Source: Bacteroidales bacterium (GTDB taxonomy: Bacteria; Bacteroidota; Bacteroidia; Bacteroidales; P3). From it: DNA of 56,958 nt. A program made the translations under genes and the position numbers. Below are positions 1 to 56,958 of this stretch, one piece after another. The notes under the pieces were generated by a model that had not been told where the DNA came from, searched no databases, and saw nothing but the letters and a program-made list of their open reading frames with translations. The stretch covers positions 1 to 56,958 of the forward strand of contig WRKV01000001.1 of NCBI GenBank assembly GCA_009777915.1, read 5' to 3'. Numbering within the stretch: position 1 is the stretch's first letter; every line of letters begins with the position of its first letter.

Positions 1-2
1 CT

Positions 3-32
3 AATACTTTTTTTGAGAGCAAAAAAAGTATT
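3..32. repeat. perfect hairpin: 12-bp arms AATACTTTTTTT / AAAAAAAGTATT with a 6-nt loop
   Basis: The arms are exact reverse complements on direct reading. Confidence 0.7.
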
Positions 33-59
33 CAAAAAAACTCTTTGCAGGAAATACGT

Positions 60-286
60 CGCCGCTACGCTCTGACATTTCCTGCGGTAACGTATTCGTC
101 GCTACGCTCCTCATAATTGATAACGCTTCGCCTCTCGCCCTGAAAGGGCAAAATCAATAACGTAGGGCAAAAAATTCTCCTCCTTTGGAGGAGTACGGCG
201 AAGCCGGGAGGTGGTTTATGACCATCGCTGGCGGGGTTTATGACCACCCCGGCACTTCGTGCCACCCCTCCAAAGGAGGGGAATTC
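60..286. repeat. mosaic of short intergenic repeat modules
   Basis: Direct repeats cgYcgctacgctc (x2) and ggtttatgacca (x2). Mini-hairpins ctcctcc-ttt-ggaggag (177-193) and cccctcc-aaa-ggagggg (265-281). GGCGAAGC core at 197-204 and its complement at 125-132. Confidence 0.6.
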
Positions 287-357
287 AATTTACGATTTAC
301 GGATTTACGATTTACTATTGGGCGAAGCGTAAATTGTACATTTGTAAATCGTACATT
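287..357. repeat. imperfect 'word' hairpin: 29-nt arms built of TTTACGA/GTAAATC-type heptads, loop containing GGCGAAGC
   Basis: Left arm aatttacgatttacggatttacgatttac. The reverse complement of the right arm is aatgtacgatttacaaatgtacaatttac (about 23/29 match). Loop tattgggcgaagc. The left arm recurs, inverted, at 56925-56958. Confidence 0.65.
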
Positions 358-360
358 GGA

Positions 361-395
361 ACGACTATTCACTAATCACTATTCACTAATCACTA
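361..395 (-). repeat. heptamer array TAGTGAT/TAGTGAA (about 4.5 units) starting at the stop codon of the FISUMP gene
   Basis: The minus strand reads TAG TGATTAG TGAATAG TGATTAG TGAATAG. The first TAG is the stop codon at 393-395. Stops occur in all three frames. Confidence 0.7.
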
Positions 396-1343
396 AGGTA
401 CATCCCGCACACAACGCAGGGAACGCCCGTAACCCTTGTTGCCCCAACCCTGCGGGTAGATATGGCCATTTGTATCGAAGGTAAAACGGAACCCAAGATC
501 CGTGTTGTTCTCCGACTGCGACCAGTAGACCTCGCTGAAATCTTGATTGTACAGCGAGCCGACCGAAGTGCAGAGGCCTCCGTAAGTACCACCCCACGTA
601 GTGAGATAGGTGTCAAGTTGAACCTGCCAAGACGTATCATTAACCGTTTCTTGATAACGATTCTGACCGTTAAAACCTAAAGCGATATCCAAGTTACGAA
701 AATCAGCAGAATCCGGAATTCGCCAACCATCAGGACAAATATTTTCTACTTCGGCAACAGCATGCCAAGAAAATAAATCACCTTTTTGGTAGGGATTGGA
801 GCGGCAATCAACATTGTAAGAACTCGTTGTAGAATTCCAACCACTAAAAGTGGCTTTACTACTACAATCAACCGTCTGAACAGCATCCGACCACTCTTGA
901 GTAATACCATTTCCGGGAATTTTCCAAGTGGAATCGGTGGCAAAAGAGGCTTTACCAAGAGATGTCTCCCAAATGGTTTCACTCACGGTTACAAGGCAAG
1001 TGGCGGTTTTTTCACCGTCTTGCGTGATAACAGTAATAGTTGCCGTGCCAATGGCAAGAGCAGTAAGTTTTCCGTTGACAACCGAAACGGTGTTGGGTGC
1101 ACTCGAAATCCACGATACGGTTTTGTTGCTTGCAGATACGGTTTTGTTGGTTATACTGTCGGGCAATACAGTAGCAATAAGCGTAAGCGTGTCACCAATG
1201 TTGAAGATGGCAGCAATGTGGTTCAGCGATACACCGGTAACAGGCACATAGGGTGTTTCTATGCTATTGGTGCTGGGCTCTTTGTCACAAGAAATTGCGA
1301 ATGCAAACGATAAAATCATCACAGAATAAAGGAATTTTTTCAT
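393..1343 (-). CDS. lipoprotein with Big_2-like Ig domain and C-terminal FISUMP (TIGR02145-like) domain
   Basis: 316-aa ORF with a signal peptide and lipobox (SFAFAISC). Ig-like segment VTGVSLN...ATITVITQDGEKTATCLVTV. FISUMP hallmarks CPDGWRIPDSADFRNL and terminal GRSLRCVRDVP. Confidence 0.8.
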   Translation of the reverse strand: MKKFLYSVMILSFAFAISCDKEPSTNSIETPYVPVTGVSLNHIAAIFNIGDTLTLIATVLPDSITNKTVSASNKTVSWISSAPNTVSVVNGKLTALAIGTATITVITQDGEKTATCLVTVSETIWETSLGKASFATDSTWKIPGNGITQEWSDAVQTVDCSSKATFSGWNSTTSSYNVDCRSNPYQKGDLFSWHAVAEVENICPDGWRIPDSADFRNLDIALGFNGQNRYQETVNDTSWQVQLDTYLTTWGGTYGGLCTSVGSLYNQDFSEVYWSQSENNTDLGFRFTFDTNGHIYPQGWGNKGYGRSLRCVRDVP

Positions 1344-1398
1344 AGTTTTTTTTATGTTATTATATTTTGTTTAATTATGTTTTCAATTTTTAGACAAT

Positions 1399-1585
1399 AA
1401 AAAAAACGGACTTAACAAATCCGTCGCAGAGGTATTAGGAAACCCATATACAAGAATAAGCAAGCCCGCAGTGCAGGCGTTACAGTCTCTTGTATATTCA
1501 GAAATTCCTAATTTTCTACGACAAGAATAGCAACCGCTATATTATATTTTCGTTTATTTCATGGTTTGTTTTTTGGTTAAAATGT
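1399..1585 (-). promoter_or_regulatory. conserved structured 5' leader: mini-ORF ATGAAATAA, long hairpin, intrinsic terminator. Candidate attenuator, riboswitch or sRNA. Copy 1.
   Basis: Homologous to 54915-55108. Helices attaggaa/ttcctaat (1505-1512/1434-1441), atatacaaga/tcttgtatat (1488-1497/1446-1455) and apical gcctgc-act-gcgggc (1464-1478). Terminator acgga...tccgt plus T8 (1399-1424). Confidence 0.65.
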
Positions 1586-1589
1586 TTTG

Positions 1590-1597
1590 CAAAGGTA
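1590..1597 (-). promoter_or_regulatory. Bacteroidetes -7 promoter box TAccTTTG
   Basis: Match to TAnnTTTG upstream of the leader and FISUMP gene. Confidence 0.55.
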
Positions 1598-1713
1598 CGA
1601 AAAGTTTTTGACATATAAAAAAAATTTTGTTCAATTCAGATATTTTTTGTATCTTACAAACGGAAATAAGTACGGGATAATAAATTGCACAGCACCTAAC
1701 TAACGGTTCGGCA

Positions 1714-2799
1714 CTACGCCAAGCCGTTGCCAAGATACACGCAACCGCCAATGTTGTCGCGGGTTGCACCGGTAACATCGGCTAAACAATTCACCTCTCC
1801 ACGAAGGCGTAACACACCGAGAAAAGCAAAAATCAACGCCTCTTTGAAATCCATAATGAGCGGATTGGTTTCCTCGATTTTGCACAAACAATGTTGCTTA
1901 ATTTTCGACATTAAAAAATCGTTCTTTGCCCCGCCACCTGTAACAAGCATGGTTTTTTCGGAAACGTTTTTTTGTTTATTCACAACGTTGGAAATTTGTT
2001 CGGCAATATGTTCGCAAACCGTATGTAATTGGTCTGCAACCGAACAATCTGACCCATTCAAAATCGGCAAAAAATTAGTCTCAAACCACTCAAACCCCAA
2101 GGATTTCGGCGGCGACTGTTTGAAAAAATCCAAACCATTTAATTGCGATAATAAGTCCGAATTTAAGGTTCCGGATGCCGCGATAGCTCCGTTTTTATCA
2201 AAAAGTAAATTTTTGGCAAAAACCAAATTGTTCAATGCCATATTGCAAACGCAAATATCAAACGCAATTGTTTTTTGGTTTTCGGTAAATGAGATATTGG
2301 CAATGCCGCCTAAATTCAAACGAAAATCTACGGTATTAAACAGCAATTTATCGCCAATCGGAACCAACGGAGCACCTTGTCCGCCAAGGGCTACATCGAT
2401 ATTCCGAAATTGTGCAACCACCGGACATTTCACATAACTTGCAACAGCCGCACCATCACCAATTTGCAAGGTGAGTTTTTTTTCCGTTTGATGAAAAATC
2501 GTGTGTCCGTGAATGGAAATCAAATCAACTTGCAAATTATTTTTTTGAATAAATTTTTGAATCGCTTGTCCTAAAAAATGTCCGTAATCCGAATTCAACA
2601 ACGCCAACGCTAACCCCGAAACATTCACGGCATTTTTCAAACGTCCTTTCAAAACATCAGAATATTCAATGGTTTCAGCAATTACAATGTTGTAGTTCCA
2701 TTGCGAATTTTCAAAACGAAATTCACAAAAAGCCAAGTCCAAACCATCTAACGATGTTCCGGACATGGCACCGATTACGTTATAAAAATTGGTTTTCAC
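1714..2799 (-). CDS. anmK: anhydro-N-acetylmuramic acid kinase
   Basis: 361 aa. N-terminal VIGAMSGTSLDGLDLA motif and length typical of AnmK. GTG start overlaps the murF stop (GTGA). Confidence 0.88.
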   Translation of the reverse strand: MKTNFYNVIGAMSGTSLDGLDLAFCEFRFENSQWNYNIVIAETIEYSDVLKGRLKNAVNVSGLALALLNSDYGHFLGQAIQKFIQKNNLQVDLISIHGHTIFHQTEKKLTLQIGDGAAVASYVKCPVVAQFRNIDVALGGQGAPLVPIGDKLLFNTVDFRLNLGGIANISFTENQKTIAFDICVCNMALNNLVFAKNLLFDKNGAIAASGTLNSDLLSQLNGLDFFKQSPPKSLGFEWFETNFLPILNGSDCSVADQLHTVCEHIAEQISNVVNKQKNVSEKTMLVTGGGAKNDFLMSKIKQHCLCKIEETNPLIMDFKEALIFAFLGVLRLRGEVNCLADVTGATRDNIGGCVYLGNGLA

Positions 2800-4073
2800 A
2801 ATACATCAATTACGGTTTCCAAATGTATGCTACGCGAACCTTTGATTAAAAATAAATAACGGTCAAACATCTGTCTATTCAAGAAACTGCGGGCTTCTTC
2901 GGCATTTTCGAATGTGGCAGTATGTCCGGACGAAAGCGATTGAAAATTTTTTCCAACGAAAACTCCTTCGTTCAAACCTAATTTTTGGACTAAAGAAAAA
3001 ATGCGTTGATGCTCAACCAAACTTTCATGTCCGAGTTCCAACATATCGCCAAGCACAAAAAATTTCTTTTCGAAATCTAATGCTGCAAAACTCTCCAAAG
3101 CCACAGCCATACTGGTTGGATTGGCATTGTAAGCATCTAAAATCAGCGTGTTTTTATTGGTCTTGACTAATTGCGAACGATTGTTAGATGGCGTGTAATA
3201 CTCCAATCCATATTTGATATTTTCAATCGAAATTTTGAAGTATTCGCCGATAACACAAGCTGCCAAAATATTGTTGAAATTATATTCGCCGATGAGTTGA
3301 GTGCGGATAATTTGAGATTGGTAATCCAAATTTACAAAAACACCGCTGTCAACCAAACTACCTGTAAAATCAGCCTGTTTCTCTCCAAATGTTACTCGTT
3401 TTTGTTGTTTGGAATGTGTCATCAATTCGGGAATTTGATTATTCACAAACACTAAACCTTTGTTTTTTTTCACCGCACGAAACAACGCCGTTTTGGTTTT
3501 CACGATAGTTTCAAAACTTCCGAAACCCTCTAAATGAGCCATTCCCAGACTTGTAATCAGTCCGAAATTCGGTTGTGAAATGTTGCATAATTCTGCAATT
3601 TCACCGACGTGATTTGCACCCATTTCCACAATCAAAATCTCCGTATCTTTCGGTGTGGATAAAATCGTTAACGGCACGCCAATATGATTGTTGTAATTGC
3701 CTTGTGTAGCGTGGGTTTTGAACTGTGTCGAAAGTACCGCATGAATCAATTCTTTGCTGGTGGTTTTTCCGTTGCTTCCGGTGATTCCGATCACCGGAAT
3801 TTTTAGTTGTTTACGATGATGAGCTGCCAAATTTTGCAAGGCTTTGAGAACATCATCGACCAAGAAAAAACGTTTGTCAACAGCCACATTCGGGTCGTCT
3901 ACAACAGCTAAAGCACAACCACCATCCAATGCGGAACCGGCAAAAACATTCGCATTAAATCGCTCGCCTTTGAGTGCGAAAAATATAGAATTAGGTATCA
4001 AGTTTCGAGTATCCGTCGAAATCACAGGATGCTTCAGATACTGAGCATATAGACTTTCGAGAGAATATGTCAT
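2796..4073 (-). CDS. murF: UDP-N-acetylmuramoyl-tripeptide--D-alanyl-D-alanine ligase
   Basis: 425 aa. Mur ligase P-loop GITGSNGKTTSKE. Overall MurF-like layout. Confidence 0.9.
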   Translation of the reverse strand: MTYSLESLYAQYLKHPVISTDTRNLIPNSIFFALKGERFNANVFAGSALDGGCALAVVDDPNVAVDKRFFLVDDVLKALQNLAAHHRKQLKIPVIGITGSNGKTTSKELIHAVLSTQFKTHATQGNYNNHIGVPLTILSTPKDTEILIVEMGANHVGEIAELCNISQPNFGLITSLGMAHLEGFGSFETIVKTKTALFRAVKKNKGLVFVNNQIPELMTHSKQQKRVTFGEKQADFTGSLVDSGVFVNLDYQSQIIRTQLIGEYNFNNILAACVIGEYFKISIENIKYGLEYYTPSNNRSQLVKTNKNTLILDAYNANPTSMAVALESFAALDFEKKFFVLGDMLELGHESLVEHQRIFSLVQKLGLNEGVFVGKNFQSLSSGHTATFENAEEARSFLNRQMFDRYLFLIKGSRSIHLETVIDVL

Positions 4074-4085
4074 ACCTTTATAGTA

Positions 4086-5579
4086 CTATTGTCTTGCTCG
4101 AGCACCCGACTGAGTTGCCGAACCAATGCGCGACATCGCACAACGGAATCCAATCCAAGCCTCGCTACGATCCTGATCCAAGAATCTACGACCTGCGGGA
4201 GATAGCCAATACGCACGATCTCTGTAAGAACCACCTTTGACGACTCGAGAATTATCGTTAATTAAAGAACTTCTCTCATCATACACTTTATCCGTTGTAC
4301 TACCGCTTTCATCGGCAAGAGCCAACCAATCATCGGAAATAGTCGATGCAAAATCTCCATCGCGGAAATTTCGGTTATCTGCTTGTTGGAAATTACGACG
4401 ATCGCCAATTTGTTCGGTGGTCATTTCTTGGAAACGAATACGTCCCAAACTATCTTTTTCTGCAACTTCTCCATCTTCATCACGAACTTTCGTCATGTAG
4501 ACATTTCCTCTGAAAGGGTTCATTCCGTGGGCTTCTTCGAATGTCAACGGACGATACACGTCCATGACCCATTCGCTAACGTTTGCAGCCATATTGTACA
4601 AACCGAAATCGTTCGGAGCATAAGAATAAACCGGAGCAGTGTAATCGGCACCATCATTCAAACTTCCTGCAACACCCATGAAATCGCCACGTCCGCGAGC
4701 AAAATTCGCACGCATTTCTCCCATGTGATTTCTGTCGCTCATGCGAACATTGGAGCCGTTCCAAGGATAAACACGACGTTCGATAACGCGTTCATCAAAG
4801 GTATTGCCTTTCAAACCGTAAGCGGCATATTCCCATTCAGCCTCAGTCGGCAAACGGAAATTCGGCAACAAAATACCATCTCTCAATTGAACTCCGCGTC
4901 TCTTTTCCGTGGCATTCGGATTCATATCCGGCAATTGTCTTCTGACCAAACCTACATATTGGTTATTCAAGTAGGCTGCGGTGTTGAAGTGATTGTCGGG
5001 AGTTTGTGCAGGATCAATTTGAAGGAATCCCATACGAATCAAAATGTCTTCGTTCACACGGTCGGTACGCCAAATGCAGTAATCATTGGCTTGTTCCCAA
5101 GTTACACCAATAACAGGATAATCGTTGTAAGCCGGATAAGTGAGGTAAAATTCCACCAAATGCTCAACATAAGCATCTACTCTACGCCAAGCCAATTCAT
5201 CGGGGTGAGCACGACGAACAACTTCCGGAAAGTCTTGTCCGTAGATACGATCCAACCAAAACAGATACTCGTTGTAGTCGATGTTTCGTACTTCAATTTC
5301 GTCCATATAAAAAGACGAAATGGAAACACGGCGGGGAATCATGTCCCAACTGTTCATCAGATCGATCTGATTAGAGCCCATTACAAACGAACCGCCTTCG
5401 ATAAACACCATACCATTCGGAGTTTGTTGTTCATGGGCATGAAGTACTTGAAAACCACCCCACTTCGGGTCGTTCACGTTCCAACCTGTTTTGGACGACT
5501 GCTCTTTTGAGGACGAACAGCCCGTTAGGAATGCCACTGAAATCAGGGCAATAATGCTGAAAATTTTTCTAATGTTCAT
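4086..5579 (-). CDS. gldJ: gliding motility lipoprotein GldJ (FGE-sulfatase/SUMF1-like fold)
   Basis: 497 aa. Lipobox FLTGC. GMVFIEGGSFVMG...FYMDEIEVRNIDY pattern typical of GldJ. Adjacent to murF, as in Flavobacterium. Confidence 0.78.
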   Translation of the reverse strand: MNIRKIFSIIALISVAFLTGCSSSKEQSSKTGWNVNDPKWGGFQVLHAHEQQTPNGMVFIEGGSFVMGSNQIDLMNSWDMIPRRVSISSFYMDEIEVRNIDYNEYLFWLDRIYGQDFPEVVRRAHPDELAWRRVDAYVEHLVEFYLTYPAYNDYPVIGVTWEQANDYCIWRTDRVNEDILIRMGFLQIDPAQTPDNHFNTAAYLNNQYVGLVRRQLPDMNPNATEKRRGVQLRDGILLPNFRLPTEAEWEYAAYGLKGNTFDERVIERRVYPWNGSNVRMSDRNHMGEMRANFARGRGDFMGVAGSLNDGADYTAPVYSYAPNDFGLYNMAANVSEWVMDVYRPLTFEEAHGMNPFRGNVYMTKVRDEDGEVAEKDSLGRIRFQEMTTEQIGDRRNFQQADNRNFRDGDFASTISDDWLALADESGSTTDKVYDERSSLINDNSRVVKGGSYRDRAYWLSPAGRRFLDQDRSEAWIGFRCAMSRIGSATQSGARARQ

Positions 5580-5635
5580 GTTATTTTGAATTTTAGATTG
5601 TTTATGTTATGTGCACATTTGTGTGCTTGGGTTTG

Positions 5636-5643
5636 CAAAGATA
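5636..5643 (-). promoter_or_regulatory. -7 promoter box TAtcTTTG (gldJ-murF-anmK unit)
   Basis: caaagata on the + strand, 57 nt upstream of the gldJ ATG. Confidence 0.55.
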
Positions 5644-5675
5644 CGAATTTTTTTTGAAAAAAACTACTTTTTTGG

Positions 5676-6689
5676 TTAAAAACTTGGACAATTTATTTTT
5701 TTTACTCTTACTTTAGGCTCTCGGCAAGGTAGCAAATAAGACATGGACAGTTCGTGAGAACCTCCTGAAATTCGATATAACTTACTGACAGACAAATCAT
5801 AACTATATCCAACACTTAACGTGTTGTGCTTAAATCCGACCAAAAAAGTCAACGATTCGGGTCGATTGAATGAAATCGTTTGGCGATACCAAAGTCCAAA
5901 GACTATCGAAGGGAGGATATTGTTGGCATACATACCATAATTGATCTGCTGAGCCGTGCCTTGTTGTTGATAGATGATATTCGGCGAAAGCGTTGGTGCG
6001 TTGGCATCTCTGAAACGCCGTTGTTTGGGGAGTAAATCAATAACTGCACCTGCGTGAATGGTATATTTCATAGGTAGTTTGGCAATACCACCTCTGGTAA
6101 GAGCCTCGTTAGGTGTACCCAAATGATGTATGGCAAAACCGGCATAAAAATTTTCGCTGTATCCGACAATTCCAGTCGAAAAATCTGCATATTTTTTGCT
6201 GATTGGCATTTCCGGAAAATTGCCGTGTTCATCGGAACGAGGTTTATGCAAACCTATGTCGGAAAGAAACTGGTCGGGAAACGTGAGATTGTCCCAGTCA
6301 ACACGACGATTGACAAATGAGGCTTGCACGGCGGTTTTGATGGCAAATACATCATTAACTTCGAGGCTGTAGGAATAGATAACACCCACATTGGTAGTGG
6401 AATAACTACCGTTTCCTTCTCTCAAATTAGTTACAACAAATCCGAGTGCTCCCGACAAATCGTCGAAATGTTGGTCGTATGAAGCGTTCACAGTTGAAAA
6501 TGCTCCGGGAATCATCGACCATTGGTTGCGATAATTAACTGAAAGACGACCACATTTCATGGCACCTGCCAAACCCGGATTGGTGTACAACGGTGCGGCA
6601 TAAAATTGACTGAAAATAGCGTCTTGTCCACTCGAAAAGAGTGTACAAAACAGCAAAAAAACAACCAAAATGCACTTTATTCGCATCAT
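5676..6689 (-). CDS. type IX secretion system membrane protein, PorP/SprF family
   Basis: N-terminal signal, then QDAIFSQFYAAPLYTNPGLAG (PorP/SprF signature). The start was moved to the ATG at 6689 because the TTG at 6713 lies inside the promoter box. Confidence 0.78.
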   Translation of the reverse strand: MMRIKCILVVFLLFCTLFSSGQDAIFSQFYAAPLYTNPGLAGAMKCGRLSVNYRNQWSMIPGAFSTVNASYDQHFDDLSGALGFVVTNLREGNGSYSTTNVGVIYSYSLEVNDVFAIKTAVQASFVNRRVDWDNLTFPDQFLSDIGLHKPRSDEHGNFPEMPISKKYADFSTGIVGYSENFYAGFAIHHLGTPNEALTRGGIAKLPMKYTIHAGAVIDLLPKQRRFRDANAPTLSPNIIYQQQGTAQQINYGMYANNILPSIVFGLWYRQTISFNRPESLTFLVGFKHNTLSVGYSYDLSVSKLYRISGGSHELSMSYLLPCREPKVRVKKINCPSF

Positions 6690-6710
6690 ATCATTCAGAT
6701 AATTAACCCA

Positions 6711-6718
6711 CAAAGATA
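6711..6718 (-). promoter_or_regulatory. -7 promoter box TAtcTTTG
   Basis: caaagata on the + strand, 22 nt upstream of the ATG at 6689. Confidence 0.5.
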
Positions 6719-6790
6719 CGAAATAATCGGGAACTTTGCAAGTTTTTTCTTATATTTACGTAAAAAAAGAAAAAAAGTTACGTTGCTGCA

Positions 6791-6823
6791 AAAAAAAAAG
6801 ACGAACTGATGTTCGTCTTTTTT
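6791..6823 (-). terminator. intrinsic terminator (bidirectional form) after the glycogen operon
   Basis: Hairpin agacgaac-tgat-gttcgtct, flanked by an A9 run on one side and a T-run on the other. Confidence 0.7.
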
Positions 6824-6840
6824 ATTAAAAATGTTAGAAC

Positions 6841-8601
6841 CTAACATTTTTTACAACCTGCTTTTTTAACAGCCGGTTTTTTTGCAGCAACTTTTTTTAC
6901 TGCCGGTTTTTTAGCGGCAACTTTTTTTGCCGGAGCTGCTTTTTTTACAACTTTTTTAGCTGGAGCTGCTTTTTTTACAACTTTCTTAGCCGGTGCTGCT
7001 TTTTTCACAACTTTCTTAGCCGGTGCTGCTTTTTTTACAACTTTCTTAGCCGGAGCTGCTTTTTTTACAACTTTTTTAGCCGGTGCTGCTTTTTTTACAA
7101 CTTTCTTAGCCGGTGCTGCTTTTTTTACAACTTTTTTAGCCGGTGCTGCTTTTTTTACAACTTTTTTTGCAGGAGCTGCTTTTTTCACAACTTTCTTAGC
7201 CGGTGCTGCTTTTTTTACAACTTTTTTAGCCGGTGCTGCTTTTTTTACAACTTTTTTTACTGCTGGTTTTTTTGCTGCTGCTTTTTTCGCAGCTGGTTTT
7301 TTTGTTTCCATTTTTTTTGTTTTTTTGGTTGATAATTTAAGTTTGTTAACGTTTGTATTTTGATCTCCTTTTACGGATACTTTTGCTTTTTGTTTCGTTT
7401 TGGTTTCATTTTTTTCATTTTTTCCTTCCAAACGAATGATGAAATCCGATAAGATATTCATGTAGTTTATGAATGCATCATAAGGCGAGGCATAATGGCT
7501 GAAATACTTGTGAACATCGGCACTTGCGAGCCATTTCGTACACATGTAATACAGATTGTCACTCGTTTGTAAAAAGCCAAAATCTTTGTGAATTTCGGGG
7601 TCTTTATTTTTTTCAATTTTTTCGGTTAATTCATACAATTTTGAAAAGGTTTCGTTTTGCAATTCGTTACCTAACCAAGCTGTCAAATCACGTTCTTCGT
7701 CTGCCCATGAAATTGGAAATGGAACATGCACAGGAGCCTTTGGTGTCAAGGCTTTGCTGATTTCGGAAGGTGTCGAAAATTTGAATTTTGTACGCTTAAA
7801 AACGATATCCGGCAACACTTTGAAAAAATCAAAAATTCCGGTTTCTTTCAATTGATGTTCGCCAAAAGTTTCGTAATCCAAAAAGATATTTACGACCTCT
7901 TCTTTTTTGCCGAGTTGCAAAATCCAATCCACGTATTTCTCAGCGGTGAGAGGCCATCCCTTCCATTGCTGATCCGAAAAACGGAATGCAATATCATCAC
8001 TCAATTGATAATTTCTGAGCAAGATATTCAACTTCGGATTAATCGCATTGCAATACAAATAATTTGGAGATTTCCAACCTAAAATATGTTTTGCTCCTTC
8101 TGTAAGCATAGTGTCAAAGCCCATTTTGGAAACTCTTGCTCCGATTTCATCGGAATAAATTAATTCGGTATTTCGAAACGTGGTTGGTTTTTTTCCAAAC
8201 AATTTTTCAATACGTTCGCTATGTTTTTTAACTTGTTTTTCGAATTCCGAAGTTTCATTCAAAGAGGCTAAAGAATGATAATACGTTTCGGCGATAAACT
8301 CGACTTGTCCGGTCTTTGCTAACTTTTTGAAACTATCCAAAACGTGTGGTGCATACCATTCGAATTGATCCAAAGCCACTCCCGAAATCGACAAACTGAC
8401 ATTGAATTTTTTGCCATGTTTTTTAATCAATTCTAAGAGTAAATTATTCATTGGAATATAACAACGATCGGCGATACGATTGACCAGATATTGGTTCTGA
8501 TAATCGTCGTAATAGTTGTGTGCAACGCCCATTTCGAAGAAACGATAGTTTCGCAATCGCAACGGCTGGTGTACTTGGAAATAAAAACACAGGGCATTCA
8601 T
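6841..8601 (-). CDS. glycoside hydrolase family 57 (alpha-amylase/branching-type) with C-terminal Lys/Ala/Pro-rich histone-H1-like repeat tail
   Basis: 586 aa. N-terminus LCFYFQVHQPLRLRNYRFFEMG is typical of Bacteroidetes GH57. The last ~170 aa are AAKKPAVKK/KKAAPAKKVV repeats ending KKAGCKKC. Confidence 0.85.
   Translation of the reverse strand: MNALCFYFQVHQPLRLRNYRFFEMGVAHNYYDDYQNQYLVNRIADRCYIPMNNLLLELIKKHGKKFNVSLSISGVALDQFEWYAPHVLDSFKKLAKTGQVEFIAETYYHSLASLNETSEFEKQVKKHSERIEKLFGKKPTTFRNTELIYSDEIGARVSKMGFDTMLTEGAKHILGWKSPNYLYCNAINPKLNILLRNYQLSDDIAFRFSDQQWKGWPLTAEKYVDWILQLGKKEEVVNIFLDYETFGEHQLKETGIFDFFKVLPDIVFKRTKFKFSTPSEISKALTPKAPVHVPFPISWADEERDLTAWLGNELQNETFSKLYELTEKIEKNKDPEIHKDFGFLQTSDNLYYMCTKWLASADVHKYFSHYASPYDAFINYMNILSDFIIRLEGKNEKNETKTKQKAKVSVKGDQNTNVNKLKLSTKKTKKMETKKPAAKKAAAKKPAVKKVVKKAAPAKKVVKKAAPAKKVVKKAAPAKKVVKKAAPAKKVVKKAAPAKKVVKKAAPAKKVVKKAAPAKKVVKKAAPAKKVVKKAAPAKKVVKKAAPAKKVVKKAAPAKKVAAKKPAVKKVAAKKPAVKKAGCKKC
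6931..7260 (-). repeat. in-frame tandem repeat, 11 units of exactly 30 nt (cggWgctgctttttYacaactttYttWgc), plus degenerate units on both sides (6871-7300)
   Basis: Units start at 6931, 6961, ... 7231. They differ only at a few synonymous positions. Each encodes KKAAPAKKVV. Confidence 0.95.
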
Positions 8602-8609
8602 GACTGATA

Positions 8610-9902
8610 TTATTTGAGGTTAAGCGCTTTTTTATAGACCTTTATATTATTCAAAGCAGCGTTCTCCCATTTGAGGTTGTCAACCTCTTCCGCACCTTTT
8701 TCGCTGAATAATTTATGTAGAGAATCGTAGTGTAAAAGTCCATAAATAGAGTCTGCCATCGCATCAATGTCCCAAAAATCGACTTTCAATGCATGTTGCA
8801 AAATCTCTGCACATCCCGACTGGTTTGAGATTACAACAGGGACACGTGCACGCATCGCTTCCAAAGGAGAAATCCCAAAAGGTTCGGAAATAGAAGGCAT
8901 CACATACACGTCACTCATCATAAACATTCTATCCACATCTAAACCTTTCAAAAAACCGGTGAAATGAAATTTCGTTCCGATACCCAACTCTGCAACACGC
9001 CGAATGGTCTTGTTTAACAAGTCGCCCGAGCCTGCCATGACAAAACGAACGTTATCGTCTTTTTGCAAAACTCGATGTGCGGCTTCAACAAAATATTCCG
9101 GTCCTTTTTGAAATGTTACGCGTCCCAAAAATGTAACTATTTTTTCTTTGAAATGTTTTCCAACAACAATTTGTTTTTTATTTTCAATAGGTTCAACAGC
9201 ATTGTAAACCGTGAAAACCTTAGTGGGATCAACGCCATAGCGTTCAATCACAATCTGTCTGGTGAGATTACTTACCGTCATCACTTTATCGGCAGCGTGC
9301 ATACCTCGCCGTTCGATATCATAAACAACTTGGTTTACATTTTCACCGCTCCGATCGAATTCCGTTGCGTGAACATGAATCACCAAAGGCTTTCCGGAAG
9401 AGGCTTTTGCAGCAATTCCGGCTTCGTAGCACAACCAATCGTGAGCGTGAATCAAATCATAATCGTATTGCTCGGCAATGGTGCTTGCAACCATGGCATA
9501 TTGCATGACTTCTTCCATCAAATTGCTTTGATACTTTCCGGAAAAAGTAAATTTCCGTTTGTAAAATTCTTCTGCATCAGATGGGATTATGGTAGATTTT
9601 GATTTTTTTTCTAATCGTAAATAATCTTCAAAACCCATGTAGGGAACGAGATTCGAGCCGATTTCGATATAGGTCAGATTTCGCCAATAGGTTTGATAAA
9701 TGGTATTTCGATAATCGATTTCAACATCACTTGCATTCACAATTCGTGCTACCGAAGTATCTTCATCGCCATACGCTTTTGGAACCACAAAAATCACCTC
9801 CACGTCTTGTTTGAGCAAACCCTTAGCGAGCCCGTAACTTGCCGTGCCTAAACCTCCTGTGATGTGCGGAGGAAATTCCCAACCGAACATTAAAACTTTC
9901 AT
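8610..9902 (-). CDS. GT4-family glycosyltransferase (glycogen-synthase-like)
   Basis: Start taken at MKVLMFGWEFPPHITGGLG. ATGA overlap with the upstream gene's stop. Sits between the debranching enzyme and GH57. Confidence 0.8.
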   Translation of the reverse strand: MKVLMFGWEFPPHITGGLGTASYGLAKGLLKQDVEVIFVVPKAYGDEDTSVARIVNASDVEIDYRNTIYQTYWRNLTYIEIGSNLVPYMGFEDYLRLEKKSKSTIIPSDAEEFYKRKFTFSGKYQSNLMEEVMQYAMVASTIAEQYDYDLIHAHDWLCYEAGIAAKASSGKPLVIHVHATEFDRSGENVNQVVYDIERRGMHAADKVMTVSNLTRQIVIERYGVDPTKVFTVYNAVEPIENKKQIVVGKHFKEKIVTFLGRVTFQKGPEYFVEAAHRVLQKDDNVRFVMAGSGDLLNKTIRRVAELGIGTKFHFTGFLKGLDVDRMFMMSDVYVMPSISEPFGISPLEAMRARVPVVISNQSGCAEILQHALKVDFWDIDAMADSIYGLLHYDSLHKLFSEKGAEEVDNLKWENAALNNIKVYKKALNLK

Positions 9903-11878
9903 TTTTTGGATTTTTGTTGAGATGCACGGTCTTGCATCTGTGCGATGATTTGATTTATTCTTAACAATGCTCCAACGCTCCAAGCCTGTGATACCGCACC
10001 TTTCGGACGATGTGGCGGGTCTCCGTCGTAAACTTCAGCGACAGATCCGATGCCATATTCGGACATGGTTTGTTCGAATGCATGATAGATATTTTTGATA
10101 AAATCTAATTTGGATTCGCCATACGCTTTCATGTATCCTTCCGCAAAAAACTGCAACTGCCAAACCCAAACGGTTCCTTGATGATACGCCATGTCGCGTT
10201 GAAAAGCGTTGCCTTCGTAAACAAATTTATAGTTCGGATCATTGGGCGAAAGTGTTCGAAGCCCGTGTGGTGTGAGCAATTCTTGACGAACTTTTTCCAA
10301 AACCAACTGTGAAACTCGTACACTGATAGGCGAATAAGGTAGTCCGGTTGCAATCACTTGATTCGGACGAACCGTAAAATCTTTATGTCCGTCATTCACA
10401 CAATCGGCTAAATATCCTTTTTCTTTATCCCAAAACATTTCTTTGAAAACGTTTGGAAATTCTTGCATCAGCGGTTCCCATTCGTTCACAAATTTAGTAT
10501 CTTTTGCAAGTTTTGCAGTTTCGATGGCAAACATCACAGCATTATACCAAAGTGCGTTAACCTCAACAACAAAGCCTGTTCGCGGTGTAACGACAATCCC
10601 TTCGGCAATAGCGTTCATCCAAGTCAACGGTTGTCCTGCGGCTCCACCATAAATCAATCCGTTTGGAATCATGTGAACCTGATGATGCGATCCGTATTTA
10701 TACATATTTAATATAGACACCATCGTTTCGCCATATATTTTCCAAATCTTTTTTTGTGTTTTGGTGTGAGTGGCATATTGTTGCAATGCCCAGAAAAACC
10801 AAAGTTGTGTGTCGATTCCGCTATAAGTTTTTTGTCTTGCAGACGGATCGTCCGGAAACCAACCGTTGTGTAATTTGGAAATCATGTTGTCCAAAACTTC
10901 TTTGCATAATTCTTCGTCACCGGAGGTCAACGTTAAACCCGGCAAAGCAATAAATGTATCTCGACTTCGACATCCAAACCAAGGAAAACCTGCGATTACA
11001 TTTAGACCGTTTTCATTTTTTACAAAAAATTGTCGTGCTGCATTTTTCAAACAACCTTCGAAACAGTCTCTCGGAATTCTGTTTTTGGCTTCATCGGCAA
11101 ACATTTTTTTCAATGTTGTTTCGGGTTTTTCGATTTCTTCCAATCCAACCGAAAAATAAATGCTTTCACCTTTTTTGATTTCGATTTCGAATGTTCCGGG
11201 AACATATAAATCTTCCAAACCTTCGTAGCCTCTGTCGAGTTCTTTTTGATACTCTATATTATGGTGCCAATTCGGATCGTGTTTGTATTCGGCTTTTTTG
11301 GAAAGTTGCATATACAAGTGCGGATATGCATCGTACATTCGCGTGCGAATTCCATTTTTAATTGTTTCGAAAGATTTATTGACGTTATCATTTGCTTTAC
11401 TCAATAAATGTATATTTCGAAAAGCTAAAAAAGGTTTGACAATTAATTTTGTTTTCGAGTGTGCATCTTCCAAAGTGTATTTTATGATCACACAATCTTT
11501 GTCGGTTGCATAAAGAGATTCTTTTGAAAAAAGAACGCCGCCAACATTGTATGTTCTTTTTGGAAGAGGAGTGAGAACATATTCGCGAAGATATTTATGT
11601 CCTTTCGGAGAAAATTTTCCGCCTTCGAATTGATGCAAACCTAAATTAAATTGTTCGCCATGTTGTTCAATTGATTCATCAACGGAAGACAACAAAACAT
11701 GTTTTTCATCATCAATATTCGGAACCGGACAAACCAGCAAACCGTGATATTTTCTGGTGTTACAGTGAATCAATGACGTACACGAATGCGAGCCGCTACG
11801 ATTCACACGCAACAATTCTTTGTTGAGAGAGTACTCTAAATTTACTAATTGATGTCTATCGAAATTAATGTAACTCAT
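9899..11878 (-). CDS. glycogen debranching enzyme (GDE N-terminal plus amylo-alpha-1,6-glucosidase domains)
   Basis: 659 aa. RKYHGLL, QGTVWVWQ and AWSVGALLR type motifs of the archaeal/bacterial GDE family. Confidence 0.82.
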   Translation of the reverse strand: MSYINFDRHQLVNLEYSLNKELLRVNRSGSHSCTSLIHCNTRKYHGLLVCPVPNIDDEKHVLLSSVDESIEQHGEQFNLGLHQFEGGKFSPKGHKYLREYVLTPLPKRTYNVGGVLFSKESLYATDKDCVIIKYTLEDAHSKTKLIVKPFLAFRNIHLLSKANDNVNKSFETIKNGIRTRMYDAYPHLYMQLSKKAEYKHDPNWHHNIEYQKELDRGYEGLEDLYVPGTFEIEIKKGESIYFSVGLEEIEKPETTLKKMFADEAKNRIPRDCFEGCLKNAARQFFVKNENGLNVIAGFPWFGCRSRDTFIALPGLTLTSGDEELCKEVLDNMISKLHNGWFPDDPSARQKTYSGIDTQLWFFWALQQYATHTKTQKKIWKIYGETMVSILNMYKYGSHHQVHMIPNGLIYGGAAGQPLTWMNAIAEGIVVTPRTGFVVEVNALWYNAVMFAIETAKLAKDTKFVNEWEPLMQEFPNVFKEMFWDKEKGYLADCVNDGHKDFTVRPNQVIATGLPYSPISVRVSQLVLEKVRQELLTPHGLRTLSPNDPNYKFVYEGNAFQRDMAYHQGTVWVWQLQFFAEGYMKAYGESKLDFIKNIYHAFEQTMSEYGIGSVAEVYDGDPPHRPKGAVSQAWSVGALLRINQIIAQMQDRASQQKSKK

Positions 11879-11885
11879 GATGATG

Positions 11886-11893
11886 CAAAGTTA
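11886..11893 (-). promoter_or_regulatory. -7 promoter box TAacTTTG, only 7 nt from the ATG
   Basis: The minus strand reads TGTAACTTTGCATCATCATG. Confidence 0.5.
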
Positions 11894-11925
11894 CATTTTT
11901 TTTTTCACATGGTAATCAATTTGCG

Positions 11926-11967
11926 AAAAAGTTATTAACAGAAAAACACTGCAAAATTGTTAATAAC
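11926..11967 (-). terminator. putative intrinsic terminator after ftsE
   Basis: 10-bp arms gttattaaca/tgttaataac with a 17-nt loop, followed by TTTTT on the minus strand. Confidence 0.5.
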
Positions 11968-12032
11968 GTTAATCAAAAAAATTACGATTTTTTTGAATTA
12001 CGAATTGCAAAAAAAAATTTGATTTTGAAAAA

Positions 12033-12701
12033 TTACAATTCTTGATGAAGTATTTTTCCGTGATCGCAAACTAAAATTTTTGAAGGATATTTGCTGATCA
12101 TGATGAAGTCGTGAGTCGCTACAATCACGGTTCTCCCGGTTTTTGAAATTTGAATTAAGAGTTGAATAATTTCTTCGGAAGTATCGGGATCTAAATTTCC
12201 GGTTGGTTCGTCTGCTAAAATTATTTCCGGATCATTTAGCAATGCTCTTGCGATCGCAACACGTTGTTGTTCTCCTCCGGAAAGTTGATGAGGCATCTTA
12301 AAATGTTTGGTTTCCAAACCAACTTTTGAAAGAACATCTTCGATACGTTCGTTGATTTCTTTTTCGTTTTTCCATCCGGTAGACTTCAAAACAAATTTCA
12401 AATTTTGTTTAACATTTCTATCCGACAACAATTGAAAATCTTGAAAAACGATTCCGAGTTTTCGTCTTAAAAACGGAATTTCTTTTGGAGAGATATTTTT
12501 CAAATTAAATCCTGCGATGTCTACATTGCCTTCTTTTACGGGGATATCCGCGTAAAGCGTTCGAAGTAGAGAACTCTTTCCGGTTCCTGTTTTTCCGATG
12601 AGATAAATAAATTCGCCAGGGAAAACTTCGATATTGACATCGGAGAGAATTAAATTATCTTTTTGGAAAACGTTTAGATCTGTAGTTTTTATTACGGACA
12701 T
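12033..12701 (-). CDS. ftsE: cell-division ABC transporter ATP-binding protein FtsE
   Basis: 222 aa. Walker [10 protein letters not shown], signature LSGGEQQR, Walker [12 protein letters not shown]. Size and sequence typical of FtsE. Confidence 0.85.
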
Positions 12702-12704
12702 TTT

Positions 12705-15700
12705 TTATTGTTCTAATTTTTCTAAAATAAGTTGCAGTTGTTTTTCAAGTTCGTTAATACGATTTTGTTGTCTACGCAATTCGTCGGAATTGTAATCGTT
12801 GATAAAATTAATTTGTCGTTCGAGATTTTGAATTCGCATACGTTGCTGATCGATTTCTGTTTGTTGGTCTTGATTGATTTTCCAAAGCACAGGAATAAAT
12901 CCGGTATAGTTGATACCCAATCCTTCCATAGGTCCGATTTCATAAACCAAATGCGGAAAATACGGTATCACATCTTGTGCCATGAATCCCCATTGAAAAC
13001 TATTGGTTTCGTCGTCTTCCCACACATACGAATGCGGACGAACTTTGTATAAATAATCTTCCATTCCGGATGGCAAAGGCTTGATATTGCGTTTGAATTT
13101 TTTGTCGGACGTGAGAATCATTCCACCTCGAGCAAAGATATAGCCGGTAGTGTTGGAGTGCGTTGGACTCTGTATCCAGCCATTAGGAGCTGATCCTGAT
13201 CCCCAAGAATTAGTTGTTCCATTTCCCATAACATAGATGTTTCCACCTCTGTGGTTGCTATTGCCAACCACCAATATCGCAGCCGCCGAATCAGTAATGT
13301 ATGAATTAGGAAAGCCTTGTGGGCGATTGTTAGTTGCAGTTCCTACGTAATAATCAAGTTTATTTCCTGCGGAGTTAAGTTGTAATAACCCCGGTTGATT
13401 GGGACCTATATTGGTGGCACCCAAAATAGCACCCCGAGCGAAAATAAAACTACCACTCCGAAGTCCGGCAGCTGTTGCATCGCTTGTTTCAACAAACTCG
13501 GTAGATGATGCTTGACCGTCAGAGTTAAGAACCGGCACGGAGTCGGCACGAACAAACTCTACCCCGCCATGCTGCAAACTGCGTCTTGCCCCAATAAAAA
13601 GATTGGAAGCAATATCCATATAAATCAAGTTAAAAGAAGGTCTATTAGTAGGCGGCACACCGACAGGTGGGGATGTGGGAGGAGTGATGATAAGAGCCGG
13701 ATAAGCTGAGGTCCAACTGTCCCCACGGGGCGTGAATGGAGAAATAAGCATATTTGGTGTTCCGATAGTAATAATACCTCCGGAAAAACGAGTAGATGAA
13801 CCGGGAAGCCCATATCCGGGCACCCATTGGGTACCATTCCTCTCGATATTGTTTCCGATGCTGATGTGAGGTCTCAATTGCCCTGTGCCATCTACACGAA
13901 CAGAATGGCTAATGTTCTGTCCTATAGCAATGGTATTGCCTATATTGGTTTCGATATTGTTACCAATGTTTACAGATCTATGGGGTCCTTCTCCGTACAT
14001 CGGAGTCTTAAAAAGAGAGATGTCATTTCCAATGGCGATCGTATGAGAATTTCGAAACGTATTGGGACTTCCTCCATATCTTCCGAAATTGTTTCCGATA
14101 AAAATACTGTTTTGTACGGAGTTAGTGAGAGCATGTGTGGCTTCATCACCTGCAAAATCAATATCGTGTCCGATGACGATATTATTGGTACTATAATCTG
14201 CTCCATAGTCGTAACTTTTATTACGGCGTCCGATAAAAATAGAACTTTTACTTGCATCAAGGTCGTTACCAATGGCGATGGCATCATCGTCGTATGAAGT
14301 GTTGTTACTTCCGACAAGGATATTGTCTAACGACTCTAATCCGATAGTATTGTTTTTTCCGACCATAATACTCATTCGATTGTTGTATATGTGAGGATCC
14401 CCGCCGGTTAGAGTATTCTCTTCTCCCAAAATCAAAACATCAGATGCTCTCCAAACTGTATTTTTTGTTCCAAAAACAAAAACAAATTCTTCACTGTCTT
14501 CAATAATGTTATCATGTCCGGCAACGATAGAAAAAGCATCTCGATAATCGGTAAGCGTAAACTCATTTGCACCTCCTACAATGCTGACAGCACCTGCGTT
14601 GTAGATTACGTTTTCTTCTCCTACGACAAAAGAGTTGTCTGCGGAAAGAATGTCGTTATTAATTCCTATACTGAACAAATTATCTCCGTCTACTCTGCTA
14701 TCTTTTCCGATAGCAAAATTACCGGGTTCGGAGACGTAGTTGTCAATATAAAGATTTCGACCGAGTCCGAAACTTCCCTCACCTTTTGCAATAACATTGG
14801 TTCCCATTCCAATAGTATTTGCACCGATATTACTGCTGTTCCATGCATCGTTGAATAAGGGAGATGATGCTTCGGCATTATCTGAACGACCTGCACGAAA
14901 TGCTTGTTCATTATTTATCCAATAGATACCCTTACTTTCTGTTGCAGGAACTGTCGGATCACCGCCAATAATCACATCTCCGGTATTGCGGTTTCTTAGG
15001 TTTTCTCCGGTTCTAAGCCAATTTGTATCGGCATCGCCGGAACCACCACCACCACTGCCACCATCGACCCAAATCAGCGAATCGCCGGTTGCGTTGAGAG
15101 CCAGATATTTTCCCGGATCACCTGCTTCGTTTGGAAAAATATAATTGTTGATTCGTAACGTTTTGTTGTGTCCGATAACGATATTCGAATCGGCATTTTG
15201 CGACATGGACGAACTCACTAATGCACCCGACACTCCGGCATCATCGCTGTAAAAAGGAATAACATGATCGTCCAAATCGTAGACAATGCTGGTAGTTCCA
15301 CCACTTCCATGAGCATAAAGAGCGTAAGGAACACTGAGCAATTCCGTTACTCCCAAATTGGTGTATCCGGTGTTGTCAATATCAATTTCCAACTGTACAA
15401 AATAAGAACCTGCACCCCAATCAATCTGATCAAATCGTCGCGACGAAAGTCGATTTCCTCGACCGATGTTGAAATTAAGCATTCCAAGATTGTTACTTCG
15501 AAGAGAAGTCCACTCTTCTCTGTAAGTTTCCAGATAGCCGCCATGGTCGTCGAGGAGAACACTAATTCTTACTCGAACATTTTTATCTGCCACGACTGCA
15601 CCGTCAATATCTCTAACTACGGCTTGATATTTGATTGCTTGAGGAGGTTGTGCAAAGACAACCGAAGTCATCAAACAAATTGCGGAGAAATAGAAAATTT

Positions 15701-15707
15701 TTTTCAT
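12705..15707 (-). CDS. secreted tail-fibre-like / YadA-head-like repeat protein with C-terminal peptidase-S74 intramolecular chaperone domain and coiled coil
   Basis: 1000 aa with a signal peptide. N-terminal module AIKYQAVVRD...SVPYALYA. GGSGGGGSG linker. More than 15 degenerate xxIaIGxNxx repeats. C-terminus SDKKFKRNIKPL...YVWEDDE...WGFMAQDV...INYTGFIPVL matches the endosialidase-chaperone (S74) pattern (about 12708-13109). Confidence 0.75.
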   Translation of the reverse strand: MKKIFYFSAICLMTSVVFAQPPQAIKYQAVVRDIDGAVVADKNVRVRISVLLDDHGGYLETYREEWTSLRSNNLGMLNFNIGRGNRLSSRRFDQIDWGAGSYFVQLEIDIDNTGYTNLGVTELLSVPYALYAHGSGGTTSIVYDLDDHVIPFYSDDAGVSGALVSSSMSQNADSNIVIGHNKTLRINNYIFPNEAGDPGKYLALNATGDSLIWVDGGSGGGGSGDADTNWLRTGENLRNRNTGDVIIGGDPTVPATESKGIYWINNEQAFRAGRSDNAEASSPLFNDAWNSSNIGANTIGMGTNVIAKGEGSFGLGRNLYIDNYVSEPGNFAIGKDSRVDGDNLFSIGINNDILSADNSFVVGEENVIYNAGAVSIVGGANEFTLTDYRDAFSIVAGHDNIIEDSEEFVFVFGTKNTVWRASDVLILGEENTLTGGDPHIYNNRMSIMVGKNNTIGLESLDNILVGSNNTSYDDDAIAIGNDLDASKSSIFIGRRNKSYDYGADYSTNNIVIGHDIDFAGDEATHALTNSVQNSIFIGNNFGRYGGSPNTFRNSHTIAIGNDISLFKTPMYGEGPHRSVNIGNNIETNIGNTIAIGQNISHSVRVDGTGQLRPHISIGNNIERNGTQWVPGYGLPGSSTRFSGGIITIGTPNMLISPFTPRGDSWTSAYPALIITPPTSPPVGVPPTNRPSFNLIYMDIASNLFIGARRSLQHGGVEFVRADSVPVLNSDGQASSTEFVETSDATAAGLRSGSFIFARGAILGATNIGPNQPGLLQLNSAGNKLDYYVGTATNNRPQGFPNSYITDSAAAILVVGNSNHRGGNIYVMGNGTTNSWGSGSAPNGWIQSPTHSNTTGYIFARGGMILTSDKKFKRNIKPLPSGMEDYLYKVRPHSYVWEDDETNSFQWGFMAQDVIPYFPHLVYEIGPMEGLGINYTGFIPVLWKINQDQQTEIDQQRMRIQNLERQINFINDYNSDELRRQQNRINELEKQLQLILEKLEQ

Positions 15708-15718
15708 ATAGGACTGTT

Positions 15719-16303
15719 CTAAAATTTTACGATTTTGTGAGTTTCAATAAAACCCCTTGCAGGGTCTGTTATTCTTAAAATATAAGTAGATGGTTTTAAG
15801 TTGTTGAGTTGAATAAGCAGTTGTGAATTTTTTGCATTGTGCCGTTGCGAAAAAATTCGTTTGCCGTCTAAAGCATAAATTTCGAACAACAGATTTAAAT
15901 TTTCTTCAAAATTCCACTTCACGGAAAGGTTAGATACAAACGGATTGGGAAATACCGAAAAATGTTGTTTGATTTCCTCTTGATCTAAAACGGAAAAAAC
16001 GTAGTTGCTTATTTTAAGGAGTGATAAATTGTTGGGTAAACTTTGATGAAACCCTTGTGTGAGGCGTTTTTTGGAACCATGTAAGGGTTCTACAAAAACT
16101 TCTCCGATGCTCCATTCGAGAACCCAACGAGCCACTCCGGAAATTTCGTCGACCGCAGTGTCTAAAACTTTTCCCGAAGTCGTGAAGACATGTTGTCTCA
16201 TGGCATCAAGATCCAAGTCTACAACTTGTGCTTTGGTTTGTGTGGAAATTCCTGTAAACGATACAAAAAATATCACAAAATATGAGAGTTGTTTTTTCAG
16301 CAT
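15719..16303 (-). CDS. small secreted protein with T9SS type-A C-terminal sorting domain
   Basis: 194 aa with a signal peptide. The C-terminal ~80 aa FSVFPNPFVSNLSV...YILRITD...HKIVKF fit the Por secretion CTD pattern. Confidence 0.7.
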   Translation of the reverse strand: MLKKQLSYFVIFFVSFTGISTQTKAQVVDLDLDAMRQHVFTTSGKVLDTAVDEISGVARWVLEWSIGEVFVEPLHGSKKRLTQGFHQSLPNNLSLLKISNYVFSVLDQEEIKQHFSVFPNPFVSNLSVKWNFEENLNLLFEIYALDGKRIFSQRHNAKNSQLLIQLNNLKPSTYILRITDPARGFIETHKIVKF

Positions 16304-16329
16304 AGGGTGGGTTTATACGATAGAAAAGG

Positions 16330-16337
16330 CAAAGATA
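16330..16337 (-). promoter_or_regulatory. -7 promoter box TAtcTTTG (CTD protein - fibre - ftsE unit)
   Basis: caaagata on the + strand, 27 nt upstream of the ATG at 16303. Confidence 0.55.
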
Positions 16338-16364
16338 CGAAAAATAAATGGATTAAACAAGCAA

Positions 16365-16400
16365 TTTTTTTCATTTTTCATTTTTCATTTTTCATTTTTA
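16365..16400. repeat. tandem octamer TTTTTCAT x4 in the divergent promoter region
   Basis: Read directly as ttttttcatttttcatttttcatttttcattttta. Confidence 0.8.
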
Positions 16401-16404
16401 TTTG

Positions 16405-16412
16405 TATCTTTG
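16405..16412 (+). promoter_or_regulatory. -7 promoter box TAtcTTTG (tig-clpP)
   Basis: 14 nt upstream of the first ATG of tig. Confidence 0.55.
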
Positions 16413-16425
16413 CAATCCAAATTTT

Positions 16426-17595
16426 ATGATGATGAATATTAAACAAGAAAAATTAACCGATTTAACATCGAAATTATCCATTGATGTTGCCGAACAAGAC
16501 TATCAAAATCAAGTCAAAAAAACGTTGACAGGTTATCAACAAAAAGCCAATATACCGGGGTTTCGTCCGGGGAAAGTTCCGTTTGGAATGATTCAAAAAA
16601 TGTATGGAAAATCCGTTTTGGTTGAGGAAGTGAATAAACTTTTGTCGGAGACACTGAACAAGTATATCGACGATAACAAGTTAGAACTTTTGGGACAGCC
16701 GATTCCTGCGGAAGACAACGAGATTGCGGATTTTGATGTAGCAAAAGATTTCACGTTTCATTTTGAAATTGCCGTTGCACCGGAATTTGAGTTGGATTTA
16801 TCTAAAATCAAAGTAACAAATTATCAACTCACGGTTGGCGATGCGATGGTTCAAAAGTCTGTGGATAGTTTGCTTGAGCGTTACAAAAGCGAAGAGGGAA
16901 AACCTGCCGAATTGAATCAAGAATTGTTTGATAAAGTTTATGGTGAAGGTGTTGTAAAAACCGAACAAGAATTGCGTGAACGCATTCGCAAAGAAGGCGA
17001 AAAAATGTATCAACAGCAAGCGGATAGAAAGTTTACGCAAGATGCGATTCAAGCGGTGGTTGAAGGTACAAAATTTGAAATGCCGGACGACTTTATGAAA
17101 CGTTGGTTGTTTATTTCAAATCGGGAACAAAATCTTACGCAAGAGCAAATCAATGCGGATTATGATAAGTATCGCAATATGCTGAAATGGCAATTGATTG
17201 AGGCAAAAATCATCAAAGAAAAAGAGATCAAAGTTGATCGAAATGATGTGAAAGATTATTACATCAATCACGTGGTTTCGCAGTATTTTCCGGTTCCGGA
17301 AGATGAGGAAGGCAGAAAACGTATCGAACAATTTGCCGAAACGATGATGCAAAATCAACAGGAAACCAAGCAGATTTACGATATGGTTTATGATCAAAAA
17401 ATTTCAGATGTGTTTCGTGCGGAGATGAAAATTTCCGATAAAAAAATAGATTTTGAAGCGTATGTGGACATGTTGAAAAAAGAACATGAAGCCTCGACAG
17501 ATTCAGCTCCTTCAGCGACTGAGACTCCCGAAGTCGACGAGAAAAAACCTGTAAAAAAAACCAGCAAAAAAGTAGAAAAAAATGAACAAGAGTAG
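16426..17595 (+). CDS. tig: trigger factor
   Basis: NIPGFRPGKVPFGMIQKMYG ribosome-binding signature. The start was moved to the first ATG downstream of the promoter box (ATGs at 16426, 16429 and 16432). Confidence 0.9.
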   Translation: MMMNIKQEKLTDLTSKLSIDVAEQDYQNQVKKTLTGYQQKANIPGFRPGKVPFGMIQKMYGKSVLVEEVNKLLSETLNKYIDDNKLELLGQPIPAEDNEIADFDVAKDFTFHFEIAVAPEFELDLSKIKVTNYQLTVGDAMVQKSVDSLLERYKSEEGKPAELNQELFDKVYGEGVVKTEQELRERIRKEGEKMYQQQADRKFTQDAIQAVVEGTKFEMPDDFMKRWLFISNREQNLTQEQINADYDKYRNMLKWQLIEAKIIKEKEIKVDRNDVKDYYINHVVSQYFPVPEDEEGRKRIEQFAETMMQNQQETKQIYDMVYDQKISDVFRAEMKISDKKIDFEAYVDMLKKEHEASTDSAPSATETPEVDEKKPVKKTSKKVEKNEQE

Positions 17596-18256
17596 TCAAG
17601 AATTCCGTAATTACGCCACAAAACACGTTGGTATCAGCAGTTTGGCGTTACATCGTTTCGAGTCGATTTCGAACAGTTACATTTCACCAACGATTATCGA
17701 GGAGCGTCAATTGAATGTTGCACAAATGGACGTGTTTTCGCGTTTGATGATGGAGCGTATTATCTTTTTGGGCGTTCCGATTTACGATGATGTGGCAAAT
17801 ATCATTCAAGCACAGTTGTTGTTTTTGCAATCTTCCGATGCCAATCGCGACATTAAAATTTACATCAATTCGCCCGGTGGTGCGGTGCATTCCGGACTTG
17901 GAATTTACGACACGATGCAAATTATTACGCCAAAAATCGAAACGATTTGTACGGGTGTTGCGGCTTCGATGGCGGCGATTTTGTTGTGTGCGGGTACACC
18001 TGACAAACGTTCGTCATTGAAACACTCGCGAGTAATGATTCATCAACCGCTTGGAGGTGCTCAAGGACAAGCGTCTGACATTGAAATCGCTGCTCGTGAA
18101 ATTCAAAAAATGAAGAAAGAATTGTATGAAATTATTGCTCTTCATACCAAACAACCTTACGAAAAAGTTGTTGCCGATGGCGATCGCGATTTTTGGATGA
18201 ATGCCGAAGAAGCTAAGGCTTACGGGATGGTTGACGAGATTGTTGAGAAAAAATAA
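17582..18256 (+). CDS. clpP: ATP-dependent Clp protease proteolytic subunit
   Basis: 224 aa. INSPGG, GVAASMAA (Ser) and MIHQP (His) motifs. Overlaps tig by 14 nt. Confidence 0.95.
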   Translation: MNKSSQEFRNYATKHVGISSLALHRFESISNSYISPTIIEERQLNVAQMDVFSRLMMERIIFLGVPIYDDVANIIQAQLLFLQSSDANRDIKIYINSPGGAVHSGLGIYDTMQIITPKIETICTGVAASMAAILLCAGTPDKRSSLKHSRVMIHQPLGGAQGQASDIEIAAREIQKMKKELYEIIALHTKQPYEKVVADGDRDFWMNAEEAKAYGMVDEIVEKK

Positions 18257-18266
18257 AAGCATACAT

Positions 18267-19445
18267 TTACAACGCCGCTTTGAAAATTTCAGAAGCCTTT
18301 TTGATGTCTTCTTCCGTTATGATTAGTGCGGGAGTAAGTGCCAACGATTGATAATTGAACAACAACCAAAGTAACAGCAAACCGTTGTCGATACAGGTTG
18401 TAACCACATTTTCAATGTCGACCGAATCGTTCAATTCGACTGCAAGAAATTGTCCTTTACCCCGAATTTCTTTGATTTTGGGATGTTGGAAATAATTTCG
18501 AATTAATGTTTCGTTGTGATTTATTTGTGATAAAAATTTTGGATCGGAAATAATTTCGAGTGATGCCAATCCTGCTGCACACGACACGGGATGTCCGCCG
18601 AACGTGGTGGCATGACCGAGTAACGGGTGTCCGTTGTTCAATCTGTTCATACGTTCAATCGAAGAAACAAACGCACCAATCGGCAGTCCTCCGCCCATAC
18701 TTTTTGCGATGCACAAAATATCGGGAACAACTTCGTAATGTTCGAATGCAAATAATTTTCCGGTGCGTCCGAAACCGGTTTGGATTTCGTCAAAAATCAA
18801 CAACGCACCTGTTTCATTGCAACGACTTCGCAACGCTTGTAAAAACAAGGGGTTTGGAAGTTCCATACCTGCACCCGAACGCATCACTTCAGTAATGACG
18901 CAACAGGTTTTTTCAGTAATTTCCGAAAGTTGTGCGAGGTTGTTAAATTCTAAAATTTTAGCGTCGGGAAGTAAAGGTTGAAACAAACTTCGAAAACTTT
19001 CATTTCCGATTGCACTCATTGCACCCATCGTACTGCCGTGATATGAATTTTTGAAACTGATAATTTCCGAACGATGATTGTTCAGACGTGCTAATTTTAT
19101 TGCACCTTCGATAGCTTCCGATCCGGAGTTCACATAAAATAATTGTTGTAACTCGGCAGGCAACAGCGAACAAATTTTTTGTGCAAAATCAATCTGTGGT
19201 TGTTGAATAAATTCGCCGTACACCATCGTGTGAGAAAATTTTTGCAGTTGTTTTTCGATGGCTGCAATCACTTTCGGGTGGCGGTTTCCCAAATTATTTG
19301 CACACATTCCCGAAGTGAAATCAATATATTTTTTTCCCGATTTATCCCAAATATACACGCTTTCGGCACGTTCTACATCTATAATAAAAGGCTTGAATGT
19401 CGAGGTTTGTGCGAGGTATCGTTTGAAAAGAGCAGATGAATTCAT
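18267..19445 (-). CDS. class-III (acetylornithine/ornithine-type) PLP aminotransferase
   Basis: 392 aa. DEIQTGFGRTGKLFAFEH and SGSEAIEGAIKLAR motifs. Confidence 0.85.
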   Translation of the reverse strand: MNSSALFKRYLAQTSTFKPFIIDVERAESVYIWDKSGKKYIDFTSGMCANNLGNRHPKVIAAIEKQLQKFSHTMVYGEFIQQPQIDFAQKICSLLPAELQQLFYVNSGSEAIEGAIKLARLNNHRSEIISFKNSYHGSTMGAMSAIGNESFRSLFQPLLPDAKILEFNNLAQLSEITEKTCCVITEVMRSGAGMELPNPLFLQALRSRCNETGALLIFDEIQTGFGRTGKLFAFEHYEVVPDILCIAKSMGGGLPIGAFVSSIERMNRLNNGHPLLGHATTFGGHPVSCAAGLASLEIISDPKFLSQINHNETLIRNYFQHPKIKEIRGKGQFLAVELNDSVDIENVVTTCIDNGLLLLWLLFNYQSLALTPALIITEEDIKKASEIFKAAL

Positions 19446-19449
19446 AGTG

Positions 19450-19457
19450 CAAAAATA
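19450..19457 (-). promoter_or_regulatory. -7 promoter box TAttTTTG, 4 nt from the start codon (probable leaderless mRNA)
   Basis: The minus strand reads TATTTTTGCACTATG. Confidence 0.45.
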
Positions 19458-19477
19458 CGAAAAATTTTTGGAAAAAT

Positions 19478-21466
<1,989 letters not shown>

Positions 21467-21493
21467 TCATGTAAAATTTATTAATAAAACATA

Positions 21494-21501
21494 CAAAGAT
21501 A
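21494..21501 (-). promoter_or_regulatory. -7 promoter box TAtcTTTG (gyrB)
   Basis: caaagata on the + strand, 34 nt upstream of the ATG. Confidence 0.55.
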
Positions 21502-21679
21502 CGAAAAATTATTGGATTTTGCAAGTGAAATTATTAACATTTTTTTGTATTCTATCTCAAGTTAAAAAAAACAAAACTTAATTTCGGAAAATACTTACCA
21601 ACAACCTCAGCAGTTGAGTGAAAATAACTATTCATACATTTTCAGAATTATTGATTTTGCCCATTTTGATAATTTTTCG

Positions 21680-21687
21680 TAACTTTG
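21680..21687 (+). promoter_or_regulatory. -7 promoter box TAacTTTG (yigZ-like)
   Basis: 19 nt upstream of the ATG at 21706. Confidence 0.55.
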
Positions 21688-21705
21688 TAAAATTAAACCG
21701 TTTCT

Positions 21706-22281
21706 ATGGACACTTATCAAACCATACAATCTCAGGCAACCGGAATTTACAAAGACAAAGGCAGTAAGTTTCTGTCGTTTGCTTTTCCTGTTGAAACAGA
21801 GGACGAAGTAAAAACGATTGTTGCCAAACTGAAAAAAGAATACTACGATGCTTGTCATCATTGTTATGCCTATATTTTAGGTTACAATAGCGAAAAATAT
21901 CGTGAAAACGATGATGGCGAACCCTCCGGAACGGCAGGAAAACCAATATGCGGACAACTTCGCTCAAAACAATTAACTAATATCTTGATTATGGTTGTTC
22001 GTTATTTCGGAGGAACAAAATTAGGTGTGAGCGGTCTTATTGAGGCGTACAAAACCGCAACAATCGATGTTTTGCAAAACGCCAAAATTATTGAGAAAAT
22101 AGTGCTCAAAGAACATCAAATTTCATTCAATTATGAACAAATGAACACGGTGATGAAAATCGTGAAAGACCTCAATTTACAGGTCGTTTCGCAGAGTTTC
22201 GACAACCGCTCTCAACTTGTTTTCAAAGTAAGGCTGTCCGATGAAAATAGAGTTTTAGAAGTGTTTCAGAAATTAAAATAA
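21706..22281 (+). CDS. yigZ: IMPACT/YigZ family protein
   Basis: 191 aa. KGSKFLSFAFPV...ACHHCYAYILG...DDGEPSGTAG pattern of UPF0029/IMPACT. Confidence 0.82.
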   Translation: MDTYQTIQSQATGIYKDKGSKFLSFAFPVETEDEVKTIVAKLKKEYYDACHHCYAYILGYNSEKYRENDDGEPSGTAGKPICGQLRSKQLTNILIMVVRYFGGTKLGVSGLIEAYKTATIDVLQNAKIIEKIVLKEHQISFNYEQMNTVMKIVKDLNLQVVSQSFDNRSQLVFKVRLSDENRVLEVFQKLK

Positions 22282-22375
22282 AAATCATGCAAAAAGCAAG
22301 GCTTGTGCGGTGATTGCGTTACGGGTGTTTGGAAATTAGAAAGTATTTTTTTTTGCTTTATTATTGGATTTTTTG

Positions 22376-22383
22376 TATCTTTG
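22376..22383 (+). promoter_or_regulatory. -7 promoter box TAtcTTTG (mscL)
   Basis: 20 nt upstream of the ATG at 22403. Confidence 0.55.
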
Positions 22384-22402
22384 TGAAATAAAAACAAAAG
22401 AT

Positions 22403-22819
22403 ATGGGATTACTCAAAGAATTTAGAGATTTTGCAATGCGTGGAAACGTAGTCGACATGGCTGTCGGAGTCATTATCGGCGGTGCATTCGGAAAAATTGT
22501 TTCGTCGCTTGTTGCGGATGTTATTATGCCTCCGATTGGTGTGTTGATTGGTGGTGTTCATTTTTCGGAATTAAGTCTGACACTCAAATCGGCGATCATC
22601 GAAAATGGTGTTCAAATTGCATCCGCCGTTACGCTCAATTATGGAAATTTCTTGCAAACGACATTCGATTTTTTGATTATTTCGTTCTGTATTTTTATGT
22701 TCGTTAAAGGTATTAACACGCTTAGAAAAAAGCCAGTACCAGCGAAACCGGAAGAACCGAGCAACGAAGAAAAACTGTTGAGAGAAATCCGAGATCTTTT
22801 GAAAGAAAATAAAAAATAA
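22403..22819 (+). CDS. mscL: large-conductance mechanosensitive channel
   Basis: [33 protein letters not shown] is the canonical MscL N-terminus. Confidence 0.93.
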
Positions 22820-22837
22820 ATTTCAGGATTACCCACG

Positions 22838-22909
22838 AGGTTCCGAGCGGATTCGAACCGCTGTAAACGGTTTTGCAGACCGCTACCTAAGCCACTCGGT
22901 CACGGAACC
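22838..22909 (-). tRNA. tRNA-Cys (GCA)
   Basis: The reverse complement folds as a cloverleaf: acceptor ggttccg/cggaacc, anticodon loop ctGCAaa, T-loop ggttcgaatcc. Confidence 0.9.
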
Positions 22910-22921
22910 AAAATGGGACTG

Positions 22922-22929
22922 CAAAGATA
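22922..22929 (-). promoter_or_regulatory. -7 promoter box TAtcTTTG (tRNA-Cys)
   Basis: The ggactgcaaagataca context is identical to the tRNA-operon promoter at 34171. Confidence 0.55.
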
Positions 22930-22968
22930 CAAAAAAAAATTGAATTTTCCAAATTCATTTTTTTTTCG

Positions 22969-22976
22969 TACCTTTG
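22969..22976 (+). promoter_or_regulatory. -7 promoter box TAccTTTG (manA unit)
   Basis: 18 nt upstream of the ATG at 22994. Confidence 0.55.
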
Positions 22977-22993
22977 TACTCAAATACTCAAAC

Positions 22994-23971
22994 ATGTCAC
23001 AACTCTATCCATTAAAATTCATTCCTATTCTCAAAGATAAAATTTGGGGCGGTGAGAAAATTGCTCAATTGCAAATCTCCGATACGGCTACCGAAAAAAC
23101 CGGAGAGGCATGGATTTTATCGGGTGTAGAAAACAACGAAACCATCGTCGCTAACGGATTTTTAGCGGAAAATTCTATCAACGAACTTATCGAAATTTAT
23201 ATGGCGGAATTGATCGGTGAAAAAAATTTCGAAACCTTTGGAACCGAATTTCCATTGTTGTACAAAGTGATTGATGCAAACGACGACCTCTCAATTCAAG
23301 TGCATCCCAACGATGAAATCGCCCTTGAACGCCACGACTGTAGCGGAAAATCCGAAATGTGGTATATTATGAACGCCGAAAAAAATGCCAAAATTATAAT
23401 GGGTTTCAATCAAGATATGAATCAACCAAAATTTCTGAAAGCATTGGAAAATAAGGCTGTTTTGGATATTCTTGCAGAACAGAATGTTCGTATCGGAGAT
23501 GCGTATTACATTCCTTCGGGGTGTATTCACTCTATTCGGAAAGGCGTGCTACTCGCAGAAATCCAACAAACTTCCGATATCACGTATCGCGTTTGGGATT
23601 GGAATCGAACGGACGAACAGGGCAACCAACGAAAACTTCACGTGGAAGAAGCACTCGAAACCCTCGACTACAACGCTCGAAACGATGGAGCAACTCGCTC
23701 ACAAGGTATCATCAACGGAACCTCATCGCTCATCAAAACACCGCATTTTCATACCAACGAAATTGCTCTCACGCAAGGCGTAGAAAAAGATTATTCGGAT
23801 CTGGATTCCTTTGTAACGCTACTCTGCGTAAAAGGACAAGGCTCCGTGATTGCAAATGAAAGTTCAGTCGAAATCAAAACCGGAGAAGTAATTTTAATCC
23901 CCGCAACGATAGAAAACATACAAATTTTTCCCGTAAATATCATGCGTTTATTGGAAACATACATCATATAA
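22994..23971 (+). CDS. manA: type I mannose-6-phosphate isomerase
   Basis: MSQLYPLKFIPILKDKIWGG... and LSIQVHPND, SEMWYI motifs (cupin metal site). Confidence 0.85.
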   Translation: MSQLYPLKFIPILKDKIWGGEKIAQLQISDTATEKTGEAWILSGVENNETIVANGFLAENSINELIEIYMAELIGEKNFETFGTEFPLLYKVIDANDDLSIQVHPNDEIALERHDCSGKSEMWYIMNAEKNAKIIMGFNQDMNQPKFLKALENKAVLDILAEQNVRIGDAYYIPSGCIHSIRKGVLLAEIQQTSDITYRVWDWNRTDEQGNQRKLHVEEALETLDYNARNDGATRSQGIINGTSSLIKTPHFHTNEIALTQGVEKDYSDLDSFVTLLCVKGQGSVIANESSVEIKTGEVILIPATIENIQIFPVNIMRLLETYII

Positions 23972-23998
23972 AAACAACATTCTAAACTCTTATCACAA

Positions 23999-25276
23999 AT
24001 GAACAGCGCAATCCCTTTATCACTCGTTTTCCTTGGCTTAATGGTCTTTTTGGCACATTTGTTTGCGGCATTTTATCGTAAACGACGTGTGCCGGACGTG
24101 TTGATGCTGATGATTATCGGATTGGTGATCGGACCGATTTTGGGAATGGCAAATCCGGAAGATTTAGGTGCTTTCGGACCGGTATTTACAACGATAACGT
24201 TAGTCGTAATCCTGTTTGTCGGTGGCACAAATCTGAGTGTGTCAACCTTAGAGGCCTCCTGGAAAAGCACAACAACACTGACATTGACAGCATTCGTTGC
24301 TTCGGTAATTGTACTTGGAACTATGTCGATAATTTTTCTGGGATTTTCAATCAACAGTGCAATTATGATTGGAGCAATTTTAGGCGGAACATCATCGGCA
24401 ATGGTCATTCCCATGGTTCAACAAATGAAATATCTTGGCGAGGAGTCGAAAACCGCACTGGCATTGGAATCCGCACTAACAGATGTGTTGAGTATCATGT
24501 TGGTTTTGGCATGTGTTCAAGTGTTTTTAGAAGGCGAAATTAATTTGGCATTAACCCTGGGCTCGGTGCTTTCATCGTTCACATTTGCAGCGTTAATGGG
24601 AATTGGCGGTGCATTGATTTGGTCGAGATTGATTCGATTTATTCGGCGAATAAAAGATTCGATTTTCACAACACCCGCATTCGTTTTTATAATCTACGGA
24701 GTCGCTGAATTGCTTGGTTTTAATGGGGCTATCGCTGCTTTGTCGTTCGGTATAACCATGGCAAATATAGAAACATTCAAGAGTTTTGTTTTTCGAAAAA
24801 TCATGGGTGGATACGGAAGTAAATTCAACGATACCGAAATGATTTTCTTGAGAGAAATTGCATTTTTACTCAAAACTTTTTTCTTTGTTTATATCGGAAT
24901 GTCTATACTTTTCGAGGACGTGAAAGCATTGCTTGTTGGTTTGATTTTTACAGCAGTGATTTATATCGTTCGTTTGTTTGTTGCAAAATTTGCATCTCCG
25001 AAAACAGCAAATCTATACGACAAAACCGTTATTTCGATGATGACACCCAAAGGATTAGCCGCTGCGGTATTGGCTACAATCCCGCAAATGGCAGGCGTTC
25101 CGGAAGGACCCATGATTAAAAATATCGCGTATGCTGTGGTGTTTTTCTCCATCGTATTAACGTCAATTTTAATTATAGTATATGGTGATAATTCTCGTAA
25201 CCCGAAAGGCTTTTACAAGGTTTTTTTTAGTACGAAAATGAAACCGGAAGCCCAACAAGAAAACGAACAAATTTGA
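23999..25276 (+). CDS. cation:proton antiporter (Na+/H+ exchanger family)
   Basis: 425 aa, polytopic. N-terminal LAHLFAAFYRKRRVPDVLMLMIIGLVIGP is typical of CPA1-type exchangers. Confidence 0.8.
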   Translation: MNSAIPLSLVFLGLMVFLAHLFAAFYRKRRVPDVLMLMIIGLVIGPILGMANPEDLGAFGPVFTTITLVVILFVGGTNLSVSTLEASWKSTTTLTLTAFVASVIVLGTMSIIFLGFSINSAIMIGAILGGTSSAMVIPMVQQMKYLGEESKTALALESALTDVLSIMLVLACVQVFLEGEINLALTLGSVLSSFTFAALMGIGGALIWSRLIRFIRRIKDSIFTTPAFVFIIYGVAELLGFNGAIAALSFGITMANIETFKSFVFRKIMGGYGSKFNDTEMIFLREIAFLLKTFFFVYIGMSILFEDVKALLVGLIFTAVIYIVRLFVAKFASPKTANLYDKTVISMMTPKGLAAAVLATIPQMAGVPEGPMIKNIAYAVVFFSIVLTSILIIVYGDNSRNPKGFYKVFFSTKMKPEAQQENEQI

Positions 25277-25277
25277 T

Positions 25278-25478
25278 ATGGAACTGTTTCTGATAACACT
25301 CGGATTATTAGCGTTTGCTTTGGCAGGTATTGCTATAAAAATGCTCGTCAAAAAAGGCAGCGAATTCAAAAAACAATGCCTTACGATCGAATTTGAATCC
25401 GGCGAAAAAATAGGTTGTGTCTGCGATTCCCAACGCCATGAAGATTGCAGATACTACAATATCCACCATGGAAAATAA
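25278..25478 (+). CDS. small single-TM Cys-containing protein (NqrM-like layout; function unknown)
   Basis: 66 aa: one TM helix, then KK...C...GCVC...C. Tightly coupled to the upstream stop (1-nt gap). Confidence 0.4.
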   Translation: MELFLITLGLLAFALAGIAIKMLVKKGSEFKKQCLTIEFESGEKIGCVCDSQRHEDCRYYNIHHGK

Positions 25479-25538
25479 ATAGTAAATAGTAAATCGTAAA
25501 TAGTGAATAGTAAATAGTAAATAGTAAATAGTAAATAG
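25476..25538 (+). repeat. heptamer array TAAATAG x9 (variants TAAATCG, TGAATAG) starting at the gene's TAA stop codon
   Basis: Read directly. Stops occur in all three sense frames and none on the opposite strand. Confidence 0.9.
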
Positions 25539-25575
25539 TGTACACCCCACAAATAACCAAATCAACAATTAAACA

Positions 25576-27009
25576 ATGATAACCAAACTTGAAAAACTAC
25601 TCAAAACCACATCAAAGATCTACGTGATTGACAACGTCAAAAGCCTTGAAAAAACAGGTCTTTCCAAAGACGAAATCAACTACGTAAAACAACAAAACAA
25701 GCAACACAAACTAACGTGTTTTGAGTTCAATCGTTTTGCATATACGGATTTTGTTGTGATTTTAGACGATGCGAAAACTGAAAATGCAAACTTGGAACAA
25801 GCCCGAATCTCCGGAAAAAATATGCATTCGCGTTTGAGTAAATTAAAATTTTCGACCATACAATTGATTGATGAATGTTTCAAACCTGCGATGTGCTTGG
25901 CTTTTGCAGAAGGATTATGTTTGTCGAATTATCAATTCACCAAATACCAAACTAAACCCAAACATTTGCAATTAAACATTCAAATGGTTTCAAAAAAACT
26001 ATCCGCATCAGAAATTGAAACATTGAATTTACATTGCGATGCCGTTTATTTTTGTAAAGATTTAATCAACGAACCGCATAATTTTCAAACGGCGGTACAA
26101 TTTTCAAAAACCCTTGCCAATCAAGCGAAAACACTCGGTGTGAACGTTACGGTTTTTGATAAAAAACAAATCGAAACTTTGAAAATGGGCGGATTGTTGG
26201 GCGTGAATAAAGGCAGTGCAAATCCACCAACTTTCACCGTTTTGGAATGGAAACCTAAATTGATTAAAAATTCCAAACCGATAGTTTTGGTGGGCAAAGG
26301 CTTAGTGTTTGACACGGGCGGAATGAATTTGAAAACAGATAATTTTATGAACGACATGAAGTCGGATATGGCAGGCGGTGCAACGGTTGCAGCAACTATT
26401 TTTGCATTGGCAAAAACCAAATCCAAACATCATGTTATTGCTCTGATTCCTGCAACTGACAATCGTCCCGGCGAAAATGCAATGGTGCCCGGAGATGTGA
26501 TTACGATGCGTTCCGGAAAAACCGTAGAGGTTGTAAACACCGATGCCGAAGGTCGTTTGATTTTAGCCGACGCATTGGATTACGCCAAACTTTACAAACC
26601 GCAATTGGTAATTGACACAGCAACGCTTACCGGTTCTGCCGCACGTGCTCTCGGAAAACACGGCATCGTTGCAATGCAGAAAAATGCCGAAACATATTTT
26701 TCAACGCTGCAAAAATCCGGCGAAAATGTTTGCGAACGAATCGTCGAATTTCCGCTGTGGGACGACTATGCAGAAGAATTGAAATCGGAAATTGCAGACA
26801 TCAAAAACTGCGGATCAGCGTACGCCGGAGCAATTACAGCAGGCAAATTTTTAACTGAATTTACAGACTACCCATACATTCATTTAGACATTGCCGGCGT
26901 GGCATTCAACACAACTGCCTACAAATACTTCGGAAGTCAAGCATCAGGTTTTGGTGTGCGACTTCTATTGAAATTTTTTGAAGAGTTAAGAAATCAACAA
27001 TTAAATTAA
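25576..27009 (+). CDS. pepA: leucyl aminopeptidase (M17)
   Basis: 477 aa. VGKGLVFDTGG, DMAGGA and NTDAEGRLILADAL motifs. Confidence 0.9.
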   Translation: MITKLEKLLKTTSKIYVIDNVKSLEKTGLSKDEINYVKQQNKQHKLTCFEFNRFAYTDFVVILDDAKTENANLEQARISGKNMHSRLSKLKFSTIQLIDECFKPAMCLAFAEGLCLSNYQFTKYQTKPKHLQLNIQMVSKKLSASEIETLNLHCDAVYFCKDLINEPHNFQTAVQFSKTLANQAKTLGVNVTVFDKKQIETLKMGGLLGVNKGSANPPTFTVLEWKPKLIKNSKPIVLVGKGLVFDTGGMNLKTDNFMNDMKSDMAGGATVAATIFALAKTKSKHHVIALIPATDNRPGENAMVPGDVITMRSGKTVEVVNTDAEGRLILADALDYAKLYKPQLVIDTATLTGSAARALGKHGIVAMQKNAETYFSTLQKSGENVCERIVEFPLWDDYAEELKSEIADIKNCGSAYAGAITAGKFLTEFTDYPYIHLDIAGVAFNTTAYKYFGSQASGFGVRLLLKFFEELRNQQLN

Positions 27010-27023
27010 ACAATTAAACCACC

Positions 27024-27860
27024 ATGGATACACAAAAACGAAAAATAGCCGTAGCACTCGGAAATGCTGATAAATCCGCACTTGAGGCGGTTTACAAAAC
27101 TTTGTTGGATCATCAAGTTTTGGATCAAATTCAAGTTACATTTTTTCCGGGAGGAATTGAAGGACTTGAAAAAACGTTGGAAGAAGCTTCTTCGGGTTTC
27201 GATGCAATGATTGCTATGCCACTTGAAGGTGTTGATATTCCGAAAATTTGGAGAGAAAAATGGACGGCTCTCAAAGACACGTTGCAGGTTTCAACTTGCG
27301 GAGGATTACACTACATTACGTTGATTTCCGAGAACACAAACGATATCCAATTTCTACCCGATATTGAAAAAAATGTGATGCATATTGAGAAATTTTCGGA
27401 AGCACTGAAATCAATGTTTCTCCTGACTTTACCGAGATTAGCGGTGATGTCGACCTCGAAAAATACCGATGGAAAAGCCAGCAAAGAAGATAAGGAAATT
27501 TTGATTCCGGCAGTGCAAAAAGCATTTGAAAAAATGATTCCGGTTTTTGGAACATTTTCAAGTGAAGTTTTTTTTGCGAGCGACAGTTTTTTGCGGTTCA
27601 ACGGTTTTTGTTTTGTCAATCGCGAACAAGCCGATACCATGATTAATCGCTACGAAGGAATCAACATTCTATTTGAGGCGGAGGCTCCGATAGTTTTGGC
27701 AACGCCAATCACAAAACTAACCGACAAGGAAGAAATTTTTAGAGAAACGCTTTACAAAGTAAATGATGTATTGCGTAGTCAGAAAGAATTTGCCGAAATG
27801 AGTAAAAATCCATTGAAATTTGAACTAAAACGCGAAAATAATGAGTTTCAAGCATTTTAA
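27024..27860 (+). CDS. hypothetical protein; possible degenerate PdxA-fold protein
   Basis: 278 aa. The segment PRLAVMSTSKNTDGKASKEDKEILIPAV...FVNREQ aligns by eye to PdxA PRIAV.GLNPHAGE...YHDQG, but with the catalytic His residues replaced. Overlaps the next gene by 20 nt. Confidence 0.35.
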   Translation: MDTQKRKIAVALGNADKSALEAVYKTLLDHQVLDQIQVTFFPGGIEGLEKTLEEASSGFDAMIAMPLEGVDIPKIWREKWTALKDTLQVSTCGGLHYITLISENTNDIQFLPDIEKNVMHIEKFSEALKSMFLLTLPRLAVMSTSKNTDGKASKEDKEILIPAVQKAFEKMIPVFGTFSSEVFFASDSFLRFNGFCFVNREQADTMINRYEGINILFEAEAPIVLATPITKLTDKEEIFRETLYKVNDVLRSQKEFAEMSKNPLKFELKRENNEFQAF

Positions 27861-30327
27861 TATCGCCGAAATTACGCAAATTTTGAAAGCCGAACCGTTT
27901 CCTAAAAATTTTCAAGATGCGGAAATAGCAAGTATTTGCACGGATAGTCGGAAAATTTCAACCATAGAACACACCTTGTTTTTTGCATTGAAAACTGCCA
28001 AAAACGACGGACATAAATATATCTCAAATTTGCTCGAAAAAGGTGTGAAATGCTTTGTTGTCGAACGTTTGCCGGATTTTGAAATTCCGGATAATGCCGT
28101 GTTTTTGGTTGTTGAAAACACATTGGACGCTTTGCAAAAATTAGTGATGCAACACCGTCAGAAATTTCAGATACCCATTGTCGGAATTACCGGAAGCAAC
28201 GGCAAAACAATGGTTAAAGAATGGTTGTCGATTTTGCTGGAACCGTTTTACAAAGTGGTCAAAAATCCCAAAAGTTACAACAGTCAAATCGGAGTTCCGC
28301 ATTCGATTTGGGACATCAACAAATCGCACGAAATTGGTATTTTTGAAGCCGGAATTTCCGAACCGAATGAGATGGAAAAATTGCAAAAAATTATCCAACC
28401 AACTATCGGAATCTTCACAAACATAGGCAGTGCACACAATGAAGGTTTTTTGAATTTGACTCAAAAAATTGCAGAAAAATTGCGATTGTTTACCAAAGTT
28501 GAACATCTCATCTATTGTGCCGATCATATCGAAATTAAAGATCGAATCAACTCTTTGGAAAGTTTTCGAGATGTGAAATTTTTTACGTGGGGACGGAAAT
28601 TTCAAGATGTGGATTTGTATATTCAATCCGAAAAAGAAGTCGATGCAGGAATCTTGTTAACAGCGATTTTCAAAGGCGAAACGATTCAAATTACGATTCC
28701 GTTTCAAGATTTTGCATCGGTTGAAAACCTCACACATTGCTGGGCTTGTGCGTTGCTCTTAGGTATTCCGAATGATAAAATTGCCAAGCACATGAAAGAT
28801 TTGTCGCCTCTCGAAATGCGTCTGGAATTGCAGGAAGGCATCAACCATTGTTCCGTTATCAACGACAGTTACAGCTCGGATTTTAGTTCGCTTGTGATTG
28901 CATTGGATTTTTTGGCACAACAAAAACAGCATAAAAAACATACGATTATTTTGTCGGATATGCTACAAAGCGGACGTAACGAATTGGAGTTATATCAAGA
29001 GATTGCGAAACTTTTAGAACAAAAAAAAGTCGACCGATTGATAGGAATTGGTCCTGCCATTGCACGACAAACCACTCATTTTACCATTGAAAAAGAATTT
29101 TATCCCGACACAACAACTTTTTTACAACAGTTTAATTTTTCGTCGTTGAGTCACGAAACCATTTTGCTGAAAGGTGCGAGGATATTCACATTTGAGAAGA
29201 TCAACAATTTTTTGAAACAAAAATCACACGAAACGGTTTTGGAAATTAATTTGAATGCGATGCAACATAATTTGAATTATTTTCGTTCGAAAATTCAACC
29301 GACCACAAAAATTATGTCGATGGTGAAAGCGTTTTCATACGGGAGTGGAAGTTTTGAAATTTCGAATTTTTTGCAATTCAATAATGTGGAATATCTCACG
29401 GTTGCTTACGCTGATGAGGGTGTTGAACTTCGAAATTTTGGAATCACCTTGCCGATTATGGTCATGAATCCGGAAAAAATTGCCATAGAAAAAATGTTGC
29501 GATTTAATCTGGAACCGGAAATTTACAATTTCAGAACCTTGGATTTTTTGATTCAAGAACTTGCTGAAGCACCTGATATTTTAGAGGTTTACATTCATTT
29601 GAAATTAGATACCGGAATGCATCGATTGGGTTTTTTGGAAAATGATTTGCCCGAACTCATTCGAATTTTGAACACACAAAAACGTATTAAAGTCCGTTCG
29701 ATTTTTTCGCACTTAGCAGGTTCGGAAGACTTGAATTTAGAGGATTTCACGCGTTCTCAAATTTCGAAATTCACTACAATGAGCGAATTTTTGATGAAAG
29801 AATTGAAGTATCCGATTTTACGACATCTCCTCAATTCGGCGGGAATATCAAGGTTTCCGGAGGCACAGTTTGATATGGTGAGAATTGGAATTGGTTTGTA
29901 TGGCGTAGGATTTGATGAAAACGAACAACGGCAATTGCAAAATGTGAGTACACTAAAATCAACGATTTCACAAATCAAAACCATAGAACCAAACGAAACC
30001 GTTGGTTACAATCGCCGATTCAAAGCCGAAACTACAACAAAAATTGGTGTGATTGCCATTGGTTATGCCGATGGATTAAGTCGAAAATTAGGACACGGGC
30101 ATGGCTTGGTTTGGGTCAACGGACAACAAGTTCCGATTATTGGAAACGTATGTATGGATATGTGTATGATAGATTTGACGGGCGTTTCCGCAAACGAAGG
30201 CGACGAAGTTGAAATCTTTGGAAACAAAACACAGATTCAAGATATTGCCAAAAAATGCGACACAATTCCTTACGAAATTCTGACCGGAATTTCGAGACGA
30301 GTTAAAAGAGTATACTATTTTGAGTAA
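27841..30327 (+). CDS. bifunctional MurF-like ligase / alanine racemase fusion
   Basis: 828 aa. N-terminal half has the Mur ligase P-loop GITGSNGKTMVKE. C-terminal half is alanine-racemase-like (MVKAFSYGSG, VGYNRRF, GNVCMDMCMIDL). Confidence 0.85.
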   Translation: MSFKHFNIAEITQILKAEPFPKNFQDAEIASICTDSRKISTIEHTLFFALKTAKNDGHKYISNLLEKGVKCFVVERLPDFEIPDNAVFLVVENTLDALQKLVMQHRQKFQIPIVGITGSNGKTMVKEWLSILLEPFYKVVKNPKSYNSQIGVPHSIWDINKSHEIGIFEAGISEPNEMEKLQKIIQPTIGIFTNIGSAHNEGFLNLTQKIAEKLRLFTKVEHLIYCADHIEIKDRINSLESFRDVKFFTWGRKFQDVDLYIQSEKEVDAGILLTAIFKGETIQITIPFQDFASVENLTHCWACALLLGIPNDKIAKHMKDLSPLEMRLELQEGINHCSVINDSYSSDFSSLVIALDFLAQQKQHKKHTIILSDMLQSGRNELELYQEIAKLLEQKKVDRLIGIGPAIARQTTHFTIEKEFYPDTTTFLQQFNFSSLSHETILLKGARIFTFEKINNFLKQKSHETVLEINLNAMQHNLNYFRSKIQPTTKIMSMVKAFSYGSGSFEISNFLQFNNVEYLTVAYADEGVELRNFGITLPIMVMNPEKIAIEKMLRFNLEPEIYNFRTLDFLIQELAEAPDILEVYIHLKLDTGMHRLGFLENDLPELIRILNTQKRIKVRSIFSHLAGSEDLNLEDFTRSQISKFTTMSEFLMKELKYPILRHLLNSAGISRFPEAQFDMVRIGIGLYGVGFDENEQRQLQNVSTLKSTISQIKTIEPNETVGYNRRFKAETTTKIGVIAIGYADGLSRKLGHGHGLVWVNGQQVPIIGNVCMDMCMIDLTGVSANEGDEVEIFGNKTQIQDIAKKCDTIPYEILTGISRRVKRVYYFE

Positions 30328-31541
30328 AAAAATTCAATCTGATTCACAGATTTTTGATCAAACGGTTTCCGAATGCGAATGTAATTTTCTGTGAAACCAT
30401 GCATCCAACCATCGTGATTATCGGCTTCCCACAAGACTTTTGAAGGATTAAGACGATGATTTTTACAAAATTCGACATACTTTTTTTCGGATAAGAGATG
30501 TAAACGATCGCTACGTTGTTTTTTGAGATCCGGAGAAACTTTTTCGGAAAAATCTTTTGCTGCTGTGTTCGGACGTTCGGAATACGGAAACACGTGTAAA
30601 AACGCCAAAGGCAACGATTCGATAAATTGAAATGTGTCTTCAAAATCAGTGTCGGATTCACCCGGAAATCCCACAATCACATCAACTGCAACAAATGCAT
30701 GAGGCATTTTTTCTTTGATTTTTTGCAAACGTTCTGCAAATAATTCTCGTGAATAACGCCGTTTCATCAACTGCAAAATTTTATTCGAACCGGATTGCAA
30801 CGGAATGTGAAAATGAGGCAAAAATGCTCGCGAATTAGCAGTAAAATCAATAATTTCATCTGTAATTAAATTCGGTTCAATCGATGAAATTCTAAAACGT
30901 TCGATACCTTGAATTTGGTCTAATGTTTGAATCAATTCAAAAAAAGTTTCGTTTGTAGATTTTCCGAATTCACCAATGTTTACGCCTGTTAGAACGATTT
31001 CCTTCGTATTGGTTTTTGCAATTTTTTCGACAAGTTTCACCGTATTTTTTATCGAGTCATTTCTGTTTCGTCCGCGTGCATTCGGGATTGCACAATACGT
31101 ACAAAAATAATCGCAACCGTCTTGAATTTTCAAAAATGTTCGCGTGCGATCGTCGGAAGAATAAGATGGTACAAACGTTTCAACTTCGCTCAACGACTGT
31201 GCATGACCGTTCAAATAGTCCAACAATAAATGCTTATCCGCATTTCCTAACACATAATCCACACCTTCGATTTGAGCAATTTCATCGGGACTAACTTGCG
31301 AAAAACAGCCCACTACGGCGACTTTTGCATTCGGATTTTTTTTGATGGCTTGACGAATGGCTGTTCGACATTTCTTTTCTGCCAAAGAAGTAACCGTGCA
31401 CGTATTTATCACATAAACATCTGCAATCGCTTTGAAATCGACCGGTTCGTAACCGTTTTCAACAAATTTTCGACTTAAATCCGACGATTCGGCGAAGTTT
31501 AATTTGCAACCTAAGGTGTGAAAAGCAACGGTTTTTTTCAT
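30315..31541 (-). CDS. mtaB: radical-SAM methylthiotransferase, MtaB-like
   Basis: 408 aa. N-terminal FHTLGCKLNFAES and radical SAM CDYFCTYC. Confidence 0.82.
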   Translation of the reverse strand: MKKTVAFHTLGCKLNFAESSDLSRKFVENGYEPVDFKAIADVYVINTCTVTSLAEKKCRTAIRQAIKKNPNAKVAVVGCFSQVSPDEIAQIEGVDYVLGNADKHLLLDYLNGHAQSLSEVETFVPSYSSDDRTRTFLKIQDGCDYFCTYCAIPNARGRNRNDSIKNTVKLVEKIAKTNTKEIVLTGVNIGEFGKSTNETFFELIQTLDQIQGIERFRISSIEPNLITDEIIDFTANSRAFLPHFHIPLQSGSNKILQLMKRRYSRELFAERLQKIKEKMPHAFVAVDVIVGFPGESDTDFEDTFQFIESLPLAFLHVFPYSERPNTAAKDFSEKVSPDLKKQRSDRLHLLSEKKYVEFCKNHRLNPSKVLWEADNHDGWMHGFTENYIRIRKPFDQKSVNQIEFFYSK

Positions 31542-32209
31542 AATGTGTTTACTAATTTTGAAAATTCCTCAAAAGACAAATGTTTAACATGGTGGTTGTC
31601 TGTTCCGCAAACGCTGATTTGATGCCCGTTTTGAGAAAATGTTGAAAAGACAAAACGCTTATCGGAACAATTTATTTTTGTCTCTGTCAGTTGAAACTCC
31701 ACTGTTTTCAAAGGAAACGACAAACCTTGTCCGAGACATTTGACATAACTTTCTTTGAGAGTCCAAAACTTGAAAAAAGTAAGAGTAGGGATGTCCGCAC
31801 GTTCGATTTGTGAAATTTCCGAATCTGTAAACACACGTTCGCAAACAATTTTTGGATACTTTTCGCGAATAAATTCCACATCAACACCGATTTCAGATTC
31901 GCTAAAACCTGCAACCACAGCGGATTTAGCGTGAGAGAGGTTGATATGTAGTTTGGTATCTTCGCGAATTTCATTTGTCGTTCCGCAACAATCCGCTAAC
32001 AACGGTTTGCCGTGTTCGTTGTAAGAAAATCTTTCGATAATTCGTCCCAAACCCGCACATAGCAAGAGATACGCACACAATGATCGCACCTTATCATCAC
32101 GAAATTTAAATCGCAAAACCTCATCATGTCTGAATTTCGGCAATTTTTTCAACCAACTTTCAAACACCTCATCGGTAATTTTTTCCAATTCAAAAAATGT
32201 TAAAACCAT
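31538..32209 (-). CDS. 4'-phosphopantetheinyl transferase (Sfp-type)
   Basis: GVDVEFI and FWTLKESYVKCLGQG motifs. Start moved to the ATG at 32209, downstream of the promoter box. 4-nt overlap with mtaB. Confidence 0.78.
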   Translation of the reverse strand: MVLTFFELEKITDEVFESWLKKLPKFRHDEVLRFKFRDDKVRSLCAYLLLCAGLGRIIERFSYNEHGKPLLADCCGTTNEIREDTKLHINLSHAKSAVVAGFSESEIGVDVEFIREKYPKIVCERVFTDSEISQIERADIPTLTFFKFWTLKESYVKCLGQGLSFPLKTVEFQLTETKINCSDKRFVFSTFSQNGHQISVCGTDNHHVKHLSFEEFSKLVNTL

Positions 32210-32245
32210 AGTCAACTTTTTTATTTTCGACCCTTTTCGGAGTTG

Positions 32246-32253
32246 CAAAGATA
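32246..32253 (-). promoter_or_regulatory. -7 promoter box TAtcTTTG (PPTase-mtaB)
   Basis: caaagata on the + strand, 37 nt upstream of the ATG at 32209. Confidence 0.55.
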
Positions 32254-32305
32254 CGAAAAAAAAATGACACAAGCTTGCGTAAAATAAAAAATGATATATA
32301 TAACG

Positions 32306-32339
32306 AAAAAAAACGAAGTGTTTGCACTTCGTTTTTTTT
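32306..32339 (-). terminator. intrinsic terminator (bidirectional form) after tuf-tRNA-Trp
   Basis: Hairpin acgaagtg-tttg-cacttcgt, flanked by A8 and T8 runs. Confidence 0.8.
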
Positions 32340-32344
32340 CTTTG

Positions 32345-32415
32345 CAGGGACAGAGGGACTCGAACCCCCGTCTACGGTTTTGGAGACCGCCATTCTACCA
32401 CTGAACTATGTCCCT
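32345..32415 (-). tRNA. tRNA-Trp (CCA)
   Basis: Cloverleaf on the minus strand: agggaca.../...tgtccct, anticodon loop ctCCAaa, T-loop ggttcgagtcc. Confidence 0.9.
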
Positions 32416-32422
32416 TTATGGA

Positions 32423-32450
32423 TAGGGGCGATGCATGCACCGCCCCTACA
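32423..32450. repeat. GC-rich palindromic element, copy a (TAGGGGCGATGCATGCACCGCCCCTACA)
   Basis: One of four related copies (see 34016, 53524 and 56793). Lies between tuf and tRNA-Trp. Confidence 0.8.
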
Positions 32451-32473
32451 TCACATTTTTATTTTTCGGATGA

Positions 32474-33661
32474 TTAATCCAAAATTTCAGTTACTTGACC
32501 TGCTCCTACGGTACGTCCACCTTCGCGGATAGCGAATTTAAGACCTTTTGCCATAGCGATTTCTGCAATCAAATTAACTTCGATAGTCAAGTTATCTCCG
32601 GGCATAACCATTTCCACGCCTGCAGGAAGAGAAATCTCTCCGGTTACGTCAGTTGTGCGGAAATAGAACTGTGGACGATACTTGTTGTGGAACGGCGTGT
32701 GACGTCCACCTTCGTTTTTACTCAAGATATAAACCTCAGCTTTGAAATGTTTGTGCGGTTTAACCGAACCCGGTTTGGCGATAACCATACCACGACGAAT
32801 TTCGTCTTTGTCGATACCACGCAACAACAAACCTGCGTTGTCACCGGCTTCACCACGGTCAAGAATTTTGCGGAACATTTCAACACCGGTTACAACCGAT
32901 TTGAGTTTTTCTGCACCCATACCAATGATATCAACAGGATCGCCCGAGTTGATAACTCCGGTTTCGATACGACCTGTAGCCACAGTACCACGACCTGTAA
33001 TCGAGAATACGTCTTCGATCGGCATCAAGAAATCTTTGTCAACGGCACGTTGTGGAAGTTCAATCCATGAGTCAACCGCTTCCATCAATTCCATGATTTT
33101 GTCTGACCATTGTGGTTCGAGGTTTAATCCACCCAATGCAGAACCGCGGATAACCGGTGTGTTGTCACCGTCGAATCCTTTTGCAGACAAAGCGTCGCGG
33201 ATTTCCATTTCAACGAGGTCTAACAACTCAGGGTCGTCAACCAAGTCAACTTTGTTCATAAACACAACCATACGAGGTACACCCACTTGTTGAGCCAAAA
33301 GGATGTGCTCGCGAGTTTGAGGCATCGGACCGTCGGTAGCAGCAACTACGAGGATTGCTCCGTCCATTTGTGCAGCACCGGTAATCATGTTTTTAATGTA
33401 GTCGGCGTGTCCCGGACAGTCTACGTGTGCGTAGTGACGAGTTTGTGTTTCATACTCAATGTGAGCTGTGTTAATGGTAATACCACGTTCTTTTTCTTCA
33501 GGTGCGTTGTCGATAGAGTCAAATGATTTTTTCTCTGACAATCCTTTTTCCGCCAATACTCCGGTAATAGCGGCTGTTAAGGTGGTTTTACCGTGGTCAA
33601 CGTGACCAATAGTTCCAATGTTTACGTGTGGTTTATCACGTTTAAAAGTTTCTTTTGCCAT
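32474..33661 (-). CDS. tuf: elongation factor Tu
   Basis: 395 aa. [18 protein letters not shown] and NKVD motifs. Near-universal EF-Tu sequence. Confidence 0.99.
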
Positions 33662-33758
33662 TTTATTTGTTTTTTAAGGTTATTATTTTGTTTTATTGTC
33701 GAGATGCACGATGCATCATTACTTTATTATATTGGTGACCGACCTGAGTCGAAGTCAG

Positions 33759-33830
<72 letters not shown>

Positions 33831-33834
33831 GGAG

Positions 33835-33907
33835 AGCGGAAGACGGGGCTCGAACCCGCCACCTTCGGCTTGGAAGGCCAACGCTCTACCAAATGAGCTA
33901 CTTCCGC
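33835..33907 (-). tRNA. tRNA-Gly (TCC)
   Basis: Acceptor gcggaag/cttccgc, anticodon loop ctTCCaa. Confidence 0.9.
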
Positions 33908-33917
33908 TTGTTGGTCG

Positions 33918-33999
33918 TGGGAGATGGTGGATTCGAACCACCGAAGGCGTCGCCAACAGATTTACAGTCTGTCCCCTTTGGCCACTCGGGTAATCTCCC
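33918..33999 (-). tRNA. tRNA-Tyr (GTA), long variable arm
   Basis: Acceptor gggagat/atctccc, anticodon loop ctGTAaa, variable arm ggcgacgccttc. Confidence 0.9.
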
Positions 34000-34015
34000 A
34001 ACGGTTTTTTTTTGC

Positions 34016-34049
34016 AAGGGCGAGGCGTGCCTTGCCCCTACATTTATCT
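34016..34049. repeat. GC-rich palindromic element, copy b (AAGGGCGAGGCGTGCCTTGCCCCTACA)
   Basis: Sits between tRNA-Thr(TGT) and tRNA-Tyr, inside the tRNA-tuf transcription unit. Confidence 0.75.
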
Positions 34050-34069
34050 ATGAACTATCCTTTTTTTTG

Positions 34070-34143
34070 AGCCGATGGAGGGATTCGAACCCCCGGCCAG
34101 CTGATTACAAATCAGCTGCTCTGGCCAACTGAGCTACATCGGC
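34070..34143 (-). tRNA. tRNA-Thr (TGT)
   Basis: Acceptor gccgatg/catcggc, anticodon loop ttTGTaa. Confidence 0.9.
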
Positions 34144-34170
34144 ATTGGTCTTTTTTTCCAAAAAGGACTG

Positions 34171-34178
34171 CAAAGTTA
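34171..34178 (-). promoter_or_regulatory. -7 promoter box TAacTTTG (tRNA-tuf operon)
   Basis: ggactgcaaagttaca, 28 nt upstream of the first tRNA. Confidence 0.55.
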
Positions 34179-34261
34179 CAAATAATTTTTGAATTTACCA
34201 AATTTTTGAGAAAAAATATTAGTATTTCAAAAAAAAAGTTGCATATTTCAAATATTTTTCG

Positions 34262-34269
34262 TACCTTTG
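34262..34269 (+). promoter_or_regulatory. -7 promoter box TAccTTTG (rpsF-rpsR-rplI)
   Basis: 58 nt upstream of the rpsF ATG. The leader is A/C-rich (aaacaaacaaacaaacaaact). Confidence 0.55.
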
Positions 34270-34326
34270 CACTCCCAAATTGGGAAAAGAACTAAATCAT
34301 TTATTAAACAAACAAACAAACAAACT

Positions 34327-34656
34327 ATGAATCACTACGAAACCGTTTTCATTATGACTCCCGTTTTGTCTGATGATCAGATGAAGGAAGCGGTAAAAAA
34401 GTACCAGGATTTGCTGAAAAACCAAGGTGCTGAGATCATTCATGAAGAAAATTGGGGTTTGAAAAAGCTGGCTTACCCCATTCAGAAAAAAGTCAGCGGA
34501 TTTTATTATCTTATGGAATTCAAAGCCGATGGAAAAGTGGTCGATACTCTCGAAACCGCCTACCGTCGCGATGAACGTATGCTCCGGTTTTTGACCGTTA
34601 AATTAGACAAATTCGCTCAAGCATACAGTGAAAAACGTAAAAACAAAAACAAATAA
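34327..34656 (+). CDS. rpsF: 30S ribosomal protein S6
   Basis: [18 protein letters not shown]... canonical S6 N-terminus. Confidence 0.95.
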
Positions 34657-34662
34657 ACAATC

Positions 34663-34929
34663 ATGGCACACGATAAAGACCTCAAGTATCTAACACCGAT
34701 TGCGGTGGATACCAAAAGAAAAAAATACTGCCGTTTCAAAAAAAGCGGCATCAAATACATCGACTATAAAGACGCAGACTTTTTGTTGAAATTTATTAAC
34801 GAACAAGGTAAACTTTTGCCAAGACGCCTCACCGGTACTTCGCAAAAATATCAGAAAAAAGTGTCGCAAGCTGTGAAACGTGCACGACACCTCGGTTTGT
34901 TGCCTTATGTTGCTGACTTATTAAAATAG
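34663..34929 (+). CDS. rpsR: 30S ribosomal protein S18
   Basis: YIDYKD...[15 protein letters not shown]...[11 protein letters not shown]. Confidence 0.95.
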
Positions 34930-34941
34930 GAGGACCAAACA

Positions 34942-35385
34942 ATGGAAGTGATTTTAACTCAAGATGTAGTGAAATTAGGCTACAAAGACGATATCGTTAA
35001 AGTGAAAAACGGATATGCAAACAATTTCTTGTTCCCCAAAGGAATGGCTGTTATGGCAACCGAATCCATGCGGAAAATTCATGCGGAGAATTTGAAACAA
35101 CGTGCATTCAAAGAAGAAAAACTCAAGCTTGAAGCTGAAAAATTAGGCGCTACTATTTCCGCATTGACGGTTACTGTTGGTGCAAAAGCCGGTACAACAG
35201 GCAAAATCTTTGGCTCGGTGAATGCAATTCAAGTGGCAGAGGCATTGAAAGAACAACACAATTTGGATATCGACCGCAGAAAAATTTCTGTCGACGACAT
35301 TAAGGAAATCGGCTCCTACAAAGCGAAAGCAAACTTGCATCGCGATGTGAAAGCTGAATTTACCGTTGAGGTTGTTGCTGAATAA
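34942..35385 (+). CDS. rplI: 50S ribosomal protein L9
   Basis: MEVILTQDVVKLGYKDDIVKVKNGYANNFLFPKG. Confidence 0.95.
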   Translation: MEVILTQDVVKLGYKDDIVKVKNGYANNFLFPKGMAVMATESMRKIHAENLKQRAFKEEKLKLEAEKLGATISALTVTVGAKAGTTGKIFGSVNAIQVAEALKEQHNLDIDRRKISVDDIKEIGSYKAKANLHRDVKAEFTVEVVAE

Positions 35386-35450
35386 ATTTTCAGACTGCAC
35401 ACAAAAAAAAGAATGCTGAATAAAAAAAAAGGAACGCAGCAGAATAAAAA

Positions 35451-35479
35451 AAAGGAACGCTTTGCGTTCCTTTTTTTTT
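35451..35479. terminator. bidirectional intrinsic terminator between rplI and the pyrophosphatase gene
   Basis: aaaggaacgc-ttt-gcgttccttt, preceded by an A-run and followed by T9. Confidence 0.8.
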
Positions 35480-35494
35480 GTGGTTTCGTTGCTA

Positions 35495-37747
35495 TTAGAA
35501 CAACGACCAAGCTACGGTCAATCCTGCCATCACAATGGATACCATACTCATTAATTTGATCAGGATATTGAGTGACGGACCGGAGGTATCTTTGAACGGA
35601 TCGCCAACGGTATCGCCGACAACAGCAGCTTTGTGAGCGTCTGAACCTTTTCCACCGATATTGCCTTCCTCGATGTATTTTTTAGCGTTGTCCCAAGCAC
35701 CGCCTGCATTTGCCATAAAGATAGCCAACACAAAACCTGCTCCCAAACCTCCTGCTAAAAGTCCCATCACACCGGGAACACCAAATATAACACCTGTGAG
35801 AATCGGCACAGTTACTGCTAATAACGATGGAAACATCATTTCTTGTTGTGCACTTTTGGTCGAAATTTTCACACATTCAGCATAATCGGGTTTGGCTTTA
35901 CCTTCCAAAATACCTTTGATTTCGCGGAATTGGCGACGAACTTCCTCTACCATTTTCTGAGCGGCACGTCCAACGGCATTCATCGTCAAACCGCAGAACA
36001 AAAACGCCATCATCGAACCGATAAAAACACCCACCAATACTTTTGGATTCATCAGCGTAACCTGAAACCAATCCATAAATTGATCAATACTTGCTCCTTT
36101 GATTTCCTCTGCACTAACGCCTTTTAACGGATGATTGCTACCAATAAAATTTCGACCGCTTTCAAGGAATTTCACAGCGTAAATTTTTAACTCCTCAATA
36201 TAAGAGGCGAGAAGTGCCAATGCCGTGAGTGCTGCCGAGCCGATAGCAAAACCTTTGCCGGTGGCTGCAGTCGTGTTGCCAAGAGCATCGAGAGCATCGG
36301 TACGTTTGCGAACTTCGTCGGGCAAACCGCTCATTTGAGCGTTACCGCCGGCATTGTCGGCAATAGGACCGTAGGCATCTGTTGCCAGCGTAATACCTAA
36401 GGTTGAAAGCATTCCCACAGCAGCAATACCAATGCCGTAAAGACCTAAACTCAAATTTTTGGGAGATAAAAGGCCATCGGCAAAATCAAATTGGATCGCA
36501 CAGAGAAAACTCAAAATAATCGCAGCACCAATCGTTACAACAGGAATAACGGTTGAAATCATACCTAATCCCATACCCGAAATAATCACCGTAGCCGGAC
36601 CGGTCTCGCCGCTCTTTGCCACGCGTTGCGTGGGTTTGAAAGAATGCGACGTGAAATACTCCGTGCCTTGACCAATGATAATTCCGGCAATCAAACCGCA
36701 CACTACGGAAAACGAAATACCCACCCAATTTTCCATACCTAATAATTTCAAGATCACAAACGCTGAAATCGCTGTTAATATCGAACTTACATTCACACCG
36801 CGATTCAACGCCGACATCAATTGTTTCATTGAAGAATCCTCTTTAGCTTTCACCAAAAATATACCGATGATGGAAAGGAAAATACCCACTGCTGCGATCA
36901 ACATTGGTGCAAACACCGCTTTAAGTTGAAGCTCTGTATGCCACATAAATGCTGCTGCTCCGAGTGCTGCTGTTGCCAAAATCGAACCGCAATACGATTC
37001 GTAAAGGTCAGCACCCATACCTGCTACATCGCCTACGTTGTCACCCACGTTATCCGCGATAGTTGCGGGATTGCGAGGATCGTCCTCGGGGATACCTGCC
37101 TCTACTTTTCCAACTAAATCGGCACCGACATCGGCTGCTTTCGTGTAAATTCCACCGCCCACACGAGCAAACAAGGCTTGCGTAGATGCACCCATACCAA
37201 AGGTTAGAAGGGTAGTCGTAATAATAATAGTTTTCTCTGCTTGCGTGGCACCATCTACAAAGAAATTAAGCACCACATACCAAACCGAAATATCGAGCAA
37301 AGCCAGACCAACCACCACCAAGCCCATGACGGCTCCCGAGCGGAACGCCACTTGCAACCCGCTGTTGAGCGAACGTTGAGCTGCATTAGCCGTTCGTGCA
37401 GATGCGAAAGTAGCAGTTTTCATACCAAAGAAACCTGCCAATCCGGAGAAAAAACCTCCGGTTAAAAAGGCAAACGGTACCCAAGGATTTTGTAAATTGA
37501 AAAAAGCCATAACCGCAAAGATCACGGCTAAGACCACAAACACCCAAAACACTACTTTGTACTGTTGTTTGAGGTACGACATGGCACCTTCGCGAACGTG
37601 GCGGGCAATGGTTTTCATGGTGTCGGTGCCTTCGCTTTCAAGCATCATTTTTTTGAAAAAATAATAGGCAAAGCCTAAGGCTACTAATGCTGCGACGAAA
37701 GCGATCATCACAGGAATCGGCATAAGAGAAAAAATTTTGTGTTCCAT
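35495..37747 (-). CDS. hppA: membrane-bound ion-translocating pyrophosphatase (K+-dependent subtype by the GNTTAA motif)
   Basis: 750 aa, polytopic. [35 protein letters not shown] and [17 protein letters not shown] motifs. Confidence 0.95.
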
Positions 37748-37793
37748 AGTTTTTTGTTTTTTAGTTTATTGTTTTATATGTTGAATAATTTTG

Positions 37794-37801
37794 CAAAGAT
37801 A
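37794..37801 (-). promoter_or_regulatory. -7 promoter box TAtcTTTG (hppA)
   Basis: caaagata on the + strand, 47 nt upstream of the ATG. Confidence 0.55.
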
Positions 37802-37925
37802 CGAAAAAAAATCCAAACCAACAATAAATTAATGGATATTTTACAAAAAACAACGGTAAATTAATAGGAAATCAGCAAAATTAACAAAAAATTTACGGAA
37901 ATTTGGTTATTTCAAAAATTTTACT

Positions 37926-37933
37926 TATCTTTG
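37926..37933 (+). promoter_or_regulatory. -7 promoter box TAtcTTTG (porin-LTD unit)
   Basis: 48 nt upstream of the ATG at 37981. Confidence 0.55.
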
Positions 37934-37980
37934 CAAAAAATTTGTAAAAAAATAAATACAAACCAATAAAAAAAACTACT

Positions 37981-39585
37981 ATGAAAAAACACTTTTTAAC
38001 CTTAGCACTATCTCTGGTTTTCGCCGGAATTACCTACGCTCAACAAGAAGAAGAACGTTTTGAAATCAATCAGTACAATCAGATGGTTCCTACGGTTCCT
38101 CTTGAGGCAACTGCACGAGGCGGCGTTCCGGTGTTGGAAAACAAACGAAAAGGCTACAAATTTTGGTTCGACAGCCGTGTGCAAGTTGATTTTGCAAACT
38201 ACCACAATCAAAAGAATGGAGCACTTAACCTTCCTGATGGAAATATAACGAGCGTTGGAGGTGTAGCCCACCCTGATGCAGAGCCCTATATGCCCGGCGG
38301 AATTTCGTTACGTCGCGTACGCTTTGCTGTCAAGGCGGAAGTCAATGAAAATTGGTATGGCGAACTTGACTTCAACATGGCAAACGGAGTGTTTGGTTTG
38401 CAAGACGCTTATATCGAGTACAACGGTTTAAGCAAATATGGATTGCAATTCAAAGCAGGTAATTTCAAAGAAGACTTTTCGATGGAATATACCACATCCT
38501 CTCGCTTTGTTACCTTTATGGAACGTCCGATGCCTCTTACAGCGTTCAACTTCACACGCCGCCTCGGCGTTCAGGCACAATGGTTGCACAGCGACAATTG
38601 GTTGCGTATGTCGGTAGGCGTTACAGGACAAGAAATAGACGCTTGGCAACTACGCGAACAAGTTGAAGAAGCCATGAAAAGAACGAACAGAGGATCCGGT
38701 CCTAATTGGACAGGAAAGGTTGTTGTGATGCCTTGGGGCGGAATGCCGGATCAAGGGCTACACTTGGGCTACAATATCCAGCATCGTAGCGGTAAATGGA
38801 TCAGCGATGATGTTGTTGTGGGCAATTATGATCCTCGTGCTTGGTATGCCCTGCGTGCCGACTCTCGAAATGCAACGGCTGTAAATCGTACCAAATATCT
38901 GGACACTCGTATGCTCCCCGGTGTAAGGAGTAGCCTCTACCAAGGTTTTGAATTGGCAGGCTACAAAGATGGTTTCAGATTTGGAAGTGAATTTATCACG
39001 GCAAGTGCGATAATGGATAAAGATCTTTTCAATTTCCCGACATTTTCCGGTCCTAATGCCGAGGCTTTGGCTGAACAGTTTGCAAAAAACAAAAAATTCT
39101 ACGGTTTCTATGTGCAAGCCGGTTATCTCTTGTTTGGTGGAAAGTACCGCTACGACCCCAGTCAAAGCGAATTTACACAACCTACACGCGGACAAAAATG
39201 GGGTGATCTCGAAGTATTGTTCCGTTATGACTATTTAGATTTGAACAACGGACAAAAAGATCGAAACCTGTTGCCGGGGGGAGTAGATGCCGGTAGAGCT
39301 ACCGGTATGGGAGAATATCAGCAGGGCGGTTCGGGACATAACTTTACTTTTGGTCTCTCTTACTGGGTAAACAAAAACGTTAGATTTACGGTAAATTACA
39401 TGATTTCTCAAAATGATGTATATTCCAACGGTGGAGCCGGAATCAGTCCGGGAGGTAGAAATGGAAGACCGATTGCGGTTGGTAAAAATGCTGCCGGACA
39501 ATATACCGCAAATCCACTCGATGCGGTTATAGATCCGGGCGTGAGCTTTAATACACTTCAGATGAGATTGGAGATTGCGTTCTAA
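37981..39585 (+). CDS. outer-membrane porin, phosphate-selective OprO/OprP (Porin_O_P) family-like
   Basis: 534 aa with a signal peptide. LRRVRFAVKAEVNENWYGELDFNMA...LQDAYIEY...FKAGNFKEDFSMEYTTSSRFVTFMERP fits the Porin_O_P pattern. Terminal aromatic residue (..LEIAF). Confidence 0.72.
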   Translation: MKKHFLTLALSLVFAGITYAQQEEERFEINQYNQMVPTVPLEATARGGVPVLENKRKGYKFWFDSRVQVDFANYHNQKNGALNLPDGNITSVGGVAHPDAEPYMPGGISLRRVRFAVKAEVNENWYGELDFNMANGVFGLQDAYIEYNGLSKYGLQFKAGNFKEDFSMEYTTSSRFVTFMERPMPLTAFNFTRRLGVQAQWLHSDNWLRMSVGVTGQEIDAWQLREQVEEAMKRTNRGSGPNWTGKVVVMPWGGMPDQGLHLGYNIQHRSGKWISDDVVVGNYDPRAWYALRADSRNATAVNRTKYLDTRMLPGVRSSLYQGFELAGYKDGFRFGSEFITASAIMDKDLFNFPTFSGPNAEALAEQFAKNKKFYGFYVQAGYLLFGGKYRYDPSQSEFTQPTRGQKWGDLEVLFRYDYLDLNNGQKDRNLLPGGVDAGRATGMGEYQQGGSGHNFTFGLSYWVNKNVRFTVNYMISQNDVYSNGGAGISPGGRNGRPIAVGKNAAGQYTANPLDAVIDPGVSFNTLQMRLEIAF

Positions 39586-39634
39586 ACTTACAAACACAAA
39601 TCAAACAAATTATAAACAAAACACAATAAATACT

Positions 39635-40498
39635 ATGAAAAAGATAATCCTCGCCCTTGTGGCACTCTCAGTTGTTTTCGTTGCTTGCTTAAAGAACGAC
39701 CCCCCAGCTTCAACATTGTCCGTACAAGATGTTGAAATGTCCAACCCCTTACCGGGATCGGACGAAAATGTTACCATTACCGTTGTGGTAAAAGAAGTTA
39801 AGCATACCATCACTTCCGTAGTCATTGAATGGAAAAAAGACGAAATTGCTCAAACATCCATCACCATGACTGCCGGAGCTAACGACACCTACACCGGTAC
39901 AATCCCCGGACAACCGGACGGAACTACAGTAACCTTTACTATCAAGGCGACCAACAGTGACGGCAAAACAGAAACCTCAGCATTAAATACCATTATGTGG
40001 GTAGACGAACTCCCGTGGTTTATGTATGTAAAACTCAACGAAGTTAGCGGTGTCGGCGGTGATCCCGATAAATTCTATGAGCTGATCAACATCGGTACTG
40101 AGCCCATCGACTTGCACAATTTTACGATTCACTACAATGCAAACGGTGCAGTCAGTGGATCTTTTCCGCCTAACGACAACCGTTTGACATGGACAGGTTG
40201 TGAAGCTCAAATAATACAGCCGGGGGAATTGCTTACTTTGCTTGGTCGTGATACACCATGTTCGTTCGGAACAGGATTGACAGCAGCCCGCATCTTGGTT
40301 ATTACATTGAGTGCTCCTAACGGAACCGTTGTTGACCAATGTATCAGAACAAAGGATCAAGGCGAATACACCATAACCGATAAATCCTACTCACGTATCC
40401 CCGATGGAACAGGTACATTCTATTTCACCACTCCCTCGCCCAATGTGATGAATGGCAATGATGCCACGGGATTGACGGAAGTGCCGAGTACGCCGTAA
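39635..40498 (+). CDS. lipoprotein with Ig-like module and lamin-tail domain (LTD)
   Basis: Lipobox VFVAC. LTD signature VKLNEVSGVGGDPDKFYELINIGTEPIDLHNFTIHYN. The N-terminal module is paralogous to residues ~395-470 of the 809-aa protein. Confidence 0.7.
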   Translation: MKKIILALVALSVVFVACLKNDPPASTLSVQDVEMSNPLPGSDENVTITVVVKEVKHTITSVVIEWKKDEIAQTSITMTAGANDTYTGTIPGQPDGTTVTFTIKATNSDGKTETSALNTIMWVDELPWFMYVKLNEVSGVGGDPDKFYELINIGTEPIDLHNFTIHYNANGAVSGSFPPNDNRLTWTGCEAQIIQPGELLTLLGRDTPCSFGTGLTAARILVITLSAPNGTVVDQCIRTKDQGEYTITDKSYSRIPDGTGTFYFTTPSPNVMNGNDATGLTEVPSTP

Positions 40499-40543
40499 TC
40501 CATAATTCACAACAAACTTAACGTGTAATTCAAAAAAAAGTTG

Positions 40544-40551
40544 TATCTTTG
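40544..40551 (+). promoter_or_regulatory. -7 promoter box TAtcTTTG (mazF module)
   Basis: Context gttgtatctttgcaaaaaa is shared with the two other TA-like pairs. Confidence 0.55.
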
Positions 40552-40568
40552 CAAAAAAATCAAAAACA

Positions 40569-40778
40569 ATGGAAACATTAGACATCATACGTAATGTAAA
40601 CCGATTGCCTTTGCCACAACAAATGTGGGTTGCAGAGCGTATCATACATTCGATACGACAACAACAGCAACCTTCAATGGAAATGGCAGCAGAACGCTTG
40701 AAATCAGACTACACAACCGATGAAAATTTAACAGCATTTACGCAACTTGACAGCGAGGACTTCTATGAAACAAGGTGA
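40569..40778 (+). CDS. putative antitoxin partner of MazF (no recognisable MazE/AbrB motif)
   Basis: 69-aa ORF directly upstream of the mazF-like gene, overlapping it by 14 nt. Acidic C-terminus. Confidence 0.45.
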   Translation: METLDIIRNVNRLPLPQQMWVAERIIHSIRQQQQPSMEMAAERLKSDYTTDENLTAFTQLDSEDFYETR

Positions 40779-41106
40779 AATATGGCTGATAAATTTAGAT
40801 CCTACGATCGGTGCTGAGATGAAAAAAACTCGTCCGGCAGTGATTGTTAATGATGATCAACTTGGCAAATTGCCGTTGAGAGTCATCGTTCCGATTACCG
40901 ACTGGAAAGAACATTACAGCACGGCTTCGTGGATGGTAGCAATTAATCCGTCCGCTCAAAATGGACTTACCAAAAAATCATCGGCGGATTGTTTTCAAAT
41001 ACGTTCGGTATCGAAAGATCGTCTAATAAAGCAAATTGGGAGTATCACATCTTACGAAACCCTCCAAATACAAGAAGGCATTGCAAGGATTGTAAGTTTG
41101 ATATAA
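40765..41106 (+). CDS. mazF: MazF/PemK-family endoribonuclease toxin
   Basis: MKQGEIWLINLDPTIGAEMKKTRPAVIV...VPIT...FQIRSVSKDRL is the typical PemK pattern. Confidence 0.85.
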   Translation: MKQGEIWLINLDPTIGAEMKKTRPAVIVNDDQLGKLPLRVIVPITDWKEHYSTASWMVAINPSAQNGLTKKSSADCFQIRSVSKDRLIKQIGSITSYETLQIQEGIARIVSLI

Positions 41107-41192
41107 ATTACCCCTCCGGCACGGCTTGCAATCCGTGCAAACCAAACAACTAAACAACCCAAAAAAATATAAACAATCAAAACAATCAAACT

Positions 41193-43622
41193 ATGAAAAA
41201 AACAAACATTTTCAAAACACTCGTCGCGATAGTGATGGTGTTTTTTATGAGCATTTCGATGTTCGCTCAAGCACCGATAAGTGCGTACGTTCCTGCAGGT
41301 GCAGGTTCTGGGGTTAGTGGCAATGATGTTACAATTCCGAGTACCGTAACAGGTATTGACTTTATCTTTAGAGCAACGGGAAACGGTAACAATGTTACAG
41401 ACTGGACAGGTTGCTCTTTTATTGTACGTCGTATCCAATTCAATGGATCAATCGGCTTAATCATTAAACTTGGAAGTACGTCCGCAAGCAAAATTACGAT
41501 CATTGGAAACTCATCAGGTTCAGGCTTTCGAGCCATCACATCTGTTACTGCAAGCAGTACGGTAGATGGCACGTACACTGCTGTTACAGGTGCAACTGTT
41601 GGCGATATGACGTTTTATGGTACCGGTACTGAACCCGATTCAAATGTAGGCTGCTGGTCTTGGACGGTTGATGATTTAGATCTTGCCGAAGGCACTTTTG
41701 TTAAATTTGTTTTTAATAATAACGTTAATCTTGGTGGTGTTGAAATCACTCCGACTTCAGGTGGCGGAGATCCGGTTGACTACAGCAAATTAGTGGTAAA
41801 CGAAGTTAGCGGCGAACACAAATATGTTGAGATCTACAACTCGGGCACGGTTTCTATTCCTTTGGAAGGCGTGAGACTTCAAAGAAATGACGGACCTACA
41901 GGCGGTAGCGAAAGACTTCACGTAGCGGGCGATGTAATTCCTGCCGGAGCGTATCGCCTCTACTTGTTCAACAGTTTTACTCCTACTGGCAGTGCTGCCT
42001 ATAGTGGCACTTCAACGCTTGTTGATAAAGTAACCGGACTAGATACCTATCCTGAATTTGTCGGATGGAGCGTTAGTTCTGGCATATCCGATCAGCAAAT
42101 TCTGAAAATAGCCCTCGTTGATCCGGATGGTGCTGAGATTAGCACGTTTATTCGTGGAGATGCTCCACTTCCCGCTTGGGGCGGAGATGCTGCACGGGTT
42201 CGCACTCACAGTTATTCTCGTATGACAGATGGTACTTGGGCTTATGCCGTTCCTACACCGGGAGCCGAAAATGGAGCAAAAGTAAGCGATATCGTAGATC
42301 CGGGTTATTTGACAGAGACACCTGCTGATGCAGTTGGCTTAGTCATCGAAAGTGCCACAGCTGCTGAAACCAATCCGGTATTTGACGAGGACGTTATCAT
42401 CACCGCTGTAGTAACAGACGATGTAAACGAGGTTGAAACAGTAGTTATCGAATGGAAAATAGGTGCTGTTGACCAAACACCTATCCCTATGGAGGCAGGC
42501 GTGGGAGCCTTGACAAGCACTTATACTGCTGATATTCCCGGACAAGCTGAAGGTGTGACGGTAACATGGAAAGTTACAGCAACCAACGACGACGGTGATG
42601 AGGTTTCGTCAGACGAAGGAACCATCATCTGGAGAAGCTCTTTAGACCCCATCGTTGCAGGAGATCCTGATGCCCTTGCAGGCAAACTGCTGATTTGGCA
42701 GGCTTTCGGCACAGGCTCAGGTGGAGGTGCCGGTGTGAACCGCTCTTTCTTGGAGTTGTACAACACAACCGAAAACGCCATAGATTTGGCAGGCATCACG
42801 CTGTTTTATGCTGATGGAACCGATATGTCTAACAACGTAAGCACGGAAGATGGCGAATGGAAAGCCATTTCGTTGACCGGAACCTTGCCGGGAGGAACTT
42901 CTTTCCTTGTTTTAGGTCCTGTACGTGGCTCAAGTTCGCGCCTCAACATAGATGCGAATTACGGAGATATTAACGATGATGATTTTGTGTTGAGCAACAG
43001 AGCGTTCAAGGCAGCCCTTATACGCAATGCAAACGCTGATTTAATCGCCCAAAATCCGTTTGATATGGATGGCAATGGTGCGGTAGCAGAGGGTTATATC
43101 GATATGCTTGGCTCAGCGAATTCGTTCTCTGACAATGGTAATAATCGCGATAGAATCAACGGTTACGAGATGGCTCCATCACGTAATTCAGGATCAGAGG
43201 CTGTTCGACGCGGCTCTCTTGTGGATACCGATAACAATAGCGTGGATTTTGTGAGTACACGTTATGCCTCAGGCACAGGCGGTATTACCGATGTTGAAAT
43301 GGAATTGTTCAGACCTAAAAATATGACGTTTGGTGCATGGAATCCGCTTGGCGATCCGGCATCAGTACAACCGCTTTTGAATGGAGGACTAATCGCTGTC
43401 TATCCAAATCCTGTGGAGAATGAACTTACCGTAGAAATCGAAAACCCAACGCAGAACACCATCTATCGGATTTTCGACCTTAGCGGAAAACAACTCAAAA
43501 CCGGCAGACTGAACGCCGTTACAACCCAAATCCCAATGGGCGATCTCAGCGAGGGCATGTATGTTCTCAGCATTGAGCAGAACGGGCAAGTCGTGCAGTC
43601 GTTGCGAGTGGTAAAACAATAA
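41193..43622 (+). CDS. T9SS-secreted protein with two lamin-tail domains and a type-A C-terminal sorting domain
   Basis: 809 aa with a signal peptide. LTD-like LVVNEVSGEHKYVEIYNSGTVSIPLEGVRL and RSFLELYNTTENAIDLAGITLFY. CTD VYPNPVENELTVEI...GMYVLSIEQNGQ...RVVKQ. Confidence 0.75.
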   Translation: MKKTNIFKTLVAIVMVFFMSISMFAQAPISAYVPAGAGSGVSGNDVTIPSTVTGIDFIFRATGNGNNVTDWTGCSFIVRRIQFNGSIGLIIKLGSTSASKITIIGNSSGSGFRAITSVTASSTVDGTYTAVTGATVGDMTFYGTGTEPDSNVGCWSWTVDDLDLAEGTFVKFVFNNNVNLGGVEITPTSGGGDPVDYSKLVVNEVSGEHKYVEIYNSGTVSIPLEGVRLQRNDGPTGGSERLHVAGDVIPAGAYRLYLFNSFTPTGSAAYSGTSTLVDKVTGLDTYPEFVGWSVSSGISDQQILKIALVDPDGAEISTFIRGDAPLPAWGGDAARVRTHSYSRMTDGTWAYAVPTPGAENGAKVSDIVDPGYLTETPADAVGLVIESATAAETNPVFDEDVIITAVVTDDVNEVETVVIEWKIGAVDQTPIPMEAGVGALTSTYTADIPGQAEGVTVTWKVTATNDDGDEVSSDEGTIIWRSSLDPIVAGDPDALAGKLLIWQAFGTGSGGGAGVNRSFLELYNTTENAIDLAGITLFYADGTDMSNNVSTEDGEWKAISLTGTLPGGTSFLVLGPVRGSSSRLNIDANYGDINDDDFVLSNRAFKAALIRNANADLIAQNPFDMDGNGAVAEGYIDMLGSANSFSDNGNNRDRINGYEMAPSRNSGSEAVRRGSLVDTDNNSVDFVSTRYASGTGGITDVEMELFRPKNMTFGAWNPLGDPASVQPLLNGGLIAVYPNPVENELTVEIENPTQNTIYRIFDLSGKQLKTGRLNAVTTQIPMGDLSEGMYVLSIEQNGQVVQSLRVVKQ

Positions 43623-43633
43623 TGCTTAATCAA

Positions 43634-43662
43634 GGGGGTAGTGTTTCTGCCCCCTTTTTTTT
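43634..43662 (+). terminator. intrinsic terminator after the LTD/T9SS gene
   Basis: ggggg-tagtgtttctg-ccccc followed by T8. Confidence 0.75.
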
Positions 43663-43697
43663 CAAAATGGATATTTGTATTTTTCAAAAAAAAATTG

Positions 43698-43705
43698 TAT
43701 CTTTG
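43698..43705 (+). promoter_or_regulatory. -7 promoter box TAtcTTTG (DUF4160/DUF2442 pair)
   Basis: aattgtatctttgtaaaaaa, 14 nt upstream of the ATG. Confidence 0.55.
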
Positions 43706-43718
43706 TAAAAAAAACTAA

Positions 43719-43997
43719 ATGCCCAAGATTCTCACACATCTAAGTTGGATATTCTTTGTTTACAGTGAAAACGAAAGAGCACATCTACACATCTACAGAA
43801 AAGGAAAGCAGCAGAGCCGATCGGCGGAAATCTTTTTAGAAAAAAATGGGAAAAGAGAATTGGAATGGGCGTCTTATGGCGACTATAAAAAAGAGATTGC
43901 ACAGATAGAAAAAATAATTAATGAAAATTACGATGTGCTTATTCAGTCAGTGAAGAAGTCAATGTCCGGCATAAAAGTTAAAACCATAAAAAAATAA
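43719..43997 (+). CDS. DUF4160-family protein
   Basis: 92 aa. WIFFVYSENERAHLHIY...AEIFL pattern resembles DUF4160 (F.FYS.E...PH.H). Paired with a DUF2442-like ORF. Confidence 0.65.
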   Translation: MPKILTHLSWIFFVYSENERAHLHIYRKGKQQSRSAEIFLEKNGKRELEWASYGDYKKEIAQIEKIINENYDVLIQSVKKSMSGIKVKTIKK

Positions 43998-44001
43998 TAT
44001 C

Positions 44002-44262
44002 ATGGAAGGATTTTTTAGAATAAAACCGACAATCAAAAAATTAGGTTTCGAGCAACGCGGAAAAATGTCCATTTACTTGCACGATGGGCGAACAGTCATT
44101 GTGCCTGTTGCCTCTTTTCCCAGCATAAAGAAACTTAAAGAACCTGACAGAAAGCACTATCAAATTATTGACAAAGAACTTTTTACATTTGATAAAACCA
44201 ACGAAATTTTTCATGTCGAACAAGTGCTGGGTAAGGAAAATTGCTATTCCTACCAGTTCTGA
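44002..44262 (+). CDS. DUF2442-family protein
   Basis: 86 aa. IYLHDGRTVIVPVASFPSIKKLKEPDRKHYQI pattern. Canonical partner position after DUF4160. Confidence 0.6.
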   Translation: MEGFFRIKPTIKKLGFEQRGKMSIYLHDGRTVIVPVASFPSIKKLKEPDRKHYQIIDKELFTFDKTNEIFHVEQVLGKENCYSYQF

Positions 44263-44286
44263 TTTTATTTGTAGAAAAACAAATTG

Positions 44287-44294
44287 TATCTTTG
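44287..44294 (+). promoter_or_regulatory. -7 promoter box TAtcTTTG, 6 nt from the ATG (probable leaderless)
   Basis: aaattgtatctttgtaaaaaATG. Confidence 0.5.
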
Positions 44295-44300
44295 TAAAAA

Positions 44301-44603
44301 ATGATGAATAAGAACGATATAAAACTCAGAAAAAGCCTGTTTTGGGATGTGGATATTGAACAATTAGATATCGACAAGTATCCGGCTTATGTATTGCAAC
44401 GAGTTTTGGAATATGGAAAATGGGAAGAATGGGTACAATTCCGTTCGTATTATCCCATGGAATTGATAAGAGAAACGGCTATGAACCTGCGAACACTTCG
44501 TCCGGAAGTTCTTAGTTATATCGCTCTTTACACAGATACAAATATAGAAGACTATCGATGTTACAAATTAGCACAATTACACCCGACACTTTGGAACTCT
44601 TGA
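44301..44603 (+). CDS. putative antitoxin-position protein (DUF6922-like) upstream of the AbiEii-type nucleotidyltransferase
   Basis: 100 aa. SLFWDVDIEQLDIDKYPAYVLQRVLEYGKWEEW pattern. Overlaps the next gene. Confidence 0.5.
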   Translation: MMNKNDIKLRKSLFWDVDIEQLDIDKYPAYVLQRVLEYGKWEEWVQFRSYYPMELIRETAMNLRTLRPEVLSYIALYTDTNIEDYRCYKLAQLHPTLWNS

Positions 44604-45169
44604 AAAAGTTGCAAAGTATGCCTGAATTGGCAGAAACACGGCTTGTCGGAGGCACTGCCTTGGCTTTGCTTTTGGGACATCGTTTGTCAATTGATTTAGA
44701 TTTATTCGGAAAAATTGACCAAGAAGTTACAACGAGAGCATTACAAGAGCAAAATTTTAAGAATTTTGAGATACTGTCTGAAAGCAAAGCTATCAAACAC
44801 TACATGATCAATGATGTTAAAGTTGATATTGTAAAATACGATTATTATTCGTGGTTGGAAGAAATGATAGTTGAGAATGGAATCAGACTTGCGGGATTGA
44901 AAGATATTGCTGCAATGAAAATAGGAGCAATTACCAATCGTGGTAGCAGAAAAGACTTTATAGACTTGTTTTTCCTTTTGAAACAGTTTAACATGAAAGA
45001 AATTCTTGAGTTTTATCAGACGAAATATCCGGATCATAGCATACGGGCTACAATCCAAAGTCTAAGTTATTTTATCGATGCTGAAAAAGAGGATATGCCC
45101 AAAATGCTTATCCCCGTAACATGGAACGAAATGAAAAAACAAATTATTGACGAAGTAAAAAAACTATAA
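44558..45169 (+). CDS. nucleotidyltransferase, AbiEii/AbiGii toxin family (DUF1814-like)
   Basis: 203 aa. RLVGGTALALLLGHRLSIDLDLF and RGSRKDFIDLFFLL motifs. Confidence 0.78.
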   Translation: MLQISTITPDTLELLKKLQSMPELAETRLVGGTALALLLGHRLSIDLDLFGKIDQEVTTRALQEQNFKNFEILSESKAIKHYMINDVKVDIVKYDYYSWLEEMIVENGIRLAGLKDIAAMKIGAITNRGSRKDFIDLFFLLKQFNMKEILEFYQTKYPDHSIRATIQSLSYFIDAEKEDMPKMLIPVTWNEMKKQIIDEVKKL

Positions 45170-45217
45170 AAAAACAATCAAAAACAATCAAAACAAAACA
45201 AAAACAAAACAATCATC

Positions 45218-45853
45218 ATGAGTGAACTAAAAATCGGAGAAATCTCCAAACCCAGATTCGAGTTCCGTTCCTTTGGACAGAACTTCAACAACGCGTGGAA
45301 ACGTATGTCACGCCTATCCGTACCTGTACCCGAAAAAGTGTGGGAAAGACAGAGCGACGAAGTCTACATCATCAGTCGTACCAACGACATCAACAACACC
45401 AAAATCCGTGACGGAAAGATGGACATCAAGACCTACGTGCAAACCGTAGACGGTCTCGAACAGTGGAACCCGCTAATGAAAGGCGAATTCCCAATAGCGA
45501 AAGAAGTGTTGGAAAACGACGTGTTTCCTGCGTTTCAGGTGGAAATGCCGAAACTGGACAAACCAACGTATACCTACGACGAGTTTATGACCATGATCAA
45601 AGCTAATAAAGATTTGGCAGCGGTAAACGTACATAAACAACGTTTCGGATTTATGGTCAACAACACCATCTGCGAAGTGGGTTATGTGCTTATCAACGGT
45701 GCACGTGTAACGACCATCAACAGCGAATCTACCGAAATCGAAGACATCAAAAAAACCATCACTGATTGCCAGCTCGAGGGCGTGGAGAATATCAATTATC
45801 TCCAAGTTATCAAACGAGTGATTGGGATGAGTGATAAACCTTTAGCAAATTAA
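45218..45853 (+). CDS. hypothetical protein; possible divergent CYTH/triphosphate-tunnel fold
   Basis: 211 aa. Alternating charged beta-strand pattern FEFRSF / KIRDGKMDIKT / VHKQRFGF / CEVGYV / INSES resembles CYTH, but the EIERKF signature is degenerate. No own promoter box. Confidence 0.35.
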   Translation: MSELKIGEISKPRFEFRSFGQNFNNAWKRMSRLSVPVPEKVWERQSDEVYIISRTNDINNTKIRDGKMDIKTYVQTVDGLEQWNPLMKGEFPIAKEVLENDVFPAFQVEMPKLDKPTYTYDEFMTMIKANKDLAAVNVHKQRFGFMVNNTICEVGYVLINGARVTTINSESTEIEDIKKTITDCQLEGVENINYLQVIKRVIGMSDKPLAN

Positions 45854-45857
45854 ATTT

Positions 45858-45937
45858 GGTACACGGTGAACGGTGCAGGGTAAACGGTGGGCTTGTGGCG
45901 AAGCACCGTGTACCTTTTACCGTGTACCGTGTACCGT
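45858..45937. repeat. imperfect 'word' hairpin: 32-nt arms of GGTGAAC/GGTACAC/GGTAAAC heptads, loop containing GGCGAAGC
   Basis: Left arm ggtacacggtgaacggtgcagggtaaacggtg. The reverse complement of the right arm is ggtacacggtacacggtaaaaggtacacggtg (about 25/32 match). Lies between the two CYTH-like cistrons. Confidence 0.7.
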
Positions 45938-45949
45938 AAAAAAAAAGTT

Positions 45950-46420
45950 ATGGCACAAGAAATAGAAAGAAAATTCCTCGTAAAAAACGAGAATTTCAAA
46001 ACAGAAACATTCAAACAAACCCGCATCACGCAGGGTTATTTATCGTCTGTTCCGGAGCGTACTGTACGCATTCGTGTGAAAGGCGAAAAAGGTTTTATTA
46101 CCATCAAAGGTATTGGTAACGATAGCGGTGCAAGCCGTTTCGAGTGGGAAAAAGAAATTCCTGCAAGCGAAGTGATGGACTTGATGAAAATCGCCGAACC
46201 CGGCGTGATCGACAAGACTCGCTATCAAGTGAAAAAAGGAAATCATACGTATGAAGTCGACGAATTTTACGGCGAAAATCAAGGTTTGACCGTTGCCGAA
46301 ATCGAACTTCAAAGTGAAGACGAATCCTTTGAAAAGCCCGAATGGCTTGGCGAAGAAGTAACCGGAGATGTGAAGTATTACAACTCAATGTTAATGAAAA
46401 ATCCGTATACGAAATGGTAG
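45950..46420 (+). CDS. CYTH-domain protein (triphosphate tunnel metalloenzyme)
   Basis: MAQEIERKFLV... canonical EIERKF start, plus RIRVKG, ITIKG, RFEWEKEI, EVDEF and VAEIEL strands. Confidence 0.85.
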   Translation: MAQEIERKFLVKNENFKTETFKQTRITQGYLSSVPERTVRIRVKGEKGFITIKGIGNDSGASRFEWEKEIPASEVMDLMKIAEPGVIDKTRYQVKKGNHTYEVDEFYGENQGLTVAEIELQSEDESFEKPEWLGEEVTGDVKYYNSMLMKNPYTKW

Positions 46421-48009
46421 ACTGTAAAAAAATCGACGTGCTCGACATGAACAACTACAAAATCGAGCGTATGCCAACCCGTCCAAGATCAAGTTTGGAA
46501 ACTTGGATGATGAGAATCGGTGCACCTTTGGCAGCAATCGCCTTTGTGTGGATTTATTGGTTTGCAAGCATTCCGTTTTTGGATACATTCGATGTAACTG
46601 CCCTCACCGGAGATGCAATCAAACGCTTTGAAACGCTTGGAGAAAGCGGGTTTTCACGAATCAACTATGCGATGTTGGCGATATTTGTGGCATCGGTAAT
46701 TCTGTGGATTACGGAAGCCGTGCCGTCGTATCTCACCTCGTTATTCGTGATTTTAGCGATTGTTCTCACAGGCGTTACCACAGAACGAGCCGCTTATGCC
46801 AATCTCGGACACCCGGTGATGTGGCTCAATTTACTCTCGTTCGTTTTGGCGAGTATGCTCGTGAAAACACAAGTTGCCAAACGTTTTGCGTTGTGGTTCG
46901 TGGTGCATTTCGGCAAGAATGCAACTTGGATATTTTTCAGTTTCATCGTGATTAACGTTGTGCTTTCGGCATTCATTTCCGCAACCACAGCCAAAGCAGC
47001 GATTTTGTTGCCGATTTTCATGGTGATTGCAGCGATTTACGGTTCGACAGGAGGCGAAAATCGTAACAATTTCGGACGAAATATCGTGTTGCAAAACTTG
47101 TTTCAAATCAACATGACCGCCGGAGGATTTATGACCGGTTCGGGTGCCAATCTTTTGGCGGCTGCAATGATCATCGGAGCAGGCGGTTTGTTTGGCTATC
47201 AACAGTGGTTTGTGGTGGCATTTCCGATGTGCTTGCTTTTGGTTATCATCGGTTGGATTGTCGGAACAAAAATTTATTTTCCACTGAAAAAAGGGGAGTC
47301 TGTTCCGCAAATTCAAGGCGGAATGCAACGTTTGAAAGAAGAGTTGCACAAACTCGGCACGATGAAATTTGTGGAATACAAAGCTGTCGCGATTTTCGTT
47401 GGCGTGTTGTTTATGTGGACCACCAAAGGTTCGTTTCACAACATTAGCGAAACCGCTGTAGCCTTTATTGGTGCTGTGATTGCACTCACGCCGGGCATCG
47501 GAATTGTGAAGTGGAACGATGTAGACGTGCCTTGGCATTTACTGCTTTTCTCGGCAGGTGCTTACACACTCGGATCGGGTTTAGATAGCACGAATCTCGC
47601 AGGAACCATGATAGACACGCTGTTCACACGTTGGGGACTTACCGACGACACACCGTTTTGGATCTTGTTTACCATCATCACCGGAGCGATGCTGTTCAGT
47701 GCGTTAATTTTCCAATCGAAAACCATGCGTTGCTTGATTTTTATACCGATTGCCATTGGTATAGCACAGCGATTCGGGTTCCCGATTGTGAGCTTGGCAG
47801 TGCCTGTGGCGTTGTTGATCGAACACGTTTACGTGTTGCCGTTCAACAGCAAGCCCGCCGTATTGCTCTACGGAACCAACCATTACAGTTGGGCAGACAC
47901 ATTCAAATTCGGTTTCACCATGATGATAATCGCATGGATTGTGTTGTTCATCTGGGGACAAACCGTAATGAAATGGCTTGGATATTTGCCGAATGGCGTA
48001 TTTTATTAA
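46414..48009 (+). CDS. DASS/SLC13-family sodium-coupled anion symporter
   Basis: Polytopic, about 530 aa. ILWITEAVPSYLTSL and PFNSKPAVLLYGT motifs typical of DASS permeases. The start is uncertain: the ATG at 46414 overlaps the CYTH stop (ATGGTAG); the alternative ATG is at 46447. Confidence 0.82.
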   Translation: MVDCKKIDVLDMNNYKIERMPTRPRSSLETWMMRIGAPLAAIAFVWIYWFASIPFLDTFDVTALTGDAIKRFETLGESGFSRINYAMLAIFVASVILWITEAVPSYLTSLFVILAIVLTGVTTERAAYANLGHPVMWLNLLSFVLASMLVKTQVAKRFALWFVVHFGKNATWIFFSFIVINVVLSAFISATTAKAAILLPIFMVIAAIYGSTGGENRNNFGRNIVLQNLFQINMTAGGFMTGSGANLLAAAMIIGAGGLFGYQQWFVVAFPMCLLLVIIGWIVGTKIYFPLKKGESVPQIQGGMQRLKEELHKLGTMKFVEYKAVAIFVGVLFMWTTKGSFHNISETAVAFIGAVIALTPGIGIVKWNDVDVPWHLLLFSAGAYTLGSGLDSTNLAGTMIDTLFTRWGLTDDTPFWILFTIITGAMLFSALIFQSKTMRCLIFIPIAIGIAQRFGFPIVSLAVPVALLIEHVYVLPFNSKPAVLLYGTNHYSWADTFKFGFTMMIIAWIVLFIWGQTVMKWLGYLPNGVFY

Positions 48010-48021
48010 AATAGAAATAAC

Positions 48022-49305
48022 ATGAAAGAATATATAGATTCCTTACCGCAAGATTTTATCAACTTCTTTTTAGTAACCGTATTTTCGTTACTAATCGGGT
48101 TGTCGCAACGCCGAATTAATTTACAAAGTAACAGTAAAAAGTTTTTTGGATCCGACCGAACGTTTACGCTCATCGGGATTTTAGGATTTATTCTGTACAT
48201 CTTAGAACCGCAATGTATGTCGCTGTACGCCGGAGGAGGTTTGATTTTGGGCGTTATTTTGACCGCAAATTATGCTCTCAAAATGTATCATTTCAAACGC
48301 TACGGCATCACTGCAATTATCACGGCATTCCTCACGTATTGTATGGCACCGCTCGTGATTACGCAACCTATGTGGCTTTCGCTGTTGGTGGTGGTGATCA
48401 TTTTGTTGATTACCGAAATGAAAGAAACATTTATCAATTTCGCCAAAAGACTCAATAATGACGAATTTGTAACGTTAGCCAAATTTATTCTGATCGTTGG
48501 AATTATTTTACCGATGCTTCCGGATACGCCGATTGTAGAGGGTATTTCGCTCACACCGTACAAAATTTGGTTGGCAACAGTGGTCATCTCAATCATTTCA
48601 TATTCGTCGTATTTGTTGAATAAATTTGTATTTCCGAAGTCGGGTATTATGCTTTCGGGCATACTGGGCGGGATATACAGCAGCACGGCAACCGTTGTGA
48701 TTTTAGCCAAAAAATGTAAAACAGCCGGCGAACAAGATGTGAAAGAATACGCAGCAGCAGTGATTGCGGCGATTTGTATGATGTATGTGCGTGTGCTGGT
48801 AATTGTGGCGATTTTTAATCAAGTATTGTTTGCCAAAATGTTGGTATACTTCTTGATTATGATTGCGGTTTGTGGCAGTATTTCAGCGTTTCTGCACTTT
48901 TATCAACGAAAGCGAGAAGAGATCATCTATCACGAAGAAACCAAAGTGGATGAAAACCCTCTGGAATTCAGAGTGGCGTTGATTTTCGCTTTGTTGTTTA
49001 TAGTGTTTACGATTGCGACCAAATATACGATCGAATATTTCGGAACGATGGGGTTGAATGTATTGTCGGTACTGTCCGGAATTGGAGATATTACGCCGTT
49101 TTTGCTCACGCTTTTCGATGGCAAATATGATGTAACCAACACCATGATCGGGCTTGCTACATTTCAAGCCATCATCAGCAGTAATGCGTTGAAATTGGCT
49201 TATGGTATCGGATTTTCAGGCAATCGCAAAGGTTTCTCACGTGCACTGACATGGGCACTTTGCATTATTGTTGGAGTCAATATCTTGTTGCTGTTTTTTA
49301 TGTAG
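48022..49305 (+). CDS. MgtC/SapB-like N-terminus plus DUF4010-type polytopic membrane protein
   Basis: 427 aa, about 10 TM segments. N-terminal LLIGLSQRR...DRTFTLIGILG resembles the MgtC-family GlERe...RT motif. Confidence 0.6.
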   Translation: MKEYIDSLPQDFINFFLVTVFSLLIGLSQRRINLQSNSKKFFGSDRTFTLIGILGFILYILEPQCMSLYAGGGLILGVILTANYALKMYHFKRYGITAIITAFLTYCMAPLVITQPMWLSLLVVVIILLITEMKETFINFAKRLNNDEFVTLAKFILIVGIILPMLPDTPIVEGISLTPYKIWLATVVISIISYSSYLLNKFVFPKSGIMLSGILGGIYSSTATVVILAKKCKTAGEQDVKEYAAAVIAAICMMYVRVLVIVAIFNQVLFAKMLVYFLIMIAVCGSISAFLHFYQRKREEIIYHEETKVDENPLEFRVALIFALLFIVFTIATKYTIEYFGTMGLNVLSVLSGIGDITPFLLTLFDGKYDVTNTMIGLATFQAIISSNALKLAYGIGFSGNRKGFSRALTWALCIIVGVNILLLFFM

Positions 49306-49308
49306 TGA

Positions 49309-49322
49309 ACCGATTAATCGGT
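49309..49322. repeat. 14-nt perfect palindrome ACCGATTAATCGGT between convergent genes
   Basis: Read directly. Possible weak bidirectional stem-loop. Confidence 0.5.
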
Positions 49323-49325
49323 AGA

Positions 49326-50219
49326 TTATTTGCCCCAAATCGGCGTTGGATAAACACCCTTTTCGGTTAAATCCGCCAAACGTTGTTTGGTATTGGAAAC
49401 ATCCTCTTGGTAAGTGATACCAAACCATTCGGCGTTTGAAGCAAGCACATCGCAATGCGACCCTTGCTGCATCAGCAACGACGCCAATGTAGGAATATAA
49501 TATTCGGATTTCAATTCTTTGGAATGCTCTTTCAAAAAATCGTAAAAACCTTGTTCCAAAATTTCAAAATGCGATTTTTGAAATCCCCAAAAATTCATGG
49601 AAACTATTGTATTTTCAGGTAGTTCGTTAGTTTCTGCTTCATCAATATAGACGATTTTTTCGTTGAGATGTTGAATAGAAACACGTTCTGTAATACTTTT
49701 CAAACGTTGTTTTTCGTCTAATTCGCAAACGCCACGCGACACGGTTCCGTAGTCGGAAAGCGTTTGATTCAGAGCATAACCGACCATACAAAAATCGTTG
49801 GTGTTTTCGATGGTTTTGAAATAATTAACGATATCCAAAAACGCCTCTTTTCCGTAAAAATCATCACCATTAATCACAACAAAAGAACCTTCAACAGCGT
49901 CTTTTGCCATGAGCACAGCATGTCCGGTGCCCCATGGTTTCTGACGTTCCGGCAAATACTCAAAATTTTTGGGAATTTTGTACAACTCCTGATCGACAAA
50001 TTCAAATTTGATTTTATCGCCATATTTTTCGGTAAATGTTTTTGCAAAATGTTCATGTGTAGCCTCACGAATCACAAGGACAATTTTGCTGAAACCCGCA
50101 CGAATAGCGTCGTAGATAGAATAATCAATAAGGGTTTCTCCGGAAGGTCCAAGTCCTTCAATTTGTTTCAAACTTCCAAAACGGCTTGCCATTCCGGCAG
50201 CTAAAATTACTAAAGTCAT
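49326..50219 (-). CDS. sugar-phosphate nucleotidyltransferase family protein
   Basis: Start at MTLVILAAGMASRFG (NTP-transferase G-rich loop). The upstream part of the track ORF crosses the promoter. Confidence 0.75.
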   Translation of the reverse strand: MTLVILAAGMASRFGSLKQIEGLGPSGETLIDYSIYDAIRAGFSKIVLVIREATHEHFAKTFTEKYGDKIKFEFVDQELYKIPKNFEYLPERQKPWGTGHAVLMAKDAVEGSFVVINGDDFYGKEAFLDIVNYFKTIENTNDFCMVGYALNQTLSDYGTVSRGVCELDEKQRLKSITERVSIQHLNEKIVYIDEAETNELPENTIVSMNFWGFQKSHFEILEQGFYDFLKEHSKELKSEYYIPTLASLLMQQGSHCDVLASNAEWFGITYQEDVSNTKQRLADLTEKGVYPTPIWGK

Positions 50220-50256
50220 GGTATAAAAAAGATATTTAATTTTAATTTCAACCCTG

Positions 50257-50264
50257 CAAAGATA
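50257..50264 (-). promoter_or_regulatory. -7 promoter box TAtcTTTG (nucleotidyltransferase)
   Basis: ctgcaaagataca on the + strand. Confidence 0.55.
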
Positions 50265-50277
50265 CAAAATTTTTTCG

Positions 50278-50285
50278 TATCTTTG
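50278..50285 (+). promoter_or_regulatory. -7 promoter box TAtcTTTG (DUF5686 gene)
   Basis: Back-to-back with the minus-strand box, 13 nt apart. Confidence 0.55.
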
Positions 50286-50308
50286 CAATCTCCTTTCAAA
50301 AAAAAAGA

Positions 50309-52732
50309 ATGCGACTACTGATTTTTGGTATATTAATGTTTTCTGTTCACGTTGCAATTGCTCAATATGCAATCAGAGGTAAAGTTGTCGACGAAAGAAC
50401 CAAAGAACCGTTGGCGTTTGTCAATATCCGAATCAACGACAACCCTCGATTGGGCGTAACCACAGACATTGACGGAAATTTCAGGTATGAATCCGCAACA
50501 CCTGTAAAAACATTATTGTTCAGTTATGTCGGTTACGAAAGAAAACAAATTGCAATGGATTCTGTGAACAATCCGAACCGAATGCAAATAAGTTTGAGTC
50601 AAACGAATTTGAATTTGCAAAGCGTTACCATCGTTGCCGGAGAAAATCCTGCAGACCGCATTATTCGGAGTGTTTCAGCGAATCGAAAAATCAATAATCC
50701 CGAAAATGTCAGATCGTTTACCTACCAATCTCACAATAAAATTATTGCTGATTTTGTTACTAATGATACGCCAACAAAAGGCGACAGTATTCAAAACCGG
50801 ATCAGAGAAAGTTTTCGTGGCGGCTATTTTTTCCTTACGGAAACCACTACCGAACGCAAATATCGTTATCCGAATCGAAGTCAGGAAACGATTTTGAGTA
50901 CGAGAACAGCAGGTTTTCAAAACTTCACACTTCCGTTTTTAGCAACCGATTTTCAGCCGTTTTCGTTTTATGGCGACCATTTTCAAATCTTGGATATTAA
51001 ATATCTGAATCCCATCAGTCGTGGTAGCACCAATCATTATTTTTTCAATATCGAAGATACGATTTTTCAAAATCGAGATACGGTTTTTGTGATTTCGTTT
51101 CGTCCCAAACGGGGCAGAAACATTGATGGTTTGAAAGGTGTATTACAAATCAACACAAATAAATATGCCGTGCAAAATGTGATTGCCGAACCGGCAGAAC
51201 CGGGATTGCTTAATATGAAAATTCAACAACAATACGTGTTTTTGAACGATACACAATGGTTTCCCGAACAACTTAATTTTGAAATTTCGTTTGGTCAAAT
51301 ACAAGCGACTGTTGACAGCAGCAAAGATGCGGCGGCACTTTTGATGCGAGGAAGAAGTTACATAGACAACGTTGAACTTTTCCCCGATTTGAGTAGAAGC
51401 AGTTTTTCGATTGACCAAATTATTTTAGATGCGATGGCAAATTTTCAAGACAGCACATTTTGGAATCAACGGCGGATTGCTCCCTTAGATTCTATGGAAA
51501 TGGCGACCTATCAATTTTTGGACAGCATCGGCGAAGTGTACGATTTCGACAGGTTTACAACCTTTTTCGAAAAATTTATACAAGGCAAAATTCCGGTCAA
51601 AGGTTTCGATATCGATTTCTCGAAAACGTTTGTTATGAATGAATTTGAGGGATGGCGACCGGGCATTGGTCTGATGACGAATGAAAGAATTTCCAAACAT
51701 TTTTCGGTGGGCGGATTTTTTGGGTATGGTATTAGAGATAAGCTGTGGAAATACGGCGGAGAGGGCGTTTGGACTATCAACCGAATACATGAAATAGATT
51801 TGCGTGTGAGCTACCAAAACACCCTTCGGGAAACCGGTCGAACAGCACTGTACACGGGGCATAACAGCGTTTACGATTTCAGAAATTATACGGCTTCGCA
51901 GATGGATCAAATCGAGGAAAAGGCGGTGGGATTTGGATTTCGAGCGTTTCGATATGCCAAATTTAATATCGTATTGAATCAAACTCTGGTTAATCCGTTG
52001 TACGATTATGCCTTTCAATCCGGCACGTTCAGCGATTCGACCAATTACCAATACTCAAGTTTGAATGTCGGATTGCGATATGCTTTCGGCGAACGATTTG
52101 CCCGAACGTCCACACAGCGGGTAAGTCTGGGGACACGTTTCCCGATCATTCATCTGAATTATAGTCGAGGGATAGACGGATTTTTGGATGGCGAATTAGA
52201 CTTTAACAAGATTGAAATTCGAGTGGATAAATCGTTTACGTGGAAAATTTTAGGCGAGTCGAAAATTCGTGTGGATGCGGGTATGGCAGATCGCTCTTTG
52301 CCTTATGGATTGCTGTATACAGGCGAAGGAAGTTTTGACAAAAGATGGATGATTTTTGTGCCGAATTATTTTCAAACGATGAAAAAATATGAATTTTTAT
52401 CCGACCAATATGCACACCTGTTTTTTTCGCATAATTTCGGTTCTCTTTTCCTTCGGATTAAAAAATTTCAACCGCATTTCACGATACATCACAATATGGG
52501 GTGGGGGAGACTGTCGCACCCCGAATATCAGCAAGACATAGCATTCCAAACCAAAGAAAAAGGTTTTTATGAATCGGGATTCCAAATCGATCAAATTCTC
52601 AAATTAAATTATTTCGGAGCCATGTACGCCGGCTTTGGTGCAGGTGTTTACTATCGCTACGGTGCTTATGCTTACGATAGGGTAGAGGATAATTTTATGT
52701 TTAAGTTTTCGTTTACGTTTTCCACGAAATAA
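50309..52732 (+). CDS. carboxypeptidase-regulatory-like domain plus DUF5686-type outer-membrane-like protein
   Basis: 807 aa with a signal peptide. IRGKVVDERTKEPLAFVNIRI...TDIDGNF (CarbopepD_reg-like). Long beta-rich remainder typical of DUF5686 proteins. Confidence 0.72.
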   Translation: MRLLIFGILMFSVHVAIAQYAIRGKVVDERTKEPLAFVNIRINDNPRLGVTTDIDGNFRYESATPVKTLLFSYVGYERKQIAMDSVNNPNRMQISLSQTNLNLQSVTIVAGENPADRIIRSVSANRKINNPENVRSFTYQSHNKIIADFVTNDTPTKGDSIQNRIRESFRGGYFFLTETTTERKYRYPNRSQETILSTRTAGFQNFTLPFLATDFQPFSFYGDHFQILDIKYLNPISRGSTNHYFFNIEDTIFQNRDTVFVISFRPKRGRNIDGLKGVLQINTNKYAVQNVIAEPAEPGLLNMKIQQQYVFLNDTQWFPEQLNFEISFGQIQATVDSSKDAAALLMRGRSYIDNVELFPDLSRSSFSIDQIILDAMANFQDSTFWNQRRIAPLDSMEMATYQFLDSIGEVYDFDRFTTFFEKFIQGKIPVKGFDIDFSKTFVMNEFEGWRPGIGLMTNERISKHFSVGGFFGYGIRDKLWKYGGEGVWTINRIHEIDLRVSYQNTLRETGRTALYTGHNSVYDFRNYTASQMDQIEEKAVGFGFRAFRYAKFNIVLNQTLVNPLYDYAFQSGTFSDSTNYQYSSLNVGLRYAFGERFARTSTQRVSLGTRFPIIHLNYSRGIDGFLDGELDFNKIEIRVDKSFTWKILGESKIRVDAGMADRSLPYGLLYTGEGSFDKRWMIFVPNYFQTMKKYEFLSDQYAHLFFSHNFGSLFLRIKKFQPHFTIHHNMGWGRLSHPEYQQDIAFQTKEKGFYESGFQIDQILKLNYFGAMYAGFGAGVYYRYGAYAYDRVEDNFMFKFSFTFSTK

Positions 52733-52771
52733 AGTCTGAAAAACTTTCCTTGCTATTTTCAAAATTTTTTG

Positions 52772-52779
52772 TATCTTTG
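52772..52779 (+). promoter_or_regulatory. -7 promoter box TAtcTTTG (hutU)
   Basis: 19 nt upstream of the ATG at 52798. Confidence 0.55.
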
Positions 52780-52797
52780 TCGAAAAAAAAAAGATTT

Positions 52798-54831
52798 ATG
52801 TCCGACTTTCAAAATCAAATTCGTCAAGGTATTCCCGACAGTTTGCCGTCTCCGCAAACGTATGATACAAGCGTGAATCACGCACCCAAACGTAAAGATA
52901 TTTTAACTGCCGATGAAAAAAAATTAGCACTTCGCAATGCGTTACGCTATTTCGATCCGAAACATCATGCCGAACTTTTGCCTGAATTCAAGCAAGAGTT
53001 GGAAACATACGGCAGAATTTATATGTATCGTTTTCGTCCGACTTACAAAATGTATGCTCGTCCGATTGATGAATACCCTGCGAAATCCAAGCAGGCTGCG
53101 GCAATCATGCTGATGATCCAAAATAATTTGGATTATGCTGTGGCACAACATCCGCACGAACTCATCACGTATGGCGGGAATGGTGCGGTTTTCCAAAATT
53201 GGGCACAGTATTTGCTCACGATGAAATACCTTTCGGAAATGTCCGATGAGCAAACGTTGGTCATGTATAGCGGGCATCCGATGGGCTTGTTCCCGTCTCA
53301 CAAAGACGCACCACGCGTAGTGGTTACGAACGGTATGATGATTCCGAATTACTCCAAACCCGACGATTGGGAACGTTTCAACGCACTCGGCGTAACGCAA
53401 TACGGACAAATGACGGCGGGTTCATACATGTACATCGGACCACAGGGAATCGTGCATGGGACAACGATTACGGTGATGAATGCGATGCGAAAACTACAGC
53501 AAATGACTGCGACAAGTGGCAACGTAAGGGCGAGGCATGCCTCGCCCCTACAACAAACCCCATTATTCGTTACATCGGGATTGGGTGGTATGTCCGGTGC
53601 ACAACCTAAGGCGGGAAACATTGCAGGTTGTGTTTCGATTACGGCAGAAATTAATCCGAAGGCCACGCACACGCGTCATTCGCAAGGTTGGGTAGATGAG
53701 GTTCATGACGATTTGGACAAACTTTTTTCACGTGTGAAAGAGGTGCAAAATCAAAACGGTGTTCGCTCGTTTGCGTATCAAGGTAATGTCGTGGATTTAT
53801 GGGAATATTGTGCGAAAAATAACATTAAAGTGGATATGGGTTCCGACCAAACTTCGCTGCACAATCCTTGGGCGGGCGGTTATTATCCGATTGGATTAAC
53901 GTTTGAGGAATCCAATAAAATGATGGCAGAACAACCGGAATTGTTCAAGCAAAAAGTTCAGGAAACCTTGAAAAGACACGTGAATGCCGTAAACACTTGC
54001 GTAAAAAACGGCACCTATTTTTTCGATTATGGTAATGCATTTTTGTTGGAATCAAGTCGTGCGGGTGCAGATATTTTGAACGAAAAAGGGAATTTCAAAT
54101 ATCCGTCTTATGTGCAAGATATTATGGGACCGATGTGTTTCGACTACGGGTTCGGACCGTTCCGTTGGGTGTGCACTTCGGGCAAACCGGAGGATTTAGA
54201 TATTTCGGATCAAATTGCGATGGACGTTTTGGCAGAAATGTCCGAAAAATCGCCTGTGGAAATCCAACAACAAATGCAAGATAATATCCGTTGGATTTGC
54301 GGAGCGAAAGAAAATAAATTGGTTGTCGGTTCTCAAGCCCGCATTCTGTATGCCGATGCGGAGGGTCGCATGAAAATTGCGGAAGCGTTTAATCAGGCGA
54401 TTGAAGTCGGAGCAATTTCCGCACCGATTGTTTTAGGTCGCGATCATCACGATGTTTCGGGAACGGATTCGCCGTTCAGAGAGACTTCGAATATCTACGA
54501 TGGGTCGAGCTTTACAGCGGATATGGCGATTCACAATGTGATTGGCGATTCGTTTCGAGGTGCGACTTGGGTGAGCATTCACAACGGCGGTGGCGTAGGT
54601 TGGGGCGAGGTCATCAACGGCGGGTTTGGTATGGTTTTAGATGGTTCTGCTGATGCCGAACGCAGACTAAAATCCATGTTGTTTTGGGACGTGAACAACG
54701 GTATTTCGAGACGTTCGTGGGCACGCAATCCCGGTGCGATTTTTGCCATCAAACGAGCGATGAACATAGAACCCAATTTGAAAATTACCTTGCCGAATAT
54801 AGTAGATGATGCACTTTTGGAGAGGTTCTGA
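52798..54831 (+). CDS. hutU: urocanate hydratase
   Basis: 677 aa. TYGGNGAVFQNW, GQMTAGSYMYIGPQGIVHGT, SGLGGMSGAQPKA and LGRDHHDVSGTDSP motifs. Confidence 0.93.
   Translation: MSDFQNQIRQGIPDSLPSPQTYDTSVNHAPKRKDILTADEKKLALRNALRYFDPKHHAELLPEFKQELETYGRIYMYRFRPTYKMYARPIDEYPAKSKQAAAIMLMIQNNLDYAVAQHPHELITYGGNGAVFQNWAQYLLTMKYLSEMSDEQTLVMYSGHPMGLFPSHKDAPRVVVTNGMMIPNYSKPDDWERFNALGVTQYGQMTAGSYMYIGPQGIVHGTTITVMNAMRKLQQMTATSGNVRARHASPLQQTPLFVTSGLGGMSGAQPKAGNIAGCVSITAEINPKATHTRHSQGWVDEVHDDLDKLFSRVKEVQNQNGVRSFAYQGNVVDLWEYCAKNNIKVDMGSDQTSLHNPWAGGYYPIGLTFEESNKMMAEQPELFKQKVQETLKRHVNAVNTCVKNGTYFFDYGNAFLLESSRAGADILNEKGNFKYPSYVQDIMGPMCFDYGFGPFRWVCTSGKPEDLDISDQIAMDVLAEMSEKSPVEIQQQMQDNIRWICGAKENKLVVGSQARILYADAEGRMKIAEAFNQAIEVGAISAPIVLGRDHHDVSGTDSPFRETSNIYDGSSFTADMAIHNVIGDSFRGATWVSIHNGGGVGWGEVINGGFGMVLDGSADAERRLKSMLFWDVNNGISRRSWARNPGAIFAIKRAMNIEPNLKITLPNIVDDALLERF
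53524..53551. repeat. GC-rich palindromic element, copy c (GTAAGGGCGAGGCATGCCTCGCCCCTAC) inside hutU, in frame
   Basis: 13 of 14 arm positions pair. Translated as ..NVRARHASPLQ.. just before the SGLGGMSGAQ NAD-binding loop. Confidence 0.85.
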
Positions 54832-54902
54832 ACTCAAACTTTTTTGGGTCTCCAAAAAGTAATAAAAAACGTATTTTTTCCCGCTATTTCAAAAATTTTT
54901 CG

Positions 54903-54910
54903 TATCTTTG
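54903..54910 (+). promoter_or_regulatory. -7 promoter box TAtcTTTG (leader plus FISUMP gene)
   Basis: tttttcgtatctttgcaaaaa, homologous to the box at 1590-1597 (minus strand). Confidence 0.55.
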
Positions 54911-54914
54911 CAAA

Positions 54915-55108
54915 AATTTTAACCAAAAACCAATTATGAAATAAACGAAAATATAAATAAACAATAGCGATTTGCTAATTCTTGCTATCGAAAATTACGA
55001 ACTTTCAAACTCACAAGAATAAGTGGACGCCTGCAATTGCGGGCTTATCTTATTTGTGAGTTGGGTTTCGTAATACCTTGATAGCGGATTTGAAAGTCCG
55101 CTTTTTTT
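54915..55108 (+). promoter_or_regulatory. conserved structured 5' leader: mini-ORF ATGAAATAA, long hairpin, intrinsic terminator. Candidate attenuator, riboswitch or sRNA. Copy 2.
   Basis: Mini-ORF at 54936-54944. Helices attacgaa/ttcgtaat (54994-55001/55067-55074), ctcaca..aataag/cttatt..tgtgag (55010-55023/55049-55060) and apical gcctgc-aatt-gcgggc (55029-55044). Terminator agcgga...tccgct plus T7 (55083-55108). Confidence 0.65.
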
Positions 55109-55153
55109 ATTGCCCTAAATCATAAATCATAAAACATAAACCATAAAATACCT

Positions 55154-56764
55154 ATGAAAAAAATCACCCTAACCTTAATCCTTGTCGCAAGTTTTGCAAC
55201 CCAAAGTTTTGCGTATTGTCCTATTCCGCAATGGTGTCCTGACGCCCCTTTGCATCAAATTCTCTGCCCTGGCGAGTCAATAGATGATATCGTATTTCCT
55301 TCGGTAATAGCTAAAACCCTGATCGTCACTTGGTGGACGAACGAGACACGCATCCATTCTTTTGAAAATCCTCCTCCGGGCATCACGGTTTCGGGCGACG
55401 CCTCGACTCCGCTCGGCGACCGGGAATACGCGTTTCCTGTTTCCATTAAAGGAGCACCAACAAATGCCGGCACCTACCACTATACCGTGAGCAATACCTG
55501 CGGCGTAGAGTTACTACACGGCAGCATCACTTTGGCACCACCAATACCTGCCACACCCGGAACCATAGCGTTTAGCAACAATCCTGTTTGCACGGGAGCT
55601 GAGTTTACAGCGAGCATTGCTGCTGTGAGCGGTGCAGCGACCTATAATTGGACTGTTCCGGGAAGTATGACCCACGACGGCAGCGATGGCACCACCATCG
55701 ACATTACCAATGCAGGCACTACAACAGGCAGTTTGGCTATTTCGGTAACGGCAAGCAACGCTTGTGGCACAAGTGCTCCAAGCACGCAAAATATCACCGT
55801 TAACGCAGCACCTACTATCGGCAACGTTACTCCCACAGGCGACCAAACCACAACGCAAAACGTCGCCTTTGCATCTACGCTCACCGTCAGTCCGCTACCC
55901 GCAGGCACTCCAACGCCTACTATTCAGTGGTATTCGAGCACATCGGCGAGCAGTGCAGCAGGAACAAGCGGCACAGCCGTGAGCGGAGCCACAGGCAACA
56001 CTTTCGATCCGCCAAATGATGTTGTAAACACCGACGGTGTATTCTACTATGCAGTAGCAACCAACTCTTGTGGAACGGCAACAACGGCTAATACCAGCGG
56101 AAAGCATATTGTGACCATGCCGCCACCACGCGGCTGCGATTTTGTGAATAGAGACAGTGCAAGAATCCTTTCGGGAGGTCCCGTAACAGATACTGTATGG
56201 ACTATTCCGGCTCGTGCAGGTGTGGCATCGCAGACCTGGTCGGATTTGGTTGTTTCGCCGCAATGCAACAAAACTGCCTATAACGGTGGATCATCTAGCA
56301 ACTTTATTTCGGATTGTAGAAACAACTCTACGCTTGTTGGTGCTACCAATGCGTTTCCGGGGCATTACTTTTCGTGGTGTGCGGTGATGCAGTATGCGGA
56401 TATTCTTTGTCCGGGTGATTGGCGAGTGCCAACAGCTGAGGATTTTCAAAATTTGTTTACGCTCATGGGTGGCACCACCAGTCGCAATCCATCCACAGTA
56501 ATCGACGGTCAATCTTACACTTCCGGCACCAATGCAGCTAATACTGCAGCAACCCACGTTCCTCGTGGCGGAACCTGGGGGGGCTCCCGCTTTACTGCGA
56601 GCGCGAGCTTTCTGACGGATGAGCGTTCGAGCTACTGGTCGTCCTCAGAGCAGAGCATCGCGAATGGGTTCGTCCTGACCTACGCTGGGTTGAGTCTCGT
56701 CCCGTACCACTACAACCCTAAGAATAACGGGTTCGCCCTGCGGTGTGTGAGGGATGTGCCATAG
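55154..56764 (+). CDS. secreted multi-Ig/PKD-like repeat protein with C-terminal FISUMP (TIGR02145-like) domain
   Basis: 536 aa with a signal peptide. Cys-containing Ig/PKD-like repeats (..ATYNWTVPG..ASNACGTS.., ..FYYAVATNSCGTA..). C-terminal CPGDWRVPTAEDFQNL ... NNGFALRCVRDVP. Confidence 0.8.
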   Translation: MKKITLTLILVASFATQSFAYCPIPQWCPDAPLHQILCPGESIDDIVFPSVIAKTLIVTWWTNETRIHSFENPPPGITVSGDASTPLGDREYAFPVSIKGAPTNAGTYHYTVSNTCGVELLHGSITLAPPIPATPGTIAFSNNPVCTGAEFTASIAAVSGAATYNWTVPGSMTHDGSDGTTIDITNAGTTTGSLAISVTASNACGTSAPSTQNITVNAAPTIGNVTPTGDQTTTQNVAFASTLTVSPLPAGTPTPTIQWYSSTSASSAAGTSGTAVSGATGNTFDPPNDVVNTDGVFYYAVATNSCGTATTANTSGKHIVTMPPPRGCDFVNRDSARILSGGPVTDTVWTIPARAGVASQTWSDLVVSPQCNKTAYNGGSSSNFISDCRNNSTLVGATNAFPGHYFSWCAVMQYADILCPGDWRVPTAEDFQNLFTLMGGTTSRNPSTVIDGQSYTSGTNAANTAATHVPRGGTWGGSRFTASASFLTDERSSYWSSSEQSIANGFVLTYAGLSLVPYHYNPKNNGFALRCVRDVP

Positions 56765-56845
56765 TGGATAGTGATTAGTGAATAGTGATTAGTAGGGGCG
56801 AGGCATGCGTCGCCCGATAGTGATTAGTGATTAGTGAATAGCGAA
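56762..56845 (+). repeat. heptamer arrays TAGTGGA/TAGTGAT/TAGTGAA starting at the stop codon, interrupted by GC-rich palindromic element copy d (56793-56819)
   Basis: Read directly as TAGTGGA TAGTGAT TAGTGAA TAGTGAT TAG-GGGCGAGGCATGCGTCGCCCG-A TAGTGAT TAGTGAT TAGTGAA TAGCGAA. Confidence 0.85.
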
Positions 56846-56846
56846 A

Positions 56847-56924
56847 CGTCATTGCGAGGGCAACGCCCGAAGCAATCCACAATAGCAAATAGATTGCTTC
56901 GCCACTGCGTGGCTCGCAATGACG
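56847..56924. repeat. nested hairpin (outer arms cgtcattgcgag/ctcgcaatgacg, inner arms cgaagcaatc/gattgcttcg)
   Basis: Both arm pairs are exact reverse complements. Contains the complement of GGCGAAGC at 56896-56903. Confidence 0.75.
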
Positions 56925-56958
56925 GTAAATCGTAAATCCGTAAATTGTAAATTGAATT
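56925..56958. repeat. GTAAATC/GTAAATT heptad words; inverted copy of 281-315; truncated by the window edge
   Basis: The reverse complement, aattcaatttacaatttacggatttacgatttac, differs from gaattcaatttacgatttacggatttacgatttac at one position. Confidence 0.8.

Follow-up and report, generated by a model that had tools for sequence, protein, structure and literature searches.

Two genes for FISUMP-domain proteins in a 56,958-nucleotide stretch of Bacteroidales DNA (contig WRKV01000001.1, positions 1 to 56,958; hereafter the window) are each preceded by the same kind of hairpin-rich sequence, which raises the question of whether this element is a selected RNA and, if it is, what it does for the gene behind it. 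To our knowledge, Bacteroidota have very few known cis-regulatory RNAs apart from the widespread riboswitches, and almost nothing is known about the post-initiation control of paralogous surface-protein families of this phylum, such as the FISUMP lipoproteins. A preliminary description of the window had proposed a conserved, structured leader RNA in two copies. We found every feature of both copies where that description had placed it, and the two terminators were also called by a terminator scan (copy 2 at 55083-55102); its long hairpin of about 90 nt is present but spans about 100 nt (1522-1423). The two copies share one order of parts, namely a -7 promoter box, an A-rich 5′ part containing a tiny ORF, a small hairpin (H1), a long hairpin composed of helices P1-P4, a terminator, an A-rich spacer and a gene for an exported protein. 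The features are as follows.

1590 to 1597, minus strand: copy 1, Bacteroidota-type -7 promoter box TAccTTTG, read in the sequence; presumed promoter activity
About 6-8 nt downstream of the TAccTTTG box, minus strand: copy 1, predicted transcript start
1541 to 1583, minus strand: copy 1, A-rich 5′ region, single-stranded in single-sequence folds, with the invariant block AUGAAAUAAACGAAAAUAUAA
1554 to 1562, minus strand: copy 1, tiny ORF AUG AAA UAA (Met-Lys-stop, with A at -3; ATGAAATAA), read in the sequence
1527 to 1540, minus strand: copy 1, small hairpin H1, AUAGC-GGUU-GCUAU, from folds; then the conserved linker UCUU
1423 to 1522, minus strand: copy 1, long hairpin P1-P4, 100 nt, from folds and covariation
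1515-1522/1423-1430, minus strand: copy 1, helix P1
1505-1512/1434-1441, minus strand: copy 1, helix P2
About 1480-1497/1446-1460, minus strand: copy 1, helix P3
1473-1479/1463-1469, minus strand: copy 1, helix P4
1399 to 1423, minus strand: copy 1, predicted intrinsic terminator (C)GGAUUU-GUU-AAGUCC(G) plus U8, from the terminator scan and folds
1423-1407 and 1406-1399, minus strand: copy 1, the hairpin and the T8 run of this terminator, respectively
1344 to 1398, minus strand: copy 1, A-rich spacer of 55 nt with no TAnnTTTG box in its sequence
393 to 1343, minus strand: copy 1, downstream gene for a 316-aa lipoprotein with Big_2 and FISUMP (Fib_succ_major) domains, ATG at 1343
54903-55153, plus strand: copy 2, whole element
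54903 to 54910, plus strand: copy 2, -7 promoter box TAtcTTTG, read in the sequence; presumed promoter activity
54936 to 54944, plus strand: copy 2, tiny ORF AUG AAA UAA, read in the sequence
54965 to 54977, plus strand: copy 2, small hairpin H1, UAGC-GAUUU-GCUA, from folds
54984 to 55085, plus strand: copy 2, long hairpin P1-P4, with P1 formed by GCUAUCGA/UUGAUAGC, from folds and covariation
55083 to 55108, plus strand: copy 2, predicted intrinsic terminator AGCGGAUUUGAAAGUCCGCU, from the terminator scan, with its U7 run at 55102-55108
55109 to 55153, plus strand: copy 2, A-rich spacer with no promoter box in its sequence
55154 to 56764, plus strand: copy 2, downstream gene for a 536-aa exported protein with PKD_6 and FISUMP domains

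The terminator directly abuts the 3′ strand of P1 in copy 1 and overlaps the last bases of P1 in copy 2. Single-sequence folds leave the 5′ region of copy 1 unpaired except for pairing between an A-run and the U tract, and in a putative read-through transcript the 55-nt spacer of this copy would serve as the 5′ UTR of the gene. A sigma70-like sequence in the same spacer (TTGAAA-16-TATAAT) was rejected as a promoter, since the other copies lack it and it is not of the Bacteroidota type. The two leaders are 82-84% identical, and their proteins share 35% identity confined to the C-terminal FISUMP domain, the N-terminal domains being different (Big_2 behind copy 1 and PKD_6 behind copy 2). The sequence context of the copy 1 box, TTTTCGTAyCTTTGCAAA, is found again before many genes of the window (repeat families D2 and D3); most matches to the TAnnTTTG box that were listed by a scan for the first ATG after the box lie inside genes. 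The window, which is one complete contig, carries housekeeping genes of a Bacteroidales bacterium that possesses a type IX secretion system (including AnmK, MurF, GyrB, trigger factor, ClpP, HutU and PorP/SprF).

Homologs of the element were collected from metagenome contigs by several routes. A two-block pattern, in which P1-P3, H1, the terminator and the ATG were left free to vary, returned members L114, L115, L116 and L117a, and nhmmer together with a covariance model (R1) added two strongly diverged members, L117:9300-9493 (L117b) and L118:437-646. With the two window copies this gives eight distinct members in three lineages, six of them from outside the window; these eight sequences come from very few samples. 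L120 and L121 are duplicates of L114 and L115 obtained from a different sample, and L110, which was found via the protein route, has a leader identical to that of copy 1. Proteins related to these loci are annotated as originating from Bacteroidales MAGs, and a paper on the gut metagenomes of higher termites cites a related JGI sample, 3300010369. Other searches added no member: a scan of a genome collection with the AT-rich 18-mer ATGAAATAAACGAAAATA gave at least 109 chance matches in unrelated taxa, among which nhmmer recognised no homolog in those listed; look-ups of exact proteins (both window proteins, P0004 and P0005) matched no record; and in viral contigs the terminator 24-mer had no match and the 5′ block plus linker matched 11 loci, none of which fits the model.

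Analysis of these members demonstrated that the element is a selected RNA structure. All eight sequences fold singly into H1, P1-P4 and the terminator, with z-scores of -6.0 and -5.7 for copies 1 and 2 against dinucleotide shuffles and of -5.7 to -6.7 over the folded members. In the eight-sequence alignment, standard pairs occupy 91.5% of the pair cells, as compared with 34-42% when the partners are slid by 1-3 columns, both sides have changed in 23 of 48 pairs, and none of 500 shuffles matched the covariation score; this alignment is model-guided, which favours pairing, but the independent single-sequence folds agree with it. The covariation previously noted between the two window copies thus holds when six further members are included. 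The compensatory changes quoted earlier for the outer and middle helices had been read correctly, and the basal helix P1 (GUCGUAGA/UCUGCGAC in copy 1 versus GCUAUCGA/UUGAUAGC in copy 2), which had been missed, has the most covariation. Both-side changes number 6 of 8 pairs in P1, 6 of 8 in P2 and 7 of 10 in P3, and H1 covaries between lineages (UAGC/GCUA, AAGC/GCUU and AGCG/CGCU). Since G-U pairs outnumber A-C combinations by 28 to 5, the structure is selected in the RNA of the gene's strand, rather than in DNA or in the opposite strand.

Conservation is distributed unevenly along the molecule. Within the main lineage, identity reaches 92% in H1, 91% in the linker, 100% in the AA/ACC loop, 93.5% in the terminator and 97% in the U tract, and none of H1, the linker, this loop or the terminator was part of the search pattern. 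The AA/ACC loop, an asymmetric internal loop between P1 and P2 (5′-AA opposite 5′-ACC), is present in all eight members, as is, for the most part, the UUU/GGG(U) loop that separates P2 from P3. P1-P3, at 50-68% identity in the main lineage, drift by compensation. This combination, constrained H1, loop and terminator beside drifting P1-P3, fits regions that have more than one pairing partner or that are read by a factor. The apical stem P4, which had been described as almost invariant, is so within the main lineage only, where the search pattern had fixed it, and the two diverged members L117b and L118 replace it wholesale by UUCACG/CGUGAA and CUCACGG/CCGUGGG. In the 5′ single-stranded region, members of the main lineage are 87% identical on pairwise comparison, 13 of its nucleotides being fixed by the search pattern; between the three lineages this region is poorly conserved. 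From these data we conclude that the element is a genuine structured RNA family, located under selection between a promoter and a downstream gene.

This RNA family is previously uncatalogued. At the gathering thresholds of Rfam 15, only tRNAs pass in the window, and permissive scans of both copies and five homolog loci gave inconsistent matches of at most 27 bits that were driven by the terminator or by hairpins, in line with the initial impression that no known riboswitch or leader class is represented. Two of these weak matches were considered and rejected: the nqrA-II motif (RF04310) scored 25.4 bits against a gathering threshold of 55 bits, in copy 2 only, and the L20 leader (RF00558) scored 19.7-26.7 bits against 58.7 bits, a match that rests on the P4 hairpin and the terminator. 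A full-text search of the literature found no RNA motif tied to TIGR02145/FISUMP genes.

The element keeps a constant position with respect to coding sequences. In seven of the eight distinct members, an ORF that encodes a signal peptide begins on the same strand 23-55 nt beyond the U tract, a terminator-like hairpin with a U tract is present in all eight (U7-8 in both window copies), and none of the spacers examined contains a TAnnTTTG box. The genes themselves belong to two unrelated families. FISUMP lipoprotein genes follow copy 1, L110, copy 2 and L116, and an unannotated family with a signal peptide and a weak resemblance to OMP beta-barrels follows L114, L115, L117a and L118. The element is therefore not specific to FISUMP genes: the assignment as a leader upstream of such a gene is right for both window copies, but four of the eight members precede the other exported-protein family. 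The exception is L117b, which has no ORF directly behind it and another promoter about 130 nt further on. L114 and L115 sit after the stop codon of a HEPN gene and, in place of a good -7 box, carry only the near-match AAAATTTG upstream. Conversely, a plain promoter and a UTR of about 30 nt, without the element, precede the FISUMP homologs P0013 and P0018, indicating that the element is an add-on module and not a trait of the family. The first 35 nt or so of the leader resemble an ordinary UTR followed by 'AUG AAA' (TTTGCAAAAAAAATCAAACCAAAAACACAATCTGCATGAAAAAC in L134 versus TTTGCAAAACATTTTAACCAAAAAACAAACCATGAAATAA in the leader), a likeness suggesting that an insertion or a duplication at the start of a gene gave rise to the module of hairpin and terminator.

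We favour, with a little better than even confidence, the explanation that the element is a transcription attenuator acting in cis, and hence a new family of 5′ leaders for exported and surface-protein genes of uncultured Bacteroidales. Regulation in cis, which the term leader implies, is what we infer from the anatomy: the promoter, the folded domain, the terminator abutting P1 and the gene without its own promoter together argue for conditional termination, a reading that the uneven sequence constraint supports. According to this model, transcription would begin at an ordinary TAnnTTTG promoter and the RNA would first expose the unstructured A-rich segment with its two-codon ORF, before folding into H1 and then into the 100-nt P1-P4 hairpin, whereupon the terminator hairpin and its U7-8 tract would be reached at once. 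The gene, 23-55 nt further on and lacking a promoter, would be made only when RNA polymerase reads through. Read-through could come about if a pyrimidine-rich stretch 5′ of P1, together with H1, paired with the 5′ arm of the terminator, extending P1 and removing the terminator hairpin. As the trigger we would rank first a trans-acting protein that reads H1 and the linker, the AA/ACC loop and the terminator, followed by ribosome occupancy of the tiny ORF and, in third place, a small ligand.

A switch between terminator and antiterminator is plausible but unproven on the basis of the predicted folds. The two folds differ by 0.3-3.3 kcal/mol in seven members, and the antiterminated form is the minimum free energy structure in four of eight (copy 2, L115, L117b and L118). 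None of the 12 antiterminator pairs shows a compensatory change, and shuffled 5′ elements pair equally well in 14-22% of cases in the main lineage and L117b; in L118, 6 of 300 shuffles of the 5′ element (2%) pair as well as the native one. Fisher combination of these shuffles over the three lineages gives p ~0.02.

The tiny ORF is found in all eight members, with 2, 3 or 5 codons, the diverged versions being AUG AAU AAA UAA in L118 and AUG ACA AAA AUG UGC UGA in L117b, and its AUG is kept in all four metagenome homologs retrieved with the two-block pattern, though it lay outside that pattern. The chance of finding an AUG in three lineages is roughly estimated at ~0.04, which is not very unlikely. 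Start sites in Bacteroidota lie in unstructured, A-rich RNA, favour A at -3 and avoid stray AUGs nearby (PMC6847099), and ribosomes probably engage the putative tiny ORF. Between its stop codon and H1 there are 14-23 nt, and a ribosome on the tiny ORF would therefore not directly cover the switching sequences. We also considered whether the A-run at the tiny-ORF stop might clamp the U tract, for which complementary pairs (AAACG/CGUUU, AAAACC/GGUUUU and AAAAGC/GCUUUU) are suggestive by eye. We do not regard this as established, since the complementarity does not exceed chance in the main lineage, where RNAduplex comparisons with shuffles gave p 0.2-0.65; p was 0.04-0.06 in the two diverged members, and the best site in L118 is a different A-run.

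The preferred reading as an attenuator can be compared with several known systems. Leaders that end in an intrinsic terminator include the T-box, PyrR-binding leaders, riboswitches and many 'orphan riboswitch' candidates, Bacteroid-trp being among the few Bacteroidota leaders in Rfam. The element resembles them in being promoter-proximal and on the gene's strand, and in having a covarying folded domain followed by a hairpin, a U tract and a gene without its own promoter. It differs from them in that its putative sensor consists of a single long, irregular hairpin in which hardly any unpaired bases are conserved, its antiterminator lacks covariation, and its genes encode surface lipoproteins or OMP-like proteins rather than metabolic or transport functions. 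With leader-peptide attenuators and start-stop uORFs it shares a very short ORF placed ahead of a terminator, in A-rich RNA devoid of structure; unlike the ORFs of leader-peptide attenuators, this one has 2-5 codons, no informative regulatory codons and no overlap with competing helices. Specialised NusG paralogs, such as UpxY in Bacteroides and LoaP in Firmicutes, act on long 5′ leaders with terminators at cell-surface loci. In these systems a protein that recognises an element of the leader grants read-through into long polysaccharide or antibiotic operons, and the gene for the paralog is in the locus. By contrast, the genes behind the present element are single or paired, and no NusG paralog was seen among the 30 window ORFs scanned.

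A leader with unusually clean covariation, in front of two unrelated families of exported proteins, offers a handle on how gut Bacteroidales tune their surface, and it represents a candidate mechanism of attenuation in which ribosomes would have to be positioned without Shine-Dalgarno sequences. There is a modest chance that a new sensing principle lies behind it. In its most specific form, which we regard as speculative and rather improbable, this would be a new class of attenuator for genes of surface proteins in Bacteroidota, which lack Shine-Dalgarno sequences: the start-stop-like two-codon ORF, in its A-rich landing pad, would report ribosome availability, or a dedicated RNA-binding protein would read the AA/ACC loop and H1, flipping a poised terminator/antiterminator, and the prematurely terminated 190-nt product might also act in trans.

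Activity in trans is also central to the strongest of the competing explanations, which we consider a serious but clearly less probable one, that the element is a free-standing or 5′-UTR-derived small RNA of ~185-220 nt to which the downstream gene is loosely coupled. Its A-rich 5′ strand would then be a seed, or a decoy for ribosomes, U-rich RNAs or an RNA-binding protein, and the hairpin and terminator would confer stability. This would account for the element's own promoter and strong predicted terminator, for the high conservation of the 5′ single-stranded block, and for the diverged but structurally intact L117b without a gene directly downstream. Bacteroides possesses multi-copy small RNA families driven by sigma-ABfr promoters (FopS/GibS, PMC11697453); those of Bacteroides thetaiotaomicron have several copies per genome, a canonical promoter, an intrinsic terminator and a tie to the expression of outer-membrane proteins (PMC11697453). 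However, the FopS RNAs are ~65-70 nt long and mostly intergenic or antisense, and act with a 5′ seed on susC start regions (PMC11697453), so that the ~190-nt leader RNA, with its A-rich 5′ end directly before an ORF, is set apart from them by length and placement. A small RNA loosely coupled to its neighbour also sits uneasily with the seven of eight members that keep their strand and a 23-55 nt distance to a promoterless ORF from one of two unrelated gene families. Nor is the 5′ region, poorly conserved as it is between the lineages, what is expected of a seed, and the mRNAs of Bacteroidota, themselves A-rich in their start regions, would offer an A-rich seed nothing to pair with. Moreover, a role as a small RNA is compatible with the leader model, since terminated leaders can act in trans.

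It is unlikely, and more so than action in trans as a small RNA, that the element is a constitutive structured 5′ UTR that senses nothing, whether as a stabiliser of the mRNA, a processing site or a leaky insulator-terminator that fixes expression at a low level, the tiny ORF being a relic of an older gene start. The likeness of the first ~35 nt of the leader to the ordinary UTR and start of leaderless FISUMP genes is what such a relic would leave, and an alternative fold without statistical support is consistent with a UTR that does not switch. Yet a stabiliser would not need a canonical hairpin with a U8 tract directly before the gene, nor would it require H1, the AA/ACC loop and the terminator to be constrained in sequence when the helices themselves drift; the tiny ORF, for its part, is kept in three lineages despite large sequence change.

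Recombination does occur at these loci, as the shared 3′ flanks and the mosaic L110 show, but it does not account for compensatory pairing that is specific to one strand. Both FISUMP genes of the window share their 3′ flanks as well, L110 is a mosaic whose identity to copy 1 is 100% over ~600 nt before the two part, contig breaks fall at the leader or at its promoter, and promoter regions are common to different leader lineages. These four observations are also the ones that would speak for a repeat at the DNA level (MITE, REP or ERIC-like, an attC-like site or a cassette homology block) kept by copying or gene conversion, an explanation that we regard as very improbable, since the helices differ between copies and yet stay paired with the strand-specific excess of G-U over A-C, the orientation of the element and its place with respect to promoter, terminator and ORF never vary, only two copies are present in the 57-kb window with no extra ones in ~200 kb of related contigs, and no integrase or transposase was seen among the 30 window ORFs. 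An integron attC site in particular was rejected, as P1 of the main lineage (GTCGTAGA, GTTTCAGA and others) lacks the RYYYAAC/GTTRRRY cores and the element is located upstream of ORFs, behind a promoter.

A model of the leader RNA would also improve annotation: gene callers have mis-annotated the element as a coding sequence (P0126).

Comparison of copy 1 of the leader and its gene with L110, a contig from another sample that carries a leader homolog, revealed a mosaic relationship. Positions 1-1200 of L110 align with window positions 1562-393. Identity is 100% over ~600 nt, which take in the leader and the gene's Big_2 half; across the FISUMP domain it drops to ~75%, and past the stop codon the two contigs are no longer related. 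This pattern suggests that the C-terminal lectin-like domain has undergone recombination or targeted diversification. The 3′ flanks are also common to both FISUMP genes of the window (279-396, minus strand, and 56762-56958, plus strand), with heptad repeats (TAGTGAT/TAGTGAA) immediately 3′ of both stop codons and, farther downstream, GTAAATCGTAAATCCGTAAATYGTAAATTGAATT; the contig ends exactly within this last repeat. Conserved non-coding blocks therefore flank each variable coding region on both its 5′ and its 3′ side. Elsewhere, nine tandem copies of TAAATAG, similar to these heptads, lie between two genes at 25476-25539.

The promoter regions at L116:39-100 and L117:9215-9275, which come from the same sample and precede leaders of different lineages, are nearly identical for ~55 nt but diverge from the transcript start. 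Promoters and leaders therefore seem to have been exchanged as separate modules. A GC-rich motif, GTAGGGGCGAGGCATGC...CGCCC, which may be a small repeated element, is found downstream of the copy 2 gene (window 56792-56816) and again at L118:372-400, where it forms a perfect 5′ hairpin, GTAGGGGCG/CGCCCCTAC, at the beginning of the leader transcript.

Behind four leaders lie genes of the OMP-like family, which encode signal-peptide proteins:

L115:1050-1919, OMP-like gene
L117:308-1198, OMP-like gene
L117:1208-2116, OMP-like gene
L118:668-2349, OMP-like gene

The proteins from L115, L117 and L118, which matched no Pfam or NCBIfam family, share a near-identical basic C-terminal tail, ...QKRKVSNTVPCYAYPQQRG(S/K)ESKIFNRPNEMR, and are only 41-62% identical outside it. 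Public gene calls at L121:261-1307 (P0126) and L115:873-1919 begin at a TTG within the leader and traverse its hairpin and terminator into the true gene, giving a spurious 348-aa product; the true start of the L121 gene is likely the ATG at L121:438.

Within the leader itself, a terminator scan scored the apical P4 hairpin together with the U-rich 3′ strand of P3 as terminator-like in both window copies (1464-1478 and 55029-55044). The same is true of the diverged members, L117:9300-9493 and L118:437-646, in which a GC-rich tip precedes CUUUUA/UUGACUUAU. The hairpin with its U-rich strand could constitute a pause site during folding.

Other features of the window are as follows:

6841-8601, minus strand, GH57 glycoside-hydrolase gene
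22838-22909, sixth tRNA gene
32345-34143, minus strand, cluster of five tRNA genes

The 3′ part of the glycoside-hydrolase gene contains a 30-nt tandem repeat (6847-7304; ~11 copies, 92% matching), which encodes a Lys/Ala-rich tail similar to histone H1/HC2.

Follow-up and report, generated by a model that had tools for sequence, protein, structure and literature searches.

The window, by which we mean the whole stretch of 56,958 nucleotides analysed here (Bacteroidales bacterium, contig WRKV01000001.1), carries a gene for a 211-aa protein, denoted X211, upstream of a canonical CYTH gene and downstream of an AbiEii nucleotidyltransferase gene. The features relevant to its interpretation are given below, the fold of X211 being that of a structure model and the insertion of the toxin-antitoxin (TA) cassettes being read from comparison with related loci.

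35495..37747, minus strand: H+-translocating pyrophosphatase gene (Pfam H_PPase, 1.1e-273), genomic context with a condensed-phosphate theme
37926..37933, plus strand: TATCTTTG promoter box 48 nt 5' of the porin ATG (pattern search)
37981..39585, plus strand: phosphate-selective porin O/P family gene (Pfam Porin_O_P, 1.6e-25)
39575..40498, plus strand: lamin-tail-domain (LTD) protein gene (Pfam LTD, 8.7e-07; 29.7 bits, under the family cut-off of 34.3 bits)
40544..41106, plus strand: TA cassette 1, apparently inserted, with promoter repeat, small ORF and PemK/MazF toxin gene (Pfam PemK_toxin, 5.3e-26)
41193..43622, plus strand: gene of an 809-aa LTD protein with a T9SS sorting tail (Pfam LTD, 1.6e-15; Por_Secre_tail, 1.9e-11)
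43632..43656, plus strand: terminator-like GC hairpin with T-run, 3' of the LTD gene (terminator scan)
43698..44262, plus strand: TA-like cassette 2, apparently inserted, with TATCTTTG box, DUF4160 gene (Pfam, 3e-05) and DUF2442 gene (Pfam, 6.5e-04; 20.3 bits, under the family cut-off of 23.9 bits)
44287..45169, plus strand: TA cassette 3, apparently inserted, with TATCTTTG box, DUF6922 gene and AbiEii nucleotidyltransferase gene (Pfam)
44301-44603, plus strand: DUF6922 gene (Pfam DUF6922, 8.9e-19)
44558-45169, plus strand: AbiEii gene, 203 aa (PF08843, 3.6e-13; PADLOC AbiEii, 1.3e-11)
45170..45217, plus strand: A/C-rich 48-nt leader in the AbiEii-X211 gap, without promoter box (from the sequence)
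45218..45853, plus strand: X211, putative variant triphosphate-tunnel (CYTH-fold) protein, 211 aa, with RxExR replacing ExExK (fold model)
45858..45935, no strand assigned: heptad-word hairpin (REP-like dispersed repeat) in the X211-CYTH spacer (folding energy, genome repeat search)
45950..46420, plus strand: canonical CYTH/TTM gene, NeuTTM-like, 156 aa (Pfam CYTH PF01928, 2.4e-16)
46414..48009, plus strand: DASS (SLC13-type) anion symporter gene (Pfam Na_sulph_symp, 1.5e-53; TIGR00785, 5.8e-59)
48022..49305, plus strand: DUF4010/MgtC-family membrane protein gene (Pfam DUF4010, 2.7e-48)

The downstream genes are closely coupled. For the DASS gene the most probable start is ATG 46414, which overlaps the CYTH stop (ATGGTAG), because the N-terminus read from there aligns with the orthologue at a related locus, L001, whose X211 is 96% identical; the DUF4010 gene, of which L001 also carries an orthologue (73%), follows 12 nt past DASS. 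At the other end, the box at 37926..37933 is likely the ancestral operon promoter, a function we infer. A CAATCAAAAC leader resembling that at 45170..45217 also precedes the gene of the 809-aa protein (repeat D1).

The 156-aa protein, the sole CYTH protein encoded in the genome, begins MAQEIERKF and matches PDB entries 3typ/2fbl (Nitrosomonas NE1496, NeuTTM) over its full length at ~2e-17, so that its description as canonical is upheld. Its motifs comprise ExExK (EIERK), RIR, KTR, EVDE and EIE, within stretches that include TVRIRV and AEIELQ. TTMs of the inorganic triphosphatase type are recognised by ExExK, by a small residue (no W/Y) before RxR, by ExE in intact form and by lacking HF four residues ahead of ExExK (PMC8233210); the 156-aa protein conforms to every one of these rules, with three residues only in front of its motif and hence no HF. 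It is predicted to be an inorganic triphosphatase; NeuTTM is a characterised triphosphatase (PMC3440374, PMC8233210). Class IV adenylyl cyclases of the CyaB type show HFxxxxExExK and have Ala as the second Glu of ExE (PMC8233210); this assignment was considered for both proteins and rejected, as the HF extension is missing from both and EIE is retained in the CYTH protein.

The gene of X211 was found as first described from the letters, with all of the motifs then listed (PRFEFRSF, KIRDGKMDIKT, VHKQRFGF, CEVGYV, INSES), and the suggestion made there of a diverged CYTH fold, with structure prediction proposed as its check, is borne out by the model obtained. The AF2 model (pLDDT 90.7, pTM 0.86) shows an eight-stranded antiparallel β-barrel tunnel with the strands in CYTH order, a predicted and not a solved structure. 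In a Foldseek search of the PDB with this model, ranks 1-25 were all TTM/CYTH proteins (probability 1.00, TM about 0.5), among them ThTPase 5a64 as the best match (E 2.5e-6), AtTTM3, SaTTM, 1yem, 2gfg and, at rank 12, AtTTM1 (7z67). By sequence, X211 reaches none of the thresholds of Pfam, NCBIfam or the PDB search. Scans of Pfam, NCBIfam and PADLOC returned no match to it, and the single-sequence search of the PDB gave nothing but a chance calmodulin match; 90 diverse family members yielded no hit to PF01928 at E up to 0.1 and scattered chance matches only in a Pfam scan. The profile search of the PDB found a weak, sub-threshold match to the CYTH protein 1yem (E 0.19) with KxR and E in register, and one family member in UniRef is named 'CYTH domain-containing'. 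As comparison of the X211 family with CYTH alignments by hhalign stayed short of significance (E 0.23 and 0.043 over 37 columns, with a shallow CYTH profile), homology of X211 to CYTH rests on predicted structure at a TM of ~0.5. Judged from the model, X211 is a diverged, uncatalogued triphosphate-tunnel protein, in a family of 1037 clusters at 50% identity.

The conserved residues fit a tunnel in which part of the acidic equipment has been exchanged. In CYTH/TTM proteins, the first Glu of the C-terminal ExE serves metal 1 and the second serves metal 2. The hallmark of the family is the N-terminal ExExK on strand 1, involved in metal and substrate binding (PMC8233210); X211 lacks it and has R13-F-E15-F-R17 at that place. 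Among the 90 diverse members, E15, R17, Y50, K71, W83 and K140 are invariant, with K71 and K140 present in 90/90, and R13 is conserved in at least 90%. The basic ladder on strands 3, 4 and 6 is complete (K62-x-R64, K71, K140-x-R142; at least 90% of members). On strand 8 a single Glu, E170, is conserved (in at least 90% of members) between variable flanking positions; it may stand for either Glu of ExE, the residues having been mapped onto the tunnel from strand order. According to the model, X211 thus appears to keep the basic ladder together with a single Glu on each acidic strand, while the acidic patch of metal site 2 has been partly exchanged.

Because its ExExK/ExE set is incomplete, X211 may be non-catalytic. 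An extended form of this idea has X211 as a catalytically dead pseudo-TTM, a regulatory or scaffolding subunit in a heteromer with CYTH or Ppx that tunes activity or substrate length and perhaps senses cytoplasmic Pi or polyP. The RxExR in place of ExExK and the one Glu left in the last strand agree with it, given that AtTTM3 and ygiF depend on these acidic residues for both metal site 2 and catalysis (PMC4641920); so do the tight X211-CYTH spacing of 7 nt in relatives and the very high conservation of X211, which shares ~80% identity with members whose names come from Rikenellaceae, Polaribacter and Cloacibacterium. Against it, the charged residues of the tunnel are, as a complete set, unchanged or almost unchanged even in members of 30% identity, as for a working ligand site, and the partners of X211 belong to two unrelated folds (CYTH and Ppx/GppA), which speaks against a CYTH-specific interface. 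Moreover, tunnels without ExExK/ExE or the acidic patch can be enzymes, AtTTM1/2 preferring PPi and Vtc4p being a polyP polymerase (PMC8233210, PMC4641920). We regard a purely regulatory X211 as unlikely, albeit worth serious consideration.

Strong support for the assignment of the pair comes from its genomic company. The synteny survey covered 96 related X211 loci besides the window, with denominators that vary by gene (93 for CYTH, 82 for DASS). CYTH lies directly downstream of X211 in 92 of 93 loci at a median gap of 7 nt, and of 82 loci 80 have a DASS gene no farther than 3.5 kb from X211. A Porin_O_P gene is found in 88 of the 96 loci, an LTD gene between porin and X211 in 82/96 and PhoU_div in 58/96; MgtC genes take the DUF4010 position in 35 other loci, and an H+-PPase gene follows the operon in 13. 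Other phyla show the order X211-CYTH-TctCBA-PhoU_div-PHO4(-Porin_O_P) or, in a second layout, X211-CYTH with a divergent DASS gene. In one genome (G053) a Ppx/GppA gene stands after X211 in place of CYTH, and in 2570 proteins of ~497 aa an X211-like N-terminus is fused to Ppx-GppA (PF02541). A 341-aa protein (P0113) was considered as an X211-CYTH fusion and rejected: it lacks the C-terminal part of X211 and, of CYTH, the N-terminal part with ExExK, occurs on a single contig and is taken as a deletion or assembly artefact. Of the two affiliations that the preliminary description had left side by side, this gene order speaks strongly for that of the X211-CYTH pair with the transporter genes downstream. 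No paper on the X211-CYTH pair, or on CYTH at phosphate loci of Bacteroidota, came up in our literature search.

The other affiliation, with the AbiEii gene, was based on immediate proximity, and its anatomical premises are confirmed: the AbiEii gene and the 48-nt CA-rich spacer before X211 are as described, the genes are adjacent and co-oriented, and neither promoter box nor terminator was found between 44287 and 45218 by pattern search and terminator scan. It is thus anatomically plausible from the sequence that X211 lies on one transcript with the AbiEii pair. The 203-aa gene itself encodes a genuine nucleotidyltransferase of the AbiEii family, with an overlapping small upstream partner, as in the AbiE (AbiEi/AbiEii) type IV TA or abortive infection systems; the partner here, however, is DUF6922 and not a recognised AbiEi, and those systems do not include X211 and CYTH. 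The proposal was that toxin, DUF6922 partner and two tunnel enzymes constitute one nucleotide-based conflict module, possibly with cyclase chemistry. In its favour, the order DUF6922-AbiEii-X211 recurs in a congener (G404), where the AbiEii stop lies 7 nt before the X211 start. The same comparison across genomes counts against it: cassette 3 adjoins X211 in the window genome and G404 only, AbiEii and DUF6922 occurring in 0/96 of the other X211 loci, that of congener G401 among them, while the X211-CYTH pair remains tied to transporter and phosphate genes across phyla. PADLOC gave no hit for X211 or CYTH, and the CYTH protein lacks the HF motif preceding ExExK in class IV cyclases (PMC8233210). 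The slot before X211 is, furthermore, occupied by different TA pairs in the two species, namely DUF4160/DUF2442 here and, by motif recognition only, a nucleotidyltransferase-like/HEPN-like pair in G404. The conflict module is largely refuted by synteny, and we consider it highly improbable; a false lead is thereby removed, and the window offers no new CYTH-based defence system.

The AbiEii pair is instead read, from comparison of the sequences, as a lineage-specific insertion and not a partner of X211. Locus L001 has the LTD gene, a hairpin of the 43632..43656 type ~20 nt before the X211 start, and X211, with no TA cassette; cassette 2 (DUF4160/DUF2442) is absent from both L001 and G404. The hairpin at 43632..43656 appears ancestral. 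A 37-nt promoter-bearing repeat, D2, occurs in one copy before each of the three TA cassettes (40529-40565 for cassette 1, 43683-43719 for cassette 2), and a different second TA pair in the same intergenic spot of G404 marks it as a TA insertion hotspot. All three cassettes would thus have been inserted, in this genus, into an ancestral porin-LTD-X211-CYTH-DASS operon, whose intergenic slots have gathered them, and TA promoters probably now drive X211-CYTH-DASS-DUF4010 in this genome.

Based on the collective evidence, the explanation we favour, and hold to be rather probable, is that X211 and CYTH are a conserved cytoplasmic module of a phosphorus-scavenging operon and not of the AbiEii pair. 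Assignment to phosphate acquisition relies on gene content (Porin_O_P, PhoU_div, PHO4, Na/Pi cotransporter, H+-PPase). The best reading of the operon has X211-CYTH at the cytoplasmic end of a route for uptake and hydrolysis of condensed phosphate (PPi, PPPi, short polyP); the X211 fold, the synteny, the Ppx adjacency and the Ppx fusions are observed or modelled, and the substrate, the transport direction and the catalytic status of X211 are deduced. The Porin_O_P-type outer-membrane channel, aided by LTD surface proteins, would let in phosphate or condensed phosphate, and the DASS symporter would import polyanionic phosphate species, a task that may fall to TctABC with PhoU_div and PiT in other phyla. 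The NeuTTM-like CYTH would then split tripolyphosphate into PPi and Pi. X211 would be a variant tunnel binding the same ligand class, its basic ladder retained along with a single Glu on each acidic strand, with E170 of the last strand perhaps placed where canonical enzymes have the metal-site-1 Glu, and part of the metal-site-2 patch lost. It could either hydrolyse a neighbouring substrate, be it PPi or some longer chain, or pass the chain to its partner; clearing PPi left by CYTH or Ppx, or opening long chains, are conceivable roles. DASS and TctABC are families typed as carboxylate or sulfate carriers, and we know of no member carrying condensed phosphates, nor of any described inner-membrane carrier for external PPi, tripolyphosphate or polyP; the papers searched contained none. 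The stronger proposal is put forward tentatively, as a possibility short of even chances: X211 as an undescribed branch of the tunnel superfamily and obligatory second component of condensed-phosphate breakdown beside CYTH or Ppx, in an operon that is a dedicated import route for PPi, tripolyphosphate and polyP.

Both ppk1 and ppx are encoded in this genome, the latter unfused on another contig (C79), and the substrate could therefore be endogenous polyP. On that basis the pair might handle endogenous metabolites (PPPi from adenosyltransferases, the cell's own polyP) while the transporter imports an unrelated di- or tricarboxylate, the cargo for which DASS and TctABC are best known. The two X211-Ppx fusions examined lie in non-phosphate neighbourhoods, which are uninformative yet compatible with such a role. 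Linkage to Porin_O_P, PhoU_div, PiT, Na/Pi cotransporter and H+-PPase recurs, however, in Bacteroidota and at least one other phylum (Calditrichota), and this repeated association with phosphate genes is hard to reconcile with a housekeeping detoxifier; we consider the endogenous role distinctly improbable.

With the bacterial single-domain CYTH triphosphatases (PF01928) NeuTTM (NE1496, 2fbl/3typ) and CthTTM, X211 shares the predicted eight-strand tunnel topology, and the 156-aa CYTH protein resembles NeuTTM in ExExK, RxR, KxR, ExD and ExE; X211 differs in its length, which is greater by ~55 residues, in a pair of additional helices at 95-129, in RxExR and in a single Glu in the last strand. 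Its partial loss of the acidic patch is comparable to that in Arabidopsis TTM1/TTM2 (CYTH cluster 7) and yeast Vtc4p, although these are eukaryotic, multidomain and unrelated in sequence, and X211 keeps one Glu of ExExK. E. coli YgiF (CYTH + CHAD) joins a tunnel triphosphatase to a polyP-binding module (PMC6537752), thus sharing with X211-CYTH the idea of a catalytic and a chain-handling unit; the second module of YgiF is an α-helical CHAD on the same chain, whereas here it is a separate protein of TTM fold, or one fused to Ppx in other taxa. Ppx/GppA exopolyphosphatases (PF02541) carry an X211-like domain in ~2,500 fused proteins, the partner in the window being CYTH. If the proposed assignment is true, a family of more than 1000 clusters at 50% identity, still called 'hypothetical', gains a fold and a pathway context, and condensed inorganic phosphates become a candidate new substrate class for DASS- and TctABC-type transporters, with a bearing on polyphosphate recycling by gut, rumen and marine Bacteroidota. 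X211 would also represent a natural experiment, a triphosphate tunnel with metal site 2 dismantled.

Lastly, the preliminary description saw no TAnnTTTG box at either tunnel gene, which holds for X211 and needs qualifying for CYTH: the match TAAATTTG (plus strand, 45851-45858) overlaps the X211 stop codon 92 nt before the CYTH start. It may well be due to chance, as the window has 96 TAnnTTTG matches and relatives have ~7 nt at this place. The 96-nt X211-CYTH spacer consists mostly of an inserted hairpin (45858..45935; folding energy -47.9 kcal/mol, z -5.1), which is absent from L001. It was considered as a terminator and rejected, being a dispersed repeat missing from relatives and followed by an A-run on the plus strand, with no T-run on either strand. 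The hairpin has 24 matches elsewhere in the genome, and its 10-mer ACCGTGTACC occurs 31 times against ~2.4 expected.

Both reading frames and their motifs are present as given in the preliminary description, whose observation is confirmed in part, two small corrections apart. The TAnnTTTG box, reported missing for both genes, is indeed absent from the 48-nt A/C-rich spacer 5' of the gene for the 211-aa protein (X211), but a TAAATTTG match at 45851-45858 overlaps the X211 stop codon. The start of the adjoining gene for an SLC13-type anion symporter (DASS), which together with a DUF4010/MgtC protein gene lies 3' of X211-CYTH, is most likely 46414, overlapping the CYTH stop (ATGGTAG).

Features around X211 in the window
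35495-37747, minus strand: H+-PPase gene
37981-39585: Porin_O_P gene
39575-40498: lamin-tail-domain (LTD) gene
41193-43622: LTD/T9SS gene
40529-40565, 43683-43719, 44272-44308: 37-nt repeat (TTCAAAAAAAA-TTGTATCTTTG-AAAAAA), three copies, 5' of PemK, DUF4160/DUF2442 and DUF6922/AbiEii
44301-44603: DUF6922 gene, upstream of X211
44558-45169: AbiEii gene, upstream of X211 (Pfam 3.6e-13, PADLOC 1.3e-11)
45218-45853, plus strand: X211, 211 aa (PRFEFRSF, KIRDGKMDIKT, VHKQRFGF, CEVGYV, INSES)
45858-45935: hairpin of tandem heptad words (GGTACAC/ACCGTGT) around a GTGGCGAAGCAC loop
45950-46420, plus strand: CYTH, 156 aa, N-terminus MAQEIERKF (Pfam CYTH 2.4e-16)

X211 matched nothing in Pfam, NCBIfam or PADLOC; examined members are labelled 'hypothetical' at NCBI, and one is a 'CYTH domain-containing protein' in UniRef. 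The earlier guess of a diverged CYTH (triphosphate-tunnel, TTM) fold is supported by a confident AlphaFold2 model (pLDDT 90.7, pTM 0.86; 52 homologues as input) with eight strands and five helices (beta1-alpha-beta2-5-alpha-alpha-beta6-8-alpha-alpha), for which Foldseek ranks 1-25 against the PDB are all TTM/CYTH proteins, including mouse and human ThTPase, AtTTM3, SaTTM, 1yem, 2gfg and 3sy3 (best E-value 2.5e-6, probability 1.00, TM ~0.5). Sequence matches are weak but in register (1yem at E 0.19 in a PDB profile search, with KxR and the next Glu aligned; hhalign against CYTH, E 0.04-0.23). With 3,680 close homologues, among them ~80% identical proteins assigned by name to Rikenellaceae (Tidjanibacter), Polaribacter and Cloacibacterium, and 1,037 clusters at 50% identity in the whole protein library, the X211 family is, by its predicted fold, a widely distributed and uncatalogued variant of the TTM superfamily. 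In a genome from this order, two X211 paralogues stand in tandem (G420:C77:6107-7482); their identities to the query are 78% and 39%.

Across 90 aligned, diverse members (28-74% identity), E15, R17, Y50, K71, W83 and K140 are invariant, and R13, N60, K62, R64, E81, R142, E153 and E170 nearly so. On the predicted strands, the conserved residues match the canonical motifs one for one.

Tunnel motifs of X211 and canonical CYTH, mapped by strand order of the model and not by superposition
beta1: X211 RxExR, canonical ExExK
beta2: X211 ExY, canonical Q/DxY
beta3: X211 NxKxR, canonical RxR
beta4: X211 DxK, canonical K
beta5: X211 ExW, canonical ExE
beta6: X211 KxR, canonical KxR
beta7: X211 E, canonical ExD
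beta8: X211 single E170, canonical ExE

In AtTTM3 and ygiF, metal site 2, responsible for activating the attacking water, is built from the ExExK Glu residues and the second Glu of ExE, and the substrate-metal complex in site 1 is held by one invariant Glu (PMC4641920, PMC8233210). Set against these roles, the motif series implies that modelled X211 retains the basic ladder plus one Glu per acidic strand, the site-2 acidic patch being replaced in part. Tunnels without the acidic patch have precedents in Vtc4p, a polyP polymerase (PMC4641920), and in AtTTM1/2, where ExExK and ExE are missing and PPi is the preferred substrate (PMC8233210).

The 156-aa protein, assigned from its EIERKF signature, is a canonical CYTH that matches NE1496/NeuTTM, the solved Nitrosomonas triphosphatase (2fbl, 3typ), over its whole length (~2e-17). 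Its sequence motifs comprise every triphosphatase signature; the cyclase (HF) and ThTPase (W/Y before RxR) signatures are absent.

The neighbourhood was compiled over 96 non-redundant loci, from 80 Bacteroidales genomes (collection scan), 12 in an even phylum sample and 4 from other sources; since kin are not independent, the counts are descriptive and not a test.

Genes accompanying X211
CYTH directly 3', same strand: 92/93, median gap 7 nt
DASS within 3.5 kb: 80/82
Porin_O_P: 88/96
LTD protein: 82/96
PhoU_div: 58/96
MgtC: 35/96
SdiA-regulated/phytase-like propeller: 22/96
H+-PPase: 13/96
AbiEii or DUF6922: 0/96

The usual Bacteroidales order, with short gaps, is PhoU_div, membrane protein with GerE, Porin_O_P, LTD, X211, CYTH, (propeller), DASS, then MgtC or a 475-aa protein; Polaribacter has Porin_O_P, LTD, X211, CYTH, DASS. 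X211, CYTH, TctC/B/A, PhoU_div and PHO4 occur on a Caldithrix-type contig (there additionally with Porin_O_P) and in one large genome, and one further genome pairs X211-CYTH with a divergent DASS. The window retains the ancestral H+-PPase, Porin_O_P, LTD and LTD/T9SS genes. The suggestion that the pair belongs to the downstream transporter genes is thereby upheld and extended: X211-CYTH as part of a condensed-phosphate acquisition operon is supported. Of 401 genomes evenly sampled from the phylum, 14 carry X211 and 136 carry CYTH, making X211 an accessory partner of a CYTH subset. Two conserved proteins without Pfam match, ~475 and ~748 aa, lie 3' of DASS (locus L008, 9962-11389 and 11469-13715; also L084, 10881-12338), the former in ~33 related loci, Polaribacter included, and are possible further components of the pathway. 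In many Bacteroidales the start of the operon has, beside PhoU_div, a polytopic membrane protein of 543 aa ending in a LuxR/GerE HTH (L008, 2818-4449), which may be the one-component membrane sensor-regulator of the locus.

The only locus without CYTH (genome G053) has a Ppx/GppA gene directly 3' of X211, and 2,570 proteins of ~497 aa fuse an X211-like N-terminal domain to Ppx-GppA (PF02541), so X211 partners two unrelated condensed-phosphate hydrolases. The ligand class that this indicates for X211 is polyP, PPPi or PPi. PPi is what remains at the end of the reaction with either partner type, one reason why a PPi-directed role of X211 is worth considering. The host genome holds ppk1 and an unfused ppx elsewhere and this CYTH as sole copy; PPK2 was not found there.

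A rival proposal joined AbiEii and the two CYTH-like genes into a conflict module. It is not supported: AbiEii/DUF6922 are absent from all 96 loci compiled, and the AbiEii pair is an insertion in this operon. Congener G401 (locus L001; X211 96% identical) has a GC hairpin with T-run behind its LTD gene, and X211 starts ~20 nt further on; in the window the same hairpin (43632-43656) precedes ~1.5 kb containing DUF4160/DUF2442 and DUF6922/AbiEii. The two LTD genes are separated by a PemK cassette, and the 37-nt promoter-bearing repeat, containing TATCTTTG, precedes each of the three toxin-antitoxin (TA)-like cassettes, all inserted in one operon. In congener G404, DUF6922-AbiEii (72% identical) abuts X211 (95% identical) at 7 nt; 5' of it lie two short ORFs, in which inspection by eye picked out a nucleotidyltransferase-like motif (GSVARGE) and a HEPN-like one (RNFIAHDYHR); DUF4160/DUF2442 is absent from that locus. 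The LTD-X211 slot (L139 on G404:C29, 5407-7608; window, 43698-45169) thus differs in its TA pairs between two congeners, and a third congener has none. Because these differ beside a shared DUF6922-AbiEii, the slot is a TA hotspot in this genus, with the AbiEii pair resident since the two species split. Since neither terminator nor promoter box occurs between 44287 and 45218 and the ancestral hairpin is on the 5' side of the cassettes, the TA promoters probably drive X211-CYTH-DASS-DUF4010 in this genome; the hotspot may have brought transcription of the operon 3' of it under its control. Any co-transcription of AbiEii with X211 would be a side effect of the insertion and no evidence of joint function.

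The X211-CYTH gap is unusual, at 96 nt against ~7 nt in relatives, and is filled by the heptad hairpin (-47.9 kcal/mol, z -5.1), best seen as a REP-like insertion. Related copies occur on at least 9 other contigs of the host genome (among them C186:1205-1339, C68:10966-12111, C25:12560-12603, C153, C151 and C2), and the 10-mer ACCGTGTACC occurs 31 times against ~2.4 expected. An intrinsic terminator is ruled out, as a T-run is absent on both strands. The C186 copy is followed by a T-run and is terminator-like. Similar A/C-rich leaders (CAATCAAAACAATCAAAC) lie 5' of the 809-aa LTD gene (41161-41204) and of X211 (45163-45215), each directly 3' of a TA toxin gene.

Follow-up and report, generated by a model that had tools for sequence, protein, structure and literature searches.

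A probable double-foot REP palindrome read in frame as an extra loop of urocanate hydratase in a Bacteroidales bacterium

A palindrome of 28 nt inside the urocanate hydratase gene (hutU) is very probably a copy of a double-foot REP, a kind of repeat that is already known, so that a mobile DNA hairpin would be read here as an extra loop of an enzyme. It lies in a window of 56,958 nt (contig WRKV01000001.1, positions 1 to 56,958), the whole stretch of DNA that was analyzed, which holds the following features.

52798-54831, plus strand: hutU (urocanate hydratase), 677 aa counted from the ATG, the sole long reading frame of the region in the list of open reading frames
53497-53562, plus strand: lineage-specific expanded loop of HutU, Q234-P255; 22 residues against 8 in the ancestral state, hypervariable among relatives
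53524-53551, unstranded: double-foot REP palindrome, 28 nt, GTAA...CTAC, coding for V243-L251 and the first base of Q252
32422-32449, unstranded: family copy ATAGGGGCGATGCATGCACCGCCCCTAC, flanked by tRNA-Trp (32344-32415) and by the stop of a tuf-like reading frame (32474), each on the minus strand
34014-34041, unstranded: family copy GCAAGGGCGAGGCGTGCCTTGCCCCTAC, in the tRNA-Thr(tgt)/tRNA-Tyr spacer
56792-56819, unstranded: one-footed family copy GTAGGGGCGAGGCATGCGTCGCCCGATA, inside a TAGTGAT/TAGTGAA heptamer array just past the stop of a 536-aa surface-protein gene
56847-56924, unstranded: a different inverted-repeat element (CGTCATTGCGAGG...CTCGCAATGACG)

The palindrome and its repeat family

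The initial annotation had described a palindrome in frame inside hutU with arms pairing at 13 of 14 positions, and both the sequence (GTAAGGGCGAGGCATGCCTCGCCCCTAC) and the list of reading frames bear this out. The single mismatch is A4 against C25, and translation in frame gives N-V-R-A-R-H-A-S-P-L-Q-Q. As DNA, the hairpin folds at -10.1 kcal/mol (z = -3.8). The copy departs from the genome consensus GTAGGGGCGAGGCATGCCTCGCCCCTAC by one mismatch, its 5' foot being GTAA and its 3' foot CTAC. An Rfam search of 53300-53800 gave no match, and a literature search for the exact element sequence or its peptides found no paper.

A search with the 22-nt core, with a tolerance of 3 mismatches, detects the element four times in the window and 0 times in 100 shuffles. 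The other three are intergenic, as had been noted at coordinates (32423-32450, 34016-34049 and 56793-56819) that were a few bases off; deleting in silico the 28 nt of the copy at 56792-56819 restores the heptamer register, as read from the sequence. The host is a termite-gut Bacteroidales bacterium, represented by a metagenome-assembled genome of 2.33 Mb in 189 contigs. The description of a four-member family holds for the window but falls far short of the whole genome, which contains 77 core matches and about 132 28-mers (GTAG...CTAC), some of them in frame in other genes, against 0 in the shuffled genome. Many contigs end in 28-mer copies.

The genome consensus combines a GT[AG]G 5' foot with a complementary C[TC]AC 3' foot, and G stands at position 4 (GTAG) in 68 of 85 full copies, which were selected for GTA...TAC ends and whose first three bases are fixed by that selection. 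Among 47 distinct copies, 8 of the 12 stem pairs change on both sides, and compensatory cells number 81 against 20 in shuffles (0/500); inclusion of a copy required at least 10 of 12 pairs, which makes the percentage paired circular while leaving the variety of paired variants informative. High copy number, the GTAG tag and compensatory stem variants thus agree with the earlier suggestion of a REP-like mobile element. A XerC/D-like 11+6+11 site, a CRISPR repeat, an integron attC and a protelomerase site were dropped as identities, given dispersed single hairpins with co-varying arms and a RAYT association.

The hutU copy is not a lone exception in the genome: at least 11 other genes carry in-frame 28-mers. 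Pfam confirms ygiQ, yggS, a blaR1/tonB-like gene, fabD, the thiamine pyrophosphokinase gene, pheT and uvrA as hosts. Copies are also present in cusA, in two AraC-type genes and in a surface-type reading frame rich in repeats, whose names are taken from their translations. These host genes are unrelated in function.

An expanded loop with changing occupants

The loop was compared in an alignment with 120 homologs and, at the DNA level, in 9 metagenomic relatives and 4 genomes of the same genus. About 110 of the 120 homologs, orthologs with 79-89% identity, have the short loop RKxxxDGLAGK-LF, and the best solved structure, PDB 6uek (E=1e-251 over residues 7-676), leaves a 13-residue gap against HutU at RARHASPLQQTPL. 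The earlier view that urocanases are shorter in this stretch and that the segment is an insertion is thereby supported. Nine residues (VRARHASPL) are coded by the REP, within a lineage-specific expansion of 14.

The AF2 model of HutU has a helix at 220-238, a loop at 238-250 with pLDDT below 50 and a strand at 256-260; built with an alignment, it is mediocre (mean pLDDT 58.9), and a single-sequence prediction reaches pLDDT 33. In this model the expansion lies in a predicted linker that follows a core-domain helix and leads into the first beta-strand ahead of the NAD-binding GLGGMSGAQ motif. The extra peptide is part of the low-confidence loop, which matches its earlier placement just upstream of the NAD-binding loop. 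The glycine-rich NAD-binding motif itself (GLGGMSGAQPKA) is intact directly after the insert.

The same hutU position is occupied by a different element in all five species of the genus and in several metagenomic relatives. Occupants include other REP subfamilies, REP doublets and unrelated inverted-repeat elements; the family of the inverted repeat at 56847-56924 recurs in the hutU loop of P0003 and G004 and at the uvrA site of G001 and G004. Between the host genome (G000) and G003, the hutU core differs at 16 of 28 positions (57%) and the flanks at 24 of 120 (20%; Fisher p=2e-4), and the short-loop alleles of P0005 and P0010, both close relatives without the insert, nest among insert-bearing alleles. 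On these grounds, a single ancient hutU insertion followed by point mutation was rejected for G000 versus G003. Judged from these alignments, the loop appears to be a recurrent landing site, where only the REP core was exchanged in the nearest genome and the conserved flanks were kept.

Similar same-site turnover is found at ygiQ, yggS, uvrA, cusA, the thiamine pyrophosphokinase gene and downstream of rpsI. Net length differences at the sites are +21, +21, +24, +27 and +30 nt, with no consistent duplication, and the idea that a fixed length of 24 nt (or 28+2 nt) is inserted into GTAC or TA, which would guarantee the frame, was not borne out; neither a clean empty site nor a target duplication could be defined from the compared sites, hutU included. 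GTAC is seen at the empty cusA site of G003, and GTAAC in the hutU of P0004.

A benefit to the host might instead keep the hairpin in hutU and the other genes by selection, whether as RNA, through ribosomes slowed at a domain boundary or through mRNA stability, or as DNA, through binding of a nucleoid or topoisomerase protein. Orthologous palindromes are nearly perfect despite a flanking synonymous divergence of about 0.8-1.8, the position of the hutU copy coincides with a domain junction, the 81 nt of mRNA around it (53500-53580) fold at -25.9 kcal/mol (z = -2.75), and the tRNA-tuf spacer copies, judged from their position, probably lie in transcribed DNA. We nevertheless consider this explanation unlikely: no insert is present in P0005, in P0010 or in about 110 further orthologs, the host genes share no function, recent re-insertion of master copies would explain perfect palindromes equally well, and an occupant that varies in sequence, length and family among species fits the turnover of selfish DNA better.

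It is far less probable still that hutU is an incipient pseudogene in which the insert marks relaxed constraint, a view to which the small, repeat-ridden genome and the lack of linkage to other hut genes in the window lend some support. The gene had been called an orphan, which is right as to linkage and wrong as to the genome, where hutH, hutI and ftcD are intact on other contigs. Against nine relatives, most of them also insert-bearing, dN/dS is 0.035-0.078; the frame runs through a conserved 677-aa protein with no stops or frameshifts, every column invariant among 43 homologs is kept, and the three urocanase Pfam domains are present in the 120 homologs of HutU. On this evidence hutU looks intact, functional and under purifying selection, and the selection suggests that full-length HutU is still made and used. 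Least probable of all is that the insert arose in assembly or binning, as a chimeric join induced by the repeat, such as a fragmented, repeat-rich genome with copies at contig ends might invite. The frame stays open through the whole protein, three independent assemblies from other samples (JGI, NCBI MAG, ENA) also carry this element in this loop and frame, and an insert stands at the same codon position in each of the four other genomes of the genus.

A candidate transposase and the exchange of hairpins

The initial annotation had pointed to a TnpA(REP)/Y1-transposase-like gene as the expected partner of the element, and the host genome contains one, flanked by the same 28-mers.

C3:14129-14842 (G000), minus strand: RAYT-like gene with motifs NHVH (PNHVHG), WQ (ELWQRN) and YITNNP

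Upstream of it are two 28-mers, at C3:15017-15044 and C3:15065-15092; downstream there is half a copy. Between HuH and Y its protein holds an insert of 80 aa built from REPs, in which GTAG hairpins code for the peptides GRPQGSPL and VVGAGLAPA, the latter twice. Among NCBIfam models, RAYT matches it best (E=2e-12), below the cut-off at 47 against 80 bits, or 54.7 bits once the insert is removed; the Pfam score is likewise below its cut-off (21.2 against 23), and solved structures gave no sequence match.

Homologs with 46-51% identity adjoin exact 28-mers, and are split by them, in Chloroflexota and Gammaproteobacteria chromosomes. A RAYT homolog is present in 6 of 6 relatives that have the 28-mer, but also in 17 of 35 that lack it, and none was found in one chromosome with 82 copies. 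We suggest that the RAYT-like protein may mobilize the 28-mer.

The standard Pfam Y1_Tnp search had missed this gene because it is split by REPs. With PF01797, only an IS200-like gene was found in G000 and nothing convincing in five 28-mer-rich chromosomes of other phyla, and the conclusion that no Y1 transposase accompanies the palindrome was a false negative; the RAYT genes, split by in-frame REPs, were recovered with the NCBIfam RAYT model and the core of the G000 protein. The IS200-like gene itself (C73:5074-5580; DHIH, Y..Q..HH) was rejected as the mobilizer: its motifs are subclass 1.2-like, it is flanked by different hairpins, it was not found in G002, and many genomes that lack the 28-mer have it too.

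In a double-foot REP the 5' foot of a GC-rich hairpin is the guide tetranucleotide GT[AG]G and the 3' foot is its complement, C[TC]AC; REPs of this type go with subclass 2.4 of the REP-associated tyrosine (HUH/Y1) transposases. They would move as single-stranded hairpins, cleaved and rejoined at the feet, and a putative transposase of this subclass may bind, cleave and move hairpins of the hutU type by analogy. Copies within genes would survive only where their length keeps the frame, the TAG of GTAG is not read as a codon and a tolerant loop takes up the extra peptide; the peptide itself would be neutral. A site once occupied could then be reused by other elements, presumably by a swap at the hutU loop.

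We propose, only tentatively, that double-foot REPs act as exchangeable cassettes: with a guide on both feet, the transposase could cut out a resident 28-nt hairpin and ligate in one of equal length. The pattern that this idea predicts is seen in the hutU of G000 and G003 (shared flanks, 28-nt length, unrelated cores) and also at the ygiQ, uvrA, cusA and thiamine pyrophosphokinase sites. A RAYT-only mechanism does not explain the non-REP inverted-repeat elements at the same sites.

Known repeats and significance

The class of element, in-frame copies included, is already published. Double-foot REPs, with GT[AG]G 5' and C[TC]AC 3' around a GC-rich hairpin, were assigned to TnpA_REP subclass 2.4 and reported from Bacteroidetes, Cyanobacteria and scattered phyla by Quentin, Siguier, Chandler and Fichant (2018, BMC Genomics 19:475; PMC6006769). 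Hallmarks of the subclass are a Y1 gene with NH[IFV]H, WQ and YIxNNP, flanking REPs, and REPs in frame between HuH and Y (PMC6006769). We observe the same feet and hairpin, a cognate-like Y1 gene with these motifs and REP flanks; however, the gene scores below curated profile cut-offs, our copy lies in a metabolic enzyme whereas that paper stresses insertions in the transposase gene, and the same hutU site is re-occupied by different elements across the genus. Unlike an autonomous IS200/IS605 element, in which tnpA (with or without tnpB) lies between subterminal hairpins, the hutU element has 28 nt and no coding capacity.

Rickettsia palindromic elements (RPE), which Ogata et al. reportedly described in 2000 as selfish repeats in frame in many unrelated functional genes, are not known outside Rickettsia and have no known transposase; RPE-1 is about 100-150 bp. 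They resemble the hutU element in being selfish, palindromic, in frame and tolerated as a surface peptide, but have no sequence relation to the 28-mer, which is 28 nt long, GTAG-tagged and found in Bacteroidales.

The GTAG-tagged REP superfamily of Di Nocera, De Gregorio and Rocco (2013, BMC Genomics 14:522; PMC3733652) comprises short palindromes with compensatory stem variants, whose intragenic copies are read as 7-30 extra residues. The same paper classes the short RPE-4 and RPE-6 as CGTC-tagged repeats and RPE-1 as a longer palindromic insertion, lists uvrA, tRNA-synthetase genes and peptides beginning VG, and records different REPs at about the same recB site in two Xanthomonas species (PMC3733652). 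Our element is likewise a short GC-rich stem-loop (28 nt), with GTAG at the foot, dispersed in high copy, and shares with that superfamily peptides starting VG and uvrA and tRNA-synthetase hosts; in contrast, those repeats were not reported from Bacteroidetes in that paper, are described as tagged at one end only, and hutU is absent from the targets listed. In the REP “orthoswitch” of Nunvar et al. (2013, BMC Genomics 14:385; PMC3686654), different REP classes stand at orthologous positions of related strains and new variants partly replace old ones, but these flank orthologous RAYT genes of pseudomonads and stenotrophomonads and are not in-frame enzyme copies.

With these findings, the hosts in which selfish REP hairpins are read as protein come to include a metabolic enzyme and a genus of termite-gut Bacteroidales, and a transposase split by REPs, as missed here by a standard Pfam search, is a lesson for annotation. 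The urocanase fold has a site that tolerates 9-36 extra residues and may be useful for protein engineering. One conserved enzyme loop with at least 5 different repeat types across close species amounts to a natural experiment, and its alleles, whether filled, swapped or short, could serve to test target choice and reuse by RAYT-type transposases. If hairpins are indeed exchanged as cassettes, a site in a gene, once colonized, would permanently encode a hypervariable peptide loop that keeps the frame and changes between species, with the enzyme around it unchanged.

hutU and its palindrome

The 28-nt palindrome lies in frame within the urocanate hydratase gene (hutU), as the initial annotation had claimed, and its ORF, the only long one of the region, reads through the element. 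Four copies of the family are present in the window, against 0 in 100 shuffles (22-nt core search, up to 3 mismatches), and the remaining three are indeed intergenic.

hutU and the family copies in the window
52798-54831, + strand: hutU ORF, 677 aa from ATG; a TTG at 52750 is likewise open
53524-53551: palindrome GTAAGGGCGAGGCATGCCTCGCCCCTAC inside the hutU ORF
32422-32449: copy flanked by the stop codon of a tuf-like ORF and by tRNA-Trp
34014-34041: copy between tRNA-Thr and tRNA-Tyr
56792-56819: copy in a heptamer array 3' of a surface-protein gene

The palindrome is translated as ..SGNVRARHASPLQQ.., contributing V243-L251 to an expanded loop (Q234-P255) of 22 residues vs 8 in the ancestral state. 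HutU is a long-type urocanase whose best solved relative, 6uek (E=1e-251), aligns with a 13-residue gap precisely at RARHASPLQQTPL; the alignment with the Pseudomonas enzyme has a gap of 9 residues. About 110 of 120 homologs (78-91% identity) carry the short loop RKxxxDGLAGK-LF(I/V)T(A/S)GLGGMSGAQ, which bears out the proposal of an insertion relative to orthologs. In an AlphaFold model (alignment of 43 homologs; mean pLDDT only 58.9), segment 238-250 is predicted as a low-confidence loop between helix 220-238 and strand 256-260, the latter running into the glycine-rich NAD-binding motif, consistent with the suggested placement before that motif. The observation of the initial annotation is confirmed and its REP-like interpretation supported.

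The gene appears to be under constraint, with dN/dS of 0.035-0.078 (dS 0.8-1.8) against nine relatives and every column invariant among the 43 homologs intact. It is not the orphan it was thought to be: hutH (contig C135) and adjacent hutI and ftcD (C86) are present elsewhere in the source genome (G000), so that hutU is unlinked to its pathway rather than orphaned.

Two of the intergenic copies, at 32422-32449 and 34014-34041, occupy spacers of the tRNA-Thr/Gly/Tyr/Thr - tuf - tRNA-Trp cluster; judged by position, they probably fall within a unit whose transcription is among the heaviest in the cell, and a strong hairpin there could influence processing. Copies beside TAGTGAT/TAGTGAA heptamer arrays, in the window (56770-56840) and on many G000 contigs (e.g., C19:26198, C27:21831, C31:1491), have a single GTAG foot (…CGCCCA/AGTGAAT…). 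These one-footed copies, and the restoration of the heptamer register in the window once the 28 nt are taken out, suggest that the element inserted into the arrays or is co-mobile with them.

Family, class and distribution

GTAG-tagged REPs were defined by Di Nocera et al. 2013 (PMC3733652), who reported none in Bacteroidetes; their tables show copies that fall within known genes, uvrA and tRNA-synthetase genes among them, and the encoded peptides frequently begin with VG. Quentin et al. 2018 (PMC6006769) described “double foot” REPs (5' GT[AG]G, 3' C[TC]AC), common in Cyanobacteria and Bacteroidetes with scattered occurrences in other groups, paired with TnpA_REP subclass 2.4 (motifs NH[IFV]H, WQ, YIxNNP), uniquely found in frame within their own transposase gene, and proposed to originate from an inverted dimer losing its centre.

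The source genome (2.33 Mb, 189 contigs, 42% G+C, 94% complete) holds 77 core matches as well as 132 28-mers built as GTA(G)...(C)TAC, vs 0 when shuffled. Copies were preselected for at least 10/12 stem pairs, so only the diversity of paired variants, and not the percentage paired, counts as evidence. Such variants include GAGGCATGCCTC, GACGCATGCGTC, GATGCATGCATC, GGGGCATGCCCC, CACAAAATTTTGTG and a GAGACG... series. Across 47 distinct copies, both sides are altered in 8 of the 12 stem pairs, with 81 compensatory cells vs 20 in shuffles (0/500). A pyrimidine is preferred before GTAG and a purine after CTAC, here and in other phyla alike.

Many copies of the family are spanned by long ORFs. In-frame copies occur in Pfam-confirmed genes (ygiQ-type radical SAM, yggS, a BlaR1/TonB protein, fabD, thiamine pyrophosphokinase, pheT, uvrA) and, evident by translation, in cusA/czcA, two AraC-type regulators and a repeat-rich surface-type ORF (C82). 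GTA is read as Val in 12 of 14 in-gene copies, hutU included (V-[GE]-x6-L-[QHR]); the other two use a RGEACLAPT-type frame, and the third frame contains TAG. Malonyl-CoA-ACP transacylase (fabD, C68 ~10700-11700), matched by Pfam as three separate stretches, carries two long composite in-frame inserts (~65 and 40 residues). Several repeat types make them up, among which are a single 28-mer, read in the RRDAMHCVST frame, and CGGTACACGGT-type repeats.

Allowing up to 3 mismatches, each of five genomes of the genus holds 13-44 copies and one other genus of the family a single copy; none was found in the 16 other families of the order searched. The exact 28-mer GTAGGGGCGAGGCATGCCTCGCCCCTAC occurs in at least 118 genome-contig stretches from more than 15 phyla (G+C 37-73%), hosts among the matches listed including Chloroflexota, Cyanobacteria, Deinococcales, Proteobacteria, Gemmatimonadota, Armatimonadota and Tectomicrobia, among others; GAGG/CCTC and GACG/CGTC variants recur in two Dehalococcoidia chromosomes listed (27 and 54 copies). 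Identity across phyla implies that the element spread horizontally along with its transposase.

A candidate transposase

A REP-associated tyrosine transposase (RAYT) of the TnpA(REP)/Y1 type had been proposed as a cognate gene to look for. With PF01797, only an IS200-like gene was found in G000, and five chromosomes from other phyla (27-198 copies each) gave no convincing match; the apparent absence of a matching transposase was a false negative. PF01797 misses subclass 2.4 genes because in-frame REPs split them; they are detectable with the NCBIfam RAYT model, which gave a split match at C3:14156-14776, or with the core protein as query.

Y1-type genes in G000
C3:14129-14842, - strand: RAYT-like ORF, 238 aa; PNHVHG, ELWQRN, YITNNP
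C73:5074-5580: IS200-like Y1 gene; DHIH, YVEEQEKHH; between rnfB and rnfC

The C3 ORF is the candidate: an 80-aa insert between its motifs consists of GTAG hairpins read in frame, and the gene has two double-foot 28-mers ~175-250 nt upstream and a half copy downstream. Among NCBIfam families its best match is RAYT (E=2e-12), with a score under the curated cut-off; its Pfam score is 21.2 bits vs 23. Homologs of its core, 46-51% identical, are present in 4 of the 5 other-phylum chromosomes, where exact 28-mers both interrupt and flank them. Such homologs occur in 5/5 genus genomes and in the sole other relative with the 28-mer (G014), and also in 17/35 relatives without it. The C73 gene, which resembles subclass 1.2 and is preceded by two GCATCC(C/T)GTAGGGATGC hairpins with GTAG in the loop, was rejected as a partner, as its homologs, present in 25 of the order's 41 genomes (counting G000), do not track the element.

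Turnover at colonised sites

The hutU loop is occupied differently among genomes of the genus (G001-G004) and metagenomic relatives (P-numbers).

Occupants of the hutU loop
Query, P0002, P0006: same 28-mer, same frame
G003: GTGGAGACGCACGGCCGTGCGTCTCTAC
P0007: GTAGAGCACAATTGTGCGTCTCTAC
P0001: GTAGGGGCGGGTTTAATACCCGCCCTCAC
P0009: truncated copy, other frame
G002: REP doublet
G001: inverted repeat GCTGGCGCGGACGTC...GACGTCCGCGCCAGC
G004, P0003: GTCATTGCGAG...CTCGCAATGAC element
P0004: AAC GTA ACC only
P0005, P0010: short ancestral loop

Between G000 and G003 the core differs at 16/28 positions and the flanks at 24/120 (Fisher p=2e-4); between G000 and P0002 the core differs at 1/28 and the left flank at 10/60. 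The gene tree is discordant with the loop states: P0005, which has the short loop, groups as sister to P0001, and P0010 is nested with P0006 and P0008. This implies that gains, swaps or recombination occurred repeatedly. Orthologous sites in ygiQ, yggS, uvrA, cusA and the thiamine pyrophosphokinase gene show the same pattern, as does a site downstream of rpsI. At the yggS site, three relatives (L139, L140, L141) carry an in-frame doublet (GTAG-hairpin, 25-35-nt spacer, hairpin-CTAC) where G000 (C20:4417) has one double-foot 28-mer, a natural before/after pair that matches the proposed central-deletion origin. Replacement at the same site has partial precedents in recB sites of Xanthomonas (PMC3733652) and in what Nunvar et al. 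termed an “orthoswitch” (PMC3686654).

A second repeat family (~75-110 nt, ends CGTCATTGCGAG...CTCGCAATGACG; window 56847-56924) sits at the exact sites filled by 28-mers in other species, in the hutU loop of P0003 and G004 and in uvrA of G001 and G004, and reads in frame as ..HCE..EAI...DCFA..ARNDD-like peptides.

No target duplication or clean empty site was definable at the hutU loop or the other orthologous sites compared; GTAC as a target is suggested by two cases only. The best-supported reading, which does not account for the non-REP occupants of these sites, is that of a selfish hairpin that would be mobilised by the subclass 2.4 transposase; selection would keep only those gene copies that preserve the frame, lack stops and fall in loops, and a colonised site may then serve again as a target. 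Mobilisation by the transposase, the mechanism of swapping and neutrality of the peptide are what we infer from these patterns. The hutU copy is a further example of a published class, to which same-site turnover is the addition made here.

Follow-up and report, generated by a model that had tools for sequence, protein, structure and literature searches.

The stretch of DNA analysed here, which we refer to as the window (56,958 nt of a Bacteroidales bacterium), contains two copies of a structured RNA leader that constitutes a new, well-supported RNA family without an Rfam counterpart. Its feature set is unusual, a start-stop mini-ORF being combined with a long rod-like candidate sensor and a terminator of invariant sequence. 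On the basis of sequence and predicted pairing we lean, with modest confidence, towards the leader being a cis-acting transcription attenuator of the ON type that would respond to a ligand or a protein.

The initial annotation of copy 2 held that the gene downstream can only be expressed by reading through a terminator, and all of the features on which this was built could be confirmed. Direct reading of the window located the -7 promoter box, of the Bacteroidota type, and ATG-AAA-TAA was found as described in both copies. The AGCGGA..TCCGCT terminator and its T7 were likewise in place, and the spacer in front of the gene, scanned with strict and relaxed patterns, contains no TAnnTTTG box. The two arms that had been assigned to the long hairpin exist, but they are only the inner portion (P2b) of a longer structure, as an outer helix of 8 bp, P2, had been overlooked; P2 widens the hairpin to 54984-55085, and the hairpin therefore adjoins the terminator. 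The order of promoter, leader, terminator and gene is conserved, the sole recognisable promoter lying upstream of the terminator and the gene downstream of it. The features of copy 2 are as follows.

54903-54910, plus strand: -7 box TATCTTTG, read from the sequence
54936-54944, plus strand: two-codon mini-ORF ATG-AAA-TAA in an A-rich initiation context, identical in copy 1
54965-54977, plus strand: P1, a small hairpin UAGC-GAUUU-GCUA, of which AGCG is nearly invariant across the family
54978-54984, plus strand: J, the invariant AUUCUUG, in which pairing of UCU with the terminator GGA is a candidate antiterminator extension
54984-55085, plus strand: long rod-like hairpin, candidate sensor domain, predicted energy −41.7 kcal/mol
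54984-54991 with 55078-55085, plus strand: P2, with both-side changes in 6 of 8 pairs
54994-55001 with 55067-55074, plus strand: P2b, with both-side changes in 5 of 7 pairs
55004-55008 with 55061-55065, plus strand: P2c
55010-55016 with 55054-55060, plus strand: P3, with 15 different complementary sequences
55019-55023 with 55049-55053, plus strand: P4
55029-55034 with 55039-55044, plus strand: P5
55083-55102, with the U-tract to 55108, plus strand: putative intrinsic terminator, an 8-pair stem, 55083-55085 being common to the 3′ strand of P2
55109-55153, plus strand: A-rich spacer of 45 nt up to the start codon, with no promoter box
55154-56764, plus strand: downstream gene for a 536-aa signal-peptide protein with PKD-like and Fib_succ_major (PF09603) domains, from a domain search

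Copy 1 lies on the minus strand near the other end of the window and has the same layout.

1399-1597, minus strand: copy 1 leader, 143 bits with the covariance model described below
1590-1597, minus strand: -7 box
1554-1562, minus strand: mini-ORF
1528-1539, minus strand: P1
1515-1522 with 1423-1430, minus strand: P2
1464-1478, minus strand: P5
1406-1424, minus strand: putative terminator
1399-1406, minus strand: U-tract
393-1343, minus strand: downstream gene for a 316-aa lipoprotein-like protein with Big_2 and Fib_succ_major domains, from a domain search

Pairwise alignment of the two copies gave 82% column identity, with the stems differing by compensatory changes. Each of three conserved blocks was found in the window exactly two times, where 0.00-0.08 occurrences would be expected, and both copies fold much better than their shuffles (z = −6.0 and −6.3). 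Minimum free energy folds also paired the A-rich region around the mini-ORF to the U-tract; this was dropped, being conserved in only the two window copies.

Beyond the window, the family comprises 16 sequences from metagenomes, and the existence of 18 related sequences in total means that the element of the window is not due to chance. Of the 32 matches to a metagenome scan anchored on the 3′ half of the hairpin, 14 were true homologues; the ENA contig L074 carries a leader identical to that of copy 1, and three more diverged leaders (L120, L125 and L130) were found on contigs of homologues of one downstream protein. With a covariance model trained on 15 sequences, true members score 89-161 bits on the given strand and at most 24 bits on the opposite strand; the same model found no third leader copy in the window, and it gave no member in the FISUMP loci L115-L119 or in five viral contigs with a 16-mer in common with the leader. 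A scan of the genome collection with the pattern CGCCTGC..GCGGGCTT..GGGTTTC, which carried the window-specific P5 strand CGCCTGC where most family members have CGCTCGC, gave 73 matches, all of them chance hits in G+C-rich genomes or an unrelated coding region. Related proteins are labelled as 'Bacteroidales bacterium' MAGs in the sources, and the JGI sample series involved are presumably termite-gut metagenomes.

An Rfam scan, which had been proposed together with the initial annotation, gave no match of the leader to any Rfam 15 family (4227 models) at its gathering threshold, and over the whole window these thresholds returned six tRNAs and nothing else. Permissive scans of both copies and 14 homologous loci also left the leader without an above-threshold match. 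Two candidates from these searches were rejected. The L20 leader (RF00558) scored 19.7-28.7 bits against a threshold of 58.7, a match owed to the apical hairpin and the terminator; this RNA is normally found upstream of infC-rpmI-rplT in Firmicutes, and the genes downstream of the present leader are non-ribosomal. The nqrA-II motif (RF04310) reached 25.4 bits against a threshold of 55 in copy 2 only, being absent from copy 1 and the 14 homologues, and its host and gene context are different, the motif consisting of four covarying stem-loops upstream of nqrA in Pasteurellaceae (PMC11109978).

Folding and covariation analysis with more homologues, the other computational step that had been suggested, revealed a heavily covarying rod. 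From 5′ to 3′, the family displays a TAnnTTTG box in most members, a tiny ORF, P1, J, the rod-like hairpin, the terminator and a run of U6-9. In the rod, of about 100 nt, P2 is followed by an AA/ACC internal loop and P2b, then by a short P2c, P3, a GA bulge and P4, with P5 at the apex in the form GCUCGC-loop-GCGGGC; the loop between the hairpin arms is only 3-7 nt long. In the model-fitted alignment, standard pairs occupy 98.7% of the cells, compared to 33-46% when the partners are slid, and a MAFFT alignment, which is not fitted to the structure, still has 97.1% of its cells paired. Changes on both sides were observed in 11 of the 25 modelled pairs. Individual folds gave 15 different fully complementary helices for P3, a helix that the sequence alignment failed to register. 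The P1 helix is weakly supported because L104 and L101 lack it, its AGCG sequence being conserved.

Amid these covarying stems, purifying selection acts strongly on the junction nucleotides and on the sequence of the terminator. UCUUG is found in 17 of 18 sequences (L125 has UCUUUG), and CGGAU/AAGUCCG with the U6-9 run is invariant in all 18, on a stem of 6-8 bp whose foot pair covaries between G-C and A-U. Conserved G-U pairs are present in P2, P5 and the terminator and, together with the strand asymmetry of the model scores, they indicate that selection acts on the RNA of the given strand; the same two observations rule out a DNA-level palindrome, a MITE, an attC-like site or an invertible element. 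Two further complementarities were seen. The reverse complement of J (AUUCUUG) recurs exactly as the conserved CAAGAAU at 55014-55020, in the 5′ strand of P3/P4, and duplex calculations allow 5-9 bp between them in all homologues; the duplex might form transiently during transcription and keep J occupied until the rod closes, or the match may be a coincidence. The invariant 3′ strand of P5, GCGGGCU, is complementary in sequence to AGUCCGC in the 3′ strand of the terminator.

No antiterminator pairing had been apparent by eye in the initial annotation, but a candidate exists, as P2 overlaps the terminator and the UCU of J can pair with the terminator GGA. The end of the 3′ strand of P2 is also the start of the 5′ strand of the terminator, with 2 nt in common (3 in copy 2, 55083-55085). 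Column 147 of the alignment (55084 in the window) has a potential partner in P2, column 30, in 18 of 18 sequences, and one in the terminator, column 166, in 17 of 18. These columns vary in concert, reading U-A-U in five sequences, Y-G-C or Y-G-U in 12, and U-A-C in L105, where the terminator acquires an A-C mismatch. Fisher tests calculated by hand from the counts gave values of ~0.05 and ~0.03, and the three-column covariation is only suggestive, or borderline, because the sequences are related and thus not independent. Between the invariant UCU of J and the invariant GGA of the terminator, pairing would lengthen P2 across a one-nucleotide bulge, and RNAfold selects this extended P2 in several homologues. 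The pairs that are specific to the antiterminator, the G-C pair and UCU:GGA, lie beyond the reach of covariation, since UCUUG, CGGAU and AAGUCCG do not vary.

By calculated energy, the two states are nearly isoenergetic. The terminator stem of copy 2 has an energy of −8.1 kcal/mol, which is reduced to −2.3 kcal/mol when P2 holds the common nucleotides, and across the family the full terminator ranges from −5.7 to −9.5 kcal/mol, against −1.6 to −3.7 kcal/mol with P2 keeping the overlap. When the terminator and antiterminator states were each forced, the two lay at most 2.7 kcal/mol apart for 12 of the 15 sequences. In this pairing model the missing antiterminator is probably P2, the helix at the base of the long hairpin. 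The invariance of UCUUG and of CGGAU/AAGUCCG while P2 and P3 are saturated with changes is what one would expect of segments that have two partners, and a protein that recognises these sequences would account for it too. The overlap between P2 and the terminator resembles the design of an ON-type expression platform, in which stabilising the base of the closing helix would favour read-through.

What the analysis shows is the family with its structure and its location, a terminator sequence that is conserved, the overlap of this sequence with P2 and the balanced energies; that termination takes place, that it is regulated and which way the switch works are inferred. According to the promoter consensus, transcription would begin a few bases past the TATCTTTG box, and the tiny ORF of 2-5 codons lies at the 5′ end. 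The RNA then folds into P1 and the very stable rod of ~100 nt, with its covarying helices and conserved junction, and a short hairpin and U-tract, a putative intrinsic terminator, are directly 3′ of the rod. The outer 2-3 nt of P2 double as the bottom of the terminator stem, and UCU has the potential to pair with GGA. A factor, either a small ligand or a rod-binding protein, may hold the base of P2 closed and so cut the terminator to an unstable 4-6 bp, in which case RNA polymerase would read into the envelope-protein gene and the switch would be ON. Otherwise, the terminator of 6-8 bp would form and an RNA of ~190 nt would be released. We also raise, tentatively and as a rather doubtful extension, that the rod is the aptamer of an orphan riboswitch class, or another direct RNA sensor, of uncultured gut Bacteroidales, through which an envelope signal would block the terminator and turn on dispersed genes for outer-membrane proteins, lipoproteins and secreted proteins.

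The position of the leader with respect to promoters and genes bears on this attenuator and on the RNA being instead a stand-alone multicopy sRNA, in which case the ~190 nt transcript would function in trans or as a protein scaffold and the gene would receive constitutive leak-through. Among the 16 sequences with enough upstream DNA, 12 have a TAnnTTTG box ~75-110 nt 5′ of the conserved core; four lineages (L085/L092, L105, L107 and L130) have no recognisable promoter box upstream, which speaks against the attenuator. An sRNA would be well served by such a strong promoter of its own and by an efficient-looking terminator, and the promoterless copies could derive by processing of the 3′ UTR of an upstream gene. 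The presence of two copies in 57 kb, a terminator hairpin so invariant in sequence that it might be recognised by a protein, and the precedent of a multicopy sRNA in Bacteroides, FopS (PMC11697453), point the same way. Against this, a same-strand ORF starts 16-144 nt past the U-tract in all 17 sequences examined (L084, with too little sequence 3′, was left out of this count), and these ORFs appear to have no promoter of their own, since a strict TAnnTTTG box is absent from all 15 homologous spacers scanned and from three further spacers.

In L099, L101 and L125 the unit of promoter, leader and gene is flanked by opposite-strand genes, and because these bracket the unit, read-through is the only evident route to expression of the gene; several copies belong to such monocistronic units, which tells against a free-standing sRNA. 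In L109, a true DUF805 RNA (RF03081, 73.9 bits) separates the leader from the probable start codon of an OMP beta-barrel gene, so that the stretch from leader to gene is a 5′ UTR. One uncharacterised family of signal-peptide proteins without a Pfam domain (P0121-P0176; L091, L103, L120, L125 and L130) keeps the leader 5′ of its gene or of a two-gene unit in 5 of 5 distinct loci, being the second gene in L130. Furthermore, there is no conserved single-stranded seed of the FopS kind, most of the conserved nucleotides lying in or beside helices. The element has a covarying structured domain, conserved unpaired nucleotides and a consistent location in the 5′ UTR of a same-strand gene, as expected of a transcriptional riboswitch of the ON type. 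We regard the sRNA alternative as unlikely.

The leader precedes at least ten different kinds of gene. In the window the products are two FISUMP lipoproteins, and elsewhere, in addition to the P0121-P0176 family, they are an OMP beta-barrel protein, a secreted trypsin-like protease, a DUF805 membrane protein, a TPR membrane protein and three further signal-peptide proteins; products that are not of the envelope type are a protein with only a LytTR domain, an MmeI-type restriction-modification enzyme and one uncharacterised cytoplasmic protein. The set is strongly biased towards the envelope, most members being signal-peptide or membrane proteins, yet it is heterogeneous and suggests no ligand, which counts against the attenuator. 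The association with FISUMP made in the initial annotation did not hold, as the leader is missing from six distinct places with other FISUMP genes (ten loci), including L075-L077 and L115-L119, to the latter of which the covariance model was applied. Given these places and the many unrelated genes that do have it, the leader is not specific to FISUMP.

A further alternative is a mobile or recombining promoter-leader cassette in which the RNA has no sensory role, spread before surface-protein genes as, for example, an insulator, a processing hairpin for RNase III or a stabiliser of the 5′ end. The leaders of L085 and L092 are identical and precede different, unrelated genes, with a sharp break ~45 nt past the U-tract, which could point to a cassette that spread recently rather than to the attenuator. 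Copy 1 and L074 form a mosaic, with no difference in the leader and roughly the first 400 nt of coding sequence and ~25% divergence thereafter. L075 has a paralogous FISUMP gene with this promoter, followed directly by a short A-rich UTR without the insert, and the near-continuous duplex of ~45 bp in the rod would be a plausible substrate for RNase III. Nevertheless, a terminator between promoter and gene would make no sense in a pure stabiliser, the junction and terminator are held by purifying selection amid covarying stems, and the strand asymmetry and G-U pairs place that selection at the level of RNA. No transposase genes, terminal repeats or target duplications were found, nor any true copy on a viral contig, and we consider a non-sensory cassette improbable. 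A phage or mobile origin was rejected as well, five viral contigs sharing a 16-mer and none being a true copy. FISUMP is a known target domain of diversity-generating retroelements, and such an element was considered for copy 1 and L074, which differ only in the C-terminal domain; it was rejected, as there is no adenine bias and no template repeat in the window.

Almost all homologues have an ORF of 2-5 codons at the 5′ end. It reads ATG-ATA-TAA in L091 and L120, ATG-AAG-TAA in L099, ATG-ACA-TAA in L107, ATG-GTT-TGA in L109 and ATG-ACT-AAA-TAA in L085/L092, and five-codon versions (MINTA or MKKTA) are present in L090, L103, L125 and L130, whereas L105 has no tiny ORF within 100 nt upstream. 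The usual context, aaaaaactATG, is that of real start codons, and the ORF usually begins 23-31 nt past the -7 box. In 6 of 8 promoter-bearing sequences that are independent, the ORF opened by the first ATG is at most 5 codons long, compared to 1.7 expected from shuffles (P = 0.003); the thresholds were set post hoc, and P is ~0.003-0.02 overall against composition-matched shuffles. The mini-ORF looks selected, judging from this enrichment, and its more plausible roles would be to load ribosomes that stabilise the 5′ end, or to end quickly the initiation that an A-rich leader cannot avoid in a bacterium lacking Shine-Dalgarno sequences.

Translation-coupled attenuation, in which a ribosome on the tiny ORF would decide between terminator and antiterminator, had been put forward in the initial annotation and could draw on the occurrence of such ORFs in a start-codon-like context in nearly every lineage, at frequencies above those of shuffles, and on one subgroup in which the stop codon lies inside a small hairpin. 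The encoded peptides vary (MK, MI, MTK, MK, MT, MV, MINTA, MKKTA), and the stop codon is positioned, at variable spacing, 15-40 nt 5′ of P1, the first conserved structure, and more than 120 nt 5′ of the terminator, so that a ribosome at the stop cannot touch the P2 and terminator segments. L105 has no such ORF within 100 nt upstream. This is the least probable of the explanations considered, and a very improbable one.

To our knowledge, few cis-regulatory RNAs have been characterised in Bacteroidota, in which we know of neither Shine-Dalgarno-led initiation nor Hfq, and little is known to us of how their surface proteins are regulated after initiation. One conserved leader before many unrelated envelope genes points to shared post-initiation control of the cell surface in uncultured gut Bacteroidales. 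Should the sensor bind a small molecule, it would be a new riboswitch class, and should it bind a protein, a new antitermination system, while the recurring start-stop mini-ORF offers a handle on how ribosomes treat 5′ leaders without Shine-Dalgarno sequences.

Terminator-containing regulatory leaders are well known as a kind, and four known systems can be compared with the present one. The leader and FopS/GibS are multicopy paralogous RNAs of Bacteroidales with TAnnTTTG-type promoters, intrinsic terminators and a link to outer-membrane proteins (PMC11697453). FopS of Bacteroides thetaiotaomicron is 65-70 nt long, consists only of a single-stranded 5′ seed and a terminator hairpin, and acts in trans on susC mRNAs (PMC11697453). 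Unlike these RNAs, the leader is ~190 nt long, almost fully structured and always directly upstream of a same-strand gene, and it does not have the character of a trans-acting sRNA of the FopS/GibS type.

The leader-peptide attenuators trp, erm and cat also have a short ORF at the 5′ end of a terminator-containing leader. In contrast to theirs, the ORF of the present leader has no regulatory codons and no overlap with the alternative pairing segments, which sets it apart from leader-peptide attenuators. The lambda bar minigene is a two-codon ORF, ATG-ATA-TAA, and the mini-ORF of L091 and L120 is exactly this sequence.

The DUF805 RNA motif (RF03081), a candidate cis-regulatory RNA from Bacteroidales, shares with the leader a location in the 5′ UTRs of genes for membrane or envelope proteins. 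Indeed, in L109 the DUF805 RNA lies ~90 nt downstream of the leader in the same 5′ UTR, and the gene behind the L099 leader encodes a DUF805 protein. The DUF805 RNA is, however, an unrelated structure of 68 nt, and the leader has no match to RF03081.

The pbuE/ydhL adenine riboswitch, of the purine family (RF00167), is a transcriptional ON switch in which the closing helix of the aptamer overlaps the terminator. The leader departs from the purine riboswitch in being a single rod of ~100 nt rather than a three-way junction, in its heterogeneous gene set, which offers no hint of a ligand, in the invariance of its whole terminator stem and in having no Rfam match. Like pbuE/ydhL, it is a 5′ UTR element with a covarying domain, conserved junction nucleotides and a terminator immediately 3′, and its closing helix, as in that riboswitch, has nucleotides of its 3′ strand in common with the 5′ strand of the terminator.

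Comparison of L085 and L092, two contig loci that carry the leader on the minus and plus strand, respectively, showed that their sequences match exactly over a stretch beginning at least 150 nt before the leader and extending ~45 nt beyond its U-tract, after which they run into unrelated genes, encoding a secreted trypsin-like protease in L085 and a 190-aa unknown protein in L092. The identity and the break that follows it suggest that the leader has been recombined or duplicated as a module. At L075 (380-455) and L076 (100-172), a paralogous gene for a FISUMP protein (Fib_succ_major domain, PF09603) shares the promoter sequence (TTTTTTCGTATCTTTGCAG), but only a 45-nt A-rich UTR separates this promoter from the start codon; the structured leader is absent, and the layout looks like an 'empty' version of the promoter-leader-gene arrangement.

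The gene downstream of leader copy 1 in the window (393-1343, minus strand) was compared with that of L074 (220-1158), and the two are 100% identical throughout the leader and for ~400 nt into the coding sequence, while ~25% of positions differ in the C-terminal FISUMP domain (12-22 mismatches per 50 nt). Fib_succ_major has been reported among the target domains of diversity-generating retroelements; no adenine bias was found among the substitutions between the copy 1 gene and L074, and the template repeat of such a retroelement is absent from the window.

The leader also precedes a family of uncharacterised, metagenome-only proteins (P0121-P0176) of ~300 aa that carry a signal peptide but lack any Pfam domain; their gene, or the two-gene unit containing it, follows the leader in all five distinct loci examined (L091, L103, L120, L125 and L130). 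Matches to a further RNA, the DUF805 RNA motif (RF03081), were found at two loci:

L109 787-854, plus strand: DUF805 RNA, a true match (73.9 bits; threshold 51.1)
L086 259-308: DUF805 RNA, a weaker match

In L109 the motif lies ~90 nt downstream of the leader terminator and extends over the ATG at 841, which is probably the true start codon of a gene for an OMP beta-barrel protein; a single 5' UTR therefore holds a tandem pair of candidate cis-regulatory RNAs.

Within the leader itself, the invariant AUUCUUG upstream of helix P2 (window 54978-54984) and the conserved CAAGAAU in the long hairpin (55014-55020) are exact reverse complements of each other, and this complementarity may represent an alternative fold or an intermediate in the folding pathway. 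AUUCUUG occurs twice in copy 1 (1522-1528 and 1451-1457), where the 3' strand of P3 also carries it.

The window further contains tRNA genes:

32345-34143, minus strand: five tRNA genes, including a tight cluster of four at 33759-34143
22838-22909: a sixth tRNA

The group of five adjoins a 395-aa ORF (32474-33661) that is a probable EF-Tu candidate, and the neighbourhood is an ordinary housekeeping context.

The upstream ORF of one leader subgroup (L090, L103, L125 and L130) has five codons (MINTA* or MKKTA*) and lies upstream of P1, with its last codons and stop codon contained in a small hairpin, GCGUAA...UUACGC. In L091 and L120 the mini-ORF reads ATG-ATA-TAA and so matches exactly, in sequence, the bar minigene of phage lambda, a minigene known for peptidyl-tRNA drop-off.
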